NCBI GenBank assembly: GCA_018303805.1
Contig: JAGVXL010000001.1
Location: forward strand, 243,528 to 303,527
Direction: 5' to 3'
DNA length: 60,000 bases
Source of the DNA: Candidatus Pacearchaeota archaeon
GTDB lineage: Archaea > Nanobdellota > Nanobdellia > Pacearchaeales > DTIR01
In this document: positions 1 through 60,000 of the stretch, one piece after another
Layout: each line of letters opens with the position of its first letter
Numbering within the stretch: position 1 is the stretch's first letter
Made by a program: the position numbers and the translations under genes
The notes under the pieces: model-generated
What the model was told of the DNA's origin: nothing
The model's input: only the letters and a program-made list of their open reading frames with translations
The model's database searches: none

Positions 1-218
1 TTTTCTGCTTGAATTTTGCCTGCACAAACCTCTTTTCCCCCCATGGCACAGGAGCAGCATGTTGTCTGCACTTTCACGCAGTCAGCATCAGTTACGCATT
101 CAGCGGAGCCAGATTTATTCTGGTTAAAAGTCCTGTTTGAAAACACTGCCAGAACCACAACTAAAAACAGCGCAATAATCCCCGCCGCCTTAAACAAAAC
201 ACCCCTTTTCCAGCCCAT
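1..218 (-). CDS. Partial membrane-anchored Cys-rich protein, running off the window start (not in ORF track)
   Basis: Manual translation from ATG at 218: MGWKRGVLFKAAGIIALFLVVVLAVFSNRTFNQNKSGSAECVTDADCVKVQTTCCSCAMGGKEVC...; N-terminal TM followed by a Cys cluster. Confidence 0.7.
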   Translation of the reverse strand, partial: MGWKRGVLFKAAGIIALFLVVVLAVFSNRTFNQNKSGSAECVTDADCVKVQTTCCSCAMGGKEVCAGKIQAE

Positions 219-317
219 ATCCAAGAATATATCCCCATGTTAAAAAACCTTTCCCCAATGCAACTGCAAATATTTTTAAATCAGTGAAGATTAAAATTAA
301 TATACAAAAAGGGCAAA

Positions 318-1253
318 ATGGCAGGTTCAATTCTTAAAATAGAAAATTTGAAAAAGAGTTTCGGCAGGAAGGAAATCCTCAAGGGGATAAATCTAGATAT
401 AGGGGAAGGCGAGGTTTTCGGCATAATAGGCATGTCAGGCAGCGGCAAAAGTGTGTTTTTAAAAACAATAGTTAATTTCTGGAAGCCATCTGCGGGGAAG
501 GTTATGTATAAAAATGCTGACACGAAAAAGTTTGCATTCAGGAAGCACTTTGGATTTTCAACACAGGAATCATGCTTCTATCCTGAACTGAGTGTTGAAG
601 AAAACCTGATGCATTATGGCAGGCTTTATGGCTTAAAGGGGAAGGAAATTAAAGACAGGATAAAAAATCTGCTTGAGATGCTGAAACTTGAAAGCTGCGC
701 GAAACAGATTTCAGCAGAGCTTTCCGGAGGCATGCAAAAAAGGCTTGATATTGCATGCTCGTTAATACACAAGCCCAAACTTCTGCTGCTGGATGAGCCG
801 ACAGTTGAGCTTGACCCCATATTAAGAAGAGAAGTCATGAACTTAATTAGCAAGGTGAATAAAGAAGAGAAAGTCACAATTTTGATGGCTTCCCATCTGC
901 TAGGCGGTATAGAGGCAATGTGCAGCAATATTGCGATATTGCATGAAGGAAAGATAATCAAAACAGGCAACCCTAGCAGGATAAGGGAAGAATATGGGAA
1001 GAACGAGGAAATCCATATTAGGCTTGCATCTGGGAACTACAAGAAGGCTGAAAAGCAGCTTGAAAGCAAGAAAAGCAGTTTTGGCATAAACAAGATAATA
1101 ACCAATCACTTGCTTACAATTTACTGCAAAGATGCTGAAAAAATCCTGCAGCATATCTTGAGCATGCTAAAAAACATGAATGAAAAAATTGTGGAGTTGC
1201 ATGTAAGCAAGCCGAGTTTGACAGAAGTGTTCACTTCATTAATAAGAGAGTAG
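318..1253 (+). CDS. ABC transporter ATP-binding protein (export type)
   Basis: Walker A GMSGSGKS, signature LSGGMQKR, Walker B LLLLDEP, H-loop. Confidence 0.95.
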   Translation: MAGSILKIENLKKSFGRKEILKGINLDIGEGEVFGIIGMSGSGKSVFLKTIVNFWKPSAGKVMYKNADTKKFAFRKHFGFSTQESCFYPELSVEENLMHYGRLYGLKGKEIKDRIKNLLEMLKLESCAKQISAELSGGMQKRLDIACSLIHKPKLLLLDEPTVELDPILRREVMNLISKVNKEEKVTILMASHLLGGIEAMCSNIAILHEGKIIKTGNPSRIREEYGKNEEIHIRLASGNYKKAEKQLESKKSSFGINKIITNHLLTIYCKDAEKILQHILSMLKNMNEKIVELHVSKPSLTEVFTSLIRE

Positions 1254-1310
1254 AAAAAACAGCCGCTTAATGAAGCAAAAAGGGCAAAATAATAAATAAA
1301 AAAGAGGGAA

Positions 1311-2906
1311 TTGAAAATGAGGAATCTGATTGAGTTGATAAAGAAAGATTTTAAACTCCTGTTCAGAAATAAAAGCTCAACATTGATTTTTGTTTTAGGG
1401 CCATTGCTGATTGTCCTTATTCTCGGATTTGCCTTTAATAGCGCTGATTTATACGGCTTGAAGCTCGCGACATACTCTCAGCAATACAGCACATTAACCG
1501 ATGGCCTGCTTAACAAGCTATCAAGCCAATTTACAATAATCAAAACAGCAACCCAGCAGGCATGCATAAATGGGGTAAAGCTAAGCGAGTGGCATGTCTG
1601 CCTTGTTTTTCCAAATGGATTTGACATAAAAGGAAATAACAACATTGATTTCTACATAAACCCCACAAAGATGAATTTAGTGTATATCATAACAAATCTT
1701 ATCTCGGCGAAGGTGGGTGAGCAAACTACAGAGATAAGCAAGGAGCTGGTTGAAGCCCTATTGAAAAAAATGAGTTTTGTAAAAGATGAAGTTGATAAAA
1801 ACAAGGAGCTGCTTGCAAACATAAATGAAGCTACTGTAGACATAAAAGACAGGTCTTCAAGGCTGTATGATAAGTTTGCAGCCCTCAATATCTCTTTTAA
1901 TGAAACCGGCCTGAACACAACAGGAATTGAAGAACAGCTCAAGACCTTGAGGATTAATGCCGCAAAAATCGGCACTGCAAAAGAGAACATAAGTGATTCA
2001 GAAATAAAGTCAATAATCTCAAGCGCTTACACAAACGTAAGCAGCGAGATAACGATACTCACTTCATCCATAACTGACTTAAAGGATGCTGTGCAGTCAG
2101 CAAGAGACACTTTAAACAATGCTTCAAGCAGCCAGGTGATGGCAAAAACAAGCCTGGCAACGACACTGCTGCAGCTTGACAATTCTCTTAATGACATAAA
2201 TAACATGAGCAGCAGTTTTGCAGTCATGCAGGAACAATTGATAACTGGGCTGGATGCAAGCAAACTTGTCCAGCCAATCACAACAAGCATCAAGGAGGTT
2301 ACAACAGAGAAGCGTTATATCAGCTTTATATTTCCCATCCTGCTTGTAATGATGCTTATGTTCGGGGGAATTTTTTTCGGCTCAAGCCTTGTGATAAGCG
2401 AGAAAACCTCAAAGGCATATTTCCGCAATTTGATTGTCCCTGTGAGAAGGATAACCTTTATTCTATCAGCATATATAACAACGATGATTGTTCTTGCAGC
2501 AGAAGCAGGAATTGTTTTTGGTGCCGTGTATTTTTTTACAAAGTCGGCGATAAGGCCTGATTTGTTGGCAGCACTTGTGCTTATAGCAAGTGTTTTTACA
2601 TTCATAGGCTTGCTGATTGGCTATATTTCAAGGAACTCGGAAGTTGCCATGCTCCTCTCAATAGCGATTGTTGCCCTGCTGATGTTCTTCTCAAACTTAA
2701 TCCTGCCGATAGAAACCATTGCATACATGAAAGAAGTTGCAGTTTACAACCCCTTCACCATAGCATCCAACATAATCAAGGAGAGTATGCTCTTAAGCAT
2801 AGGCTACAAGGCACAACTCAAATATATAACAGTCCTATTCTCTTATCTTGCAATTGCTTTCATCTCAAGCCTGCTTGCGCAGAAACTCAGCAAAAGGCAT
2901 GTTTAA
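1311..2906 (+). CDS. ABC-2 type permease with large extracellular coiled-coil domain
   Basis: N-terminal TM, long helical region, several C-terminal TMs; follows the ABC ATPase. Confidence 0.85.
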   Translation: MKMRNLIELIKKDFKLLFRNKSSTLIFVLGPLLIVLILGFAFNSADLYGLKLATYSQQYSTLTDGLLNKLSSQFTIIKTATQQACINGVKLSEWHVCLVFPNGFDIKGNNNIDFYINPTKMNLVYIITNLISAKVGEQTTEISKELVEALLKKMSFVKDEVDKNKELLANINEATVDIKDRSSRLYDKFAALNISFNETGLNTTGIEEQLKTLRINAAKIGTAKENISDSEIKSIISSAYTNVSSEITILTSSITDLKDAVQSARDTLNNASSSQVMAKTSLATTLLQLDNSLNDINNMSSSFAVMQEQLITGLDASKLVQPITTSIKEVTTEKRYISFIFPILLVMMLMFGGIFFGSSLVISEKTSKAYFRNLIVPVRRITFILSAYITTMIVLAAEAGIVFGAVYFFTKSAIRPDLLAALVLIASVFTFIGLLIGYISRNSEVAMLLSIAIVALLMFFSNLILPIETIAYMKEVAVYNPFTIASNIIKESMLLSIGYKAQLKYITVLFSYLAIAFISSLLAQKLSKRHV

Positions 2907-3513
2907 GCGTTTTGGCACTCTTTCTTTTCCATTTCTTGTTTCTCAGGCATTTTATTATACTCTCTGAAACAAACAAGGGAGTTGAAGCACTTGCAATAAT
3001 CCCGATTTTTCTGGCTCCAACAGGGATTTTTTCAGCATCCTTGACTGCCTGAACAAGTTCAGCCCTGCAAAACTTCCTGCACACATCAACAAGATTGTTC
3101 GCATTTTTTGAAATGCTGCCCCCAACAACAAGAACCAAATCAGATTTTCCTGCAATTTCAGCAGCATTCTCCTGCCTTGATTCTGTCTCTGGGCACCTTG
3201 TTGGGATAAAAACAACATTCTCGGGGTTCTTGCATTTTCGCTTTATAACCGGCAAAATCTCATTTATCCTGTCAAGCGTTTGAGTTGTTTGGGTGAGCAC
3301 AACAGCTTTGGAAAGGCGGGGGATTTTCACTGCTTCTTTTATGCTGCCGACAATTATCGGCTTTTTTAAAAAACTGCAGATGTTCTTTGTTTCTGCATGT
3401 TTCTTGTCAGCGATAATAACAACCAGATAGCCTTTTTTTTCAAAACTCAAGGCAAGATTAAGCAGTTTCTTTACAAAAGGGCATATCAAATCTAAAAATT
3501 CTAAGTCTTTTTT
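2887..3513 (-). pseudogene. ispH: IspH (LytB)-like C-terminal two-thirds, lacking its N-terminus and start codon
   Basis: Motifs LDLICPFVKK, LTQTT, TRCPETESRQ and VVGGSISKN match IspH DATCP.V.K, QTT, TIC.AT..RQ and VVGG..SSN; the first Fe-S Cys region is absent. Confidence 0.75.
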
Positions 3514-3707
3514 TCTGATTCCATGTCTGGGATTGCTATTCTAACAATCTCGCAGCCAGCTTCCTCCAGCTGGCTAATCTGTTTGATTGTTTCTTCTGCA
3601 TTTCGTGTTCTTATATCGCACATTGACTGGACCCTAACAGGATTATTGCCGCCAAGAATAAGTTTCCCAACTCCAACCTCTTTTGTCCTTTTTCTCTTAA
3701 TCCGCAT
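3501..3707 (-). pseudogene. ispG: IspG (GcpE) N-terminal fragment of 68 aa
   Basis: RKRTKEVGVGKLILGGNNPVRVQSM...QISQLEEAGCEIVRIAIPD matches the IspG N-terminus; stops at GAA AAA AAG ACT TAG. Confidence 0.8.
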
Positions 3708-3803
3708 AATAATAAGCAGAATCAAAAATTTAAATAACTTGCTAAACAGCAAGTTAGCACTCTCAAGGAGAAAATTTAAATAGTTTTATAGGTTGGAATA
3801 GGA

Positions 3804-4661
3804 ATGGCTAAACAGATAGATATTGAAAAGCTTATAGAAATGCTTTATAACCAAGACAGCGATTTGGGTAAAGCAGCTAATGAAGGGGTGAATGAGGGCT
3901 TGTTCAGGGCAATGCATACAAAAGAAAGCGGGCTTGTTCATTATGTTGATGAAGCGAAAGTTGATAAGGCTATAAAATACATGCAGAAAAAAGGCCGTAG
4001 TGCTGCAGAAATCAAGCAGAAAATTTCAAGTGAAATTGCAAACGGACTGTATTTGAATACTGCTGGCAAAAAGGTTTTCTTGCGTGAGAGAACCGAGGAA
4101 AAAAAGGAGCATGGCTTGCTTTACAAGATTGAGCATCCAGTACAGACAATCAAAAGCTATCTTGCACCGAGACCTGTAGACAATATCCTGAGGGCGGCAG
4201 GTAAATTCTATGACATATTAAAAATGGGCGGGGATTTTGCGTCTGAAAAATTTAAGAACGCTGTTATAAAACTTAACCAGTATGATTTTCTGCACCCTAT
4301 ATTGCAGATAGCAAAAGAGGAAAAATTAAAGGGGATTAACTATAACCAAACGCTAAAGAGTATAAACGAGAATATCAAAAAGTATGGGAAGGATATGACA
4401 GAGGGCATTAAAGAGATGGCCAAAGAATATGTTCCAGCCAAGGTTACAGCATCAATCCTCCTCATAGCATCATTCCTTATGCTTGGCTTTTCTGCATCAA
4501 ACCTGACAGGATTTGCAATAGCTGGAAACAAGATTCCTTCAGGGTATCCTATCGGCGCGGGATTTGTCCTTCTCGCCATCGCATTCTGCCTGTCTTTCTT
4601 CAAGAGAAAGCCAAAAAAACAAAAGGGAAAGGCAGGAAAAATTAAGGGAAAAAGCAAGTAG
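3804..4661 (+). CDS. Hypothetical protein with two C-terminal TM helices around a TGFAI motif and a basic tail
   Basis: Long ORF; TATA 29 nt upstream; hydrophobic C-terminal segments. Confidence 0.75.
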   Translation: MAKQIDIEKLIEMLYNQDSDLGKAANEGVNEGLFRAMHTKESGLVHYVDEAKVDKAIKYMQKKGRSAAEIKQKISSEIANGLYLNTAGKKVFLRERTEEKKEHGLLYKIEHPVQTIKSYLAPRPVDNILRAAGKFYDILKMGGDFASEKFKNAVIKLNQYDFLHPILQIAKEEKLKGINYNQTLKSINENIKKYGKDMTEGIKEMAKEYVPAKVTASILLIASFLMLGFSASNLTGFAIAGNKIPSGYPIGAGFVLLAIAFCLSFFKRKPKKQKGKAGKIKGKSK

Positions 4662-4713
4662 AAGAAAATAAGCAATAACAAACTTTATAAAACTTCTTTT
4701 TTTACTCCTTGAC

Positions 4714-5433
4714 ATGATAATGAAGCTGCTTGTTGACGCCGGTGACATGAAACCAAATCCTGCAATTAGCCAGAAAATCGGGCCTTTGGGCCTGAACCTT
4801 GGCAAGATAATACAGGATGTGAACAAGGCAACTTCAGAGTTTAAGGGAATAAAGGTTCCTGTTGCATTAGACATAGACACAAAAACTAAAACCTTCAAAG
4901 TGGAGGTTTCAACACCCCCGACTTCTGAACTGCTTAAGAAAGAGTTTGGCTTGGAAAAAGGTTCTGGTGAGCCAAACAATATTAAGGTTGCCAATGCAGC
5001 CATTGAGCAGGTTATTTCAATTGCAAAGACAAAGCAGCAGGCATTGCTCACAGAGGATTTCAAGAAGGCAGTAAAAAATGTTTTAGGAACTTGCGTCAGC
5101 TTGGGCATTCTCGTTGAAAACAAGAATGCCAAGGATGCCTGCAAGGAAGTTGATGAAGGCAAGTATGATGAAGCTATAAAACAGCAAAAAACTCAGGTTA
5201 GCCCTGAAAAAAAATCCGAGCTTGAGAGCCATTTCGCAAAAGTCAAGGCCAAGCAGGATGAGATGCTGAAGAAGAAGGCAGAAGAGGAAGCAGCAAAGGC
5301 AGCTGCAGCTGCCCCAGCAGCAGGAGCAACTCCGGCAGCAGGAACAGCAACTGCAGCAGGGGCGGGGGCTTCAGTAGCAGGGACAAAAACAGAGGCAAAG
5401 GCAGAAGCTAAGCCTGCAAAAGCAGGAAAGTAA
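4714..5433 (+). CDS. rpl11: 50S ribosomal protein L11 with Ala/Lys-rich C-terminal extension
   Basis: P.PAISQKIGPLGLN, FKGIKVPV, TPPTSELLKKE, VLGTCVSLG. Confidence 0.95.
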   Translation: MIMKLLVDAGDMKPNPAISQKIGPLGLNLGKIIQDVNKATSEFKGIKVPVALDIDTKTKTFKVEVSTPPTSELLKKEFGLEKGSGEPNNIKVANAAIEQVISIAKTKQQALLTEDFKKAVKNVLGTCVSLGILVENKNAKDACKEVDEGKYDEAIKQQKTQVSPEKKSELESHFAKVKAKQDEMLKKKAEEEAAKAAAAAPAAGATPAAGTATAAGAGASVAGTKTEAKAEAKPAKAGK

Positions 5434-5585
5434 AAACCTGGATGAGAGCCAAAAATCCACATAAAAATAACAAAACCTGCAAAAAATAACCCTATATAAT
5501 AATAGTAATATTAAATCAGTTTAAACTCATTAAAATTCAAGGGCTTAACAAAATTTTATAAACCGCTTGCCTCTAATCAAAAAGA

Positions 5586-5659
5586 GGGGCTGTGGGATAG
5601 TCTGGTTAGCCTTCGAGCTTTGGGAGCTTGCGACCCCAGTTCAAATCTGGGCAGCCCCA
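5586..5659 (+). tRNA. tRNA-Pro(TGG)
   Basis: Acceptor GGGGCTG/CAGCCCC-A; anticodon arm CGAGC-TTTGGGA-GCTTG; T-loop GTTCAAATC. Confidence 0.95.
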
Positions 5660-5794
5660 TCGAGGAGTTTCGCTCTGCTAACATAGGAGATATCAATAAC
5701 CAGAGCGTAACTCCGAGTAGCATTTTGGTTTGCTAAAATAGGAAATAGCAATAACAAATCAAAATGCGAGACCCATTCATAATCAATTTAAAAC

Positions 5795-6007
5795 ATGTCA
5801 AAAAGAAACAAAGTAGGCTCTGCAGGGAGATTCCGCGCAGGATACGGAAGGAAAGTAAGGGAAAAAGTATGGAAGGTTGAAAAGATACAGAAGCAAAAGC
5901 AATTATGCCGCTGCTGCGGAAAGCCAAAAGCGAAAAGGCTTTCTAAAGGATTATGGGAATGCAAGGCATGCAATAAAAAATTCACAAGCCATGCCTATCA
6001 CACTTAA
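5795..6007 (+). CDS. rpl37ae: 50S ribosomal protein L37Ae
   Basis: KVGSAGRF..GYG and a Cys zinc ribbon ending WECKAC. Confidence 0.92.
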   Translation: MSKRNKVGSAGRFRAGYGRKVREKVWKVEKIQKQKQLCRCCGKPKAKRLSKGLWECKACNKKFTSHAYHT

Positions 6008-6127
6008 AAACAATCAAAAAAGGCACTAACAGTAAATTTTTAAATCATAATCAAGTAATAAAAACACCTTTAGAAACAGAGGAAATCAGGCAAGGCTTAC
6101 CGAGGTGAGAATTACGGGATTTCCTAC

Positions 6128-6212
6128 AGGGAAAATCTATAGATTTTCCATGCCCCAAAAACCGAAAGGTTTTTGCGGTGCCCCGAAAATCTCTCAAGAT
6201 TTTCGCGGGGGT
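6128..6212. repeat. Cluster of REP-like hairpins
   Basis: GGAAAATCTA/TAGATTTTCC; CAAAAACC-GAAA-GGTTTTTG; CGAAAATCT-CTCA-AGATTTTCG; related to the elements at 8252 and 26587. Confidence 0.75.
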
Positions 6213-6228
6213 GTAACCAAAAAGAAAG

Positions 6229-6366
6229 ATGGCAAATTACAAATGTTTTTTTTGCAGCAGGCAAATCTCCAGCAAGAGCCTCGAGAAAAGGTTTGTATGC
6301 CCAAGCTGCGGCAGCAGGGTTTTCTTCAAGCCAAGGGGCGCTGTAAAAAAGGTTAAGGCTGTGTAA
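6229..6366 (+). CDS. rpoP: DNA-directed RNA polymerase subunit P/Rpo12 (not in ORF track)
   Basis: Manual translation MANYKCFFCSRQISSKSLEKRFVCPSCGSRVFFKPRGAVKKVKAV; conserved rpl37ae-rpoP-pfdB order. Confidence 0.92.
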   Translation: MANYKCFFCSRQISSKSLEKRFVCPSCGSRVFFKPRGAVKKVKAV

Positions 6367-6420
6367 AGATGGAAAAGGGAATTGGGGGAATAAAATATTC
6401 AAAAACAAATAAGGTAGAAA

Positions 6421-6759
6421 ATGCCAACAAAACAGATTGATGAGGAAACTGGCAGGCAGATTCAGGAACTGCAATTGTTAGAGCAGAACCTGCAGAATTT
6501 TCTTCTGCAAAAGCAGGCATTCGTGTTTGAAAAGAACGAAACAGAAAATGCGCTTGAAGAAATAAAGAAAACAGATGAAGACGTCTACAAGATAATAGGG
6601 CAGGTAATGCTGAAATCAAAAAAGGCAGCGGTTGAGAAGGAATTGCAGCACAAAAAGGACATACTTGAGCTCAGAGTCAAGGCAATAGAAAGGCAGGAAG
6701 AGCAGATAAAAGAGCAGCTCATAAAAAAAAGAGACGAAGTAATGAAAAAACTGAAGTAA
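6421..6759 (+). CDS. pfdB: Prefoldin beta subunit
   Basis: Coiled coil, then ALEEI..VYKIIGQVML, then coiled coil; gene context. Confidence 0.92.
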   Translation: MPTKQIDEETGRQIQELQLLEQNLQNFLLQKQAFVFEKNETENALEEIKKTDEDVYKIIGQVMLKSKKAAVEKELQHKKDILELRVKAIERQEEQIKEQLIKKRDEVMKKLK

Positions 6760-6846
6760 TGGCCAGAACCGTTAATAAAACCAGAAAAATGCCTGAAAAG
6801 TATTCATAACAGAAAAGTTTATAAATATCTTGTTGATTAAAACAAT

Positions 6847-7242
6847 ATGGTGATTAAAAAAATAAAAGAGGGCTTGTCTAGGGTTTTTGCCAGGGGAAAG
6901 GAGCCTGTTGAGGATTATATTGAAATTGATTTAGGAAGAGACGCGATAAGAAAGTCAAAGATACTAATCAGGCCTTTTGTTCTGAAGGTTTTTGAGGACA
7001 TCAATCCTATTCTTAACACATTAAGAGAGGGCTATACAATTGCAGTCATAGATATCAAGCATCTTAAGAGCAAGGATATTGTTGAGCTTAAGCGCGCAAT
7101 TGCAAAGCTCAAGAAAACAGCTGATGCCCTTGAAGGCAGTATTGCAGGATTTGGCGAAAACACAGTCATTGCCGCGCCAAGCTTCGCTGAAATCTACAAG
7201 GGCGAGACGCTCAAGTCTGTTGAATCTGTAGAAAGAAGGTAG
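6847..7242 (+). CDS. sepF: Cell division protein SepF
   Basis: EDYIEIDL, LREGYTIAVIDI..L, ELKRAIAKLK, GSIAG. Confidence 0.88.
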   Translation: MVIKKIKEGLSRVFARGKEPVEDYIEIDLGRDAIRKSKILIRPFVLKVFEDINPILNTLREGYTIAVIDIKHLKSKDIVELKRAIAKLKKTADALEGSIAGFGENTVIAAPSFAEIYKGETLKSVESVERR

Positions 7243-7444
7243 ATTCCTTTAAAAATGGGCGGTAGTAGTGGCGGTATATAATTTTCAAGGAAATTCTTCT
7301 ATAAGATTAAATAAATACTTTCTTGATGGATATTTCTAAGCAAGGGGGGGGTACATTCCTAAAAGAATAAATTAATAGGATAAATATTCCTATTAGAATA
7401 GAAATGTCAGGAAAATATATATAGAAGCTGCCATTTAAGTATAA

Positions 7445-8182
7445 ATGGCAGAAAAAATAAGCAAGGTTTCATTGGATGGAATTTTAGAATTGAAAGAAAA
7501 AGGCAAGAGGTTATACAAGATAGAAGAGCTACAAAAACCATTTGAAGATAAAGACATCAAAATTAAAGCCATAGTAAACAGCAAAAACAAGATTTATTTT
7601 TATGAAGATAAATTTTGGTTTTATGGTTATGAAAGAGATAATAAAATTAGGTTTGATTCAGATGACCACCCTTACTTTAATGCATATTTTGGGCAAAAGC
7701 CACAGAATTCATTTAAGTTATATGATGGCTACTTTCTTGGCCGTTACGGATGCGGAGGTTCTCATAGGGGGGTAGGAATTATAGAAAGGGTATACAATCT
7801 TATCACCGCATCTAATAGCAGACGCCATAAGGAACTTTTGGATGAATTTGATTCTTTTTATGATAACATCAAAGATAATGAAGTTTATGAACTTAAAGAA
7901 GAGTTTGGATTATGCAATATAAACCCAAAAAAGATACTGGAATCTAAGACAACCTCCCTTCCACTATGCGAAAAAGAAAAAAAGTTTATTATAGCATTTG
8001 GAAATTGGTATGGGCAATTTATAAACAAAAATGGAGAATATAATCGGAAAATAAAAGTGGTAAGGAAAAAAGAACACGAAACAGCTTTCAAAAAATATAT
8101 CCAAGAAACAATTAAGAAACTTGAGATTAATGGTTTTAAAAAATGTGAGAAATATTGCAAGCAAAAAATTCTAATGCCTTGA
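7445..8182 (+). CDS. Hypothetical protein, AT-rich and probably acquired
   Basis: 245-aa ORF with upstream TATA; no motif recognised. Confidence 0.7.
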   Translation: MAEKISKVSLDGILELKEKGKRLYKIEELQKPFEDKDIKIKAIVNSKNKIYFYEDKFWFYGYERDNKIRFDSDDHPYFNAYFGQKPQNSFKLYDGYFLGRYGCGGSHRGVGIIERVYNLITASNSRRHKELLDEFDSFYDNIKDNEVYELKEEFGLCNINPKKILESKTTSLPLCEKEKKFIIAFGNWYGQFINKNGEYNRKIKVVRKKEHETAFKKYIQETIKKLEINGFKKCEKYCKQKILMP

Positions 8183-8251
8183 ACAGTTAATCTTAAAAAT
8201 CTATTTCTGTTTTGTTTGTTATGGAAAGAGTGGTTGCTGAAGGTATCGGAA

Positions 8252-8301
8252 CCAAGAAAAGCAAAGCTTTTCTGGTCCAGAAAATCTCAAGATTTTCTTG
8301 G
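8252..8301. mobile_element. 50-bp double-hairpin element with terminal inverted repeats CCAAGAAAA/TTTTCTTGG
   Basis: Removing it recreates AAGGTATCGGAAAACC, identical to 59625-59640. Confidence 0.65.
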
Positions 8302-9011
8302 AACCGCTGGAGTTTCTAATTATGGAGTTCATGTTTATAGAAGCCAGAAAGATATTTTCTCAGGAAGAGATTGAACAAGTTAAACAGGCAGTGAAAAATT
8401 TTGCAAAAAACAACCCTAAAATCAGAAGAATTGGCATGGCTGCATCATTGCAGTATCTCGGCTTGCTGCCAATAATCGGGGAAGAACTGGAAAAAAACAA
8501 AATTAGCGCAGTAACCAGCAGGGGCAATCTGGCGAAACATGAGGCACAAATTCTCGGCTGTGACATAAATGCAACGAAGAACATAGAAAAAAAGGTTCAG
8601 GCATTTCTGCTTGCAAGCAATGGAAAATTTCATGCATTGCAGCTTGCAAATTCAACAAGCAAGCCAATATTTATCCTATCTGGCGGCATTATAGCAAAAA
8701 TAAGCAAGGAAGAAATTGAAAGTATGAGGAAAAAAAGGCTTGGAGCAATAAAAAATTTCCTTGCAAGCAAAGAAATCGGGATAATTGTCTCAACAAAGCC
8801 AGGACAGAACAAGATTAAAGATGTTAAAAAAATCAAGGAAATGCTTGAAAAGCAAGGGAAAAAGGCATTCCTTTTCATAGCAGACACCATTGATATAAAC
8901 GAGCTTGAGAATTTTTCATGTGAGGCATGGATAAACACGGCATGCCCTGCACTTATCTTGGATTCAACGAAAATCGTGAACTGGAATGAGGTTGAAAAAT
9001 TTTTCAGATGA
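8298..9011 (+). CDS. dph2: Diphthamide synthesis protein Dph2, short form; true start probably a downstream Met
   Basis: SLQY, AQILGCD, GKFH, GIIVSTKPGQ, INTACP. Confidence 0.88.
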   Translation: MEPLEFLIMEFMFIEARKIFSQEEIEQVKQAVKNFAKNNPKIRRIGMAASLQYLGLLPIIGEELEKNKISAVTSRGNLAKHEAQILGCDINATKNIEKKVQAFLLASNGKFHALQLANSTSKPIFILSGGIIAKISKEEIESMRKKRLGAIKNFLASKEIGIIVSTKPGQNKIKDVKKIKEMLEKQGKKAFLFIADTIDINELENFSCEAWINTACPALILDSTKIVNWNEVEKFFR

Positions 9012-9101
9012 AAAATTTTTAAAGAGTAAAGCTAAGGCAGTTTCAAGAAATCCAAAAAAGGAAATATTTATAAATAGTAACAACTGTAAAATAACAACAC
9101 T

Positions 9102-11015
9102 ATGGAGAGAGAAATGAAAACAAGGATATTGCTTACAACAGCATTTTTATCAATTCTTGTACTATTAACAACTGCAAATGCATTCACGATAACCAGCCCT
9201 GATTCTCTTACTGCCTTGCATAATTATGTTCTGCCAATCAATATAACAGTTAACAATTCCGGCTTTGAAGCCATGCAAAACATGACAATAACCGCAACAG
9301 ATATATCAAACCAATCTAATATTCTAAGCACCTCTGCATCAAATATCTCTGCAGGACAAGTAAAGGTATACACGCTAAATTATACAATACCCCAATACAC
9401 CTATGCAAAGGCATACCCAATAACAATAAACATCTCAGGGCAGAACATGTCTGGCAATATGTCCTCTGCAGCAAAAACAATAACAATAACCGTGAATGAA
9501 AACAAGGGGTTGAGCAGTTCTGCAACAGCAATGAGCGTTTCCTCTGCAGCCGGTACCACAAAGCAAGCAACTTTCGCAATAACAAACACAGGAAATGTCA
9601 ACTTGACAAACATCACTGTAACGCAGCAGACAATATTGAATGATTCTGACAATAATATAATAACACTTTCAATAACCTCTGACAAGAATTTGCAGGCGTT
9701 GGCTCCTGGCAACACAGCCACTATTTTTATTAATGCCACTGTTCCAAATTCCCAGCAGAGAAAAACATACAGCACAAACCTCCTTGTAAATTCAAGTGAA
9801 GGAATAGGCGCAACTATTGCTTACCAAATTACAATAAAAGAAAGTTACTGCGAGCTGGGAAACAAGGGCTCATACCTTACAGTTGATATAAAAGAGCCAG
9901 ATAATGGAGATGATTTTTACCCTAATGATGAAATCCCGGTTATGGTAAGAGTGAAAAACACCGATAATGACGAAAGGGATGTTATAGTAAGGGCTGACTT
10001 GTATGACGAGACAGATGACCAGTTCCTTGATGTTGAGTATGAGACAGACGCAACAATAGGAGATGACTCAAGCGAGGATTTTGAATTCACCCTGAAAGTC
10101 CCTCTTGATATTATAAACACGCATGATTTCAGGATTTATGCCAAGGTGTATGAGGACGGAGAAGAAGAAAGCCAATGTTATGAGGATTACATATCAACAG
10201 ACCTCAAGAAAGAATCGCACTCTTTGCTTATAGACAAGGTTGAAATGCCTTCAACTGCAAAATGCGATGACAGCATAGAAGCAGATGTAAAGCTGGCTAA
10301 TGCAGGCAAGAATGATGAAGAGGATGTAAAGCTGGAGGTAATAAATTCAGAACTCGGCATAAGCGAGGAAAAGCTTTTCAACCTGGACACGGGAGAGGCA
10401 AGGACTTCAACATTGGCAATAAAAATCCCAAAGAACACAACAGAAAAGGATTACACAATAACAATAAGGGCATCCTATTACCTTTCAAATGACGAGTATA
10501 AGAAGGATGTGCAGGCGGTTAAGACAGTCAAGGTTTCAGGAAACTGCATGCCCGTAATAGAGAATACTGTTGTAAATGCCGAAGTGCTGAACACAGCAGT
10601 TGTAAAAGAGCAACTGGGCATCAAGCTTACCATATTCAACACAGGCACATCAACGGCAACATACAATGTTGCTGCTTCAGGATATGAAACATGGGCAACA
10701 CTTGATAAGGTTGAGCCGGCAACAGTAACTGTTGAGGCAGGAAGGTCAGAATCAAGCTACGTTTATCTAACTCCATTGGAGAACACTGCAGGCGCACACA
10801 CCATCACATTGAAAGCGATGTGGGGCAGCAGGAGCCTTACAAAAACAATAACAATCCCTGTAACAGAGAAGATGACACCGCAAAGCGCATATCAGAAAAT
10901 CTCGCAGAGATTGAGCAACCTAAGCGGATTTGACTTGGCAACAGTAAATATTGTGCTTGTCGTGGCAATAGTTCTGGTTTTTGCATGGATAATGCGTGTG
11001 AGAAGGGCTTACTAG
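9102..11015 (+). CDS. Secreted multi-Ig/CARDB-like (S-layer-associated) protein with C-terminal TM
   Basis: Signal peptide; repeated beta-rich modules (ITNTGN, VKNT, LANAGK, IFNTG); many N-x-S/T sequons. Confidence 0.8.
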   Translation: MEREMKTRILLTTAFLSILVLLTTANAFTITSPDSLTALHNYVLPINITVNNSGFEAMQNMTITATDISNQSNILSTSASNISAGQVKVYTLNYTIPQYTYAKAYPITINISGQNMSGNMSSAAKTITITVNENKGLSSSATAMSVSSAAGTTKQATFAITNTGNVNLTNITVTQQTILNDSDNNIITLSITSDKNLQALAPGNTATIFINATVPNSQQRKTYSTNLLVNSSEGIGATIAYQITIKESYCELGNKGSYLTVDIKEPDNGDDFYPNDEIPVMVRVKNTDNDERDVIVRADLYDETDDQFLDVEYETDATIGDDSSEDFEFTLKVPLDIINTHDFRIYAKVYEDGEEESQCYEDYISTDLKKESHSLLIDKVEMPSTAKCDDSIEADVKLANAGKNDEEDVKLEVINSELGISEEKLFNLDTGEARTSTLAIKIPKNTTEKDYTITIRASYYLSNDEYKKDVQAVKTVKVSGNCMPVIENTVVNAEVLNTAVVKEQLGIKLTIFNTGTSTATYNVAASGYETWATLDKVEPATVTVEAGRSESSYVYLTPLENTAGAHTITLKAMWGSRSLTKTITIPVTEKMTPQSAYQKISQRLSNLSGFDLATVNIVLVVAIVLVFAWIMRVRRAY

Positions 11016-11045
11016 GGCTTTATTTTTTTATCCTAAGCAAGAGAA

Positions 11046-11294
11046 ATGAAAAATTTGCTAAAAAAACTGATTTATGAGATTGAGAGGAGAAAGTATATTC
11101 ACTGCCTCAAGGAGAATCCAGAGGACACAGAAGTAAGGAGAGGGCTGCTTACATGGCATCTTAAGCATGGATATTACGCAAAGGCATTTGAGCAATATAA
11201 ATTAATCAAGGATAAATACAGCAAGGGTGCAAGATTTGAAGAGCTTCTGGAAGCAAAAGAGGCTTTGAAAAGCAAGGGTTTTTCTATAGATTAA
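11046..11294 (+). CDS. Small helical (TPR-like) hypothetical protein
   Basis: ENPEDTEVRRGL...GYYAKAFEQY resembles a single TPR. Confidence 0.6.
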   Translation: MKNLLKKLIYEIERRKYIHCLKENPEDTEVRRGLLTWHLKHGYYAKAFEQYKLIKDKYSKGARFEELLEAKEALKSKGFSID

Positions 11295-11953
11295 ATCAGT
11301 GGCAAAAACTTGCTGAGCAGATACAGGGTTGTTGCGGCAACGAGCGGCACAACTAAATTGTCATCAACATCATCCCCTCTGAGCTGCAGGGTTAACGCCT
11401 CAGCAAGCATTGCCATGCTAGCGGCAAGCAATGCCTTGATTGGGGAAACAAAAAACAATGCGGCAATGAAACCTGAAATTATGCCTACAATTGTGCCTTC
11501 AATCTTCTTTAAAGTATTAAATGGCTTCCTGTGATTCTTCCTGCCGATAAAAATGCCGGAAATAGTTGCAAAGGGATCAGCAACTGTCAAAATTGCAATT
11601 GATGCAAGCGCAATGCCATAAGGAAAAATCTTCAGAACAAGCAGACAGCCGGCAACAAAAAACAATGTGCCCTTTCCAGGGAACCTCCTGATATACCTTG
11701 GCTTCTCAAACGCTTTAAGCATGAGATAGATAAACGGCAATTTAAAGCGCAATGAAATCAATGAGAGGATTATGCCTGAAACAAGCAGGGAAAACAGGAA
11801 CCATCTTATGCCGGAGGCAAAGTTCATTGCAAGCCATAGGATTGCAAAACCCATTAGGATATGGAATATTGCCCTTCTCACCCTCAAGAAGCTTACTGCG
11901 CTTCCTCGCTTTTTCCGCTGTTCTTTCTTTGGCATTTTACTTTTTAATTCCAA
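11291..11953 (-). CDS. Dolichol/phytol kinase-like membrane protein (CTP-transferase family)
   Basis: RRAIFH, ADPFATISG, KKIEG, DDNLVVP; multiple TMs. Confidence 0.85.
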   Translation of the reverse strand: MELKSKMPKKEQRKKRGSAVSFLRVRRAIFHILMGFAILWLAMNFASGIRWFLFSLLVSGIILSLISLRFKLPFIYLMLKAFEKPRYIRRFPGKGTLFFVAGCLLVLKIFPYGIALASIAILTVADPFATISGIFIGRKNHRKPFNTLKKIEGTIVGIISGFIAALFFVSPIKALLAASMAMLAEALTLQLRGDDVDDNLVVPLVAATTLYLLSKFLPLI

Positions 11954-12596
11954 AAATTTTTTTCAGCACAGAAAAGATATTGCTGTATCCATATCCTTCT
12001 TCAAGCCTGACAGCAGCCAAGCCGATAAAATAACCTAAAAACGCCCCTGCAAGAACATCGCTCATATAGTGCAGCGAGAAATAAACCCTTGAAAATCCCA
12101 CCAAACAGGCAAAAACAAGCCAGAAAAACTTTAATCTGGGGAATTCCCTGTCTAAGATTGGCAATGCTGCGAAGGCGACTGCTGCATGCAGGCTTGGGAA
12201 ACTTGAGGCAAGCAAGCCCTGGGTCTGGACAAGAACCTTCAGTGTGGGAAACCCTATGTAATAAGGCCTAACCCTTATAAAAACAAGTTTAAGCGCTGCT
12301 ACAACCGCAAATGAGGACAGCAAGCTCATCCATAAAGGGAAAAGCCATTTTCTCTTATGTTCATGCCACAAGAATAGCGATGTAAGCACAAATAGAACAA
12401 CGATGACTGAGCCGGCATAAGTAACAACAAGCATGAACTTATCCAGCAGGGGATTCTGCAGCTCAGAGGCAAATTTTACTATGGAATTGTCAAACTTTAA
12501 CGAGAGAAGCAGCATAGCTGTAAAAGCCGCAATAAGCAGGGCTAACTTGGCTAATAAAAATCTTGATTTTCCCACACTCCTTTTCCCCATAAACAA
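11937..12596 (-). CDS. PAP2-family phosphatase
   Basis: K......RP, SFPSLH, SRVYFSLHYMSDV. Confidence 0.92.
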   Translation of the reverse strand: MFMGKRSVGKSRFLLAKLALLIAAFTAMLLLSLKFDNSIVKFASELQNPLLDKFMLVVTYAGSVIVVLFVLTSLFLWHEHKRKWLFPLWMSLLSSFAVVAALKLVFIRVRPYYIGFPTLKVLVQTQGLLASSFPSLHAAVAFAALPILDREFPRLKFFWLVFACLVGFSRVYFSLHYMSDVLAGAFLGYFIGLAAVRLEEGYGYSNIFSVLKKIFGIKK

Positions 12597-12668
12597 AAAA
12601 CAGGAAATCTATTTAAATAGATTTTGCCTTAAGCTTTCTCTAAAGAGAAACCTTAGAAAGAGAAAAAA

Positions 12669-13253
12669 ATGGCAGGAAGAAAGAGAGGGAAGGGCAGAAT
12701 AAACAGAAAAAAAGGGATAGAGAACAAAAGGGCGGCAATGGACATAGCAGCAAGATATTTGCTGCTTCTTCTTGCATCTCTGAACAGCCTCTGGATTTTT
12801 TATATTATTTTCACGCCATTAACAATTCAGGCAGCCGCATTGCTGCTAAAAATTTTTTACACAACAGAGGTTTACAAAAATATTATCCTGCTGAACTATG
12901 AAGTTGTGATAGATATGGTGAGGGCATGCATTGCCGGCTCGGCATATTACCTTCTGCTGATATTAAACCTGACAACTGCAAGGATAAAACTGAAAAAAAG
13001 AATCTGGATATTCCTCTTTGATTCTTCACTTTTCTTTCTGCTGAACATAGCAAGGATATCCCTGCTTGCTATAATGCAAGTCAACAAGATTGCGGCTTTT
13101 GACATAACACACAAGCTGTTCTGGTATGGCATGAGCACTATCTATGTGGTTTTAATCTGGATTCTAACAATCAATATCTTTAAGATAAAAAACATTCCAG
13201 TTTACTCTGATGTAAGGTTTCTTCTGGAACAGGCAAAGAGAAAATTACAATAA
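12669..13253 (+). CDS. Archaeosortase/exosortase-family protein (pacearchaeosortase-like)
   Basis: Catalytic Cys in ACIAGSAYYLLLILN, Arg in NIARI, His in FDITHK; multi-TM. Confidence 0.75.
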   Translation: MAGRKRGKGRINRKKGIENKRAAMDIAARYLLLLLASLNSLWIFYIIFTPLTIQAAALLLKIFYTTEVYKNIILLNYEVVIDMVRACIAGSAYYLLLILNLTTARIKLKKRIWIFLFDSSLFFLLNIARISLLAIMQVNKIAAFDITHKLFWYGMSTIYVVLIWILTINIFKIKNIPVYSDVRFLLEQAKRKLQ

Positions 13254-13730
13254 AGCCCTGAACATGCTTAATCCAGCAAGTGTCAATAAAGTGACAATCA
13301 CTCCTGCAATTAAAACACCCAAAGCAATAGCAGCAAAACTTTTTTTCCTGTTCAAGCCAAGAAGCCAAGCAATTAAAGCGCCTGTCCAAGCCCCTGTAAC
13401 AGGCAAGGGCACTGCAACAAACAAGGCAAGGGAAATATATCCATATTTGTTTATCTGCGGCTCAAGCTTCTTTGCTTTTCTCTGGATTCTTGTAATAAAT
13501 AAATTAAACAGTTTTCTGTAAAAATTAATGCCCAAAAACCTGTGATGCAGAAAGTCAAGGAAAAAGAAAACAGGCAGCACAACAAGGATGTTCGCAAGAA
13601 TGCAGATTAAAGGCAGGGCAATTGCATTTGCAAAGGTTAGCGTAGAGACACTTAAAATATAAGGAATGCCCCCTCTAAGTTCAGAAATTGGAGAGATGCT
13701 CAATAGTATAGCCAAAAATATGCTGTTCAT
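13245..13730 (-). CDS. Putative small multidrug export family membrane protein (COG2426-like)
   Basis: PISELRGGIP; LFVAVPLPVTGAWTG. Confidence 0.88.
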   Translation of the reverse strand: MNSIFLAILLSISPISELRGGIPYILSVSTLTFANAIALPLICILANILVVLPVFFFLDFLHHRFLGINFYRKLFNLFITRIQRKAKKLEPQINKYGYISLALFVAVPLPVTGAWTGALIAWLLGLNRKKSFAAIALGVLIAGVIVTLLTLAGLSMFRALL

Positions 13731-13736
13731 TTTAAC

Positions 13737-14447
13737 TTATGAAGCTGAAATCTTCCACAGCCCTTTTATAATTTCCAGCATAAATGCCTCTGTTGTCTCA
13801 ACAATCCTGCAGTTGGATACATTCAGGACATAGCAGTCACCCCGCTGTGAGATGGAATTTTCAGGGGACTGCTGCAGCACGATTACTGTCTTGTTCAGGG
13901 CATCTGCACAGTCTCTTTCAGGGATATTCTCATCAATTGCAGTCTCATGGGAAGTTGTCGCGCCCTTGACATCTATGCCTAAAGCAGAAAGAAGGGAAGC
14001 CAGCTCAAAAGCGGCGAGGCTGCTTGCATAGCACTTGCTTGTTTCAGGCTGAAAAGAGATATATCCTGTCTTCCTCAATGCCACAGAAACATTTACCGGC
14101 ATTTTTAACTTGCGGGGGTCATTTCTTATGTATAAATTATAGTTAAAAGTTCCCTTTGAATTTGACAAGCCAATCCTGCCGTGGTATATTGTAACGCCCC
14201 CCTGAACAACCTTCTGGAACTTTATGCCGTGATACAGGAATGTCCCGATATTCCTGTAAACAAAGAAGAATATCAGGAATGCGGCAACAGCAGCAACCAT
14301 GAAAAGGACTATAACCAGTGTTTGTTTCTCCTCTTTTGAAAGCTTTCCTTTCCTGCCTCTAACAGGATTTTTTATTTCGCGCCCTGTTTTGTTTTCAGGC
14401 TTTTTTCCCCTCACCTTTTTTTTACCCCTCTTTTCTTTTTGCGCCAT
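13737..14447 (-). CDS. Membrane-anchored hypothetical protein
   Basis: Basic N-terminus, one TM, C-terminal domain with Cys pairs; resembles 14519-15133. Confidence 0.75.
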   Translation of the reverse strand: MAQKEKRGKKKVRGKKPENKTGREIKNPVRGRKGKLSKEEKQTLVIVLFMVAAVAAFLIFFFVYRNIGTFLYHGIKFQKVVQGGVTIYHGRIGLSNSKGTFNYNLYIRNDPRKLKMPVNVSVALRKTGYISFQPETSKCYASSLAAFELASLLSALGIDVKGATTSHETAIDENIPERDCADALNKTVIVLQQSPENSISQRGDCYVLNVSNCRIVETTEAFMLEIIKGLWKISAS

Positions 14448-14518
14448 TTTTCAGTTTATTTCTGAGCTTTTTTAGTTTCTTCTCTCCGAAGTCTCTTCTT
14501 TTCTAAAGAAGAGAGCTC

Positions 14519-15133
14519 TTATATAATTCCGTAAATCCCAAATAACAACCTATCTGCCGCCCTTATTAAATTTTTTGCTGTTGAATCAATATAGATGCAA
14601 TTCTCATCCTGATAAATTCCTTCATTTACGAGAGTGGCATTATTAAATTTTTTCTCGTTTATAACAATCAGGATATCCCAGCATGTCTTGACAGGCAAAT
14701 CTGCGCATTCAGCCAGATTTGCCTGCTCCTCAAGGCAGGCAAGCTGCACCCTTAATGCAGGCAGGTTTCTGGCTATCTCATTCGCCGCTATCTTGGTTTC
14801 ATCATTCAGGGCAACAAAATAAATCTCCCTGCCTGAAAAAAGGTTTTGCGATAACTTGGCAGAGTAGGAGATGTTTTCAACATCCTGCGGCAAATATCTT
14901 ACAACAAGCCCAAAGTTTTGGTTCTGCAGCTGCCATAATCCACCTGAACTGGCAAACTCAAAATTGTTGTACTGCTTTCTCTCGCCCCGCCCCTGCTGCT
15001 GCCTCGCACTCCTGTCCATAATGCTGTAACCTGCAGTGCTTAACACCATTATTGCAACAAGTATTACTCCAACAACAATCTGGTTTCTCCTCTGTTTTTT
15101 TTCCCTCTCAGCTTTTGTTTCAATCCTCTTCAT
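14519..15133 (-). CDS. Membrane-anchored hypothetical protein, likely a distant paralog of the preceding gene
   Basis: TM IMVLSTAGY; C...LPVKTC and NCIYI pattern. Confidence 0.75.
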   Translation of the reverse strand: MKRIETKAEREKKQRRNQIVVGVILVAIMVLSTAGYSIMDRSARQQQGRGERKQYNNFEFASSGGLWQLQNQNFGLVVRYLPQDVENISYSAKLSQNLFSGREIYFVALNDETKIAANEIARNLPALRVQLACLEEQANLAECADLPVKTCWDILIVINEKKFNNATLVNEGIYQDENCIYIDSTAKNLIRAADRLLFGIYGII

Positions 15134-15246
15134 AAATCATTAATCAAGAAAAGAGATTTAAAGCTTTCGCTTGATTGTTGTTAAATGCAATAAATCTGGG
15201 CTTTTGAAAGATAACTTTATTAAATACTAACCTTTTACCTATTTAA

Positions 15247-15831
15247 ATGACAAACATTAATTCGATATCTAAGAAAAAATATCTACTTTTTAGTGTTATT
15301 GGATCTCACGCAGGGGAATCTGAGCAAGAAATTTTTAATAGAAAAAAAAGAGAAATTCTTAATGCTGATAAATCGTTTTGGTTAATTAAATCATTTAAAT
15401 CTAAAACTGAAGATATCCAGAATTTCTGTAGATTGGCTTCTGAAGAGGGTGAAGATATTTTTTGTATTTTTCTTGAAGCTTCTCAAAAAGGTGGTGCACA
15501 ACCTACAAAAACAAATTCAGTTGCTTATCAATTTTCATCAAATAATATTCATTGGTCAGATATTCCGAAAGGGATTAGAGTAACTGGAAAAATTGATAAA
15601 AAAACTACTGCTTTAGTTTTAGAGAGTTTAGAAATCAATAATGAAAAGAAAGTTGAAATGGATTTATGGAATTATTCAAATTTTTTAAATGATTTAGAAC
15701 CCATAAAATTCATGCAAGGAGCATCAACAATATGTGCAATAGAAAAACACAATAAAGGGATGAAATCAAGATATCGAAAAATTATTGCATTTGGAAAATT
15801 AACTAAGCCATTTGCAGTTTGGTTGAAATAA
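15247..15831 (+). CDS. Hypothetical protein, very AT-rich and cassette-like
   Basis: 194-aa ORF, upstream TATA, GSHAGE..EIF.RKK.E motif; followed by a GC-rich palindromic element. Confidence 0.75.
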   Translation: MTNINSISKKKYLLFSVIGSHAGESEQEIFNRKKREILNADKSFWLIKSFKSKTEDIQNFCRLASEEGEDIFCIFLEASQKGGAQPTKTNSVAYQFSSNNIHWSDIPKGIRVTGKIDKKTTALVLESLEINNEKKVEMDLWNYSNFLNDLEPIKFMQGASTICAIEKHNKGMKSRYRKIIAFGKLTKPFAVWLK

Positions 15832-15847
15832 GCCCAGATTTACTCAA

Positions 15848-15988
15848 GCCACGCTGCGCTCTCCCTACGCTTCGCTTCGGTCGGGTCACTTAACAAGGGA
15901 TATACGGTTCAGCCCTCGGCACGGGCTTCACCCAAATTTTGCTCCGTTTCACTCCGCAAAACTTCTGTTAATCGCATTTATATCCCCA
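15848..15988. repeat. attC-like imperfect palindrome (degenerate)
   Basis: CACTTAAC, then GGGATATA...TATATCCC outer arms with internal GC hairpins; no clear GTTRRRY core. Confidence 0.45.
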
Positions 15989-16020
15989 ATTTCTGGTAAA
16001 TTTTGTCGTGGCTTCAGAAA

Positions 16021-16311
16021 TTAATAATTTCTGATAGTGCTCAAGAATTGAAGATTCTTGACATGGTCAAAATCATCAAGGAAAATCAGGTCATTTGGCT
16101 TATCATATTTAAAAACAAGAACAAAATGCCCAACATGAACCCTTTTGTACTCTTTCAAATCGTAATGTAGATTCTTATAATGCTCTATGTCTAAGATGTT
16201 TAAAATTTCATTCATTTTATTTAGGAGATTTTCATAAAGCTGTTTGTCTTTCTTTTGCAGCTTGGCAAGAACTCTATCAAAATTTTTACTTGTTTTATAC
16301 TTTCGGGGCAT
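16021..16311 (-). CDS. RelE/ParE-superfamily toxin, possibly with an altered C-terminus
   Basis: HYKNL.YDLKEYKRVHVGHFVLVF...FLDDFDH. Confidence 0.85.
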   Translation of the reverse strand: MPRKYKTSKNFDRVLAKLQKKDKQLYENLLNKMNEILNILDIEHYKNLHYDLKEYKRVHVGHFVLVFKYDKPNDLIFLDDFDHVKNLQFLSTIRNY

Positions 16312-16312
16312 T

Positions 16313-16543
16313 TTACCCTTTTTCTATTTTCCTTCTTAATTGTTCAATAGAAGTAAAAGTTTCGCCATATCCCTCTTTTTCTATTCTTTTCAATTTTTCC
16401 AGATACTCTGGCCTTAATTCCGGCTCTAAAATGCTTGCTCCGCAGTCAATAACTATCTTTGCTATTGCCTCGCTTTTCGTTTTCAAGTTGTATCTGGCTT
16501 TCACTATGTTCAGGATGTGGTTTGCTTCATCTGGAATTTCAAT
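16313..16543 (-). CDS. Cognate antitoxin (DUF2683-like), 5'-truncated or restarting at GTG 16504
   Basis: IEIPDEANHILNIVKARYNLKTKSEAI...LEPELRPEY; in-frame TAG immediately upstream and no ATG. Confidence 0.7.
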   Translation of the reverse strand: MEIPDEANHILNIVKARYNLKTKSEAIAKIVIDCGASILEPELRPEYLEKLKRIEKEGYGETFTSIEQLRRKIEKG

Positions 16544-16562
16544 CTATAAACCTTTCGGTTTT

Positions 16563-17240
16563 TTATTTAAGAATTCTTTTGAAAAAAAGATTTTCTTTTT
16601 CACCACTACTTATCTTTTCTAAAATATAATCTGTTAACAATTCTTTCAATCTATCTTCGCAATTTCTGACTATTTTTGCTGCTGAGGAAATGCCCGACAC
16701 AATAAAAATCATTGAAAGATGAGAGCTAATAATTGTTGTAGTTTGTTTGATTACATCTCTTTCTTTATCATCTTTTTTTACAAATAAAACATGTTTCTCT
16801 ATATTTTCCAAAATGTTTATGATATCTTTCTTGAATTTTTCAATAGAGATAATATCGTCTATTAATATCCCAATATACCTGTTTAAAATCCCATTTTCTA
16901 CAAATTGAGCAATATGCAATCCCTTTACTTTATATTTATTAAAAATCTTATTTCGTAAATTCATTTTTCTTTCTTCTTCTTTTTCCTTCTCTAAACTTCT
17001 TAATGTTAAACCCATTTTCAATAAAAAAAGCATTTCACTATCTTCAATATACTCTTTATAAAAAGATAATTCACCAGACCTATATTGTTCTTTGACTATC
17101 TTAATTGTTTTTTCATCTTGAATAAAAGCGAGTTTCCTATCTTTAAATTTAGAAGCCAGCTTTTTAACAAATTCTTCTCCCCATTTAAGAAACCCTTCTG
17201 TTGCTCCCTTTGAAGCACTTTCTATAGGATCATAGGACAT
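16563..17240 (-). CDS. Hypothetical protein, AT-rich; likely start MSYDP at 17240
   Basis: Long ORF overlapping the end of the upstream small gene. Confidence 0.75.
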   Translation of the reverse strand: MSYDPIESASKGATEGFLKWGEEFVKKLASKFKDRKLAFIQDEKTIKIVKEQYRSGELSFYKEYIEDSEMLFLLKMGLTLRSLEKEKEEERKMNLRNKIFNKYKVKGLHIAQFVENGILNRYIGILIDDIISIEKFKKDIINILENIEKHVLFVKKDDKERDVIKQTTTIISSHLSMIFIVSGISSAAKIVRNCEDRLKELLTDYILEKISSGEKENLFFKRILK

Positions 17241-17472
17241 CTCCAAACTCCTCCAGATATTTAGAGACACTTAACTCATTATCGTCAAGGATTATTTCGC
17301 TACCGGGAAAAATAACCATATTCTCCATTTTAACAGGTATTTCTAAATATCTATCTAAAACTTTATTTCCTTTAGAATCCAATACAAATTCCCCGTCAGA
17401 ATTATACCCTAATTCTTTTAACAGTAGAATTTTAGATTCAGGAGAAACTTGTTTTAATGAGACTAATTCCAT
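17230..17472 (-). CDS. Small acidic hypothetical protein
   Basis: 80-aa ORF with upstream TATA, coupled to the next gene. Confidence 0.7.
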   Translation of the reverse strand: MELVSLKQVSPESKILLLKELGYNSDGEFVLDSKGNKVLDRYLEIPVKMENMVIFPGSEIILDDNELSVSKYLEEFGDVL

Positions 17473-17642
17473 TTTATTTTTCCTCTTTTATACAAAATAA
17501 TGTAGAGTATTTAAATATTTATCTTTTATGCACAGTTTATAGTTTATGTTTTTTATGCCTGTCCAAAGATTCAAAATTCATGCTTGCCAGCAAGCAATAA
17601 AAAAATAAAAGAAAAAGAAAAAAATAAATAAAACAAAGCTAA

Positions 17643-20288
17643 TTACACAACGTCTGCGTATGTAGCAGTTTGCTTCTTCAGTGCTGTTCCAACAGTTGTT
17701 GCAGGCTTGTTTGCTGTCACGTAAGTTACAGCCTTTCTTGTGTCTGCTCCCTCATAACCAGCGACAAGCATTGCAACCTTTCCAGTTGCGTAAGGCGAGT
17801 CCAAAACCTTTATGAGGAATTGGTCTGCGCTAATGCCTGACTTGTTTGTGAAGTCTGCTCCACAGATAGGCATGTCACTTCCGAGCAACTTTGCGGCAAC
17901 AGTATTGATACAGCTTCCGCCAACAACAATCAGGTTCTTTGAGCTGACAGTGTCAATCTCAGAGTCCATCACTGCCACTGAACCAAGTTCAGCAACAGCG
18001 CTTCCTGTTGTTGAAGCTGAAACTTCTGCACTTGTTGTAGCAATAACAACATCCGCAAGCATCTGCTCATCAGGATATTTTATTGTAACTCTATCGTTGT
18101 CTGTTGAGTCATACTCGTTGAAAGTTCCATATCTTGTAACCTGCCTTCTCAAGTTTGAATCGCTTGTCAAACTTGTAAGAGGTGAAGCAATGTTTGTTAC
18201 TAGAGGTGTAGAAACGCTAATCTCTACTGGTGATGTACTTCCAGATTTGTCAACATTTACACAAATGGCATCTCCATTGTCAGCATTGCCTGTTTCTGAA
18301 GTCTTCTTTTCCTCAATGAAAAGAATTGCTGCTCCGTTCTCTGTTGTTGAGTTGAACAAACAATCTGTTCCTGCTACTAAGGCACTGCCATCATTCTGAT
18401 TTATGTCAATACCAATAATGGTATTGTTTGTACTGCCTCTGAAATCTATGGTATAGTTAACATTGCCGAACTTCTTGCTTCCATACCCGCTAGCAGCATT
18501 GCTGTTGTTGATGATAGATAATCCTGTCTCATAGTCAGCAAGTGTCTGTATACCTGGCAGTGAATAAGTGCCGGAATTTGATAGCGTGACAGGCTTTAAG
18601 ATTGCAATCCAGCCACCTTTCGCAAGCTTTATTCTTGGATAGATGGTATTCTGCGTACCTGTTCCATTAGTTCCATAAGTGGCACCTGCACCCCATGTGA
18701 TAGACGCATTTGAAGTGCTGCCGTTGTATACCTTGAACTTGTATTGATTGCCATCAATGTTTGTTGTTGCCTGACCTGATGTACCAACAGTTAATCCTCC
18801 CTCAAAGAGGTTTTTGCCTGTTATAACATCCTCAAATTGAACCTTTGAGGTAGTATCAAGGTCTCCTGTAGGCACCTCAGTAAGCTTTATGATTCTACCA
18901 TAGTCGCCTACATTAATCACCGCATATTCGTTTATTAATACAGCATCGCTCTCAACAACATGTACGGTTTTGTTTGCTGAATCCGTAAGCAATGTTCTTA
19001 TTCCTGTATCTGCATCATCGTCATCATGCCCGAAGTAGATTGTTTTTTCTCCTGCTTCGCCAGCAAGAGCACTTGTAAAGGTTACCTTTGCATTCCTGCT
19101 ATTGTCTGTGTCAATCTTTACCTTATCTCTTGTTACAGCATCCAAATCTGGAGTTACAGAAACAAACTGTGTCTTGATCCCACCAAAAACAGGATCAACA
19201 AAACTTTCTCCTGCTTTGATGTAATCCTTTGTGGATGTTGTCATAGACACATTCACCTTGACTGCTGACACCAACGAATCAGATGTTGGGTCAATATCAA
19301 CCTCTGTGCCATAGATAGATGTTTCATCACTGCCTTGTTTCACTGCTGAACCATGCTGCAAGATAATCTTCTTGCTCCCTATGTTTAAGTCGGCATAGCT
19401 AACCTGTGCTTCTTTTGCAAGGTAATGGACTGTTTTTGCATAAACCTCCAAGCCGCCAACCTTAGATGAGCTGCCTTCTGCGATTCTTCTTACTGTGCTT
19501 CCATCAATAGATACAGACACATAGTTCACAGAACTGATTAGCTCAATACTCGATACCTGAACAGAATAGGTTTTGCCGCCTATCTCAATTGAAGCAGTTT
19601 CGCCTTCTTTCAAGGTTTTCTCTGTTCCTGCACCAAACAATACAAGCTTGTCTGTTCCTGATGTTGTAGAGCCAGAGCCAATTGTGTAATCCTGACCCAT
19701 TATCTTTATGCTGTTGCCTTGCACATCAGTATGTGTAATGTTCAAGTTCTTGTTGAAGGTAGTCACATATTGGTACAGATAATTTTCAGCAGCTGTTCCA
19801 ACCTCTACAAGCAATGCAGGGTCATTCAAATCGCCTCCTGAAGTGCTGTAGTTAATTGCTCTACTGCCGAGTGTCAAGGTCTGGGTGTAGCTGTATTCTG
19901 TTCCTGCATCATCAAGAATTTTACCATTTCCAAGCAAAGTTGGTAACTCTGATTTTGTCAAAGAGGTTCTTGCATCATTCAACTTGCTGTTAAGATAAAT
20001 CTTTTGGCTTGTTGTTGCAAGATTTGCTGACTCCTCCGTTGAGCTTGTGCTTGCTGAGCCGCCTGTTGCTGTCTGTTTTGCAAGCTCTGCCTGCAAGTTT
20101 GAAGCAATGTCAACAGCTGCAATATTGTCTATTGTGGCTGCACTTGCCCCTATGACTATCGCAACATCAGCTGCCCCGCTCTTGATAAAAGGTGAAGGGT
20201 ATGCTGCGGCACTTGCTACAGCTATGCTTGAACCAATCATTACTGCGCTAGCTAACACTGAAGTAATTTTTCTAAAGTTAAATTTCAT
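17643..20288 (-). CDS. Major S-layer protein (S_layer_N/C type)
   Basis: N-terminal YPSPF...DVAIVIGASAA..D.IAA; C-terminal NLIVVGGSCINTVAA and LVAGY...DT; SD AAGGAGG upstream. Confidence 0.9.
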   Translation of the reverse strand: MKFNFRKITSVLASAVMIGSSIAVASAAAYPSPFIKSGAADVAIVIGASAATIDNIAAVDIASNLQAELAKQTATGGSASTSSTEESANLATTSQKIYLNSKLNDARTSLTKSELPTLLGNGKILDDAGTEYSYTQTLTLGSRAINYSTSGGDLNDPALLVEVGTAAENYLYQYVTTFNKNLNITHTDVQGNSIKIMGQDYTIGSGSTTSGTDKLVLFGAGTEKTLKEGETASIEIGGKTYSVQVSSIELISSVNYVSVSIDGSTVRRIAEGSSSKVGGLEVYAKTVHYLAKEAQVSYADLNIGSKKIILQHGSAVKQGSDETSIYGTEVDIDPTSDSLVSAVKVNVSMTTSTKDYIKAGESFVDPVFGGIKTQFVSVTPDLDAVTRDKVKIDTDNSRNAKVTFTSALAGEAGEKTIYFGHDDDDADTGIRTLLTDSANKTVHVVESDAVLINEYAVINVGDYGRIIKLTEVPTGDLDTTSKVQFEDVITGKNLFEGGLTVGTSGQATTNIDGNQYKFKVYNGSTSNASITWGAGATYGTNGTGTQNTIYPRIKLAKGGWIAILKPVTLSNSGTYSLPGIQTLADYETGLSIINNSNAASGYGSKKFGNVNYTIDFRGSTNNTIIGIDINQNDGSALVAGTDCLFNSTTENGAAILFIEEKKTSETGNADNGDAICVNVDKSGSTSPVEISVSTPLVTNIASPLTSLTSDSNLRRQVTRYGTFNEYDSTDNDRVTIKYPDEQMLADVVIATTSAEVSASTTGSAVAELGSVAVMDSEIDTVSSKNLIVVGGSCINTVAAKLLGSDMPICGADFTNKSGISADQFLIKVLDSPYATGKVAMLVAGYEGADTRKAVTYVTANKPATTVGTALKKQTATYADVV

Positions 20289-20454
20289 TTTGTTTTCACT
20301 TAACCTCCTTTCAACTGTATAATAATTCGGCCTTTGATACCATGCCTGGCATTAATAGGGTAATTGCCAAGCCAGATATCTTAGATAGTAATCTTCGTAG
20401 CCCCTATTTAAGAATCACTGTTACTGGCCAGTCTATGTTAAGCACTAATTTCCA

Positions 20455-20473
20455 GGCGTTTAAAAAGCTTTCG
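20455..20473 (-). promoter_or_regulatory. BRE-TATA promoter of the S-layer gene, implying a leader of about 145 nt
   Basis: Minus strand GCGAAAGCTTTTTAAA. Confidence 0.55.
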
Positions 20474-20697
20474 CTGGCTCTCCAGGATTCCAAGCTAGAG
20501 ATAGAAGGGAAAAGCCGGATTTTCCGGCTTTTCTTTATAAATATGACGTCGTTACCGGGTTATAGTTACAACTTAGGAGAGCTAAGGAAGGGTTATTGCA
20601 TCGGCTCATAATATTAGGTAAAAAATACCCTAGATATTACTTACCATAGAAGGGATTACTAAACATATAAGTAAAACATAATATTTAAATAGCTCTA

Positions 20698-21081
20698 TTG
20701 CTTAAAAAGGATATGGCAAAAGAGGAAAAAACAGGGCATTTTGAAATCAAGTTAAGGCATGGGGCTTTCTCCACTTTTTTCAGGCGCTTTAAAGTTGAAG
20801 GCAGAAGGTATGCTGGCTTGGATTTCTCTGATATCTCTGCATTAAGGCAGCTTTTAAGCAATGAAAAAGCAAGGATACTCTGGACACTGCAGAACAAAAA
20901 GCCAGGCTCGCTCTACGAACTTTCAAAAATGCTAGGAAGGGATTTTAAATCAGTAAGGCAGGATATAGAGCTTTTGAGGCAGTTTAATCTTGTGAGGTTT
21001 GTGCAGGAAACAAAGGGGAAGAGAAAAAAATTAAGGCCAGTGATAAATATAGAGAAGCTGGATATAACAATAAGCCTCTAA
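20698..21081 (+). CDS. Winged-HTH transcriptional regulator (HVO_A0114-like)
   Basis: LRQLLSNEKARIL...PGSLYELSKMLGRDFKSVRQDI. Confidence 0.85.
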   Translation: MLKKDMAKEEKTGHFEIKLRHGAFSTFFRRFKVEGRRYAGLDFSDISALRQLLSNEKARILWTLQNKKPGSLYELSKMLGRDFKSVRQDIELLRQFNLVRFVQETKGKRKKLRPVINIEKLDITISL

Positions 21082-21085
21082 ATTC

Positions 21086-21616
21086 TTAATAGCAAAATTT
21101 AAGCACTATTTCTATGTCTCCTGCATCAAGGGGAACAAGCTCTTTTGCAGATAGGGTGTTTCCTGAACACTTTCCTTTGCTTAATGCAAGGATGTCTGCC
21201 TGCTGTTTCATGCCGAAAGTTGACTGCGTTGTTGAATAGCTGATATTTAAATGGTATGCACTAACTGGCCTGTCAATGCCCATATTGGGCATGGCTGCGT
21301 TAAGCATCTTCTCAGCTGTTTCCTTTAAACCCTGGCACGCTGGAATGCCGCTGCTGCACTGCATCCCCTCATAGCAGCTCTTAGCCAAATCTCTGAAAGT
21401 TTCATATGCTGGCTTGTAAACACTGCAGTCAGTTGTGTATTGCAGCATTGCACCAAGCAAATTTGAAACCTGCCTGCTTTCTATTGGTTCCTGCTTTTTT
21501 GTAAGCGACAAGCCAAGAAAAACAAGGGCAATAACCGCAATCAGCACAATAACAACAACAAAGCCTACTATCTCCTCCTGTGATTTTTTATTTTTCAAAC
21601 TTCCAACCTTGTTCAT
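21086..21616 (-). CDS. Class III signal peptide (pilin-like) protein
   Basis: KKSQ-EEIVGFVVVIVLIAVIALVFL. Confidence 0.8.
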   Translation of the reverse strand: MNKVGSLKNKKSQEEIVGFVVVIVLIAVIALVFLGLSLTKKQEPIESRQVSNLLGAMLQYTTDCSVYKPAYETFRDLAKSCYEGMQCSSGIPACQGLKETAEKMLNAAMPNMGIDRPVSAYHLNISYSTTQSTFGMKQQADILALSKGKCSGNTLSAKELVPLDAGDIEIVLKFCY

Positions 21617-21618
21617 TT

Positions 21619-22116
21619 TTATCTCCTCTCAAGCTTTACATTTTCAACTGAAACCAGCAGTTTCGCCAGGCTGCACTGCTGCCATGTATATCCTTCCTGC
21701 TGCAAAGTCCTGCACAAAGGCACAAAAGAGGCATAGCTCACTTCTGGCTTGCCCTTCTGGTAAATAGTAATGGTTTCTGATTTTGGATAAATCCTGACAA
21801 CCTGTATCCTTACTATGCCTTTCCACAAATCATTGTATGCAGACATATTTCTTAGGGCATACAGCTTGTCCTCATCTATGCAAGCCCCATGCAAGCAGGA
21901 GAATTCAGGCATTGCCATGAACTTGTCAAGCAGGCTTATGGCCTGCTCTTCCAGCCGGTTATTCTTGGCAGCATAAACCTGCCTTACCTGATAATTTGAA
22001 TAAAAGATAAACAGGATGGCAAATAATAATGCGAGAGCCAGCAGCATAAATGCAGTCTCCTGAATTTTCAGCTGGGCTTTTCTTGCCATATAGATTATTT
22101 TCTTATTATTGTCCAT
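21619..22116 (-). CDS. Class III signal peptide (pilin-like) protein
   Basis: RKAQ-LKIQETAFMLLALALLFAILFIFY. Confidence 0.8.
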   Translation of the reverse strand: MDNNKKIIYMARKAQLKIQETAFMLLALALLFAILFIFYSNYQVRQVYAAKNNRLEEQAISLLDKFMAMPEFSCLHGACIDEDKLYALRNMSAYNDLWKGIVRIQVVRIYPKSETITIYQKGKPEVSYASFVPLCRTLQQEGYTWQQCSLAKLLVSVENVKLERR

Positions 22117-22122
22117 TTTTAT

Positions 22123-23091
22123 CTAAAACACCCTGCAAACCAAGCCATTATTCTCATTTTCAGCTTGCTTGACAAAATCATTTATCATCTGTATATTCCC
22201 CCCTTTTGTGAGATAGGAAGCCTGCGTGCTTAAAACACTCATTTTTTCCCTGAGCTTGCCTGTGCCGCAGCCTCTCGCATCAAGCAGTTTGGATTTCTCT
22301 GCATAGAGCTTTGAAACCAAGCTTAACCTGCTCATCAATCTCTGGACATTGCACTTATACATCTCAGAATCAGAGAACACAGCAGCATACATAAGGGGCA
22401 GGCCAAGATAATAAACTATCTCAACCTTGCTGTCTGCCCTGTTCTCTACAATTCCATAATCATAAATATCTTCGCATAAACCAAAACACTGCCCATACAC
22501 ATTGATTTCACAGGCAGAATTCTGAAAGCATACTGTCCTGCTGCCTTTCCTGCATTCTCCTAACCTGTAAACAGCATGCATATTGCTCATGTTAAGCTCA
22601 TTCAGTTCAGAAAGCACCTTGTCAGGAGGATTGACAAAGCAGTAATCCTGCATGACAGCATAGGTTAAATCAGCAACCTTAAATGGCATCTCAAATGGCT
22701 TTGAAAATACATACAAAACCTTGCCCTCCTGAAATTTGGAAAAAACATACTTGTTGTAGATGTTCTGGGTTGCTCCATACTCCTGCCATTTTTTCCCGAA
22801 TGTGGAGAATGTTGCAATCTTCAGGTCCTCCCTGCCTATGCCAGAATAAACGCAGCTTAACTGCATTCTTGTCTGGACAGGCAGGTCTATCCTTGTAGCA
22901 ACAGCAGAGGCAATGCTGCTTTCAATAGGGTTAAGCAAAACAGACAGTTTTGCCGCCAGTTCAGTGTCATACTGGTATCTCTGAATATTCATATATCTTG
23001 AAACAGCAAACAAAGCCAAGAAGAGTATTACAGCCCCGACAATGATTGCAAACACAAACTGGAATGGGATTTGCGCCTTTTTTTCTGTCAT
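22123..23091 (-). CDS. Class III signal peptide (pilin-like) Cys-rich protein
   Basis: KKAQ-IPFQFVFAIIVGAVILFL. Confidence 0.8.
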   Translation of the reverse strand: MTEKKAQIPFQFVFAIIVGAVILFLALFAVSRYMNIQRYQYDTELAAKLSVLLNPIESSIASAVATRIDLPVQTRMQLSCVYSGIGREDLKIATFSTFGKKWQEYGATQNIYNKYVFSKFQEGKVLYVFSKPFEMPFKVADLTYAVMQDYCFVNPPDKVLSELNELNMSNMHAVYRLGECRKGSRTVCFQNSACEINVYGQCFGLCEDIYDYGIVENRADSKVEIVYYLGLPLMYAAVFSDSEMYKCNVQRLMSRLSLVSKLYAEKSKLLDARGCGTGKLREKMSVLSTQASYLTKGGNIQMINDFVKQAENENNGLVCRVF

Positions 23092-23093
23092 TT

Positions 23094-23663
23094 TTAATTT
23101 CCTATCCTTACAAGGGCATCGTTAAATCCCTTAACCAGCTTTATCCTGATTTTGCCTTTGACCTCTAGGAAGCATAATGGATTGGTTGCATTCTGGATAC
23201 GGATATGCTTTATATCGCTGGCAGCCATGCTGCATGCCTTCTGCCACGGATAAAGAAAGAAGTTTGCGTTCCTGTACTTGAAATAAGCTGCCAAATCATC
23301 ATAAATCTGCGAGGCAGTTTCCCTCTCCGCATCATTCAAGCCGGCAAGAATCTTGCCTATCTGGAGGTCAGCAAAACATGCATAGTCCAGCCCAGAGGGC
23401 AGTTCATGTTCAAAGAATGTTGATGCTTCCTGCGCCTGCCAGACCTCATCAATCTTATCCTGCAACTGCCTTGTAAACAAGCCGATATCTGCGCACCTCT
23501 TAACTTCCAAAAAATGCCTGATGACAAAAAAGGCAACAGCGAGAAAAACTGCGATTATAAACAGGGAAAAAATCATTTCAAGAGGAAGATGCATCTGCCC
23601 TGACTTTCCAAAATTAAACCTCTTTCTTGCCAAAATTGCCATGTTCCCTCTTTTGTATCCCAT
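23094..23663 (-). CDS. Class III signal peptide (pilin-like) protein
   Basis: KSGQ-MHLPLEMIFSLFIIAVFLAVAFFVI. Confidence 0.78.
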   Translation of the reverse strand: MGYKRGNMAILARKRFNFGKSGQMHLPLEMIFSLFIIAVFLAVAFFVIRHFLEVKRCADIGLFTRQLQDKIDEVWQAQEASTFFEHELPSGLDYACFADLQIGKILAGLNDAERETASQIYDDLAAYFKYRNANFFLYPWQKACSMAASDIKHIRIQNATNPLCFLEVKGKIRIKLVKGFNDALVRIGN

Positions 23664-23747
23664 ATAAAATAAACCACTATCTAAAAATCTTTTGGTTTAT
23701 TAAAAGGTATTTAAACTTTGCTTGTTCATAACCCTATGATTATTAAA

Positions 23748-25181
23748 ATGCCTGAGAAAATAAGCCACAATTGCGGCTTCTGTGTTGCACATACATTGCA
23801 TGATGCATATTCTTTGATAAAATCACTCCAGCACAGAGGCAGGGAAGCAACGGGAATAGCTGCTGTGGGAACCAACAGAATAGACGTCATAAAGTGGAAA
23901 GGGCCTGTAGACAGGTTTGATATAATAGATTTGTATAAATTATTTCCAAGCACGCAGTATCATACCTATATGGCGCATGTCAGGTATGCAACAAGAGGAA
24001 GAAAAGACAGGATATTGGAGGATGCACACCCCCATACAATAGGCGGCAAAGCAGAAGATAAGGGCAATCACATATTAATATTGGATTGTGAAATGGCTGC
24101 GGTGCATAATGGCCAGATAAATGAAGGGTATTTTGACGGAATTGACAGGAATTTATTAAAAACAGAATGCGATACAGAGGCGCTGCTTCATTTATTTCGG
24201 GAAAAAGGCGAATATGAAATCTTAAAACAAATTCCCGGTGCATATACCCTGTCCATAGCAGATAAAAAGAGAAAAGAGATTATTATTTTAAGGGATAGGA
24301 CGGGGATAAAGCCGGGCGTGTTGGGATGGAAGGACGGAAAATATTGCATTGCTTCAGAAGACATAGCCCTCAAAAAAAATGAAGGAATGTTCATAGAGGA
24401 CCTTGATTTGGGCTCTGCATACTATTTGAATCCTGATGGCAGTTACGGTAAAAAGAATATTGCCAAGCAGCAAGCAGCATACTGCTTCTTTGAATGGAAT
24501 TATATTGCAGATGTTGATTCTATCTTGAATGGAATAAGCGTGAGAAGGATAAGGGAATCTTTGGGGGAGATGCTTGTAAGGGAATTTTATGCCCAGGCGG
24601 ATTTGGTGACATTCCTACCAAGATGCCCCGAAGTGGCCGCAAGAAGCTACGCCAAAAAAAGAGGCATCCCTTTTGAGCCTATTTTTTACAAGATGAGGGG
24701 CGAGAGGGCTTTTCAGGGCTCAACAATGGATGAGCGGAAAATTTCTATTGAAGAAAACCTGCACCTCCTGCCTGCAAAGGATAATCTGAAGGGAAAAAGG
24801 GTTATCTTGATAGATGACAGCACAGTAAGAGGCAATAATGCAAAGAGGGTAAGAGAGCTGCTGTATAAGCAGGCAGAAGTTGGAATTGCTTACCATGTAA
24901 ATTATACGCCTGCAATAGGCATAGTTGGCAAGGACGGCACAGCAAGAGGATGCATGTTTGGGGTTGATATGCCGCCAAATGACAGTTTTATAGCCAGAGG
25001 CAGGACACTGGAAGAAATCAGCAGTGAAATGGGAATGCCTGTGAATTATATCTCCCTAGAGGGAATGTTAAGGGCATATGAAGAATCAGGAATGCCAAGA
25101 GAGGATTTATGCACCTATTGCATCGGGGGCAAGCATCCATTTGGAATTCTAAATCAGGATAGTTTTATGGCAAAAATTTAA
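23748..25181 (+). CDS. purF: Amidophosphoribosyltransferase
   Basis: Propeptide then Ntn Cys (HNCG), LQHRG, HVRYAT, HNGQI, DTE, PRPP motif LIDDSTVRG, Fe-S cysteines (CFFE, CMFGVD, CTYC). Confidence 0.88.
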   Translation: MPEKISHNCGFCVAHTLHDAYSLIKSLQHRGREATGIAAVGTNRIDVIKWKGPVDRFDIIDLYKLFPSTQYHTYMAHVRYATRGRKDRILEDAHPHTIGGKAEDKGNHILILDCEMAAVHNGQINEGYFDGIDRNLLKTECDTEALLHLFREKGEYEILKQIPGAYTLSIADKKRKEIIILRDRTGIKPGVLGWKDGKYCIASEDIALKKNEGMFIEDLDLGSAYYLNPDGSYGKKNIAKQQAAYCFFEWNYIADVDSILNGISVRRIRESLGEMLVREFYAQADLVTFLPRCPEVAARSYAKKRGIPFEPIFYKMRGERAFQGSTMDERKISIEENLHLLPAKDNLKGKRVILIDDSTVRGNNAKRVRELLYKQAEVGIAYHVNYTPAIGIVGKDGTARGCMFGVDMPPNDSFIARGRTLEEISSEMGMPVNYISLEGMLRAYEESGMPREDLCTYCIGGKHPFGILNQDSFMAKI

Positions 25182-25205
25182 ATACAACTTTATCATTTTA
25201 ACAGC

Positions 25206-26516
25206 ATGATTGACATAAAACTCATAAGAGAAAATCCAAAGATAGTCAAGGAAAGCCAGAAAAAAAGGGGGCTTGATGAGAAAGAGATAGACAATCTAGT
25301 AGAGATTGACAGCAAGTGGAGGGTCATAAAGCAGGAAACAGACAGCACGAGGGCAGAAAGAAACAAGATAACCCTTGAAATAAATGAAGCCAAGAAACAA
25401 GGTAAAGATGTTAATGAGTTGATAAAAAAAGCAAGAGAACTTCCAGGCTTGCTTGCAAAAAATGAGGCAGGGCTGCAGAAACTTGAGCAGGAGAGAATTT
25501 CAATTCTTGAGAACATTCCCAATATCGTGGATAAGTCAGTTCCAGTGGGAGATGAAAGCAAAAATAAGGTTATAGAAAAAGTCGGCAAGGCAAAAAAGAT
25601 TGCCTATGCAAAAGGGCATGAAGAACTGCTTCTCACACTTGAGCAACTGGATATAGAGAGGGCGGGCAAGGTTGCAGGGGCAAGGTTTTACTATCTGAAA
25701 AATGATATTGTAAAATTAAATTATGCCATAATCAATTTTGCGCTTGATTTGTTCAGGAAAAAGGGTTTTATCCTTATGCAGCCGCCGTACATGCTGAGGA
25801 GAGATGCATTAAAAGGCGCATTAAATCTCGCGACCTTTGAAGAAATGATTTACAAGATACAGGATGAGGACTTGTATCTTATAGGCACGGCAGAGCATGC
25901 CTTGAACGCTTACTATATGAATGAGGTTCTACAGGCAGACAAGCTGCCGGTAAGGTTCGCAGGAATCTCACCATGCTTCAGGAAAGAAGCTGGCTCGCAT
26001 GGCAAGGACACAAAGGGAATTTTCAGGATACACCAGTTTGAAAAGGTTGAGCAGTTTGTTTTCTGCAAGCCAGAACAGGCATGGAAGGAATTTGATGAAA
26101 TACTCAAAAACACAAAAGAGATTTTCAGGAAGCTTGAAATCCCATTCCAAGTTGTTATTTTGTCTTCGCGAGACATGGGCAGGACTGCAACAAAAACTGT
26201 TGATATTGAGGGATGGTTTCCATCGCAGAAGGCATACAGGGAACTCGGCTCTTGTTCAAACTGCACAGATTATCAGGCGAGAAGGAGCAACATAAAATAT
26301 GATGAAAAAGGGGAAAGGAAATTTGTATACACCTTAAACAACACTGCAATTGCAACAGAGAGGGCAATTGTTGCCTTGGTTGAAAATCACCAGCAGAAAG
26401 ACGGCAGCATAAAAATTCCTTCTGCACTCTGGCAATATACTGGCTTCAAGGAAATCAAGCCAAAAAATAAGGCAGCCAATAGGAAAAAGGCAAAGTTGCG
26501 GGAAAGAAAAAAATAG
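25206..26516 (+). CDS. serS: Serine--tRNA ligase
   Basis: MIDIKLIREN, GTAE, CFRKEAG, GIFRIHQFEKVEQF, SCSNCTDYQARR. Confidence 0.97.
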   Translation: MIDIKLIRENPKIVKESQKKRGLDEKEIDNLVEIDSKWRVIKQETDSTRAERNKITLEINEAKKQGKDVNELIKKARELPGLLAKNEAGLQKLEQERISILENIPNIVDKSVPVGDESKNKVIEKVGKAKKIAYAKGHEELLLTLEQLDIERAGKVAGARFYYLKNDIVKLNYAIINFALDLFRKKGFILMQPPYMLRRDALKGALNLATFEEMIYKIQDEDLYLIGTAEHALNAYYMNEVLQADKLPVRFAGISPCFRKEAGSHGKDTKGIFRIHQFEKVEQFVFCKPEQAWKEFDEILKNTKEIFRKLEIPFQVVILSSRDMGRTATKTVDIEGWFPSQKAYRELGSCSNCTDYQARRSNIKYDEKGERKFVYTLNNTAIATERAIVALVENHQQKDGSIKIPSALWQYTGFKEIKPKNKAANRKKAKLRERKK

Positions 26517-26586
26517 CAGGCAGGAAAACAGGGAAAAGAAAGAAAAAGTGAAGGGGGTTCTAATCAAGGTTAAAAAGGAAAGTTCA

Positions 26587-26640
26587 CCGCAAAAAGCTCT
26601 TGCTTTTTGGGGCCCCGAAAATCTATAAAGATTTTCGCGG
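26587..26640. mobile_element. 54-bp double-hairpin element inserted in one copy of a 26-bp duplication
   Basis: AAAGGAAAGTTCA[insert]TAAGAAAACCTTG versus the uninterrupted copy at 26660-26685. Confidence 0.75.
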
Positions 26641-26696
26641 TAAGAAAACCTTGCTTTTGAAAGGAAAGTTCATAAGAAAACCTTGGTTGTCTTATA

Positions 26697-27236
26697 ATGA
26701 TTATTACTATTTCTGGGATGCCAGGCAGCGGAAAGAACACTGTTGCAGACATTCTTGCAAAAAAGCTTAAGCTGAAGAGATACAGCGTCGGGAATTACAG
26801 GAGAGGGATGGCAAAAAAACATGGAATGACATTACAGGAATTAAACAAGCTTGGAGAAAAACAGGGCTTTACTGACAAGGAAGCTGATGAATGGCAGAAA
26901 AGGATAGGAAAAAAACAAGGCAATTTCATAATTGACGGCAGGTTAAGCTGGCATTTTATCTCCAACTCCATAAAAATTTTTCTTGATGTCAAGCCGGAAA
27001 TAGGGGCAAAGAGAATCATGCTTGACAACAGGCAGGAAGAAACTGCAAAAACAAATAGGCAGGCAATAAAGATGTGGAAAACAAGGGTTGCGTCAGATAT
27101 CAAACGATACAAGAAATACTACAACCTCAATCCATACAGCAAGAAAAATTATGATTTTGTGCTTGATACTTCCAGCCTTAACATTAAAGAGGCAGCAGGC
27201 AAGGTTCTGGAGTTTATTAAAGCCTGTAAAAAATAA
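26697..27236 (+). CDS. cmk: Cytidylate kinase (archaeal type)
   Basis: IITISGMPGSGK, IIDGRLS, RYKKYY, YDFVLDTS. Confidence 0.92.
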   Translation: MIITISGMPGSGKNTVADILAKKLKLKRYSVGNYRRGMAKKHGMTLQELNKLGEKQGFTDKEADEWQKRIGKKQGNFIIDGRLSWHFISNSIKIFLDVKPEIGAKRIMLDNRQEETAKTNRQAIKMWKTRVASDIKRYKKYYNLNPYSKKNYDFVLDTSSLNIKEAAGKVLEFIKACKK

Positions 27237-27335
27237 AACCTGGGATAATCCTCCTTTTTTCCTGAACCACTCAACTATTGCCCCCGATTACCCACCATAA
27301 AACCAAACAGGTTATTTAAAAGTGCCAAGGATTAT

Positions 27336-27998
27336 TTATTTAATCCATTTGCTAACCCTAAACTTCCTTGCAATTCTGCTCCTGCTTAATCTCTCTCCCT
27401 GCTTCAATAGAAAATAATCAAGATTTTTCAGCTCTGCAGGCGTTATTCCAATAACAGGGATCCTGTGGGCAGGATACAGCTTGTTCTTCAGGACTTTCTT
27501 TTTCCATGCCAAAGGATAGCCGCCGTAAAATTCAACAAATATATTCCAATGGGGGATGTAAAAATCCGGGGTGCAGATGTTACCCCTGAATGGCTTTTTT
27601 GTTATCATCAGTGAAATTGATTCATACAGGCAGGGGATTTTGTTTTCGTAGAGAAAATTTGCTATCTTCTGTTCTCCCTTGCTCCTGACGAGAAATTTCT
27701 GTTTTGTTCTGAGGTGCTTTTTTAATGGGTTTTTTCCATGTTTTAAGAATTCCTTGAAAGCATCAGGGTTTTTCATGAAAAAATTCCTTATTTTCTCGGA
27801 GAATTCTTTTCTCACCCTCTTATCCCTAAATCTCGCATGTTGGGCTTTGCCCAGCTTTTCCCTATAGGCAGGATTTTTGTATGCCTTCACGATTGCATTA
27901 ATCCGTTTCAGCTCAATTTTCCTGCTCTTCCTCAACCTTGCCTGCAATTCCTTTCCAGATTTAACTCTGCCCTTGCTTACAAAGCTGTAGCGCGACAT
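27336..27998 (-). CDS. Basic protein with C-terminal PD-(D/E)xK-like nuclease domain
   Basis: VRSKGEQKIANFL, YES, PDFY, VEFYG; paralog of 56790-57857. Confidence 0.75.
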   Translation of the reverse strand: MSRYSFVSKGRVKSGKELQARLRKSRKIELKRINAIVKAYKNPAYREKLGKAQHARFRDKRVRKEFSEKIRNFFMKNPDAFKEFLKHGKNPLKKHLRTKQKFLVRSKGEQKIANFLYENKIPCLYESISLMITKKPFRGNICTPDFYIPHWNIFVEFYGGYPLAWKKKVLKNKLYPAHRIPVIGITPAELKNLDYFLLKQGERLSRSRIARKFRVSKWIK

Positions 27999-28043
27999 TC
28001 ATCAGGAAGGAAAGGAGGATTTTTAAACTTCTACACATTATAA

Positions 28044-28060
28044 CCGAAAAGCTTAAATAT
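28044..28060 (+). promoter_or_regulatory. BRE-TATA promoter of the small Cys-rich peptide gene
   Basis: CCGAAAAGCTTAAATAT; TATA-to-ATG spacing matches rpl11 and sepF. Confidence 0.7.
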
Positions 28061-28080
28061 CTCTACCTATTAGGAACGAT

Positions 28081-28185
28081 ATGGAAGAAGATAGTATTGA
28101 AGTGATTTGCAAGAGTAAAAATGAGAATTTGGAAGTAAAGAACTTTGAGATGGGATGCTCAGAGAACTGCCCTTGTTGCACATAA
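28081..28185 (+). CDS. Putative RiPP precursor peptide, 34 aa (not in ORF track)
   Basis: MEEDSIEVICKSKNENLEVKNFEMGCSENCPCCT*; own promoter; stop lies 3 nt from the rSAM/SPASM stop. Confidence 0.75.
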   Translation: MEEDSIEVICKSKNENLEVKNFEMGCSENCPCCT

Positions 28186-28188
28186 GGG

Positions 28189-29460
28189 TCAGGCGACTCT
28201 AAGTTGTGTAAATCTTTCTGGAAAATTTTGTTTAAGATATAGTTTTATACGTGTTTTTATTATATTCTCCTTTAAATAACATGCGGGTTTATCTAATTTG
28301 ATATTTTTGAGGACAAGAGGGCACCCCCCACAGCAGAGAGGCAAAATCTTGCAAACTCTACACTTATCAATTTTAAGAGGGTCTCTAGCTAACCATTTGT
28401 AATAATTATAAGACATCGTCGCATTACCCCGACTGTCTATTTCTCCATCTAAGAAATTATCTAAAGGTAAAGCAATGCAAGAGTATAATTTTCCTTCTGG
28501 GTCTATTGTATATCCGTTAGCTGTGAGTTGCTTGCAGTATGAAAAAGAATGTGGTAGACCCATACCAAGTGCCATCTTAAATCCTTTATTTACCGCCATC
28601 TGCCATAATTTTGGTAGGAGTTTGATAGATGCAGGATAAGGATAATTACATGCGTTGCGTATGGGCAAAATTATCCCAAAATTAAGTGGCAATTCATTTA
28701 ATTTGACTGCGACAAGTGAATCTAACAATTCTTCAACATGGGAATATGCTCTCTTATCTATATTTATACATACATAAGCACTAATATTTTGTTTTTTAAT
28801 TTCAAGAAGATTTTTTATAATTTGGTCGTATGTCCCTTTACCACTTAGAAACGGCCTATTTCTATCATGTATACTCTTAGGTCCATTTAAGGTTATAGCA
28901 AGGGTTATAGGATACCTCTTTAATTTTTTAATGATCTTGTGGTTAAAAAGTGTGCCATTAGATACTATGCTGACAGAATATCTAATCCTATTTTGTTTAA
29001 TAAATTGATTCATTTTTTCTAAAAAATAGAAAACAATCTCCCCATTTACCATGGGCTCACCACCATAAAATCTCAAAGAAAAACTTTGGCTGTTCTTTGC
29101 TAACACTGTTTTTTTAATGAATTTTATTATACTCTTTGCAGTAGGCTTATCCATAGATTTAGATAATTTTTCGCCTTCATAGCAATATTTGCAATTAAGG
29201 TTACACGAATAGGTTGGAATAACAACAAATTCTAATTCTGTGTTATTGTACTTATAACTTTCAAAAAGAACTTTAAAAATAGTTTTTTCATCAACTCTAT
29301 CTTCGATCATTATCCCCTGATTTTTTAATAAAAAGACATCTTTAGAGAAAAGATTGTCAATTCTTCTGCCTTTTTTGAATATAAGTGAGCCTGTTAGGCA
29401 GTTATAGATTATCAAATTATTTTTATAAGGTATATTTAGATTATAATATGAAGGTTTCAT
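28189..29460 (-). CDS. Radical SAM/SPASM peptide maturase
   Basis: CNLNCKYC, FYGGEP, SNGTL; SPASM cysteines YC...YSC...CRVC.....CCGGC...C; N-terminal SYYN...YNCLTG extension typical of peptide-modifying enzymes. Confidence 0.9.
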   Translation of the reverse strand: MKPSYYNLNIPYKNNLIIYNCLTGSLIFKKGRRIDNLFSKDVFLLKNQGIMIEDRVDEKTIFKVLFESYKYNNTELEFVVIPTYSCNLNCKYCYEGEKLSKSMDKPTAKSIIKFIKKTVLAKNSQSFSLRFYGGEPMVNGEIVFYFLEKMNQFIKQNRIRYSVSIVSNGTLFNHKIIKKLKRYPITLAITLNGPKSIHDRNRPFLSGKGTYDQIIKNLLEIKKQNISAYVCINIDKRAYSHVEELLDSLVAVKLNELPLNFGIILPIRNACNYPYPASIKLLPKLWQMAVNKGFKMALGMGLPHSFSYCKQLTANGYTIDPEGKLYSCIALPLDNFLDGEIDSRGNATMSYNYYKWLARDPLKIDKCRVCKILPLCCGGCPLVLKNIKLDKPACYLKENIIKTRIKLYLKQNFPERFTQLRVA

Positions 29461-29461
29461 T

Positions 29462-30892
29462 TTATACCTTAGTTAATTTGGGTCCATCTGAAGTGTCACT
29501 GATTTGATAGCCTTTGTTTTTTATTTGTGTTCTTACTTCATCAGCTTTTTTCCAGTTACCAGATTTTCTATATAACTCTCTTTCATCAATAAGTCTTTTA
29601 ATATCCCGAGATAGATCTCCTAAAAATCTAGAGGTAGTCTCTGTCAAGTCAAGAGCTAACACTTTATCAAAATCTTTAATTAAATCATATTTTTCTTTGT
29701 TTCCTATCCCCTTTTCAGCCATTAGATTCCACAATGTAGCCAAAGCTTCGGGCATGTTAAGATCATAACTTATATTTTCAGTGAATTCTTTTTTATACGA
29801 GTCTATTAATTTATGATTAGTTTTGCTAAATTGGTCTCCTTGAATAATTGAAACAAGATTCTTTAGTCTTTCATAAGCATTTTTTGCAGATTGGAGGTTT
29901 TTCATGCTAAATACTAGGGGTTTTCTATAACTGGCTGTAAGGCAGAAATATCTATAGGCAAGAGGGTCAAAACCTTGTTTTTCTAAATCGTTTATGGTTA
30001 GAAAATTTCTTTCTGATTTGCCCATTTTCCCTTCTTTTAATATTAAAAATTCCCCATGAAGCCAATAATTCACAAATTTACTGCCTGTAGAAGCCTCTGA
30101 CTGAGCTATTTCGTTAGTATGATGAACTGGGATGTGGTCTGTTCCTCCACAATGGACGTCAAAATGTTTACCAAGATACTTCATAGACATTGCTGAACAT
30201 TCAATATGCCAGCCCGGAAAGCCCTTGCCCCATGGACTGTCCCATTCCATTTGCCTTTTTTTGTCTGTTGGAGAAAATTTCCACAAAGCAAAATCGGTAG
30301 GGGAGTTTTTTTCACCCATCTCTATTCTTTTGCCTGCCTTTAATTTTTCTATTCTTAGCTTAGCTAATTTTCCATAATCTTTTAATTTCGAGGTATCAAA
30401 GTAGATACCCTCGCTTGTTTTGTAAGTATATCCTTTACCTTCTAATCCCCTAATTAATTCTATCTGTTCTTTTATGTGGTCTGTAGCCTTACATATTATA
30501 TCTGGTTTTTTTATATTCAATTTTTTCTCATCTACAAGAAAGGCTTTTGTGTAAAATTCTGCTATATCCCATATAGACTTTCCTTCCCTTTTTGCGCCTA
30601 TCTCCATCTTGTCTTCACCAGTATCGGCATCGCTTGTTAAATGCCCCACATCAGTTATATTCATCACATGTTTCACTTTGTAGCCATTATATTCCAAGAC
30701 CTTCTTCAAAACATCCTCAAAAATGTAAGTTCTTAGGTTGCCTATATGTGCATAATTATATACCGTAGGCCCACAACAATACATCTTAACATTTGGGGGG
30801 TTAATTGGCTTGAATTCTTCGAATCTTCTTCCTAAGGTATTAAAAAATACTATTTTGTTCTCCATTTTACCTAATACAGTCTCCAAGCTCAT
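29462..30892 (-). CDS. cysS: Cysteine--tRNA ligase in an AT-rich island
   Basis: [50 protein letters not shown]. Confidence 0.96.
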
Positions 30893-31039
30893 TTTTATCT
30901 TTTACTATTCTAATTTTTTATATATCTATACCCTTTGTTTAAAAAGCAGGTCTTAATAAACCCTTCTATTATTACTCCTTAAGAATAGTATCAAATAGAA
31001 AGATTTAAATATCCTTTATTGTTAATAATAACAATTAAA

Positions 31040-31231
31040 ATGCCAGACATAACACATCTTTATGAGTGGATTCCAAAGGGCTTTGGGATAACCATAGAAG
31101 AAGATGTAGACCACTTGCTGTATGTGAAGCATAATGGAAAAACCAAGGGAACATTTAACCAGATGAATTTTACTGAGGAAATATTAAAAGAGCATGTTAA
31201 GAAGTTAAATCTTGAAGGAGTTATAAAGTAA
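31040..31231 (+). CDS. Small hypothetical protein
   Basis: ATG about 27 nt after TTTAAATA; 63 aa. Confidence 0.55.
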   Translation: MPDITHLYEWIPKGFGITIEEDVDHLLYVKHNGKTKGTFNQMNFTEEILKEHVKKLNLEGVIK

Positions 31232-31240
31232 ACTTGAAAA

Positions 31241-31921
31241 ATGGCACAAAATATTGAGAACAAATTAAGCAATGAGAATAAAGTTGAGGGGATATTGAAG
31301 GTAGGCAGGCATCTCAGGGAAATCCAAAGAAGGGGCGCAAGTTCAGGCATCTCAGGTGACAGGCAGGATAATCAGAACAATCAGGGCAATTCAAATTCTA
31401 ACCATCAAAATCCTTTTTACAGCAAGTTCAGGAGAGGCGCAGGAGCCTTTCTTTTAGGGGTGAGTTTGATAGGGGGTGGTTTGGGGTTGATTTCAACTAA
31501 TAAAGGATATTGTCAAGAAGTAAACGAACAAAAAATTGAAGATTCTGTCACCTCAAACCTTACGCAAGAATATGACCATCAGGAGATATGGAACAATAGG
31601 ATTGATGATGATGTGTACAAGGGCAATGTTGCCTTTACTTCATATATTGGAAGCGGAACAAGCAGACAGACAGAATTATTCGCTGGGAAGATGGATGATG
31701 ATGGAAATGTCAAGGATATAAAAAGGCTGACACATACACAAGAATGTGAAATAGGCCCAATTTTCACAGATACTCTGAGGATAGATTACGGAAGGGCTAA
31801 ATCAACTTTGATAAAAGATATGGAGTTAGATAAGTGGTTTCGCATTAATAAAGACGGAACCAATATCCAGCCAATTGATTTTATGACATGGCTAGGGGAA
31901 TACAGCAGAAACCACCGTTAA
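31241..31921 (+). CDS. Membrane-anchored hypothetical protein with TolB/PD40-like blades
   Basis: Central TM; VAFTS, ELF...DG..IKRLT, RINKDGTN. Confidence 0.65.
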   Translation: MAQNIENKLSNENKVEGILKVGRHLREIQRRGASSGISGDRQDNQNNQGNSNSNHQNPFYSKFRRGAGAFLLGVSLIGGGLGLISTNKGYCQEVNEQKIEDSVTSNLTQEYDHQEIWNNRIDDDVYKGNVAFTSYIGSGTSRQTELFAGKMDDDGNVKDIKRLTHTQECEIGPIFTDTLRIDYGRAKSTLIKDMELDKWFRINKDGTNIQPIDFMTWLGEYSRNHR

Positions 31922-31947
31922 AACACATTTGTCTTCTCACTTGCCTT

Positions 31948-31998
31948 AACATCATACGCATTAACCTGCATGCTGCACTCTGAAGGTGCAGGCATGTT
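31948..31998. repeat. Direct repeat copy A (displaced 3' end of the 1230-aa gene)
   Basis: 49 of 51 nt identical to 33234-33284. Confidence 0.9.
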
Positions 31999-32085
31999 AG
32001 CAAACTTTCCCTATTATCAAATTGCCTAATAAAATATATTTTATAGTATAGATAAATTTATATATAGTTATATACAAAATTATAT

Positions 32086-32598
32086 ATGGTTATCGAAGAC
32101 ATAATACCAACTCTGCCAAAAAAGAAAGAGGGGATTGAGAATGCATATAAGAATTGTTGCAAAAATAAAAAATTCATTCCTGTAAAAAAAGATAATTTTT
32201 CTGTTTACTTAGAAAAAGCAAAAAGCGATTTATCAAACACAAAAACTGATTTTGGAAATCAGGCATGGGACGGGGTTATAATCAAATGCTATTATGCTAT
32301 ACATCATGCAATCAACGCCTTGCTTGTCAAATCACAAGGATTTTATTCAAAAGACCATATATGCGCAATATTAGCATTAAATTATCTTAAATTGATATCA
32401 GAAAGTTTCTATAAAAAATTAAGAGAGATAAATACAAAATTCTCGGATTTTACTGGTTTTGAGATAAGCTATTCATTGAGAAAATTAAGCCAGTATGATG
32501 TCCTAAAGTGGAAATCGATAAACAAAAAAGACGCTGAACAAATATACTCTCTGGCAAAAGAACTTATTTTATTTGTTGAAGTGGAGTGCTACAAATGA
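32086..32598 (+). CDS. HEPN-domain protein
   Basis: YLEKA..DL, CYYAIHHAINALL, SKDHIC, LRKLSQY. Confidence 0.88.
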   Translation: MVIEDIIPTLPKKKEGIENAYKNCCKNKKFIPVKKDNFSVYLEKAKSDLSNTKTDFGNQAWDGVIIKCYYAIHHAINALLVKSQGFYSKDHICAILALNYLKLISESFYKKLREINTKFSDFTGFEISYSLRKLSQYDVLKWKSINKKDAEQIYSLAKELILFVEVECYK

Positions 32599-33206
32599 TA
32601 TTCCCAACATCTAAAGCAGAATACAAAATAATCAAGGAGATATATGAAAATCCTGGGATAAATATCTCGACATTGTTAAAAAAAACAAGAACTTCCCCCC
32701 AAGCAGGATACAAGTATATAAAAGAACTATTAAAGGCACAAATTATAAAAGAGGCAAAAGAAGGAGAGAAGCCTATTCTCAGGCGTTTCTATCCAAATTT
32801 CTCAGAAGTAGGAAAATTAATTTTTGCATTGATTGAAGAAAACAAAAAGCAGGATTTCTTGAATATTCATCCTATATTCAAAGGTGCAATAATTCAGTTT
32901 GAAAAAGAAATAATTGATCAGGTTGACTGTGTACTTATTTTTGGTTCATTCGCCAGAAAAAGTGAAACTAAAGAAAGCGATGTTGATATGCTTGTTCTTG
33001 GCAAAAAAGAAATCAAGAAATATATAGAGAAATTGACAGAGCGTGCTTTTATCACTATAAGAAATAAGATTTCATTAAGATTTAATAAAACCAAAGATTT
33101 CATTAAAAAAATTGAGAATAATGACTCTTTTGCAGTTCAGATACAAAAGGAGCATGTTGTTACAGTAAATGCCAAAAAATGGGTTGAAATAGTTTCAGAA
33201 TTATAA
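32586..33206 (+). CDS. HTH plus minimal nucleotidyltransferase (MNT)
   Basis: N-terminal HTH; IFGSFAR...SDVDMLV. Confidence 0.9.
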   Translation: MLQMIFPTSKAEYKIIKEIYENPGINISTLLKKTRTSPQAGYKYIKELLKAQIIKEAKEGEKPILRRFYPNFSEVGKLIFALIEENKKQDFLNIHPIFKGAIIQFEKEIIDQVDCVLIFGSFARKSETKESDVDMLVLGKKEIKKYIEKLTERAFITIRNKISLRFNKTKDFIKKIENNDSFAVQIQKEHVVTVNAKKWVEIVSEL

Positions 33207-33221
33207 ATCTAAATAAAAAAT

Positions 33222-36200
33222 TCAACCTGTTGGAACATCATACGCGTTTACCTGCATGCTGCACTCTGAAGGTGCAGGCATGTTTCCATAAATATCCCTG
33301 CACTTGATATAGTAAGTTATGTCTGTTCTCCAGTCTGCTGTGTGCTCTGTTGATGTTGTGAAAGGCATTTCAGTAGCAGCAGTAAAGTCAAACTTACAAT
33401 CTTTAATGCTGTATCTGCACTCACTCTCTTCATCAGTTATTATTTTAAGCATGCCTGCATCCTGGTAGACCCTGACAATCAAAGGTGCAGTCCTGTCAAC
33501 TTCTGTCTTGAAGCTGGTTATTGCCTTATCTGTATTGCCCCCTAAATCTCTGCATAGCACATAATAGGTATTGTTTTCTGCTGCATACAAATCTAACTTT
33601 TGTTCATGTATGCTGCTTCCAGTTGTAAAGAATTCTACCATTGCATTTTCATAACCTGCAGGAGAGAAATAGCAAGACGCATCTCCATTATTGTAGCCAT
33701 TTGAAGTCTCAATCTTTAATGTAACAGGAACTGGCTCTGAGCCATACTTGATAGTTCCATTTGGCTCAATCTTTGTTATGTTAAGAGGAATTGTCCCTTT
33801 TAATGTGAAAACATAACTTTCCTTGTTCACATTCCTGTCACTTTCATTAGCAGTTCCAATAAGCCAAGGCTGGTCTCTGCACCTGAAATAAAATTTATTT
33901 TCAACTTTGTCCTGTATCTTCGTTAAAGTTGTTGAACATTTGTAAGTCATATCCCATTCCATTTGCTCAAGTGAGGAAGAACAAGCAAATGTGCTGTTCA
34001 TATTTGAATAGTCCTGGTCTGTCTTGCTCCACTTGCATTCTGCTGGCTCGTTCAAATAAACATCTAAATCAGAATTTTTAGTGCCATAGGCGACAGGAGC
34101 GCCATTCTCAATGCCTGTTCTCATAACTGTTGCAGGAGTTGTATCAGGGCCAGGGTCAACGCAGAATTGCATTGCCATCTCCCCAAGATTCCAGTTTCCA
34201 TTTCCATCCCTGCATCTTGCATAAAGCGTATACTTTCCATCATTCTTAAGTTCAGGGCTTTCAAGCTGTGCATTGATATGTGCAGGAGCAGGCAGGCTCA
34301 TCTGCATGCTGTGATTATACATATACAGATTATCGCCAAAGAAGAACTGCATGTCATCAAACTTAGATGTGTGATTTGTGTCAACCTTGCATTGCGCAGG
34401 CTCATTTGTCTCTATGCCAAATGTCAAAGGTGTAAATGCCTTGATACAGCCATCTTGTGCGCCCTGCCTAATAATATTCCAGCAACCAGGTCCTGGAGGG
34501 CATGGCTTAACGCTTTGATAAGAATGGTCTTTTGTAAGCACGCCATCCCATGGCTTTATAGTCGGAGCATTTGTATCATCTTTATTGAGCCATGCGCAGA
34601 TATCCTTGCCAGTTCCCTCATTCAACAAACTGCATCCAGTGCCCAAGCTCTCACACCTGTACTTGCTGCACGGCTTCATTGGCCCGCCAAGAGGTGCCTT
34701 ATTGCATTTTTCGCAATCCTCTCCGCCTGTTGGTGGCTGCCAAGGCATACAAGTAAAGGTTACGGTTTCAGTTCTTGTTGAACCTATCTTCATAACTTTA
34801 AGGATTATTGCAACTATAATCATTGCAACAACCGCCCAAATAAGAGGGCCGAACCATGGCCCTTTCGGACCTAAAAGAAGCCACTTACCTGTTGCTCCTC
34901 CAAAACCTTTAACAAATCCTGCCATGGATGTCAAAGCAGCAGTACTAACGCCCGTCATTGTTACGGTATTAGCAGCTTCGCCTTTCAGACCAAACATTTG
35001 ATTTATTAGAATTGATGTCAAATAAGCACCTGCTACATTAACTGCAAGATTAGCAAAGCCACCTTGTTGGGCGTTTATTGTTAACCATTGATTTAATGTT
35101 AATTCTTTACCTGGAGCATATCCTAATTTCAAACCTTTAAGACTAGTAACTCCCTTTTGCGTCCCTCCAAAGAATTTAGCAGCTTCTAATGCTGTCTCTC
35201 CAGAAACAGGTATGAAATGGAAACTATTAAATAATATCCCTACACCAATGGCAACACCCCCAGCAAATAAAATCCCGCCAAACTGCCCCATGCCAGCATC
35301 CTGATTGCTGACGTTCTTGTCTGGCTCGTTCTGCGTTCCAGAAATTTGATAACCATCATCTGTGAACTTTCCTGCAATATTATACTTGCCACCGCAATCA
35401 CCCAGGCTTGTGCAGAATTTACTAATTGCATTTATCCAATTCTTCTCCTTGCATTCGCAATTTTGTATGCATTTCCATCCGCTCTTTAATGTCTTTTGAT
35501 AAATAACAGTGCATGATTGTGTTGCCATGCTGCAATAAGTATTAGCAGATAAACCCCCGCCCTCTGTCTTTAAATTAAATCCCGGTGGAAAGTTAGGCAC
35601 ACACATCTTTGATTTTGTTGCAACAGTGTTTAATTCCATATACATGCAGTCATTATTATCCTTGCATGCCTTCTCAACATTCGGCTTTGTATTATAATCA
35701 AAGCACATCTTCCATGCATTTGCACGGCACATTGCCTCTGTAAAATTGCCAGAGCCTTCAACTTTAACACTATCCTGAACACAAATTGCCTGCCTGTAAT
35801 CATCGCAGGGCTCAACCTTTTCCTCACCCTGCACACAAAGATTTCTCCAATGCCTTGAGCCAGGCGCATCTCTTCCCTTGCCAACCAACCCATCAAAAAC
35901 GCACCAGCTCTCACCATGCTTGTAATCATTGCCATTTGAGGTTTTATAACAATTCAAGTCCCTGCAAATATAATCTCCTGAAGCTGGGCGCGGCTCAACT
36001 CCTGTTCTTGCCTTTCCGCACATTGAGCCAAGATAATACTGGCAGTTCCCGCAGGAAGGATCTTTTGCATTATTCTCATTAGGGTCACAGGATTTTTCCT
36101 TGCTCAAAATCTTCCCAAAATTATAGCTTCTCGTCTTGTCTGAATCATAAATATTCTCGGCATTGCCGCATGAATCAAACCAATATACTTCATCCTTGCC

Positions 36201-36914
36201 TTCTATGCATCCTGTTCTTGCCTGCCTTGCGCAGTTTGTTCCAAGCTGTTCTGCTGAACAGAGAAAATCTTTATAGAAAGCAGACTCATTTCTTGTTAAT
36301 GTCTTGCACTCTGCCCTTGTGGCAAATTTGCATGTTCTTTCTGTTGCTGTGTCAATCACACAGGCACCTTTATCCTGGGATTGCGCAATCGCAACGCATG
36401 CAGATTCAGTTGTAATGCCGCTCCTGAAATCTGTTTCCAAGCCATAATATGAAGCAAGCTTCTTGCATTTTACTAATGTAGTGAGAGAAGCATCACTTCC
36501 TAAAACACAGCATCCTAATGAGCATTGCGCTATTTTGCAGTCTGCATTCACATCAAAGGTTCCATTTCTCAACTCGCATAATTTTCTTGGGGTATTCTCT
36601 GCGCAAGTTCCCTCAACAGAATCATAACAGCAGCCGAGCTTGCAGAATGAAGTTGAAGCGCATGCAGTCGGAGCAGACTTAAAAGCAGTATTACAAGTGT
36701 CAGACATGGAATTCTGGCAAAACAATCCAGAATCCTTGACTTTCTCGCAGCATGCCGGCTGTGCAGCTTTAACAACAGGAATCGGCGCTGCAATCAAAAC
36801 TGAAAAAGCAAAGATTGAAACTATCAAAATAGCAATCTGGAAAAAAGCCTCGCTAACGACGCTCGGCTTTTTCAGCGCCTCTTTCAGCTTGATTTGAATT
36901 TTGGCTTTATCCAT
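33222..36914 (-). CDS. Giant Cys-rich surface protein with central hydrophobic Gly-rich segment and C-terminal Ig-like repeats
   Basis: Signal/TM; many CC and CxxC modules; repeats such as TNEPAQC, LNEPAEC, TDEESEC and Y..CRD..GN. Confidence 0.88.
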   Translation of the reverse strand: MDKAKIQIKLKEALKKPSVVSEAFFQIAILIVSIFAFSVLIAAPIPVVKAAQPACCEKVKDSGLFCQNSMSDTCNTAFKSAPTACASTSFCKLGCCYDSVEGTCAENTPRKLCELRNGTFDVNADCKIAQCSLGCCVLGSDASLTTLVKCKKLASYYGLETDFRSGITTESACVAIAQSQDKGACVIDTATERTCKFATRAECKTLTRNESAFYKDFLCSAEQLGTNCARQARTGCIEGKDEVYWFDSCGNAENIYDSDKTRSYNFGKILSKEKSCDPNENNAKDPSCGNCQYYLGSMCGKARTGVEPRPASGDYICRDLNCYKTSNGNDYKHGESWCVFDGLVGKGRDAPGSRHWRNLCVQGEEKVEPCDDYRQAICVQDSVKVEGSGNFTEAMCRANAWKMCFDYNTKPNVEKACKDNNDCMYMELNTVATKSKMCVPNFPPGFNLKTEGGGLSANTYCSMATQSCTVIYQKTLKSGWKCIQNCECKEKNWINAISKFCTSLGDCGGKYNIAGKFTDDGYQISGTQNEPDKNVSNQDAGMGQFGGILFAGGVAIGVGILFNSFHFIPVSGETALEAAKFFGGTQKGVTSLKGLKLGYAPGKELTLNQWLTINAQQGGFANLAVNVAGAYLTSILINQMFGLKGEAANTVTMTGVSTAALTSMAGFVKGFGGATGKWLLLGPKGPWFGPLIWAVVAMIIVAIILKVMKIGSTRTETVTFTCMPWQPPTGGEDCEKCNKAPLGGPMKPCSKYRCESLGTGCSLLNEGTGKDICAWLNKDDTNAPTIKPWDGVLTKDHSYQSVKPCPPGPGCWNIIRQGAQDGCIKAFTPLTFGIETNEPAQCKVDTNHTSKFDDMQFFFGDNLYMYNHSMQMSLPAPAHINAQLESPELKNDGKYTLYARCRDGNGNWNLGEMAMQFCVDPGPDTTPATVMRTGIENGAPVAYGTKNSDLDVYLNEPAECKWSKTDQDYSNMNSTFACSSSLEQMEWDMTYKCSTTLTKIQDKVENKFYFRCRDQPWLIGTANESDRNVNKESYVFTLKGTIPLNITKIEPNGTIKYGSEPVPVTLKIETSNGYNNGDASCYFSPAGYENAMVEFFTTGSSIHEQKLDLYAAENNTYYVLCRDLGGNTDKAITSFKTEVDRTAPLIVRVYQDAGMLKIITDEESECRYSIKDCKFDFTAATEMPFTTSTEHTADWRTDITYYIKCRDIYGNMPAPSECSMQVNAYDVPTG
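33234..33284. repeat. Direct repeat copy B (within the current 3' end of the gene)
   Basis: Matches 31948-31998. Confidence 0.9.
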
Positions 36915-36915
36915 T

Positions 36916-37059
36916 TTAACTTAAAAATTTAATTAATATCAAGAGGAATAATACCAACAGCAGGGATATTGAAATCTCCTTCTTTTTTGTGAATAAACTT
37001 ATAATTGCGGCGATTGCCACTCCTATTATCCCATAATCATAAGGTGTTATGTTTATCAT
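36916..37059 (-). CDS. 47-aa two-TM microprotein (not in ORF track)
   Basis: MINITPYDYGIIGVAIAAIISLFTKKKEISISLLLVLFLLILIKFLS; ATGA overlap upstream, 1-nt gap downstream. Confidence 0.65.
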   Translation of the reverse strand: MINITPYDYGIIGVAIAAIISLFTKKKEISISLLLVLFLLILIKFLS

Positions 37060-37223
37060 TTTAAAATTGCAAGCATTAGAGCTCCAATTGTTGAGATAAT
37101 GCCTCCAACTATAATTAAAGTTTTATCCTGAATTATGCTGCCGTAAGTTGTTAATATTATGCCTATTACAGCAATTCCTTTCTTTATATTCTCTGCCAAA
37201 TTTCCTTTTTCTTTCTTTGCCAT
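37056..37223 (-). CDS. 55-aa two-TM microprotein (not in ORF track)
   Basis: MAKKEKGNLAENIKKGIAVIGIILTTYGSIIQDKTLIIVGGIISTIGALMLAILK. Confidence 0.65.
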   Translation of the reverse strand: MAKKEKGNLAENIKKGIAVIGIILTTYGSIIQDKTLIIVGGIISTIGALMLAILK

Positions 37224-37336
37224 TTTTTGTTAAGGCCCTGAAGCGCCACTACTTTCCATTTTTAGCTTCCTATCACATCCATTCCAAGTTCCTCTGAATA
37301 TTTAAATTCCACCAATTATTCCTTCCATTTTTCATC

Positions 37337-38110
37337 TTAAAATCCCGGAGGCATGACATAGCTCCTTGTCGCAAACAGGAATCTCTGCCCGCTTCCCCTT
37401 TCCTTTAGCATGTATATTGTGGCTTCTCCTGAGAGCTTCTTCTCTATATCTGTATTAGACTTGTAGAGCATATAGCTTAACTGGTCATAATCTCCGTAGC
37501 TTATCTCTGAGTTTACTATGTCCTGGGCGAGCATTGCCTGCTCATAAATTGGCGAGAGGATTATGGCTTGGAAATTCTCAAATGTCTTTGTCTCTTCCTT
37601 GCTTATTGTCAATGGAATTGAGGCAGAGATTATAACCTTTTTTGGCTGCAATGTTGTCTGCAACTGCAGGTTTCCTGTTTTTACTATATAGCCCTTCTTC
37701 TCCAGCTGGCTTTTTAACTGGGACACGCATGCCTGGACTTTCGGAGCAGTATAAGAGGTTATCTCTTCTTCAATGCTGTATTTCAGCATTGGCTGCTGAT
37801 TAACACACTTTGAGTAATAGTCAGAAGTATAGCAAAGATAGTTTATCTTGTTGCTGTCATATGTTGCGTATGCCAGAGGTTTCAAAGTGCCGCCTTGTTT
37901 TGTTAATAACTGAATGGCGTCTGTTGCATAATCCTCCATGCATTTTTCTACATATGCCTGGGGCTCTGTAGCTTTTGGCATTACTTTGATTCCCCCCCTT
38001 AAGGAAAAAAACAAGGCAATCCCAGCAACGATGACAACGGCGATGATAACAAAGAGGGCAACTTGTGCTTTTTTGTTCAGAATAGCTGTTTTGCTCCCTC
38101 TTATTTGCAT
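37337..38110 (-). CDS. Class III signal peptide (pilin-like) protein; likely start MQIRG at 38110
   Basis: KKAQ-VALFVIIAVVIVAGIALFF; YVEKC, QGG, YLCY. Confidence 0.82.
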   Translation of the reverse strand: MQIRGSKTAILNKKAQVALFVIIAVVIVAGIALFFSLRGGIKVMPKATEPQAYVEKCMEDYATDAIQLLTKQGGTLKPLAYATYDSNKINYLCYTSDYYSKCVNQQPMLKYSIEEEITSYTAPKVQACVSQLKSQLEKKGYIVKTGNLQLQTTLQPKKVIISASIPLTISKEETKTFENFQAIILSPIYEQAMLAQDIVNSEISYGDYDQLSYMLYKSNTDIEKKLSGEATIYMLKERGSGQRFLFATRSYVMPPGF

Positions 38111-38217
38111 GCCTTTCAAACGAACAAGAAGTTTATAAATATTTTGAAATAACTGAAAATCACTCAGATTTTCTGAAAAGCACTCCCGCATTCAATAGGG
38201 AAAATAGGCAACTAAAA

Positions 38218-38376
38218 TTAATAATCGATTGGGATATCCATTTTTTTTATTATCTTTCTGCCGTAAAAATCCGCATTTTTTGCTGATTTTTTTATTATGC
38301 CCCTAACTTTTTTCTCCAAAATAACCTCTAATTCTTTGATAGCCTGCTTGCTGATTTTTTTATTTTTCTGTTTGTA
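38218..38376 (-). pseudogene. Archaeal histone-fold gene remnant without a start codon
   Basis: KKISKQAIKELEVILEKKVRGIIKKSAKNADFYGRKIIKKMDI matches the histone pattern (RVS..A...L.........A...A...GRKTI...DI); in-frame TAA just upstream. Confidence 0.6.
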
Positions 38377-38443
38377 TTACCAACTTGTTGGTAGAACCAA
38401 CAAGTATTAATAAAATTGTTTAGTTTGTTGGTACTATAAAAAA

Positions 38444-39970
38444 CTAATCTCTTTTAGGGAAAAGCACTCCAGCATTCTTAACCTTGCAGTCTTCCAGCAA
38501 TCCAAACCTGCAATCTTCCAATCTTGCTTTTGTTAAATCAACTCCCAGCACAAAGGCAATTTTTTCTGCTGATGCAGGGATGAATGAATAAAGCAGGATT
38601 GAAATTATGCGCAATGAATCTGCAAGAGTATAAAGCACTTGCTCAAGCTCCTTGCCCTGCAGCAGCCATGCCTTTTTGCCCTGAACATAAAGATTGCATG
38701 CATTGACAAACTCAAAAATTAAAGCCAATGCCCTGTCAATCTCCAGGTTTTCCATTTTCTTTTTTATCTCATCAAGCTTCAGCTTTTTGCTTAGAATCTC
38801 ATCAATTTTTGCCCTGCAAATCTTCCCGCCCAGTTTTTTCTCAATCAAACCAACAACCCTCGAAACCAGATTGCCTAAGTTATCTGCTAATTCTGAATTA
38901 TATCTCTCCTTCAAAGCATCTTCAGAAAAATCCCCGTCTGATCCAAAGGGGATTCCTCTAACAAAGAAATATCTTAAGGCATCAACGCCATACTCTCCAG
39001 CGAGATAAACTGGGGAAATGACATTGCCAAGGGATTTTGAAATTTTCTGCCCGTTTATTGTGAAATAGCCATGGACAAACAGTTTTTTTGGCAGTGCTAT
39101 TCCAAGTGCTAAAAGCAAAGCAGGCCATATTGTCGCATGAACTCGTAAAATATCATTGGCCATAAGCTGCACATCCGGCGGCCAGAATTTTTTAAAATTT
39201 TTTTTGTCATCAAGGCCGGTAATATAATTCCAGAAAGCATCAACCCACACGAAAGTGGTATGATCCTTATCAAATGGCAATCCTATGCCCCAGTATACCT
39301 CTGATTTTTTTCTTGATATGGATATATCCTGCAAGCCCTGCTCAATAAAGGAGATTACTTCATTTCTTCTTTTGATTGGCAATATGCAATATTTCCCTTG
39401 CTTAATTAAATCTAAAAGCTTGGGCTGAAAAGCTGAAAGTTTGAACAGATAGGCTTCTTCTTTCTTTATCTCTGGCTCTTTCTGATGTAAAGGACATTTG
39501 CCCTCTACCAAATCACTTTGAGTTAGATACTGCTCGCAGCCGACACAATAATATGCTTCATAATACCCCTTGAAGATAAATTTTTTATCATAAAGTTTCT
39601 GCAACACATTTTTAACTTCTTTTTCATGTTCTGGCTGAGTTGTTCTGAGGAAATTATTGTAAGATATATTCAAAATTTTCCATGTTTCTTTAAATTTATT
39701 AACAGTTTTATCAACAAATTGTTTTGGATTGGTGCCTTGGGATTCAGCAGTTCTCTGTATTTTAATGCCATGCTCATCTGTTCCTGTCAAGAAAAAAATA
39801 TCTTCACCAAGAAGTTTATGCCATCTTGTGAGTATATCTGCCGCTATGGTAGTATATGCCGACCCCACATGGGGCTCTGCATTAGCATAATAGATTGGTG
39901 TTGTGACATAAAACTTCTTTCCTGCCTTCTCCGCAGTTCTGCCAGATTTCTGTTTAGTTTTGCTTGCCAT
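38444..39970 (-). CDS. metG: Methionine--tRNA ligase (short form)
   Basis: TTPIYYAN..PHVGSAY, FLTGTDEHG, Zn knuckle, KISKSLGN. Confidence 0.96.
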   Translation of the reverse strand: MASKTKQKSGRTAEKAGKKFYVTTPIYYANAEPHVGSAYTTIAADILTRWHKLLGEDIFFLTGTDEHGIKIQRTAESQGTNPKQFVDKTVNKFKETWKILNISYNNFLRTTQPEHEKEVKNVLQKLYDKKFIFKGYYEAYYCVGCEQYLTQSDLVEGKCPLHQKEPEIKKEEAYLFKLSAFQPKLLDLIKQGKYCILPIKRRNEVISFIEQGLQDISISRKKSEVYWGIGLPFDKDHTTFVWVDAFWNYITGLDDKKNFKKFWPPDVQLMANDILRVHATIWPALLLALGIALPKKLFVHGYFTINGQKISKSLGNVISPVYLAGEYGVDALRYFFVRGIPFGSDGDFSEDALKERYNSELADNLGNLVSRVVGLIEKKLGGKICRAKIDEILSKKLKLDEIKKKMENLEIDRALALIFEFVNACNLYVQGKKAWLLQGKELEQVLYTLADSLRIISILLYSFIPASAEKIAFVLGVDLTKARLEDCRFGLLEDCKVKNAGVLFPKRD

Positions 39971-40066
39971 ATAAAAAAATAGGAACTCAGATTTATAAAT
40001 TTAGTTAATTTTACCTCGCAGAAATTACAGGGATAGTTTTTTATAATCTCTCTGGGTTATATAATT

Positions 40067-40561
40067 ATGAAAAGAAACAGGGCAAAAGTGGTGAGAAATG
40101 AGTTTGTTGTTCTTGCATCTTCATTGGTAATAACCGGCTTTTTGCTATTGTTTGAAAGTTTTGGCTATCTCAATGGAATAAGCCGGCTCTGGCCTGTCTT
40201 TTCCCTGATAATCGGCATTGGCCTGGCAATGCTATTCAGAAATCAGGGGGATACAGGCTTATTGTGGCTTGGCTCGCTTATGATAATGCTCAGCCTGTTT
40301 TTCTTTTACTTGAATTTCACTTCATGGAGGCGGCTTGCAATGCTATGGCCTGTTTTCATAGCAATATTTGGGCTGGCTTTTTTGTTCTGCTATTCCATAA
40401 ACAAAAACAGGGCAGTCCTGATAGCAAGCATCTTCACGATACTATTAAGCATAGCTTTCATATTAATATTCAGCCTGTCAATAAAATTATGGCCTATCTC
40501 ACTGATAATCGCAGGCATATTCATGTATATAGTGTCTAAATGCAATCAAAAAAATGGCTAA
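40067..40561 (+). CDS. Multi-TM membrane protein with repeated LWP motifs (LiaF/DUF5668-like)
   Basis: Three LWP..(L/I)..G units. Confidence 0.7.
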   Translation: MKRNRAKVVRNEFVVLASSLVITGFLLLFESFGYLNGISRLWPVFSLIIGIGLAMLFRNQGDTGLLWLGSLMIMLSLFFFYLNFTSWRRLAMLWPVFIAIFGLAFLFCYSINKNRAVLIASIFTILLSIAFILIFSLSIKLWPISLIIAGIFMYIVSKCNQKNG

Positions 40562-41957
40562 ACAAAATATTCTGGAAGAGTGCAATAAGGACAAAAAGAT
40601 AATCTTTGTTGAGCCTCAAGGCAGCAAGGAGAATGTTTTTTCTAAATGGATGAATATGCCTCTGCTTGGGCCAATATATCTTGCAACAATGCTGAAACAA
40701 AAGGGGTATGACGTTATTGTGCATAATGAAAATATGAGTGGCAGGGTTTCAAAGCATCAATTAAATGCAGATGTGTTATGCCTCACAGGGTTAACATCAA
40801 CAATAGAGCGGGGATATGGGATATCCAAGGAATTTAGGGTAGTAAATCCTGACGGCAGGATAGTAATTGGCGGAATCCATGTCTCCTTCAATAAAGAGGA
40901 AGCGGCAAAATATGCGGATAATGTTGTGATAGGGGAAGGAGAGAATGTGATTCTAGATGTTATAGAGAACAAACCCCGACAGAAATTTATATTTGCTGAC
41001 AGACAGACCAATATAAGCGGGCTGCCAACACCTGATTTTAGCGTTTTGAAGGATTATAAAAGGATGAGGATAACCCCTGTTATGACTTCTCGTGGATGCC
41101 CGTTTGCATGTAATTTTTGCTCTGTTACTGCAATGTTTGGCAGGCAGTACAGGACAAATAATGAAGAGCAGGTTATCAAAGAGATGAGGATGATAAAAAC
41201 AAAAAGCAGCTTCATTTACGACGATAATTTCTGCGCGAATAAGGAAAGAAGCCACAGAATTTTGGATTCAATGAAAAGGGAAGATTTTAGATTTAAGTGG
41301 ACTGCCCAAGTAAGATGTGATGCTGCAAAGGATGAAAAGCTGATCAAAAAAATGGCTGAAACAAATTGCCAATTGGTATGCATAGGATTTGAATCTGTAA
41401 ACTCAAAAACATTGGATGGATACCAAAAGAGCCAGTCGTTAGAGGATATTAAATTAGCAATCAAAAGATTCCACGATTATGGCATAAGGATTCATGGAAT
41501 GTTCATCTTCGGCTCAGATGAAGACAACAAATCCACATTCAAGCAAACAAACAATTTCTGCAACAACCAGGATATAGATTCTGTGCAGTACTCTGTCCTG
41601 GTGCCATTGCCAGGCACCCCCCTCTTTCAGAATCTAGAAGCGCAGAACAGATTGCTGCATAAGAAATGGAAATTTTATGACGGCATGCATGTTGTTTTCA
41701 AGCCAAAGAATTTCACTCCAATAGAACTTCAAGAGGGGGCGATAGACTGCTACAAGGACTTCTACACTTACGCAAAAGCGCTGAATGGCGCGGCAAATGT
41801 TGTCTATGACAGCACTATCAACTGCCTGAAGTCATCAGGCGAGAGGTTAAGGAGATATTTCTCAAAAAACTGGGACACAACACTCTTGGGGAAGTATATA
41901 ATAAAAAAATGGCTGAAACAAAACAAGAATTATGTAGATTATCTCAAGACAGTATAA
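40554..41957 (+). CDS. B12-binding-domain radical SAM protein
   Basis: PLLG..YLA, IVIGGIH, VVIGEGE, TSRGCPFACNFC, DDNF, IGFES. Confidence 0.92.
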   Translation: MAKQNILEECNKDKKIIFVEPQGSKENVFSKWMNMPLLGPIYLATMLKQKGYDVIVHNENMSGRVSKHQLNADVLCLTGLTSTIERGYGISKEFRVVNPDGRIVIGGIHVSFNKEEAAKYADNVVIGEGENVILDVIENKPRQKFIFADRQTNISGLPTPDFSVLKDYKRMRITPVMTSRGCPFACNFCSVTAMFGRQYRTNNEEQVIKEMRMIKTKSSFIYDDNFCANKERSHRILDSMKREDFRFKWTAQVRCDAAKDEKLIKKMAETNCQLVCIGFESVNSKTLDGYQKSQSLEDIKLAIKRFHDYGIRIHGMFIFGSDEDNKSTFKQTNNFCNNQDIDSVQYSVLVPLPGTPLFQNLEAQNRLLHKKWKFYDGMHVVFKPKNFTPIELQEGAIDCYKDFYTYAKALNGAANVVYDSTINCLKSSGERLRRYFSKNWDTTLLGKYIIKKWLKQNKNYVDYLKTV

Positions 41958-42188
41958 ACAAGATTTCTGCTATTTTATTTTTTGCAAAACTCTTCACATA
42001 ACCTAAGATATTTTTTATGAACAATAGGTTTTATCATATAACGTATGTTATAAAATAGAACTATTTAAGTCGTGTTCTTTTAATCCGGCAGAATTCTCCA
42101 GCAGCCAGGAATATTTTTGCAGATTTTAGTTGAGTGTTAATCCTCTTCTCAGATTATCTTCGTTATTCTTAGATAATTTTTGTCTCAG

Positions 42189-42932
42189 CTAATCTTCGGT
42201 TTCAACCCTCGGCGCCAGAACAAATCCAAGTTCAATCCCTTCTGTTTTAAAATCAAGCTGCATCGGATAATCTGTAGAAAACTGCAATAATGCCTTCTCG
42301 CTTAACTTTGATGCCTTGATGAATTTCTTGAGGTATTCAACTGAATATTTTGATTTTGCATCCTGAACATTGAGCTTTGCCTCGTCTGAGCTGAATTCTG
42401 CCCTTGCAGAATTCAAGGAGCCCTTTGCCTCAATTGCAAAAATGCCATCTTTCTTATTTGTAAGGAATGTGCATGCATCAGCAACGATAGAGGCGTCTTC
42501 AATTGCATCAGCAAACAGGGAAGAATCAATCTCAACCTTGCTGCTGAATTCCAGCTTTGGAGCCTGCTTATCCTCTGCATTGGTATCAATCAATGCAAGC
42601 GAAAAGCTCCTTTTCACTTTATCCTGGATATTGAAATTAAGTGTATTATCCTGCCTTTCAATGACAAGGCTGCTTCCAGCACCGCATCTTCTCAAAACTG
42701 CCTTTAAATCAGAAAGGTTCAAGCCGAGCTCTTCTGTTTCATCGTTCTCAAGCTTGAATTGTGAGAATGAAGATGCAGGCAGTTTCAGCATAACAAGGGC
42801 AACATTGGCCGGATCAATGGCAATAATGCTAATGCCCTGTTTTGTGACTCTTGCCCTTACTTCTGTGACAAGCTCTGAAATAATTGCAACTGCATCGCTC
42901 AATAATTTTGGCTCGTCAAGCTTAAGCATCAT
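42189..42932 (-). CDS. pcn: DNA polymerase sliding clamp PCNA
   Basis: AIDPANVALV, KSKYSVEYLKKF, DYPM, FVLAPR. Confidence 0.95.
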   Translation of the reverse strand: MMLKLDEPKLLSDAVAIISELVTEVRARVTKQGISIIAIDPANVALVMLKLPASSFSQFKLENDETEELGLNLSDLKAVLRRCGAGSSLVIERQDNTLNFNIQDKVKRSFSLALIDTNAEDKQAPKLEFSSKVEIDSSLFADAIEDASIVADACTFLTNKKDGIFAIEAKGSLNSARAEFSSDEAKLNVQDAKSKYSVEYLKKFIKASKLSEKALLQFSTDYPMQLDFKTEGIELGFVLAPRVETED

Positions 42933-43038
42933 TTTTCTTACACTCCCTTTTTTGCATATCATCCTTAGTATTCAAATCTTACAGCATGAAGGCACTTTTA
43001 AATTTTGTTGTTGCAAGAAATAACAATCATTAGCCATT

Positions 43039-43554
43039 TTATTTTCTTCTCAAAAAAGCAGAAACTATAACAAGAGAAAATAAAATTGCCAAACCTGCTA
43101 TGCCTGATGCTTTTGGGTTCTTATCTGTGAAATCCATGACTGCATAGCCTGTTGCCTGCAAGAATCCATGTGACAAAATTTTTATTGTGCTGCTCTGCAG
43201 TTCAGAAACATGCCCATAAACATCTACTGCATTAATCCTGCATGAAACTTCATCTCCTAGCTGCAGGCTTGCATGCAAAATTCTATCTTTACTTTCCTGT
43301 ACAACAGCATTATTAACAAGCCATTCATATTCTACCTGCAAGGAGCTCATGTTCGCATCGTAAATATCTGCCTCGCATAAAACAGCAGAATCAGGATAGG
43401 CAAGTTCAGGCTTAATTTGCAGGGAATTTATTCTTGGGGGGGCATCTGCAACCCTTACATAAACATATGCTGTATTGCCTGCAAAAATTAACTGGCTGAG
43501 CAAAACAGCATAGAGGATTGATATTCCCAACACTAGTAATTTTTTTATACTCAT
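43039..43554 (-). CDS. Secreted Ig-like protein with TGYAV motif and C-terminal TM
   Basis: Signal peptide; PP.I...I.P and YEWLVN; C-terminal anchor ending RRK. Confidence 0.75.
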   Translation of the reverse strand: MSIKKLLVLGISILYAVLLSQLIFAGNTAYVYVRVADAPPRINSLQIKPELAYPDSAVLCEADIYDANMSSLQVEYEWLVNNAVVQESKDRILHASLQLGDEVSCRINAVDVYGHVSELQSSTIKILSHGFLQATGYAVMDFTDKNPKASGIAGLAILFSLVIVSAFLRRK

Positions 43555-43601
43555 TTTCTCTTCTAAGAATAAAAGAGGGGAAGGTTAAATATATTCCTAA
43601 A

Positions 43602-44867
43602 ATGCCAGACACAACAGAAAGAATAAGGGAAACCGCAAGATTCTACTACAAGAGGAGGGACATACAAAAAGCATTAGTTGGATTCTCTGGGCATAGGGAG
43701 GTTGTTCCAAGATATCTCGACAGTTTTGGCAGGCGCCCAGACACCTTGCAGTATGAATCAGATGTTTCAGCCCTGGCAGACAAAGGAGCAACATCATTTC
43801 ATTGTTCAGAAGAGCTTTGGAGAGACCCATTAAAACTGAACACAGAAATGACAGAGGAGCAGGTAAGAGAGCTAAGGCAGGGCTGGGACTTGCTCATAGA
43901 CATTGACACGCAATATCTTGATTATGGGAAAGTAACAGCTGAACTGCTTGTTGAGGCATTGAAATTCCACAACATGCATTCTTTTGGCATTAAATATTCA
44001 GGAAGCAGGGGGTTTCATATAGGAATTTCCTACAGGGCATTCCCGGAAAAAATAGGGGAAATAGAAACAAGGAATCTCTTTCCAGAAGGGGCGAGGGCAA
44101 TAACCTCTTACCTGTATGAAATAATCAAAAACAGGCTGGCAGAAAGGATAAATGAAATTTCAGGGATAAAATTCAAGGATGCTGTCCTTCCTGATTTTGT
44201 TCTTGTTTCTCCAAGGCACTTATTCAGGATGCCTTGGTCACTGCATGAAAAAACAAGCCTTGCAAGCATAGTTATCAAGCCAGAGCAATTAAGGCAGTTC
44301 AAGCCAAGCTGGGCAAAGCCTGAACTTGTAATGCCAAAGCCATTTTTGCCAGAGCCGGAGAAAAATGAGGCAAAAGAATTATTAATCCAGGCAATGGACT
44401 GGCAGGCAAGATTAAAGGCAAGCGAGAAGGAAAAATCAGTTGGAAAGAGAGGCGCATATTCAGAAGTAATCATAAAAGATTTGACTCCTGCATTGTATCC
44501 CCCATGCATCACAAACATTTTGGCAGGCATGAAGCAGGACGGCAGGAAAAGGGCATTGTTTATCCTGCTGAACTTTTTCAAAAGCTTAAAGCTGAATGAG
44601 GAGGAGATTGAAAAGAGGTTAGCAGAATGGAACAAAAAGAACTATAAGCAGTTAAGAGAAGGCTATGTAAGGACGCAGATTTCATGGTTCAAGAGACAGC
44701 AGGCAGTGCTCCCGCCAAACTGTGATAAAACAGTCTATAAAGAGATAGGTGTCTGCATGCCAGATGGCATGTGCGGGCTGATAAAAAATCCTGTAAATTA
44801 CACAAACAGAAAGGCAAGATTGCTGAACCAGCAGGATAAGCCAGGAAAAAGGGTGAAGGAAAAATAA
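43602..44867 (+). CDS. Fused DNA primase PriS-PriL (DPANN type)
   Basis: WDLLIDID, KYSGSRGFH, RHLFRMP.SLHEK (PriS); YPPCI, DGRKR, PPNC...C...C..KNP (PriL Fe-S). Confidence 0.9.
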   Translation: MPDTTERIRETARFYYKRRDIQKALVGFSGHREVVPRYLDSFGRRPDTLQYESDVSALADKGATSFHCSEELWRDPLKLNTEMTEEQVRELRQGWDLLIDIDTQYLDYGKVTAELLVEALKFHNMHSFGIKYSGSRGFHIGISYRAFPEKIGEIETRNLFPEGARAITSYLYEIIKNRLAERINEISGIKFKDAVLPDFVLVSPRHLFRMPWSLHEKTSLASIVIKPEQLRQFKPSWAKPELVMPKPFLPEPEKNEAKELLIQAMDWQARLKASEKEKSVGKRGAYSEVIIKDLTPALYPPCITNILAGMKQDGRKRALFILLNFFKSLKLNEEEIEKRLAEWNKKNYKQLREGYVRTQISWFKRQQAVLPPNCDKTVYKEIGVCMPDGMCGLIKNPVNYTNRKARLLNQQDKPGKRVKEK

Positions 44868-44868
44868 A

Positions 44869-45702
44869 ATGAACGATGGGAACAAGGATGTAAGGCAGGC
44901 ACTAAATGTAAGGGACATCTCAGACTACTTATACTGCGCAAGAAAAGTTTATCTGAGAAAAACCCTCAATCTAAGGGAAAAAACCAATGCAAAAATGATA
45001 AAGGGCATGATACGGCATGAAATTTTTGATGAACTCAATAAAACCGAAGCAAACATTGTTTCAGGCATAACACAGCAGAAGAACCTGACAGAGATGGGGG
45101 ATATCTACAAGATGCATCTGCTTGGAATTACAGAACGGATTTTCAGAAAATATGAGAATCTTGCGGTTTCATTTGAGATAAACATGCAGGAATACTGGCA
45201 GGACTTCTGGAAAAATGTGCAGCAGGAAATACAGCTCAGAATCAAGGCAATCTCAAAACTACTTGAGAAAAATATTTTGGGCTATGAACTCTGGCAGAGC
45301 CTTGAGCCAAAATACCTGACAGAATTCAAGATTAGTTCAGAAAGATTGCAGCTTGTCGGCAGGATTGACAGGGTGATGATTGAAAAGCAGGACGGCAGGA
45401 CAATTTATGTGCCATGCGAGATTAAAAATGCAGATGCAATAAAGCCATATGAATCAGACATGCTGCAGCTTGCATGTTATGCTATCCTGCTTGAGGACAA
45501 GTTTAACACAAAAGTCATGGAAGGCATAATACAATACAAAAACAAGAGCATCAGGATTGCGATTGATGAAAGCCGAAGGCAGAAAGTTTTCAGCATAATC
45601 AAATCAATAGACAATTTTCCTTCCTCGCAGATTCCAAAGATACAGGAAAATTTCAGGAAATGTGAGTCATGCGGCTTGCGGGATGAATGCTTTGATATCT
45701 AG
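44869..45702 (+). CDS. Solo Cas4-like (PD-(D/E)xK, Fe-S) nuclease
   Basis: YLYCAR, GRID, EIK, QL..Y, KC..C...DEC; no other cas genes or array in the window. Confidence 0.85.
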   Translation: MNDGNKDVRQALNVRDISDYLYCARKVYLRKTLNLREKTNAKMIKGMIRHEIFDELNKTEANIVSGITQQKNLTEMGDIYKMHLLGITERIFRKYENLAVSFEINMQEYWQDFWKNVQQEIQLRIKAISKLLEKNILGYELWQSLEPKYLTEFKISSERLQLVGRIDRVMIEKQDGRTIYVPCEIKNADAIKPYESDMLQLACYAILLEDKFNTKVMEGIIQYKNKSIRIAIDESRRQKVFSIIKSIDNFPSSQIPKIQENFRKCESCGLRDECFDI

Positions 45703-45787
45703 TAAAAGATATATTACAATATATACTATTAAAAAATAATATACAACATTATTACTAAATTTAAAAGGAGATCTTCCCTTCTTTAAA

Positions 45788-45854
45788 CAAGGGGTTATTA
45801 GGGATACCGTCTCGCTGTCTTTGACATGTTGGGACTTAACTAATTTTGCCTTTG
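45788..45854 (+). ncRNA. Candidate structured small RNA convergent with 45836-46318
   Basis: TTTAAAA at 45760; nested stems CAAGGG/CCTTTG, ATTAG/CTAAT, GTCTC/GGGAC, TGTC/GACA. Confidence 0.35.
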
Positions 45855-46318
45855 TGCAACCCCTTACCTATTTTTTCTAGAATTTGTTTGGGGTTTACAA
45901 TGGTATTAGCTTCTTTGGGATGTTTATGGATATGGTTAACATAATTATCTGCAGGGGATCTTCTGCTACCGTCTTTGCCGAAAATTATTTTTATATTTTT
46001 AAGATTTGGAAACAGATTAAAGAGTTCCCTTGAAAGCATTGCCTTAGGAAAATCTGGGCATATTATCATCTCTTTTATTTGTTTTAAGAAAGGTTCAATG
46101 CAGAAAAAGATAAGGGAACAATGTACCTTGCATTCCCTATTTTTAATCTGGATATCGGAATCAATTATCTTTTTGATTCCCTCCCGCGGAATGAAGACAC
46201 TATTTTTAATAGTTTTAGTCTCATTCACAAAACCTACAACGGTACCTGGAAAGAGCTTCTCATTCCTTCTTTTATAACACTGGGTTACTTGGCAACTTGC
46301 GTCTACATAAATCTTCAT
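45836..46318 (-). CDS. Hypothetical protein with putative RNase H-like fold (DUF3800-like)
   Basis: IYVDAS...ICPDF...SPADNY acidic pattern, shared with 58996-59486. Confidence 0.6.
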   Translation of the reverse strand: MKIYVDASCQVTQCYKRRNEKLFPGTVVGFVNETKTIKNSVFIPREGIKKIIDSDIQIKNRECKVHCSLIFFCIEPFLKQIKEMIICPDFPKAMLSRELFNLFPNLKNIKIIFGKDGSRRSPADNYVNHIHKHPKEANTIVNPKQILEKIGKGLHKGKIS

Positions 46319-46467
46319 TAACTTTTCACTTCCAATGGATATTTAAAATTTTATATATTCTTATTGCTGGTTTTAATATAAGCCATTTTCAAAGCAAGGG
46401 AGAACAAAAAAGCATAATAAAGGCAAAACAACGAAAGGATTTTAAAGTAAGCCGACTATAAAATTCC

Positions 46468-48240
46468 ATGAACAAAAAACATATGGTTTTTTGCCTTGCG
46501 GCATTTTTTATGCTGGCAATTTTCAGCTCTAATGCCCTTGCTGCTTATAATGCAACAGAGGAGACAGGGCTTGTAAACAAGGGATACACATGGCTGTCTG
46601 ATTCTGTGAGGGGAAAATGGCCTGTTGGAACAGAGGATACGGCATTTTCATTGCTGGCATTGGCATATGACGATATGCTTGCCTCTCAGGGCAAGGCGGC
46701 ACTAGAAGAAACAAGCAAGGATTTGGAGTGCTGGCCAAAGGCATCCTGCAATGTCAAGGAGACTGCCTTGGCTGTAATGGCGTTGGCAAGAATAGGGCAG
46801 GATACAAGCAAGGCAGAGGAATGGCTGATGGCAAAAAATAGCACGCCTTCTGAATTAAACTGGTTCCTGCAGATTGACTCCGCAGAAAAAACAACATGCA
46901 CTGTATATTACAACCAGGACAGCTTAAGCTACAACATAACACTTGACACAAACAAGAAAATAAATAAGGCAGCTGGAAGCTGCCTAAGCCTGAGCTATGG
47001 AAACTACTGGCTCAAGATTTCAAGAGACTGTTATGAGAAAAAATTCTCAATTTCCTGCGACAGGGAGTTTGTTACAACACTATTTTACCAGAAGCCAGGC
47101 ACTCCGACAATATATATATCCAGCGACACAAAACGAATGTCAGCAGGGGGGGAGGCAGCATTAAAGATAAGCTCAATCTGCCTGAAATCACAGGATTCAT
47201 GTGATTATGAAGGCACTGCATGGGCAGCATTTGCCTTATCCAAAAACAGGGACGCCTCTGTGTTCATTCCGTATCTGGTTGGATACGCAGAAGCAAACAA
47301 GAATGTTATGCCTGAAGCATTTTTGTTGCTGTTGACAGGGCAGGATGATTATGCAAATTCCCTTATAAGCCAATTCAAAAGAGAGGGTTATTGGAGTTCA
47401 GGAAGCAGAAATTCATATTTTGACACTGCACTTGCATTGCTCGCCTTGAAAGATAAGGCACCAAAACAAAAAGATATAGCAAAGAACTGGCTTTTAAAAG
47501 AGCAGGCAAAATCAGGTCCAGATACTGGAAGCTGGCAGAATAGCAGGAAAGATACTGGTTTTGTATTGTATTCAGTCTGGCCAAAGGACGCAACATATGT
47601 CAGAACAGAAAAAACCTACTGCAATGACTATGGCTATTTCTGCCTGCCAACCTATGACTGCAATTTTGATGCAAGGCTGCCTGATTATTACTGCTCTGGC
47701 TCAGATGTTTGCTGTATGGAAAAACAGGAGGAAAAACTGCAGAGCTGCAGCGAAATGGAAGGGAATATCTGCGATTACAATGCAATATGCAGTGGGACAA
47801 GCAAAAATTCATTGAATGGATTATGCTGCATAGGAGACTGTGAAACACCTCAGGAATTAAGCGAGTGCGAGAAATTAGGGGATACATGCAGATATAATAA
47901 ATGTGTAGAAGGAGAAAAGAAAAATGATTTGGAATGTGCAGGGGCAAGAATATGCTGCCAGCCAGAAATTGCAAAAAAGGGCAGCAAGCTGCTCTTGTGG
48001 ATAATGCTTGGAATAATCGCTGCAGGAATTATCGCATTTTTCCTGGCAGGCAAGAAATTCAAATTCAAGCCAAGGCAAAAACCTGGCATGATAATAAAGC
48101 CAGGCCCAAGATTTCCCCCTTTCCCTCCCCAGCAAGCAAGGCCTTTCGCTAGGTCATTCGGCAGAAGCCAGCCAAGGGAGCTAAGCTCAAACAAGGACTT
48201 GGAGGAAACATTAAGAAAATTAAGGGAAAGGGGGTTGTGA
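46468..48240 (+). CDS. Surface protein with prenyltransferase/squalene-cyclase-like helical repeats, Cys-rich modules and C-terminal TM
   Basis: ETALAVMAL, GYW....DTALALLAL, WLLKEQ...GSW. Confidence 0.8.
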   Translation: MNKKHMVFCLAAFFMLAIFSSNALAAYNATEETGLVNKGYTWLSDSVRGKWPVGTEDTAFSLLALAYDDMLASQGKAALEETSKDLECWPKASCNVKETALAVMALARIGQDTSKAEEWLMAKNSTPSELNWFLQIDSAEKTTCTVYYNQDSLSYNITLDTNKKINKAAGSCLSLSYGNYWLKISRDCYEKKFSISCDREFVTTLFYQKPGTPTIYISSDTKRMSAGGEAALKISSICLKSQDSCDYEGTAWAAFALSKNRDASVFIPYLVGYAEANKNVMPEAFLLLLTGQDDYANSLISQFKREGYWSSGSRNSYFDTALALLALKDKAPKQKDIAKNWLLKEQAKSGPDTGSWQNSRKDTGFVLYSVWPKDATYVRTEKTYCNDYGYFCLPTYDCNFDARLPDYYCSGSDVCCMEKQEEKLQSCSEMEGNICDYNAICSGTSKNSLNGLCCIGDCETPQELSECEKLGDTCRYNKCVEGEKKNDLECAGARICCQPEIAKKGSKLLLWIMLGIIAAGIIAFFLAGKKFKFKPRQKPGMIIKPGPRFPPFPPQQARPFARSFGRSQPRELSSNKDLEETLRKLRERGL

Positions 48241-48306
48241 TAGGCAGCTGTATCTATCGTTAGATTTATTAATCTTTTTTATTTAATTCTTGGAAGAGGT
48301 TATAGA

Positions 48307-50595
48307 ATGAAAAGAATTTGCCTTGTCTTGGCAGCATTACTTGCTGTATTTTCATTGCTCCCGTTAAATTATGCATTTGAAATAAAAACAAGTAAGATGT
48401 CATATCTCACAGGAGAAACATTTCTTGCAGAAGTGAACGCAGAATTTATTGAGCAGCTTGCAGCGAAAAATATTTTCTTTTACAAAAATAACCAGGAGAT
48501 TGAGCCGGCATTTTACATTTTGCAGGCATCAAAACAACAGTATTTCATCTGGGTTAACCTGCAGGACACAGGAAATTACAGTTTTGTGATAAAAAACATG
48601 CTCTACAAAGAAAATGGGGTTTTGAAGGGAGATGAGAAGGGGGTTGAGTTTGAAGTAGAGCCATCAATCAATGTTCTTTACCAATCATTAATCCAGACTG
48701 TGAAAAGCAAATGGCCTAGTTCTATAGACGAAAACGCGCTTTCATTAATGGCTTTGTCTTATGATGATGCGCTTGTATCAGCCGGCAGGGCAGTATTGAT
48801 GAGTAAGAGCAAGGATGGTGGAGAGTGCTGGCCAAAGGCATCCTGCAATGTAAAGGAAACTTCTCTTGCAATAATGGCATTGGATAAGATGAATATAGCA
48901 GTAAAAACAGAATGGCTTGTTGACAGCCAGAACAATCTTGATTTGGGATTGTGGAATCTGCAAATCAACTCTGCATCCCAGCAGGAATGCAAGCTGCTTA
49001 TCAATACTGAATCCCAGACATTAAACCTTTCACAGAGCACAAACACAATAGAGCTGGACTTGAAAAGCAAGCCGGAAACTGCAAGCATAAAAGTAAACTG
49101 CTCTATTGTCTCTGGAAAAATTATCCATACATATCTCGGCAGAATAACTGAATTTCCAATGCAAATCCAAAGCAATGAAGCAGGCATTGAATTAAACAAT
49201 AAAAAATGCTTTGGAGCAGGATACAGAAGCGAGTGCGATTCAGAATCAACTGCTTATGCGGTATTGGCATTGAAGAGCATAGATGCAGAGAAAACCAAGG
49301 CAGTTGAATGGCTCAAGAAAAATGCGCAGACAACAAAGGAAAAATCCATTGTTTTATACCTGTCAAGCTCTTCTGATATTGAAAACTGGCTTGTAAACAA
49401 CCAGCATTCCTCTGGATATTCCAGCAGCAAGTCCCTGCTTGAATCACAGCAGGCAGATTTTGAATCAACTGTTTTTGCGGCATTGGCATTAAAAAAGGAG
49501 AAGAAAACAGCAGAATATGGAAAAGCTGAAACATGGCTTAAAGATAATTTTGTTAATGCAAACTTAAAAGACAAGGCATTGGCAGCCGCATATATATTCA
49601 TAGCATCAGGCATAGAACCGATAATAACAATTAATCCTGCTGCATTAAAGGCAAAAACAAACACCACGATTAACACAGTCATCTCTAACAAGGCAGTCCT
49701 GCCTGTAAACATAACAGCGGAATTTTTGCCATTCAAGACAAAGCAGACTCTGAGCATCAAGGCAGGCAGCTCTGAAAAATTAACATTTGAAGTGCCGATA
49801 AAGATAGGCAGGCAGGAAATAATAAACGACACTCCAGGCAGTATTAATTTAGAAGGCAAAACAAGCCTGCTTGCAGAAAACAGCTACAGCATCCCGGTTA
49901 TTATTCTTGCAACTGAAAATGAGACAGCAAATGAGACAATAGAGATTCCTGCATGGCACTTCAAATTCTCAACAGATAGCATCAAAGCAACAATTCTTGC
50001 CGGAGATGAGACATTGATGCCATTAACCTTGAGAGATTTGTCGCATTATGTCATAAGGGACATTTCAATAACCTATAGCAGGGATTTGAAAGACATAATA
50101 AACATAACCCCAACAAGCATGGCATTTATCAATCCGGGGGAAGAGGCAGGGATAAACCTGACATTCAAATCAGGAAAAATAAGGAACATTTCCGGCTTTA
50201 TTGAGGCAAGGGCAGCAAGCCCTGTAGAGATTTCAGCAATGCTGCCTGTTGAAATTTCATTCACAACAAATGCAACTGCAGTCAGCATCAAAATCAACAC
50301 AACTGAAGAAGAAAAAACATGCAGGGAGATGAACGGAACAGTATGCAAGGGCAAGCTTGTATGCACAAAGACAACAAAGGCAAAGGATAATGACAGGTGC
50401 TGCATCGGGACATGCAAAAGCGGCATAAACATGACAAGGATTGTAGGCATTCTGCTCATAACAATCGCAGTAATAATCCTTGCAGTTTTTGTTATGATTG
50501 GGCTAAAAAAGCCGAAAAAGCAGTCAAGGGATATTTATTCAGACATAGAAAAGAAATATTCAAAGCCAAGCAGGATAATTGAGCCGAAGGGCTAA
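48307..50595 (+). CDS. Paralogous surface protein (helical repeats, Ig-like, Cys-rich, TM)
   Basis: Shares KWP and ECWPKASCNVKET with the preceding gene. Confidence 0.8.
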   Translation: MKRICLVLAALLAVFSLLPLNYAFEIKTSKMSYLTGETFLAEVNAEFIEQLAAKNIFFYKNNQEIEPAFYILQASKQQYFIWVNLQDTGNYSFVIKNMLYKENGVLKGDEKGVEFEVEPSINVLYQSLIQTVKSKWPSSIDENALSLMALSYDDALVSAGRAVLMSKSKDGGECWPKASCNVKETSLAIMALDKMNIAVKTEWLVDSQNNLDLGLWNLQINSASQQECKLLINTESQTLNLSQSTNTIELDLKSKPETASIKVNCSIVSGKIIHTYLGRITEFPMQIQSNEAGIELNNKKCFGAGYRSECDSESTAYAVLALKSIDAEKTKAVEWLKKNAQTTKEKSIVLYLSSSSDIENWLVNNQHSSGYSSSKSLLESQQADFESTVFAALALKKEKKTAEYGKAETWLKDNFVNANLKDKALAAAYIFIASGIEPIITINPAALKAKTNTTINTVISNKAVLPVNITAEFLPFKTKQTLSIKAGSSEKLTFEVPIKIGRQEIINDTPGSINLEGKTSLLAENSYSIPVIILATENETANETIEIPAWHFKFSTDSIKATILAGDETLMPLTLRDLSHYVIRDISITYSRDLKDIINITPTSMAFINPGEEAGINLTFKSGKIRNISGFIEARAASPVEISAMLPVEISFTTNATAVSIKINTTEEEKTCREMNGTVCKGKLVCTKTTKAKDNDRCCIGTCKSGINMTRIVGILLITIAVIILAVFVMIGLKKPKKQSRDIYSDIEKKYSKPSRIIEPKG

Positions 50596-51323
50596 CCAGA
50601 TTTTTGTTTCTCTTTTTCATCAACTATTCCTTCTTTTTTCTCTGCTGGCTTTTCTTCATTATGCTCTTTCTTTACCTCAGAAACCTTAATCTCAACATCA
50701 ATCCCCATAATCTCCTTAACTTTCTTCGCAAACTCCTTTTCTATTGCCTCGGGGACTTTAACAAAGAATTCAATTATGCCCTTGCCATTCTCAATCCTGA
50801 CATTTTCTGCCTTTCCAAGCAAGAAACCTGCAAGAATTTTCAGCTTCTCTGCTGCATCTTCAATTGCCTTATTTACCCTGAATCTGTAAACAACAGCCCT
50901 GCCTGCCAAGGGATTATTAAAATCCGTTATCACCCTGCCTGAGGAAACAGATGCAATCCTTACAAGCATGCCGTCCAGATTAAGCATCATCCCCTGCATT
51001 GGCATAATGCCCTTTTCCCTGAAAATTTTTAATGGTATAACTTTGACAAGCTTTGTGTCTCTCTCGCCAAATGCCTCTTTTGGGGAGATTTCAACTTCAT
51101 GCCATTTCCCAAGTTCCTTGCCTTCAAGCGCCTTGTCCAAGCCAGGCAAAAGCATGCCCTGCCCTATGCAAATCCCCAATGGCATGAACTTGCTTTTTTC
51201 AGAAGCATCATGCAAGAGCCCTGCCTTTTCTGCCTCGTCAAGCAGTGTTGTGTCAAAAACAGCGTTTGTTTCCCTGACTCTTGCTGTAAAGTCCATCTCA
51301 ACAAAATCATTTTTCTTGACCAT
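50592..51323 (-). CDS. FKBP-type peptidyl-prolyl isomerase (long archaeal SlyD type)
   Basis: VFDTT, GLDKAL.G, PKEAFGER, DFNNPLAG. Confidence 0.93.
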   Translation of the reverse strand: MVKKNDFVEMDFTARVRETNAVFDTTLLDEAEKAGLLHDASEKSKFMPLGICIGQGMLLPGLDKALEGKELGKWHEVEISPKEAFGERDTKLVKVIPLKIFREKGIMPMQGMMLNLDGMLVRIASVSSGRVITDFNNPLAGRAVVYRFRVNKAIEDAAEKLKILAGFLLGKAENVRIENGKGIIEFFVKVPEAIEKEFAKKVKEIMGIDVEIKVSEVKKEHNEEKPAEKKEGIVDEKEKQKSG

Positions 51324-51412
51324 TTGAAAGCAAGAAAAAGCAGGTTTAAAAATTTAATCCTGAAAATAACAACAACAAAAAATTTTATAAACCATTCTAA
51401 TCTACAACTTGC

Positions 51413-51811
51413 ATGCCAATCAAGATGGTTTATGTTACTGAATTAAGAGAGGGGAATTATGTGATTATTGAAGGGGTTCCATGCATTGTCAGGAACATAG
51501 AGATAAGCAAGACAGGGAAGCACGGGCATTCCAAGGCAAGATTTGATGCTATTGGCTTGATTGACAACAAGAAGAGGGTCGTTCTTTTGCCTGGGCATGA
51601 AAAACTTGATGTTCCTTTGGTTGAGAAGAAAAGGGGGCAAGTCCTGTCAATAAGAGAAAAAGCAAGCATAATGGATTTGGAAAGCTTTGAAACAATTGAG
51701 ATTGCAGTTCCTGATGATTTAAAAGAAGAGATTAAAGAAGGCGTTCAAGTGGAGTACTGGGATGTTGAGGGGCAGAAAGTAATAAAAAGGGTAATGGGTT
51801 CTGCTGCCTGA
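51413..51811 (+). CDS. eif5a: Translation factor aIF-5A
   Basis: Hypusine loop SKTGKHGHSK; MDLESFET. Confidence 0.96.
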   Translation: MPIKMVYVTELREGNYVIIEGVPCIVRNIEISKTGKHGHSKARFDAIGLIDNKKRVVLLPGHEKLDVPLVEKKRGQVLSIREKASIMDLESFETIEIAVPDDLKEEIKEGVQVEYWDVEGQKVIKRVMGSAA

Positions 51812-51818
51812 CTGAAAA

Positions 51819-51998
51819 ATGGCTGTAAAGATTCCTGCTGCGCAGGCAAGGTTGTTGAAGAATATATGGATTTGCAAAAACTGCAATTCAAAAATCAGGG
51901 CAAAGTCAAGGCAGATAATTGAAGGCAAAGTCAAGTGCAGGAAATGCAAGTCAAGGAATTTTAGGCCCATGAGGAAGAGGGGAACAACAGCCAAATAA
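51819..51998 (+). CDS. rpl40e: 50S ribosomal protein L40e (not in ORF track)
   Basis: MAVKIPAAQARLLKNIWICKNCNSKIR...KCRKCKSRNFRP. Confidence 0.88.
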   Translation: MAVKIPAAQARLLKNIWICKNCNSKIRAKSRQIIEGKVKCRKCKSRNFRPMRKRGTTAK

Positions 51999-52051
51999 GC
52001 CCTGAAAGGTTGAAGAGAAGCGAAAGAGAGGAGCAATAAAGTTTTGTAAAA

Positions 52052-53542
52052 ATGAATTTTTTATATTATGATTTGATTTTTCTTGCCTTATTCTGCCTGT
52101 CAATGGTCTTGATTTTCTTGAAGAATAAAAAGAATGTCAAGGTTGAAAGCAGATTTTTTATCCTTTATAAGACAAAAGTAGGGCTGAAAATCATAAATTT
52201 CATTGGAAACAGGTTCAAAAAAACACTTAAGATTTTGAGTTATATTGTTATGGCTACAGGATACATGCTTATGGCTCTCGCAGTATTTCTTTTTGTGCAG
52301 ATGATTGCCTCCGTAATAAAAATGCCGGAAATCCTCAAGATAGCAAAAGTTCCGCCTATAATGCCTTTAATACCTTACTTGCCCCAGATGTTTAATATAG
52401 ATTTCCTTCCACCTTTTTACTTTACTTACTGGATTATTGCAATTGCCATTATAGCCGTATTCCATGAAGGGGCGCATGGCATATTCGCAAAGTTTTACAA
52501 GGTTAAAGTCAAATCAACAGGATTTGGCTTTCTTGGGCCTTTCCTTGCGGCATTTGTTGAGCCAGATGAAAAACAGCTCGCAAAAAAGAGGGGCAGGGAG
52601 CAGATTGCAATCCTCGCAGCAGGAAGCTTCGCAAATCTTCTGATGGCACTGATTTTTATAGCCCTTATAGCCCTGTTCTTTTACTTCTTTTTTTCACCGC
52701 AGGGGGTGCAGTTTGAAACCTATGCTTCTAGTGCAATCAACATAAGCAGCATAACTGCGATAAGCGGTATTTCCATTGAAAATCCAAGCATCCAGGATAT
52801 CGCCTTGGCAATGCAAAATCTGAATACAATAGACGTGAATCTTAAAGTTGACCGCAAAACAATAAACCTCACAAAAATAGAAACTCTAGATGGCACCTAT
52901 TTTGCTGTCACTAAAAATTTGAAGTCTGAGTTGAAGCAGGAGATGAAAAAAGGTAACTCTTCTGTGCAGCAGCTTCTTGTTTTTGATGACACGCCTGCGC
53001 TGCATGCAGGATTGCAGGGGGCAATAACCAAAATAGACTCTGCAACAATAAGGAATCTGGATGAGTTTGAAGCGCAGCTCTTAAAATACAAGCCAAATGA
53101 TGAAGTAATTATTGAAACTAAGAACAAAGACAGCTACAATTATTACAAAGTCAGGCTTGCGGCAAGGCATGAGAACAAATCTTTAGCTTACTTAGGGGTG
53201 GGCTTTATTAATGTGAAGGCAAGAACAGGAATCCTTGGCTATATCGGAAGGATAATAAACAAATTAAAGAATCCAACAATATTCTACCTGCCAAAATATT
53301 CACCCGGATTAACAATTTTTGTCTATAACCTTTTATGGTGGATAATCATGATAAATCTCTCGGTTGCAATAATGAACATGCTGCCTCTCGGCATTTTTGA
53401 CGGCGGCAGGGTTTTCTATCTCACTATTCTTGCCATAACAAAATCAAAGAAAAAAGCAGGCTTGATTTTCAAGATAATGACTTATCTGCTTCTAGGGCTT
53501 GTTATTGCCCTTACAGTAATGTGGGTAATCGTGATGATATAA
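52052..53542 (+). CDS. Site-2 protease (M50) with PDZ-like domain
   Basis: HEGAH, AAFVEPD, AAGSFAN, NMLPLGIFDGG. Confidence 0.93.
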   Translation: MNFLYYDLIFLALFCLSMVLIFLKNKKNVKVESRFFILYKTKVGLKIINFIGNRFKKTLKILSYIVMATGYMLMALAVFLFVQMIASVIKMPEILKIAKVPPIMPLIPYLPQMFNIDFLPPFYFTYWIIAIAIIAVFHEGAHGIFAKFYKVKVKSTGFGFLGPFLAAFVEPDEKQLAKKRGREQIAILAAGSFANLLMALIFIALIALFFYFFFSPQGVQFETYASSAINISSITAISGISIENPSIQDIALAMQNLNTIDVNLKVDRKTINLTKIETLDGTYFAVTKNLKSELKQEMKKGNSSVQQLLVFDDTPALHAGLQGAITKIDSATIRNLDEFEAQLLKYKPNDEVIIETKNKDSYNYYKVRLAARHENKSLAYLGVGFINVKARTGILGYIGRIINKLKNPTIFYLPKYSPGLTIFVYNLLWWIIMINLSVAIMNMLPLGIFDGGRVFYLTILAITKSKKKAGLIFKIMTYLLLGLVIALTVMWVIVMI

Positions 53543-53670
53543 CAAAAGCTCTTTTAGAAAAGACCTTGGAGAAAAACAAAATAACAAAAGGTTTTTATCT
53601 TATTCCTTCTGAATTAAATATAACTCTTTAAAAGGAAAAGATCTTAAGAAAAACCATTGGTTTGTCTTAT

Positions 53671-53742
53671 GGGCCTGTAGTCCAACGGTTAAGACGCGTC
53701 CCTCGCATGGATGAAATCTGAGTTCAATTCTCAGCAGGTCCA
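53671..53742 (+). tRNA. tRNA-Ala(CGC)
   Basis: Acceptor GGGCCTG/CAGGTCC-A with the G3:U70 Ala identity pair; loop CT-CGC-AT; GTTCAATTC. Confidence 0.92.
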
Positions 53743-53765
53743 TCTTCAGTTTCAAAATTTGAAAA

Positions 53766-54716
53766 ATGATTCCCAAAAGCATAAAATCTGAATTTGAGAG
53801 GCAGGGCTACAGGATTGTAGGCAGGCACTCAGCAATAAAGATTTGCCTTTGGTGCAAGAATGCAATAAGGGGCGAAGGCACATGCTACAAGCATGCTTTC
53901 TATGGCATTAAAAGCTGGAGATGCGTGCAGATGTCATGCAGTTTAGTAAACTGCTCAAACAGATGCCTGCACTGCTGGAGGGATATGAAGCTGACAATCA
54001 ATGAAGAAATAAAAAATCCAGACGAGCCCAAGTTTATAGTTGAGCAGAGCATTAGGGAACAGAAAGAAATCTTGCAGGGTTTTAAAGGCAGCGCAAAAAT
54101 AAACAGGAAAAGAATTGAAGAGGCAATGAATCCTCTACACTTTGCAATAAGCCTGGCTGGAGAGGCATTTTTCTATCCAAAACTTGCAGAACTGATACAG
54201 GAGATACACAAAAGAGGCATGACTTCTTTTCTTGTTTCAAACGGGCAGCTGCCTGACAAGATTTCCGAGCTAATCAAGCAAGACATATTTCCAACACAGT
54301 TTTATATTTCACTTAATGCACCAAACAAAAAACTGTATTCAAAAATGTGCAGGCCATTGTTCAAGGATGCATGGCAGAGATTTAACAAAAGCTTAGAAAT
54401 AATGAGGAAAATTGGAACAAGAACTGTGTTGAGAATGACACTTGTGAGGGATTTAAACATGATTGAGCCGGAAAATTATGCAAAACTCATAAAAAAAGCC
54501 CAGCCAGACTTTGTGGAGGTAAAAAGTTATATGGCTGTTGGGTCATCAAGGCAGAGATTGCCTTATGACAGAATGCCTTTGCATTCTGAAGTCAGGGGAT
54601 TTGCAGAGAATATTGCAAAACATGCCGGCTTGAGAATTCTTGATGAGAAAAAAGAGAGCAGGGTTGTTTTGTTAGGCAAAAGCAGGAAGAATTTGAAATT
54701 GAAATTTAGAGATTAA
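53766..54716 (+). CDS. taw1: 4-demethylwyosine synthase Taw1/TYW1
   Basis: HSAIKICLW, CYK..FYGI.S.RC.QM, CSNRCLHCWR, HFAISLAGE. Confidence 0.94.
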   Translation: MIPKSIKSEFERQGYRIVGRHSAIKICLWCKNAIRGEGTCYKHAFYGIKSWRCVQMSCSLVNCSNRCLHCWRDMKLTINEEIKNPDEPKFIVEQSIREQKEILQGFKGSAKINRKRIEEAMNPLHFAISLAGEAFFYPKLAELIQEIHKRGMTSFLVSNGQLPDKISELIKQDIFPTQFYISLNAPNKKLYSKMCRPLFKDAWQRFNKSLEIMRKIGTRTVLRMTLVRDLNMIEPENYAKLIKKAQPDFVEVKSYMAVGSSRQRLPYDRMPLHSEVRGFAENIAKHAGLRILDEKKESRVVLLGKSRKNLKLKFRD

Positions 54717-54736
54717 GCAAAATAAAACTGCAAGAA

Positions 54737-55351
54737 TTAAAGTTCAATCACTTTCCCTTCTGCACCAGGATTCAAAATTGTTGTTCTACTTAATTTTTCC
54801 TCTTTTCCGGCATTCTCATGGAAATGCCCACATATGCAAAAGTCTGGCTCATGCTTCCCAATAAATTCCCTTATTGCCTTGCTTCCAACATGCATGCCAT
54901 CAATCCTGTCAAGCATTGTGTTAAGCGGGGGCTCGTGAACAACAAGAACAGCCTTTTTTCCCTTTCCTGCAAACCTTCCAAACTTTCTAAGCTGCCTATC
55001 AATTTCCATGTCATCCAGCTCAAACGGAGTTGAAAAGGGCGTTATCTTGCTTCCCCCCAGGCCGATAAATATCCTTCCCTCAAGCTCAAGAACAGAGTTG
55101 TGCAGATTCCTTACAAACTTGAATTTCCTTGCGGCATCCCTAATATCATTAGGCAGTTCGTGGTTGCCAGGAATGAGAATCAAAGGCAAGCCAATATCCA
55201 GTCTTTCAATGAGGTTATCTAGATTGCTTCCAAAAAAAGTCAAATCCCCTGCACAAACAAGAGCAGAAACCTCTTCTTTCCTTGCTATCTCAACAATATT
55301 CTTTATTCTGCCAATCTCTCCGTGAACATCCACAAAAACAAGGATTTTCAT
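54737..55351 (-). CDS. Calcineurin-like metallophosphoesterase
   Basis: DVH, GDL, PGNHE, HEPP, CGHFHE, NPG. Confidence 0.93.
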   Translation of the reverse strand: MKILVFVDVHGEIGRIKNIVEIARKEEVSALVCAGDLTFFGSNLDNLIERLDIGLPLILIPGNHELPNDIRDAARKFKFVRNLHNSVLELEGRIFIGLGGSKITPFSTPFELDDMEIDRQLRKFGRFAGKGKKAVLVVHEPPLNTMLDRIDGMHVGSKAIREFIGKHEPDFCICGHFHENAGKEEKLSRTTILNPGAEGKVIEL

Positions 55352-55405
55352 TTTCCACTAAGGAGAGAAAAAAGAGATGTTTTTAAAGATTGTGAAAGCA
55401 AGAAA

Positions 55406-55442
55406 TGACATCCTCCTCGCCCTAAAGGGCGAGGTATCCTCC
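55406..55442. mobile_element. IS200/IS605-like end hairpin remnant
   Basis: CCTCGCCC-TAAA-GGGCGAGG followed by TATCC; no transposase nearby. Confidence 0.55.
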
Positions 55443-55518
55443 GTTATCAAATATTGAACACAAGAAAAGCATAAAGAAAAATGGCAAATGCAATCCCCCT
55501 CAAGATAAAATTAAATAG

Positions 55519-55630
55519 AAGGTATTAGAAACCAAGGAATTCAAAAGAACCTTGGTTCTTTTATGGAAGCATGGCAATTCCTCCTCTATTTGAAAATAGG
55601 GGGTTGATAAGGGGTTTCCCCTTATTTGCG
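55519..55630. repeat. Composite of REP-like hairpins and an IS605-like end
   Basis: AAGGTATTAGAAACC; AAAAGAACC-TT-GGTTCTTTT; CCTCTATT..AATAGGGG; ATAAGGGG-TTT-CCCCTTAT. Confidence 0.5.
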
Positions 55631-55647
55631 ATATTGTAATGAAGAAA

Positions 55648-56001
55648 TTAAAGTTCCTTCACACCCTCTTTTGTCAAAACCATGAACCTTATGCCAACAG
55701 GCAGGCATAAAAGGGCGGCAATCAGGGCCATGTGCTCTTTGCCTGAGCCAGAAGCAATGCTCAATGCAACCTCTGTGCCCTGCAGCTTGTCTCTTAGCTT
55801 GCTCATCAAATCCTCTTTTAGATTTATAATCGGCTGGTTAAAATCAACAAAAATAAACTCTGAAGGCTTGTCCCCCTTGAATTTTTCTGCATATTGCTCA
55901 CCAACAAGGATAACCTTTTCCCAGCTTCCTTGCTTAATCAAGCCGGAAATTTGAGCCCAGCTCCCCTTGCCTGTGGAGAGCAATGCAACTAATTCCATCA
56001 T
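55648..56001 (-). CDS. Hypothetical Rossmann/CARF-like protein
   Basis: LVALLSTGKGSW and VALSIASGSGKEHMALI beta-loop-helix motifs. Confidence 0.65.
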   Translation of the reverse strand: MMELVALLSTGKGSWAQISGLIKQGSWEKVILVGEQYAEKFKGDKPSEFIFVDFNQPIINLKEDLMSKLRDKLQGTEVALSIASGSGKEHMALIAALLCLPVGIRFMVLTKEGVKEL

Positions 56002-56102
56002 GTTTTTTGCCCTTTTTAATTTATAAAGTTTGTTTATTACTTGATTAAGGTACTAAAATTTCCCAAGGAAAGGTTTAATAACAAATCTGCATAAAAAAGT
56101 TT

Positions 56103-56561
56103 ATGGCAAAAGTGGTGAAAGATTCTGCCTTAAGCGAATTGATTCTAAGAAAATATGAAAAGCCCTATAATCTCAACAGAAGAGATACTGTAAAGAAAAT
56201 TTGTCTGAGCTTGGGCTTGTTGCAGGCAGGTGACAGCAGGGATATTATTGTAGATATTCTGCTTGTGTTGATAGAAACAAGCAAGGAAAAAAGGGAGCTT
56301 GAAGTTAAACAAATACAAGAGAAAGCAGTAAAAATCAGGCAAGAAAACAGCTTAGAGGCAAAGGGCATAGCAGAGTCAAACATTAGAAGGCAGCTGAAGA
56401 GATTAAGGGATTTGATGATTGTTGAAAAGCAGGCAAACGGCTACAAGCTGAGCGAGTTTGAATCTTTAAGTAGCATATTCAAGAATAAGATAGAGGGTTT
56501 TTTGCTGCCCCAAATCCTCACAAGGATAAAGGAATATCTTGCTGAACTGGAAAAGAGTTAA
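56103..56561 (+). CDS. Winged-HTH protein
   Basis: LRKYEKP, CLSLGLLQAGDSRD, AESNIRRQLKRLRD. Confidence 0.8.
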   Translation: MAKVVKDSALSELILRKYEKPYNLNRRDTVKKICLSLGLLQAGDSRDIIVDILLVLIETSKEKRELEVKQIQEKAVKIRQENSLEAKGIAESNIRRQLKRLRDLMIVEKQANGYKLSEFESLSSIFKNKIEGFLLPQILTRIKEYLAELEKS

Positions 56562-56789
56562 CTTAATCCTTTTATTATTCCGCTTAAATATGGCATTTGC
56601 CTTTCGATAACCTCTTTCTTGCATTCTCATTCGATTTTAAAAAATCCAAAAGGTTTATCCCTTGATATAAATAACCTTTATTTAGGTTGTAATAACCCTG
56701 ATGATAGTTATATTCAGACATTTCTATAAAAGTTGTCAGGATTGAAAGGCAGGAAATGTTTTTATTTGTTCATGCTATAGATTATTAGG

Positions 56790-57857
56790 ATGAAACTAAA
56801 AAGAGATGCTCGCGGGAGGTTTGCGAAAGGCAATGTTCCCCCATTGAAGGCATTGGGGAACATGCCTGAATGGTGGAGGATGAAGGATTCCTTTGCAAAG
56901 AAGAAGCTGTATGCTGAAAACCCTTCACTTGCGAAACAGCATTCTGATTTTATGTATGAATATTACAAAAATCCTGCAAACAGGGAAAAGACAAGGAAGG
57001 CTGTTCTTGATTTCTTGAAGAAGAATAAGGATTTTGGAAGGAGAGTGAGTGCAAAGCTGGTTGAATATAATAAAAAAAATCCTGAAGCTTCTGCAAGGCA
57101 TAGAAGATTTATGCATGATTACTGGAGCAATGATAAGAAAAGGAAAGAAAAAAGCCTTGAGATGAAGCAGATGTACAGGGAAAATCCTGACAAAAGAAAG
57201 AGGTTAAGCGAGTTCAAGATTTTGTATTACAAAAAGCATCCTGAACTGAAAATCCTGATTGGAAGGAATACTGCCAGGTTTTTTGCATCAGCAAAAAATA
57301 GAAAGCTGGCTGCTGAAAGGATGAATGAAAGATACAAGAATCACCCTTATTTAAAAAAAGAGATTAGTGAGGCAAAACAGCTTTACTATGAAAAGCATCC
57401 TGCTGCATTAAGGAAGCTTCTTGAATATGGCAAAAAGGCATGCAAGAGGCATCTTAGAACAAAACAGAAATGGCTTGTCATGAGTTTTGGAGAAAAAAGG
57501 ATTGCGGATTTCTGCTATGATATAAAAGAGCCGTTATTGTATGAATCTGTGGAATTAAATTTTCCTGAAATGGACCCTGTGCCTGATTTTTTCATGCCAA
57601 GGCTTAATGTTCTTGTGGAGTTTTATGGAGGGCATTACAAGGCATGGAAGTCAAAGGTAAAAAAGAACAGGCTCTATAAAAAATACAAAATTCCTGTTAT
57701 TTTTATAACTCCTGCAGAACTTGACAATTTGGATTATTATCTTATCAAAGAGGCTGAAAGAATGAGCAAGACTGCAATTTGTAGGGATTTTAATGTTAAG
57801 AATTGGGCTTTGAATAAGAAAGGGCTGACAGAAGGGGAATTGAAAAGCCAAAAATAA
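56790..57857 (+). CDS. Basic helical-repeat protein with C-terminal PD-(D/E)xK-like nuclease
   Basis: RDARGRF; repeated Y(Y/W)..(N/H)P units; SFGE..IA, YES, PDFF, VEFYG. Confidence 0.78.
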   Translation: MKLKRDARGRFAKGNVPPLKALGNMPEWWRMKDSFAKKKLYAENPSLAKQHSDFMYEYYKNPANREKTRKAVLDFLKKNKDFGRRVSAKLVEYNKKNPEASARHRRFMHDYWSNDKKRKEKSLEMKQMYRENPDKRKRLSEFKILYYKKHPELKILIGRNTARFFASAKNRKLAAERMNERYKNHPYLKKEISEAKQLYYEKHPAALRKLLEYGKKACKRHLRTKQKWLVMSFGEKRIADFCYDIKEPLLYESVELNFPEMDPVPDFFMPRLNVLVEFYGGHYKAWKSKVKKNRLYKKYKIPVIFITPAELDNLDYYLIKEAERMSKTAICRDFNVKNWALNKKGLTEGELKSQK

Positions 57858-57889
57858 ATAAGAAAAAGGTTTAAAGCTAAAAAATACCC

Positions 57890-58777
57890 CTATCTTAAAT
57901 AACCCCTGTTTGAATCAAGATATTTTCTGAAAAACCACTGCAGGAATATGCCTTTATCCTTCTTTATTTGCGCCCTCTCCAGCGCATTATAATAGCTGTT
58001 CCTTTTTTCATAGGTTATATCCAGCATAGGAAGTTTATTCTTATTCAGAATGAAATTCATCATCATCCTTGAGATTCTCCCATTACCATCTCCAAAAGGG
58101 TGGATTGTTACAAATTTTAAATGCACTAACGCTGCCAATTCAACTGGATTCAGCTTATTCCTGCTTTTGCCATACCACTCAAAAAATTCTCTCAGCAAAG
58201 GCTGCAATTCTGCAGGAAAGGGCGGCAGAAACCTGCTTCCTGAAATCTTAACCTGATGCTCCCTTATCCTGCCCGCCATGTCTGGCTTCGTATTCTCAAG
58301 CAGTTTCTTATTCCAGTATAACACTATCTGCAATGTTAAGTCTTTTTTGTAATCCAGCATTTCATAGAAAAGTTTTTTGTGGGCTTCTGCTTCCTTTATG
58401 TCCCTGACTGGCTTGTCTTTTGGTGTTATGCCCCGCTCAAGCAGGTTTGCAGTGTCCCTAAGGCTTAATTTAGAGCCCTCTATCCTCTGGGTGTTGTAAG
58501 TAAACCTGACTGCAAAATCCTCCCTTTCCTTTTCTTGTGCAGACAGTGGTGTAACCTTTGTTTCCTGTGCATAATTTTTTCTTATTTTATCAAACAAGCC
58601 AAACCACTTTTCCTTGTAAATCTCAAGAATAAATTTTCTTTTTAATTCCTCAATATTCTCTGGAATCTGCTTGCCGAGATAAAGCTCTTTCTTCTCAACT
58701 CTATCTTTCACTCTCCTGCTATGGTTCAGGTAGTAGTATTCTTCCCCTTTTATTATTTTCTTGCTTACGGATACCAT
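57890..58777 (-). CDS. Fic family protein
   Basis: HPFGDGNGRISR; FTYNTQRIEG. Confidence 0.95.
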   Translation of the reverse strand: MVSVSKKIIKGEEYYYLNHSRRVKDRVEKKELYLGKQIPENIEELKRKFILEIYKEKWFGLFDKIRKNYAQETKVTPLSAQEKEREDFAVRFTYNTQRIEGSKLSLRDTANLLERGITPKDKPVRDIKEAEAHKKLFYEMLDYKKDLTLQIVLYWNKKLLENTKPDMAGRIREHQVKISGSRFLPPFPAELQPLLREFFEWYGKSRNKLNPVELAALVHLKFVTIHPFGDGNGRISRMMMNFILNKNKLPMLDITYEKRNSYYNALERAQIKKDKGIFLQWFFRKYLDSNRGYLR

Positions 58778-58904
58778 ATTGCTTATTATATCTACATATT
58801 TATAAATATTTCTATTTTATCAGAATTGTAGGGTTAAATATCCTTTGGGCAGTGCTCCTTTCGCCGCAAGAAAAAGTTTAAAAAGGGGAGGGTATAAGGT
58901 ATAT

Positions 58905-58989
58905 ATGTATCCTAGCTAGGGAGGTCGTCCTGTAAAGTCTGGAGGGACAAACTAGATTTCGGCCCTCTCATGGGGGTCCACGGATACAT
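58905..58989 (+). ncRNA. Candidate multi-stem small RNA of about 85 nt
   Basis: BRE-TATA at 58871-58884; closing stem ATGTATCC/GGATACAT; inner CTAG/CTAG, GTCC/GGAC, GGCCCTC/GGGGGTC; T-tract after. Confidence 0.55.
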
Positions 58990-58995
58990 CAATTT

Positions 58996-59486
58996 TTATT
59001 TTTTCAAAAATTTCTCTACTTCCTCAAGGCTTATTTTAACATACCCTTTCATCTGGTTTTTTGTATCTTTTCTCATTAAATAAGCATATTTGTCTGCATT
59101 AGACTCCTTAGGCAGTTTGGTATATCTAAAGATAGGTTTTAATTTCAGCAAGTCCCCTAAGAAATATTTTAAATTTGAAGTTATGTCTTTTTCATGTCCC
59201 TGAAAATCCTTGCAAATTTCAATACCTGCTTCTCTATTGCTATGTCTAAAATCTATACTCTTAAAGAGATAGTAAATAATGATGCAGTAAACTCTCACTC
59301 TCAATAGGGCTTTTCCTTGTTGCGAGTCTGCATATCTATTTCTTTATTAGCATGTTTAAATCTTAGTTTCCTAATCAAATCCCTATCAAACTTAAACCCC
59401 TTTATCAGATTGTTTTTATCTGCAACAACAATGGTGTAATCTGAACTGAATATATCTTCCCCACTTACATCAATTTCAAAAAGCAT
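58996..59486 (-). pseudogene. RNase H-like (DUF3800-like) gene split by a single frameshift near 59340
   Basis: FEIDVSG... in one frame continues as RYADSQQGKALLRVRVYC...ICKDF...SNADKY in the -1 frame. Confidence 0.7.
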
Positions 59487-59624
59487 TACCGTTATATAAT
59501 AAATTAATATAAAAATCTAACTATCAATTCACAAATATAAAAAACCCCGGAGTAAGGTTTAAAAACCTCTTTTTTCTTAGTGCCTTACCGGTATTACTAC
59601 AAGGAGACTATAAAGGTTCAAGGA

Positions 59625-59653
59625 AAGGTATCGGAAAACCTTGGTTTTCTGAT
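59625..59653. repeat. REP-like single hairpin, the empty target of the double-hairpin element
   Basis: ATCGGAAAACC-TT-GGTTTTCTGAT; relatives near 26672, 53644 and 55543. Confidence 0.65.
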
Positions 59654-59668
59654 GTAGGAGGTTGAAAT

Positions 59669-60000
59669 ATGAAAGAAGAATTTTTACAAGCATTGCAGGA
59701 TTTAAGGAAGATAAGTGCAGAAAAGCCAAGAAAATTTGAGCAGACAGTTGATTTAATTCTTAATTTAAGGGATTTTGATGTAAGGAAACAGTCATTGAAT
59801 TTGTTTGTGCCAATGCCCCATAAAGCAAAAGATGTCAGAATTTGCGCCTTTCTGGAAAGGCAGAGCAAGAATTTTGATTTCTGCATAACAAAGGCGGAGA
59901 TTGAAGGGTGGCAAAACAAGAAAGATGTTAAGAAGCTTGTAAAGGACTATGATTTTTTTGTTTCTCTTGCAAGTCTGATGCCTAAAATAGCAACGCAATT
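59669..60000 (+). CDS. rpl1: 50S ribosomal protein L1, partial (not in ORF track)
   Basis: SD AGGAGG at 59656; MKEEFLQALQDLRK...RKFEQTVDLILNLRDFD...YDFF...LMPKIA. Confidence 0.93.
   Translation, partial: MKEEFLQALQDLRKISAEKPRKFEQTVDLILNLRDFDVRKQSLNLFVPMPHKAKDVRICAFLERQSKNFDFCITKAEIEGWQNKKDVKKLVKDYDFFVSLASLMPKIATQ

Follow-up and report, generated by a model that had tools for sequence, protein, structure and literature searches.

Second aaRS copies gained by horizontal transfer are known, for example for IleRS and TrpRS in bacteria, and lateral transfer is a long-recognised trait of CysRS. Synthetase genes are also found next to peptide-modifying enzymes: the accessible part of the report on the tiarin (tfx-like) RiPP clusters describes aaRS genes as enriched in these clusters, with a duplicate always located elsewhere and with the cluster ArgRS giving resistance (bioRxiv 10.64898/2025.12.02.691738). 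Thioether (ranthionine/sactionine) systems of the SCIFF/CteB and CrpC/CrpA types, as far as the available part of their description goes, are minimal clusters of an enzyme and a Cys-rich ORF without an exporter, and the enzyme combines a CxxxCxxC motif with a seven-Cys SPASM region (PMC13692751).

The locus described here lies in a tiny symbiotic archaeon, a Woesearchaeota-like member of the DPANN with a genome contig of 575,132 bp (575 kb; genome G000). The window, by which we mean the whole 60,000-nucleotide stretch of DNA that was analysed, contains a foreign islet carrying an ordinary second CysRS beside a peptide-modifying radical SAM enzyme (Table 1). We refer to the islet gene as cysS-B or copy B (its product as CysRS-B) and to the other cysS of the genome as copy A. 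Like the tiarin clusters in the accessible account, the islet sets an aaRS beside a RiPP-modifying enzyme while a housekeeping synthetase for the same amino acid, copy A, lies elsewhere in the genome. In that account, however, the tiarin clusters are bacterial and use tfx-type enzymes, whereas the islet has a radical SAM/SPASM enzyme and Pfam shows no tfx-type core; the tiarin aaRS association recurs across many clusters, whereas the cysS–radical SAM pair is a single instance; and the rule that the tiarin aaRS specificity corresponds to the precursor residue preceding a conserved Gln does not hold for the islet. The SCIFF/CteB and CrpC/CrpA systems share with the islet both the cysteine motifs and the minimal, exporter-free layout. 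Unlike those systems as presented in the available part of their description, the islet has a candidate precursor that is convergent, 34 aa long and outside any curated precursor family, its chemistry is predicted, and the unit includes a synthetase gene. In contrast to PEARL-type extension, no LanB-like aminoacyl-tRNA-dependent ligase domain was found in any ORF of 27999-31240. Finally, the locus resembles xenologous aaRS duplicates in having a complete second synthetase of foreign phylogeny and composition beside a vertical copy, and differs from the usual case in that the genome is one of 575 kb, where redundancy is rare, and in that the synthetase gene is joined to a peptide maturase.

Table 1. 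Features of the islet and of the genes that flank it, in window coordinates
Feature	Position	Strand	Remarks
orf220	27336-27998	-	left flank of the islet
Inserted islet	27999..31240	.	~3.2 kb, between orf220 and orf226
BRE/TATA-like promoter motif	28046..28061	+	5' of the 34-aa peptide ORF
34-aa Cys-rich ORF	28081..28185	+	convergent with the radical SAM gene; candidate precursor
Radical SAM/SPASM peptide maturase, CteB/CefB-like	28189..29460	-	423 aa
cysS-B, second complete cysteine--tRNA ligase	29462..30892	-	476 aa; horizontally acquired
A/T-rich TATA-like stretch	30914..30925	-	21 nt 5' of the cysS-B ATG
BRE/TATA-like motif	30998-31013		ends 26 nt 5' of the orf63 ATG
orf63	31040..31231	+	small 63-aa ORF; probably belongs to the islet
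orf226	31241-31921	+	right flank of the islet

A second, intact and non-vertical CysRS

A preliminary description of the locus held that the CysRS is intact, that its gene stops 1 nt before the radical SAM ATG, that both genes are AT-rich with deviant codon choice, and that they appear to have arrived together with the peptide gene. It would have been contradicted by a gene that is the only cysS of the genome, branches vertically and has an adjacency unique to this genome. The first of these does not apply: a full second cysS, copy A, is located in the same contig, outside the window (G000:C1:55596-57080). The two CysRS are 48% identical and both are intact. In phylogenetic trees, copy A groups with the copy of a genome of the same genus (G001, support 99) and with the family-f1 genomes G003 and G004. 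Copy B instead groups with P0002 (support 98–99), far from the family-f1 clade, in a clade of six sequences that includes P0003, P0004 (named Woesearchaeota), P0005 and P0007 (support 96–97). Its relatives P0002 and P0003, with 75% and 67% identity, are metagenome proteins. Forcing copy B to group with the f1 clade costs 143.9 lnL in an AU test (p-AU 0.00019). Trees and test thus agree in rejecting a vertical placement of copy B.

The distribution of CysRS in the order gives this placement a context. The genomes G001–G004 have one cysS each, that of G002, a member of the same family, being of yet another CysRS type, and both A-like and B-like types are present among 60 relatives. At least two non-fragment copies occur in 5 of the 401 genomes of the order, this one included (the others are G267, G288, G306 and G324), and the sister clade of the copy B clade contains such second copies as well as sole copies. 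The nearest genome-resolved relative of copy B (G120, 63% identity) has a single cysS, surrounded by ORFs that, from a reading of their starts, appear pilin-like, rubrerythrin-like and RuBisCO-like. Judged by the varied CysRS types and the second copies, CysRS exchange is common in this order.

CysRS-B scores 459.7 bits against the equivalog model TIGR00435 (cut-off 340), and the genome scan agrees. The protein contains CGPT (residues 40–43), HIGN (49–52), WHIEC (228–232), HHTNE (257–261) and KMGKS (289–293). Of these, HIGN and KMGKS represent the class I signatures HIGH and KMSKS, the second with Gly in place of Ser; the Cys, His and Glu residues of CGPT, WHIEC and HHTNE we take, from the E. 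coli enzyme, to be zinc ligands. It is full length, aligning with the solved CysRS 3sp1 over residues 16–473 of 476 and with copy A up to the last residue. Model score, motifs and alignment to 3sp1 therefore confirm the view that the enzyme is intact. Identity as MshC (TIGR03447) was rejected, the score being 181.3 bits against a cut-off of 485.1. At columns with at least 85% conservation, CysRS-B deviates five times, the same number as the family median (5), and on this count a degenerate CysRS paralog was rejected as well. Two of its substitutions, S271 and S321, fall at columns that are 96% and 90% conserved in 89 relatives, and neither is present in P0002–P0004. With regard to the cognate tRNA, ARAGORN found no tRNA-Cys in the genome under default or intron settings, runs at low threshold giving many implausible calls, and none of the 24 Rfam tRNA matches has a GCA anticodon, in a tRNA inventory that is incompletely detected.

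An insertion between two resident genes

In the genome of the same genus (G001, locus L316), a homolog of orf220 (35% identity, E 6e-53) lies 117 bp from the positional counterpart of orf226, with neither a cysS nor a radical SAM gene between the two. This counterpart is weakly similar to orf226 (26%, E 0.02) and was matched by position; a clear orf226 homolog (51% identity) is present in G003, and around it neither a cysS nor a radical SAM gene is found nearby. Because the flanking genes stand side by side in G001, the ~3.2 kb that separate them here are an insertion, and this synteny supports the earlier view that synthetase and peptide genes arrived together. No convincing direct repeats were found at the islet flanks. 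A 16-nt pair at 28046 and 30998 was considered as a flanking repeat and rejected, as it represents a general promoter-like motif. A viral origin was set aside, as the search of viral contigs gave no CysRS-B relative and radical SAM relatives of at most 32% identity, nothing that suggests a virus. Pfam matches of the islet ORFs are limited to CysRS and radical SAM, with no exporter, protease or acetyltransferase among them. The small orf63 (GC 0.344) has no homolog either at the loci of G001 and G003 or in the rest of G000, and no Pfam match, and its Atlas matches, at 0.80 or below, are noise.

That a chimeric join in the assembly put a foreign cysS beside the radical SAM gene is extremely improbable. 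The genome is derived from a metagenome, conserved cysS segments draw reads from many organisms, and at 30005-30271 the depth in each of the four runs is raised, reaching 45 to 355. However, contigs from other runs, which may come from related sampling campaigns, match with 0 differing letters and span all three junctions: the left one (X4, 27837-28894), that between the radical SAM gene and cysS-B (X4, 28935-30211) and the right one (X2, 30194-31993). Contig joints that could denote strain variants without the islet were discarded, as their sides are 21–35 letters long with 90% likeness and fall in conserved cysS segments. A putative joint linking 27230 with 33096 through 31 intervening letters of other sequence (X4, depth 2.7) was not used as evidence.

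On the minus strand, the junction of the two genes reads TAA-A-ATG, with the cysS-B stop at 29464-29462 and the radical SAM ATG at 29460-29458, in agreement with the 1-nt spacer that had been reported. Since 80 of 335 same-strand neighbouring ORF pairs of G000 (24%, from crude gene calls) overlap or are at most 5 nt apart, tight spacing is common in this genome and the gap is not special. GC and GC3 are 0.342 and 0.298 for cysS-B and 0.311 and 0.264 for the radical SAM gene, as compared with 0.410 and 0.451 for serS and a whole-genome GC of 0.381. In GC3, the two genes fall in the 12th and 8th percentiles, respectively, of 485 crude ORF-genes of the genome. Their distances from the mean codon usage, among 93 genes of 350–560 aa, are in the 98th percentile for cysS-B and the 88th for the radical SAM gene; by the same measure serS is in the 44th and copy A in the 61st. 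The claim of AT-rich genes with deviant codon choice is borne out by all three measures. The codon-usage distance between cysS-B and the radical SAM gene, on the other hand, is in the 35th percentile of 4278 gene pairs. Each is atypical, yet the two are not notably alike, and a single donor is therefore not established by codon usage.

The BRE/TATA-like motif GAAARNTTTAAATATC, scanned across the window with up to 2 mismatches permitted, gives 7 matches where 1.39 are expected, and 0 of 100 shuffles reach 7. The match before the peptide ORF ends 19 nt 5' of the ATG, and the same spacing is seen before two long ORFs of the window. From its sequence and position, the A/T-rich stretch 5' of cysS-B is likely the promoter of cysS-B and the radical SAM gene, which are probably carried on one transcript.

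The radical SAM enzyme and its candidate peptide

The radical SAM enzyme has Pfam matches to Radical_SAM (PF04055, E 6e-17) and Fer4_12. The best curated model is that of CefB (NF038107), which covers residues 1–413 of 423 with 279.5 bits (E 4.6e-83). This is below the cut-off of 600, and the CefB precursor has a Cys at every fifth residue, whereas the Cys residues of the 34-aa ORF are irregularly spaced, at positions 10, 26, 30, 32 and 33; membership in CefB was therefore rejected. The CxxxCxxC motif (CNLNCKYC) begins at residue 86, and the C-terminal part has the Cys set expected for two auxiliary clusters, with C309, C328, C367, C370, C376, C380 and C394 present in every one of 10 aligned relatives. 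Residues 1–78, which precede the core and are where an N-terminal (RRE-like) domain for peptide recognition would lie, align to the CefB model from position 1 and to chain 8vpo from residue 10. Among solved structures, 5wgg/5why is the closest (E 2e-41). The closest relatives are P0122 (49% identity) and P0123 (44%), and in G001–G004 no match closer than 28% identity was found.

The 34-aa ORF has no curated family match and no paralog in the genome. A predicted complex of this ORF with the radical SAM enzyme scores 0.45, the best control being 0.01, and lends weak support to the pairing. Of 157 solved complexes, 116 attain the mark that this score passes, as compared with 2 of 215 mismatched pairs; when only scores of 0.60 or below are counted, 18 of the 157 solved complexes attain it, together with both passing mismatches. 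The prediction runs share at least 38% of contacts, with a partner pLDDT of at least 44. As a CteB–peptide complex is already solved, the pass may reflect likeness to it. At a locus whose radical SAM enzyme is 30% identical (L048), six tandem Cys-rich ORFs of 35–47 aa lie upstream, which argues that this enzyme family acts on Cys-rich peptides. We consider the 34-aa ORF the likely substrate of the radical SAM enzyme.

Among the contig matches listed for the radical SAM enzyme, all of at most 35% identity, 0 of 158 loci have a CysRS within up to 6 kb. These loci, on metagenome and genome contigs, belong to distant relatives, the contigs of P0122 and P0123 not being among them, so that they say little on the immediate radical SAM family. 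Conversely, among 102 further cysS loci from the order, 0 have a radical SAM relative nearby; in this set, 31 have flanks of 0.5 kb only, and the contigs of P0002 and P0003 are not part of it. As an indirect pointer for these two, none of the listed radical SAM relatives, full-length or short, is on a 6274- or 5023-bp contig. As far as it can be tested, the synteny does not recur and the adjacency appears unique to this genome, which, of the three conditions named above, is the one that goes against the preliminary description. Any working link between CysRS-B and the radical SAM enzyme is thus hypothetical.

Why a second CysRS beside a peptide maturase?

Genomes of ~0.6 Mb rarely retain redundant translation genes. 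Because such redundancy is rare, a second intact CysRS either shows synthetase replacement under way or is being retained for some purpose. The preliminary description had offered three roles, namely supply of Cys-tRNA, immunity and xenologous replacement. The last fits best, supply finds no tRNA-dependent transferase in the islet, and immunity has a bacterial precedent of which only the duplicate and the adjacency are seen here. In our judgement, the balance is even on whether CysRS-B is a xenolog in a two-copy stage that arrived with or beside a minimal thioether-peptide pair. In such a scenario, ~3.2 kb of foreign DNA would have been inserted between the resident genes orf220 and orf226, bringing in a copy from a lineage that appears to move horizontally among these archaea and to be the sole CysRS in many of them. 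CysRS-B would most likely charge tRNA-Cys alongside the vertically inherited copy A, and the two copies would be a transient stage of xenologous gene exchange. The CteB/CefB-like enzyme would cross-link a Cys-rich peptide through thioethers, the peptide likely being that of the 34-aa ORF with its own putative promoter. The tight junction may stem from transfer of both genes together, or from their landing at one site, in genomes that are highly compact, and need not imply a dedicated biochemical coupling.

Two observations count against the xenolog: two intact CysRS in a 575-kb genome are unexpected without selection and second copies are few in the order, and a duplicate aaRS beside a RiPP enzyme plus a housekeeping copy is the tiarin immunity signature, as given in the accessible part of that report. 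The corresponding explanation is self-immunity, in which the modified Cys-rich peptide, whole or as a fragment, inhibits the CysRS of competitors or the host, or the cell's own copy A, and copy B is a resistant copy co-expressed with the maturase. We regard this as unlikely. The divergence of the islet copy from its housekeeping duplicate, the tight same-strand junction in a unit that is an insertion as a whole, and the B-specific S271 and S321 at conserved columns are in keeping with it, as is the resistance conferred by a cluster ArgRS in the available tiarin account (bioRxiv 10.64898/2025.12.02.691738). However, the adjacency does not recur in the listed radical SAM loci or the cysS loci, the number of deviations in CysRS-B is that of the median family member, the islet is without exporter, protease and acetyltransferase, and relatives such as G120 have a CysRS of the B lineage as their only one. 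In addition, neither "CysRS" nor "cysteinyl" occurs in the main text of the tiarin report (bioRxiv 10.64898/2025.12.02.691738), and a literature search found no description of a CysRS-targeting peptide.

A stronger form of this proposal, in which the islet is an archaeal toxin–immunity unit with a radical SAM-made, thioether-bridged CysRS inhibitor directed by this episymbiont at its host or competitors and CysRS-B as the resistant target, we hold to be quite improbable. If it were true, it would be the first CysRS-aimed natural product, the first archaeal aaRS-immunity pair and an equivalent of the bacterial tiarins built on a radical SAM enzyme. If immunity were true, CysRS would be a new antibiotic target class, and the rule that a resistant aaRS marks the target, which comes from bacterial tiarins, would extend to radical SAM peptides of archaea.

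It is very improbable that CysRS-B serves as a supplier, either making Cys-tRNA for a PEARL-like tailoring step or boosting translation of the Cys-rich precursor. In favour of such a role, CysRS-B is complete and its gene probably shares a transcript with that of the maturase, and 3-thiaglutamate biosynthesis is reported to include the tRNA-dependent attachment of Cys to a peptide (PMC9016710). But the islet ORFs show no tRNA-dependent transferase domain, whether LanB-like, Fem-like or other, a 34-aa peptide with 5 Cys residues hardly requires an extra synthetase, and copy A is intact.

If CysRS-B is instead a xenolog in transit, the locus documents the swapping of CysRS types among DPANN archaea and, in addition, small foreign islets landing beside a multi-copy nuclease-like gene, orf220. 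That cysS-B and the radical SAM–peptide pair are independent, having come in two separate insertions at one hotspot beside orf220, we think improbable: a 1-nt junction with intact stop and start is better explained by transfer in one piece, and no intermediate is seen, G001 being without both genes. That the two genes are not notably alike in codon usage would be compatible with separate events. Furthermore, orf220 has 5 paralogs in the genome (6 copies), and 4 of the 6 copies directly adjoin a low-GC3 gene, the background fraction being 0.21 (P about 0.02, post hoc). A HEPN/nucleotidyltransferase pair forms a second low-GC insertion 1.2 kb from the islet.

Insertion of the cysS–rSAM islet

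The cysteinyl-tRNA synthetase gene of the window (cysS-B) is a horizontally acquired second CysRS, and it lies in one insertion with a minimal gene pair for a putative thioether peptide. In G001, a genome of the same genus, DNA comparison shows serS and an orf220 homolog (35% identity, E 6e-53) on one contig, followed after 117 bp by a gene that takes the place of orf226 and resembles it weakly (E 0.02); neither cysS nor the radical SAM/SPASM gene (rSAM) lies between the two. At the corresponding locus of G003, a genome of the same family, a clear orf226 homolog (51%) adjoins a large Cys-rich protein, again with no cysS or rSAM, and no rSAM match above 28% identity is seen in G001–G004. The ∼3.2 kb between orf220 and orf226 is therefore an insertion in this lineage, which supports the proposal in the preliminary description that cysS and rSAM arrived together with the peptide gene. 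The islet contains a 34-aa ORF, rSAM, cysS-B, and a 63-aa ORF, and no flanking repeats are seen. Its genes are AT-rich (GC 0.31–0.36 against 0.381 for the genome), as the preliminary description had noted for cysS and rSAM. That description had also remarked on the codon choice of these two genes, whose distance from mean codon usage ranks at the 98th and 88th percentile, though they are not notably alike. An assembly artifact is extremely improbable, as contigs from three other public DNA runs bridge all three junctions with 0 differing letters. Separately, run X4 has a contig of low depth (2.7) in which window positions 27230 and 33096 are linked by 31 other letters, a candidate variant that, if genuine, would lack orf220 through most of the nucleotidyltransferase gene.

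Features of the window and of other loci discussed here (window positions unless a contig or locus is given; G000 is this genome)
Feature	Position	Strand	Remarks
orf220	27336–27998	−	Left neighbor of islet; six-copy family in the 575-kb genome, 31–68% identity
orf220 paralogs	G000:C1:19376–19915, 75264–75830, 300821–301333 (window 57294–57806), 394095–394472, 565651–566148
Islet	27999–31240
34-aa ORF	28081–28185		Five Cys; convergent with rSAM; candidate substrate
rSAM	28189–29460	−	423-aa ORF downstream of cysS-B; radical SAM/SPASM enzyme
cysS-B	29462–30892	−	476-aa ORF; cysteine--tRNA ligase (TIGR00435, Pfam tRNA-synt_1e)
orf63	31040–31231	+	63-aa ORF
orf226	31241–31921	+
HEPN + nucleotidyltransferase pair with HTH domain	32086–33206	+	GC 0.30; genes overlap by 13 nt
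1230-aa protein	33222–36914	−	Very Cys-rich N-terminal part; kept in G003; 2.3 kb from rSAM
cysS copy A	G000:C1:55596–57080		Full gene, 494 aa; 48% identical to copy B
Promoter-like motif GAAARNTTTAAATATC	3723, 15153, 23706, 28046, 30998, 39665, 46338		Matches in window
Six tandem Cys-rich ORFs	L048 4229–5265	+	Metagenome contig; 35–47 aa

The orf220 protein has no Pfam match, and its C-terminal half, judged by eye, is one that we take to be nuclease-like. A low-GC3 gene lies directly beside four of the six copies of the family (background 0.21, post hoc P ∼0.02), and the family may be a marker or a mediator of foreign-DNA insertion. The HEPN/nucleotidyltransferase pair, 1.2 kb away from the islet, is a second small insertion of low GC, since G003 has no such pair between its orf226 homolog and the large protein. 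Such a hotspot could have received cysS-B and the rSAM–peptide pair in separate events, which we consider distinctly unlikely. The stop codon of cysS-B and the start codon of rSAM are 1 nt apart (TAA-A-ATG on the minus strand), just as the preliminary description had stated, and spacing this tight is common here, with 80 of 335 same-strand pairs at most 5 nt apart.

A BRE/TATA-like motif, GAAARNTTTAAATATC, occurs in the window more often than expected (7 matches, expectation 1.39). One copy stops exactly 19 nt short of the ATG of the 34-aa ORF, and because the spacing is identical before two long ORFs, leaderless transcripts are suggested for all three. Another copy precedes orf63, and an A/T-rich TATA-like stretch is found 21 nt before the start of cysS-B. 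As the 1-nt spacer offers rSAM no TATA-like element of its own, rSAM is probably cotranscribed with cysS-B.

Origin and integrity of CysRS-B

The search for a second cysS elsewhere in the genome, the window being part of one 575,132-bp contig, found copy A. Going by the names of its protein matches, the genome is that of a Woesearchaeota-like DPANN archaeon. CysRS-B looks like a normal enzyme, in keeping with its earlier description as intact: it scores 459.7 bits with TIGR00435 (cutoff 340) and E 7e-97 with the Pfam domain, the HIGN, KMGKS, and Cys/His/Glu motifs are all found, and the solved CysRS 3sp1 can be aligned with residues 16–473. Across alignment columns where at least 85% of 89 other sequences agree, it shows five departures, which is the family median, and copy A shows six; S271 and S321 are departures without counterpart in the nearest relatives.

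Copy A shares 73% identity with the G001 copy and 63% with the copies from G003 and G004 (same family), and copy B is 47–49% identical to all three. The best database matches of CysRS-B are P0002 (75%), P0003 (67%), and P0004 (62%) (named Woesearchaeota), followed by many at ∼60%, some named Parvarchaeota, Ignavibacteria, or Bathyarchaeia. Trees were built with FastTree (90 rows, including the 54 relatives' loci that passed a full-length motif filter, the rest being left out) and with IQ-TREE under LG+C20 PMSF (short search, 48 rows). Both place copy A with G001 (support 99) inside the group of its family, f1, and copy B with P0002 (support 98–99) inside a six-row clade (support 96–97). When copy B is constrained to the f1 clade, the log-likelihood drops by 143.9 units (p-AU 0.00019); this group was picked after the first tree and equals the hypothesis of vertical branching in the preliminary description, which is rejected. 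Because the trees join copy B to P0002 and the forced placement fails, phylogeny identifies copy B as a xenolog. Many relatives have a CysRS of the B lineage and no other, for example G120 (63% identity, a single match). In the family of the present genome, G002 carries another CysRS type, and the clade adjoining that of B holds sole copies together with second copies of G267, G288, and G306. CysRS types thus form a mosaic across the order.

The maturase, its candidate substrate, and possible roles of the pairing

In the rSAM protein, a CxxxCxxC motif starts at residue 86, and seven Cys residues of the C-terminal part are invariant. Among curated models the peptide maturase CefB fits best, at 279.5 bits and far below the cutoff of 600, and among solved structures 5wgg/5why ranks first (E 2e-41), before anaerobic sulfatase maturase. 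The rSAM belongs to a family that acts on Cys-rich peptides. The predicted complex of rSAM with the 34-aa ORF scores 0.45 (best control 0.01), which is weak support and may reflect likeness only, since a similar enzyme–peptide complex has been solved. Of 157 solved complexes, 116 reach the mark, as do 2 of 215 mismatched pairs; with scores of 0.60 or less, only 18 of the 157 reach it, along with both of these mismatches. Runs share at least 38% of contacts, with a partner pLDDT of at least 44. On the metagenome contig L048, six tandem Cys-rich ORFs with similar N-termini lie just upstream of an rSAM 30% identical to that of the window, and the locus looks like a multiprecursor thioether-peptide cluster. 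A 2026 paper reports that archaeal SPASM enzymes install ranthionine bridges on Cys-rich proteins (PMC13692751), which makes the 1230-aa protein a conceivable alternative substrate; it is an unlikely one, as this protein is present in G003, where the rSAM is missing.

Recurrence of the cysS–rSAM pairing was sought, and no second instance appeared. CysRS is absent from all 158 listed loci with rSAM relatives (80 from metagenomes and 78 from genomes, with up to 6 kb of flank; relatives 21–35% identical), and no rSAM relative occurs at 102 other cysS loci of the order (flanks ∼1.5 kb, 0.5 kb for 31). The best rSAM match across 401 genomes of the order is 30–32% identical. The nearest large-database proteins are P0122 (49%, 1.5-kb contig) and P0123 (44%, 10-kb contig), and none of the listed rSAM relatives, long or short, is on a contig sized like that of P0002 or P0003. 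Among the papers listed by a literature search, no title or abstract beginning describes a cysS + rSAM/SPASM module, in agreement with the preliminary description; the one listed match joining cysteinyl-tRNA synthetase, radical SAM, and RiPP concerns TglHI, of a PEARL pathway (tRNA-dependent amino acid addition to a peptide). The locus joins known kinds, namely aaRS xenologs and radical SAM RiPP pairs.

Among the three roles first proposed for this CysRS, that of a xenolog has become the most likely reading, with about an even chance of being correct: copy B would be in a two-copy stage beside the vertical copy A, with no dedicated link to the maturase. Supply of Cys-tRNA is very unlikely, because no tRNA-dependent transferase is found in the islet. 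Self-immunity, with CysRS-B as a copy resistant to the peptide product, draws on the tiarins, trifolitoxin-like (tfx) bacterial RiPPs. According to a 2025 preprint, aaRS genes are enriched beside tfx-like operons, a housekeeping duplicate always lies elsewhere, and the cluster ArgRS confers resistance (bioRxiv 10.64898/2025.12.02.691738). The islet shares the adjacency and the duplicate with these clusters; however, it lacks their enzyme class, their recurrence, and any known CysRS-directed product, and "CysRS" and "cysteinyl" have 0 occurrences in the main text of the preprint. Immunity is therefore rather unlikely, yet it is cheap to test, which is the main appeal of the locus.

CysRS redundancy in the order

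Sixty same-order relatives have one cysS each, in two halves in 3 of them. In the 401-genome sample, ten genomes besides this one gave at least two cysS matches; three are those split genes, and the other seven were re-examined. G267, G288, G306, and G324 truly carry at least two nonfragment copies; G085 and G290 were rejected as their matches are pieces at contig ends, and G169 as it has one copy. Redundant CysRS thus occurs in about 5 of 401 genomes. In this genome as a whole no tRNA-Cys gene is recognized; standard tools, which detect 24–31 tRNA genes, many with introns, capture its tRNA set poorly.

The split genes lie on one contig each (G033:C35:43405–45854, G023:C81:27247–28761, G059:C31:32–2400), broken near model position 190–200 and with ∼1 kb between the halves in G033; an insertion, an intein-like element, or a gene split in two might each account for the break. 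The three matches of G288 (L295, L299, L303) are two close copies on different contigs and one B-like copy, which may represent strain mixing (stated contamination 2%) or real redundancy. The B-like second copies of G288:C47 (L279/L303) and G306:C19 (L293/L306), from different genera, adjoin the same two genes, of 296–331 aa and, as a partial ORF, ∼190–210 aa. These neighbors have no Pfam match. One genome has the genes overlapping on a single strand and the other has them convergent; the arrangement may be another recurrent accessory-cysS neighborhood.
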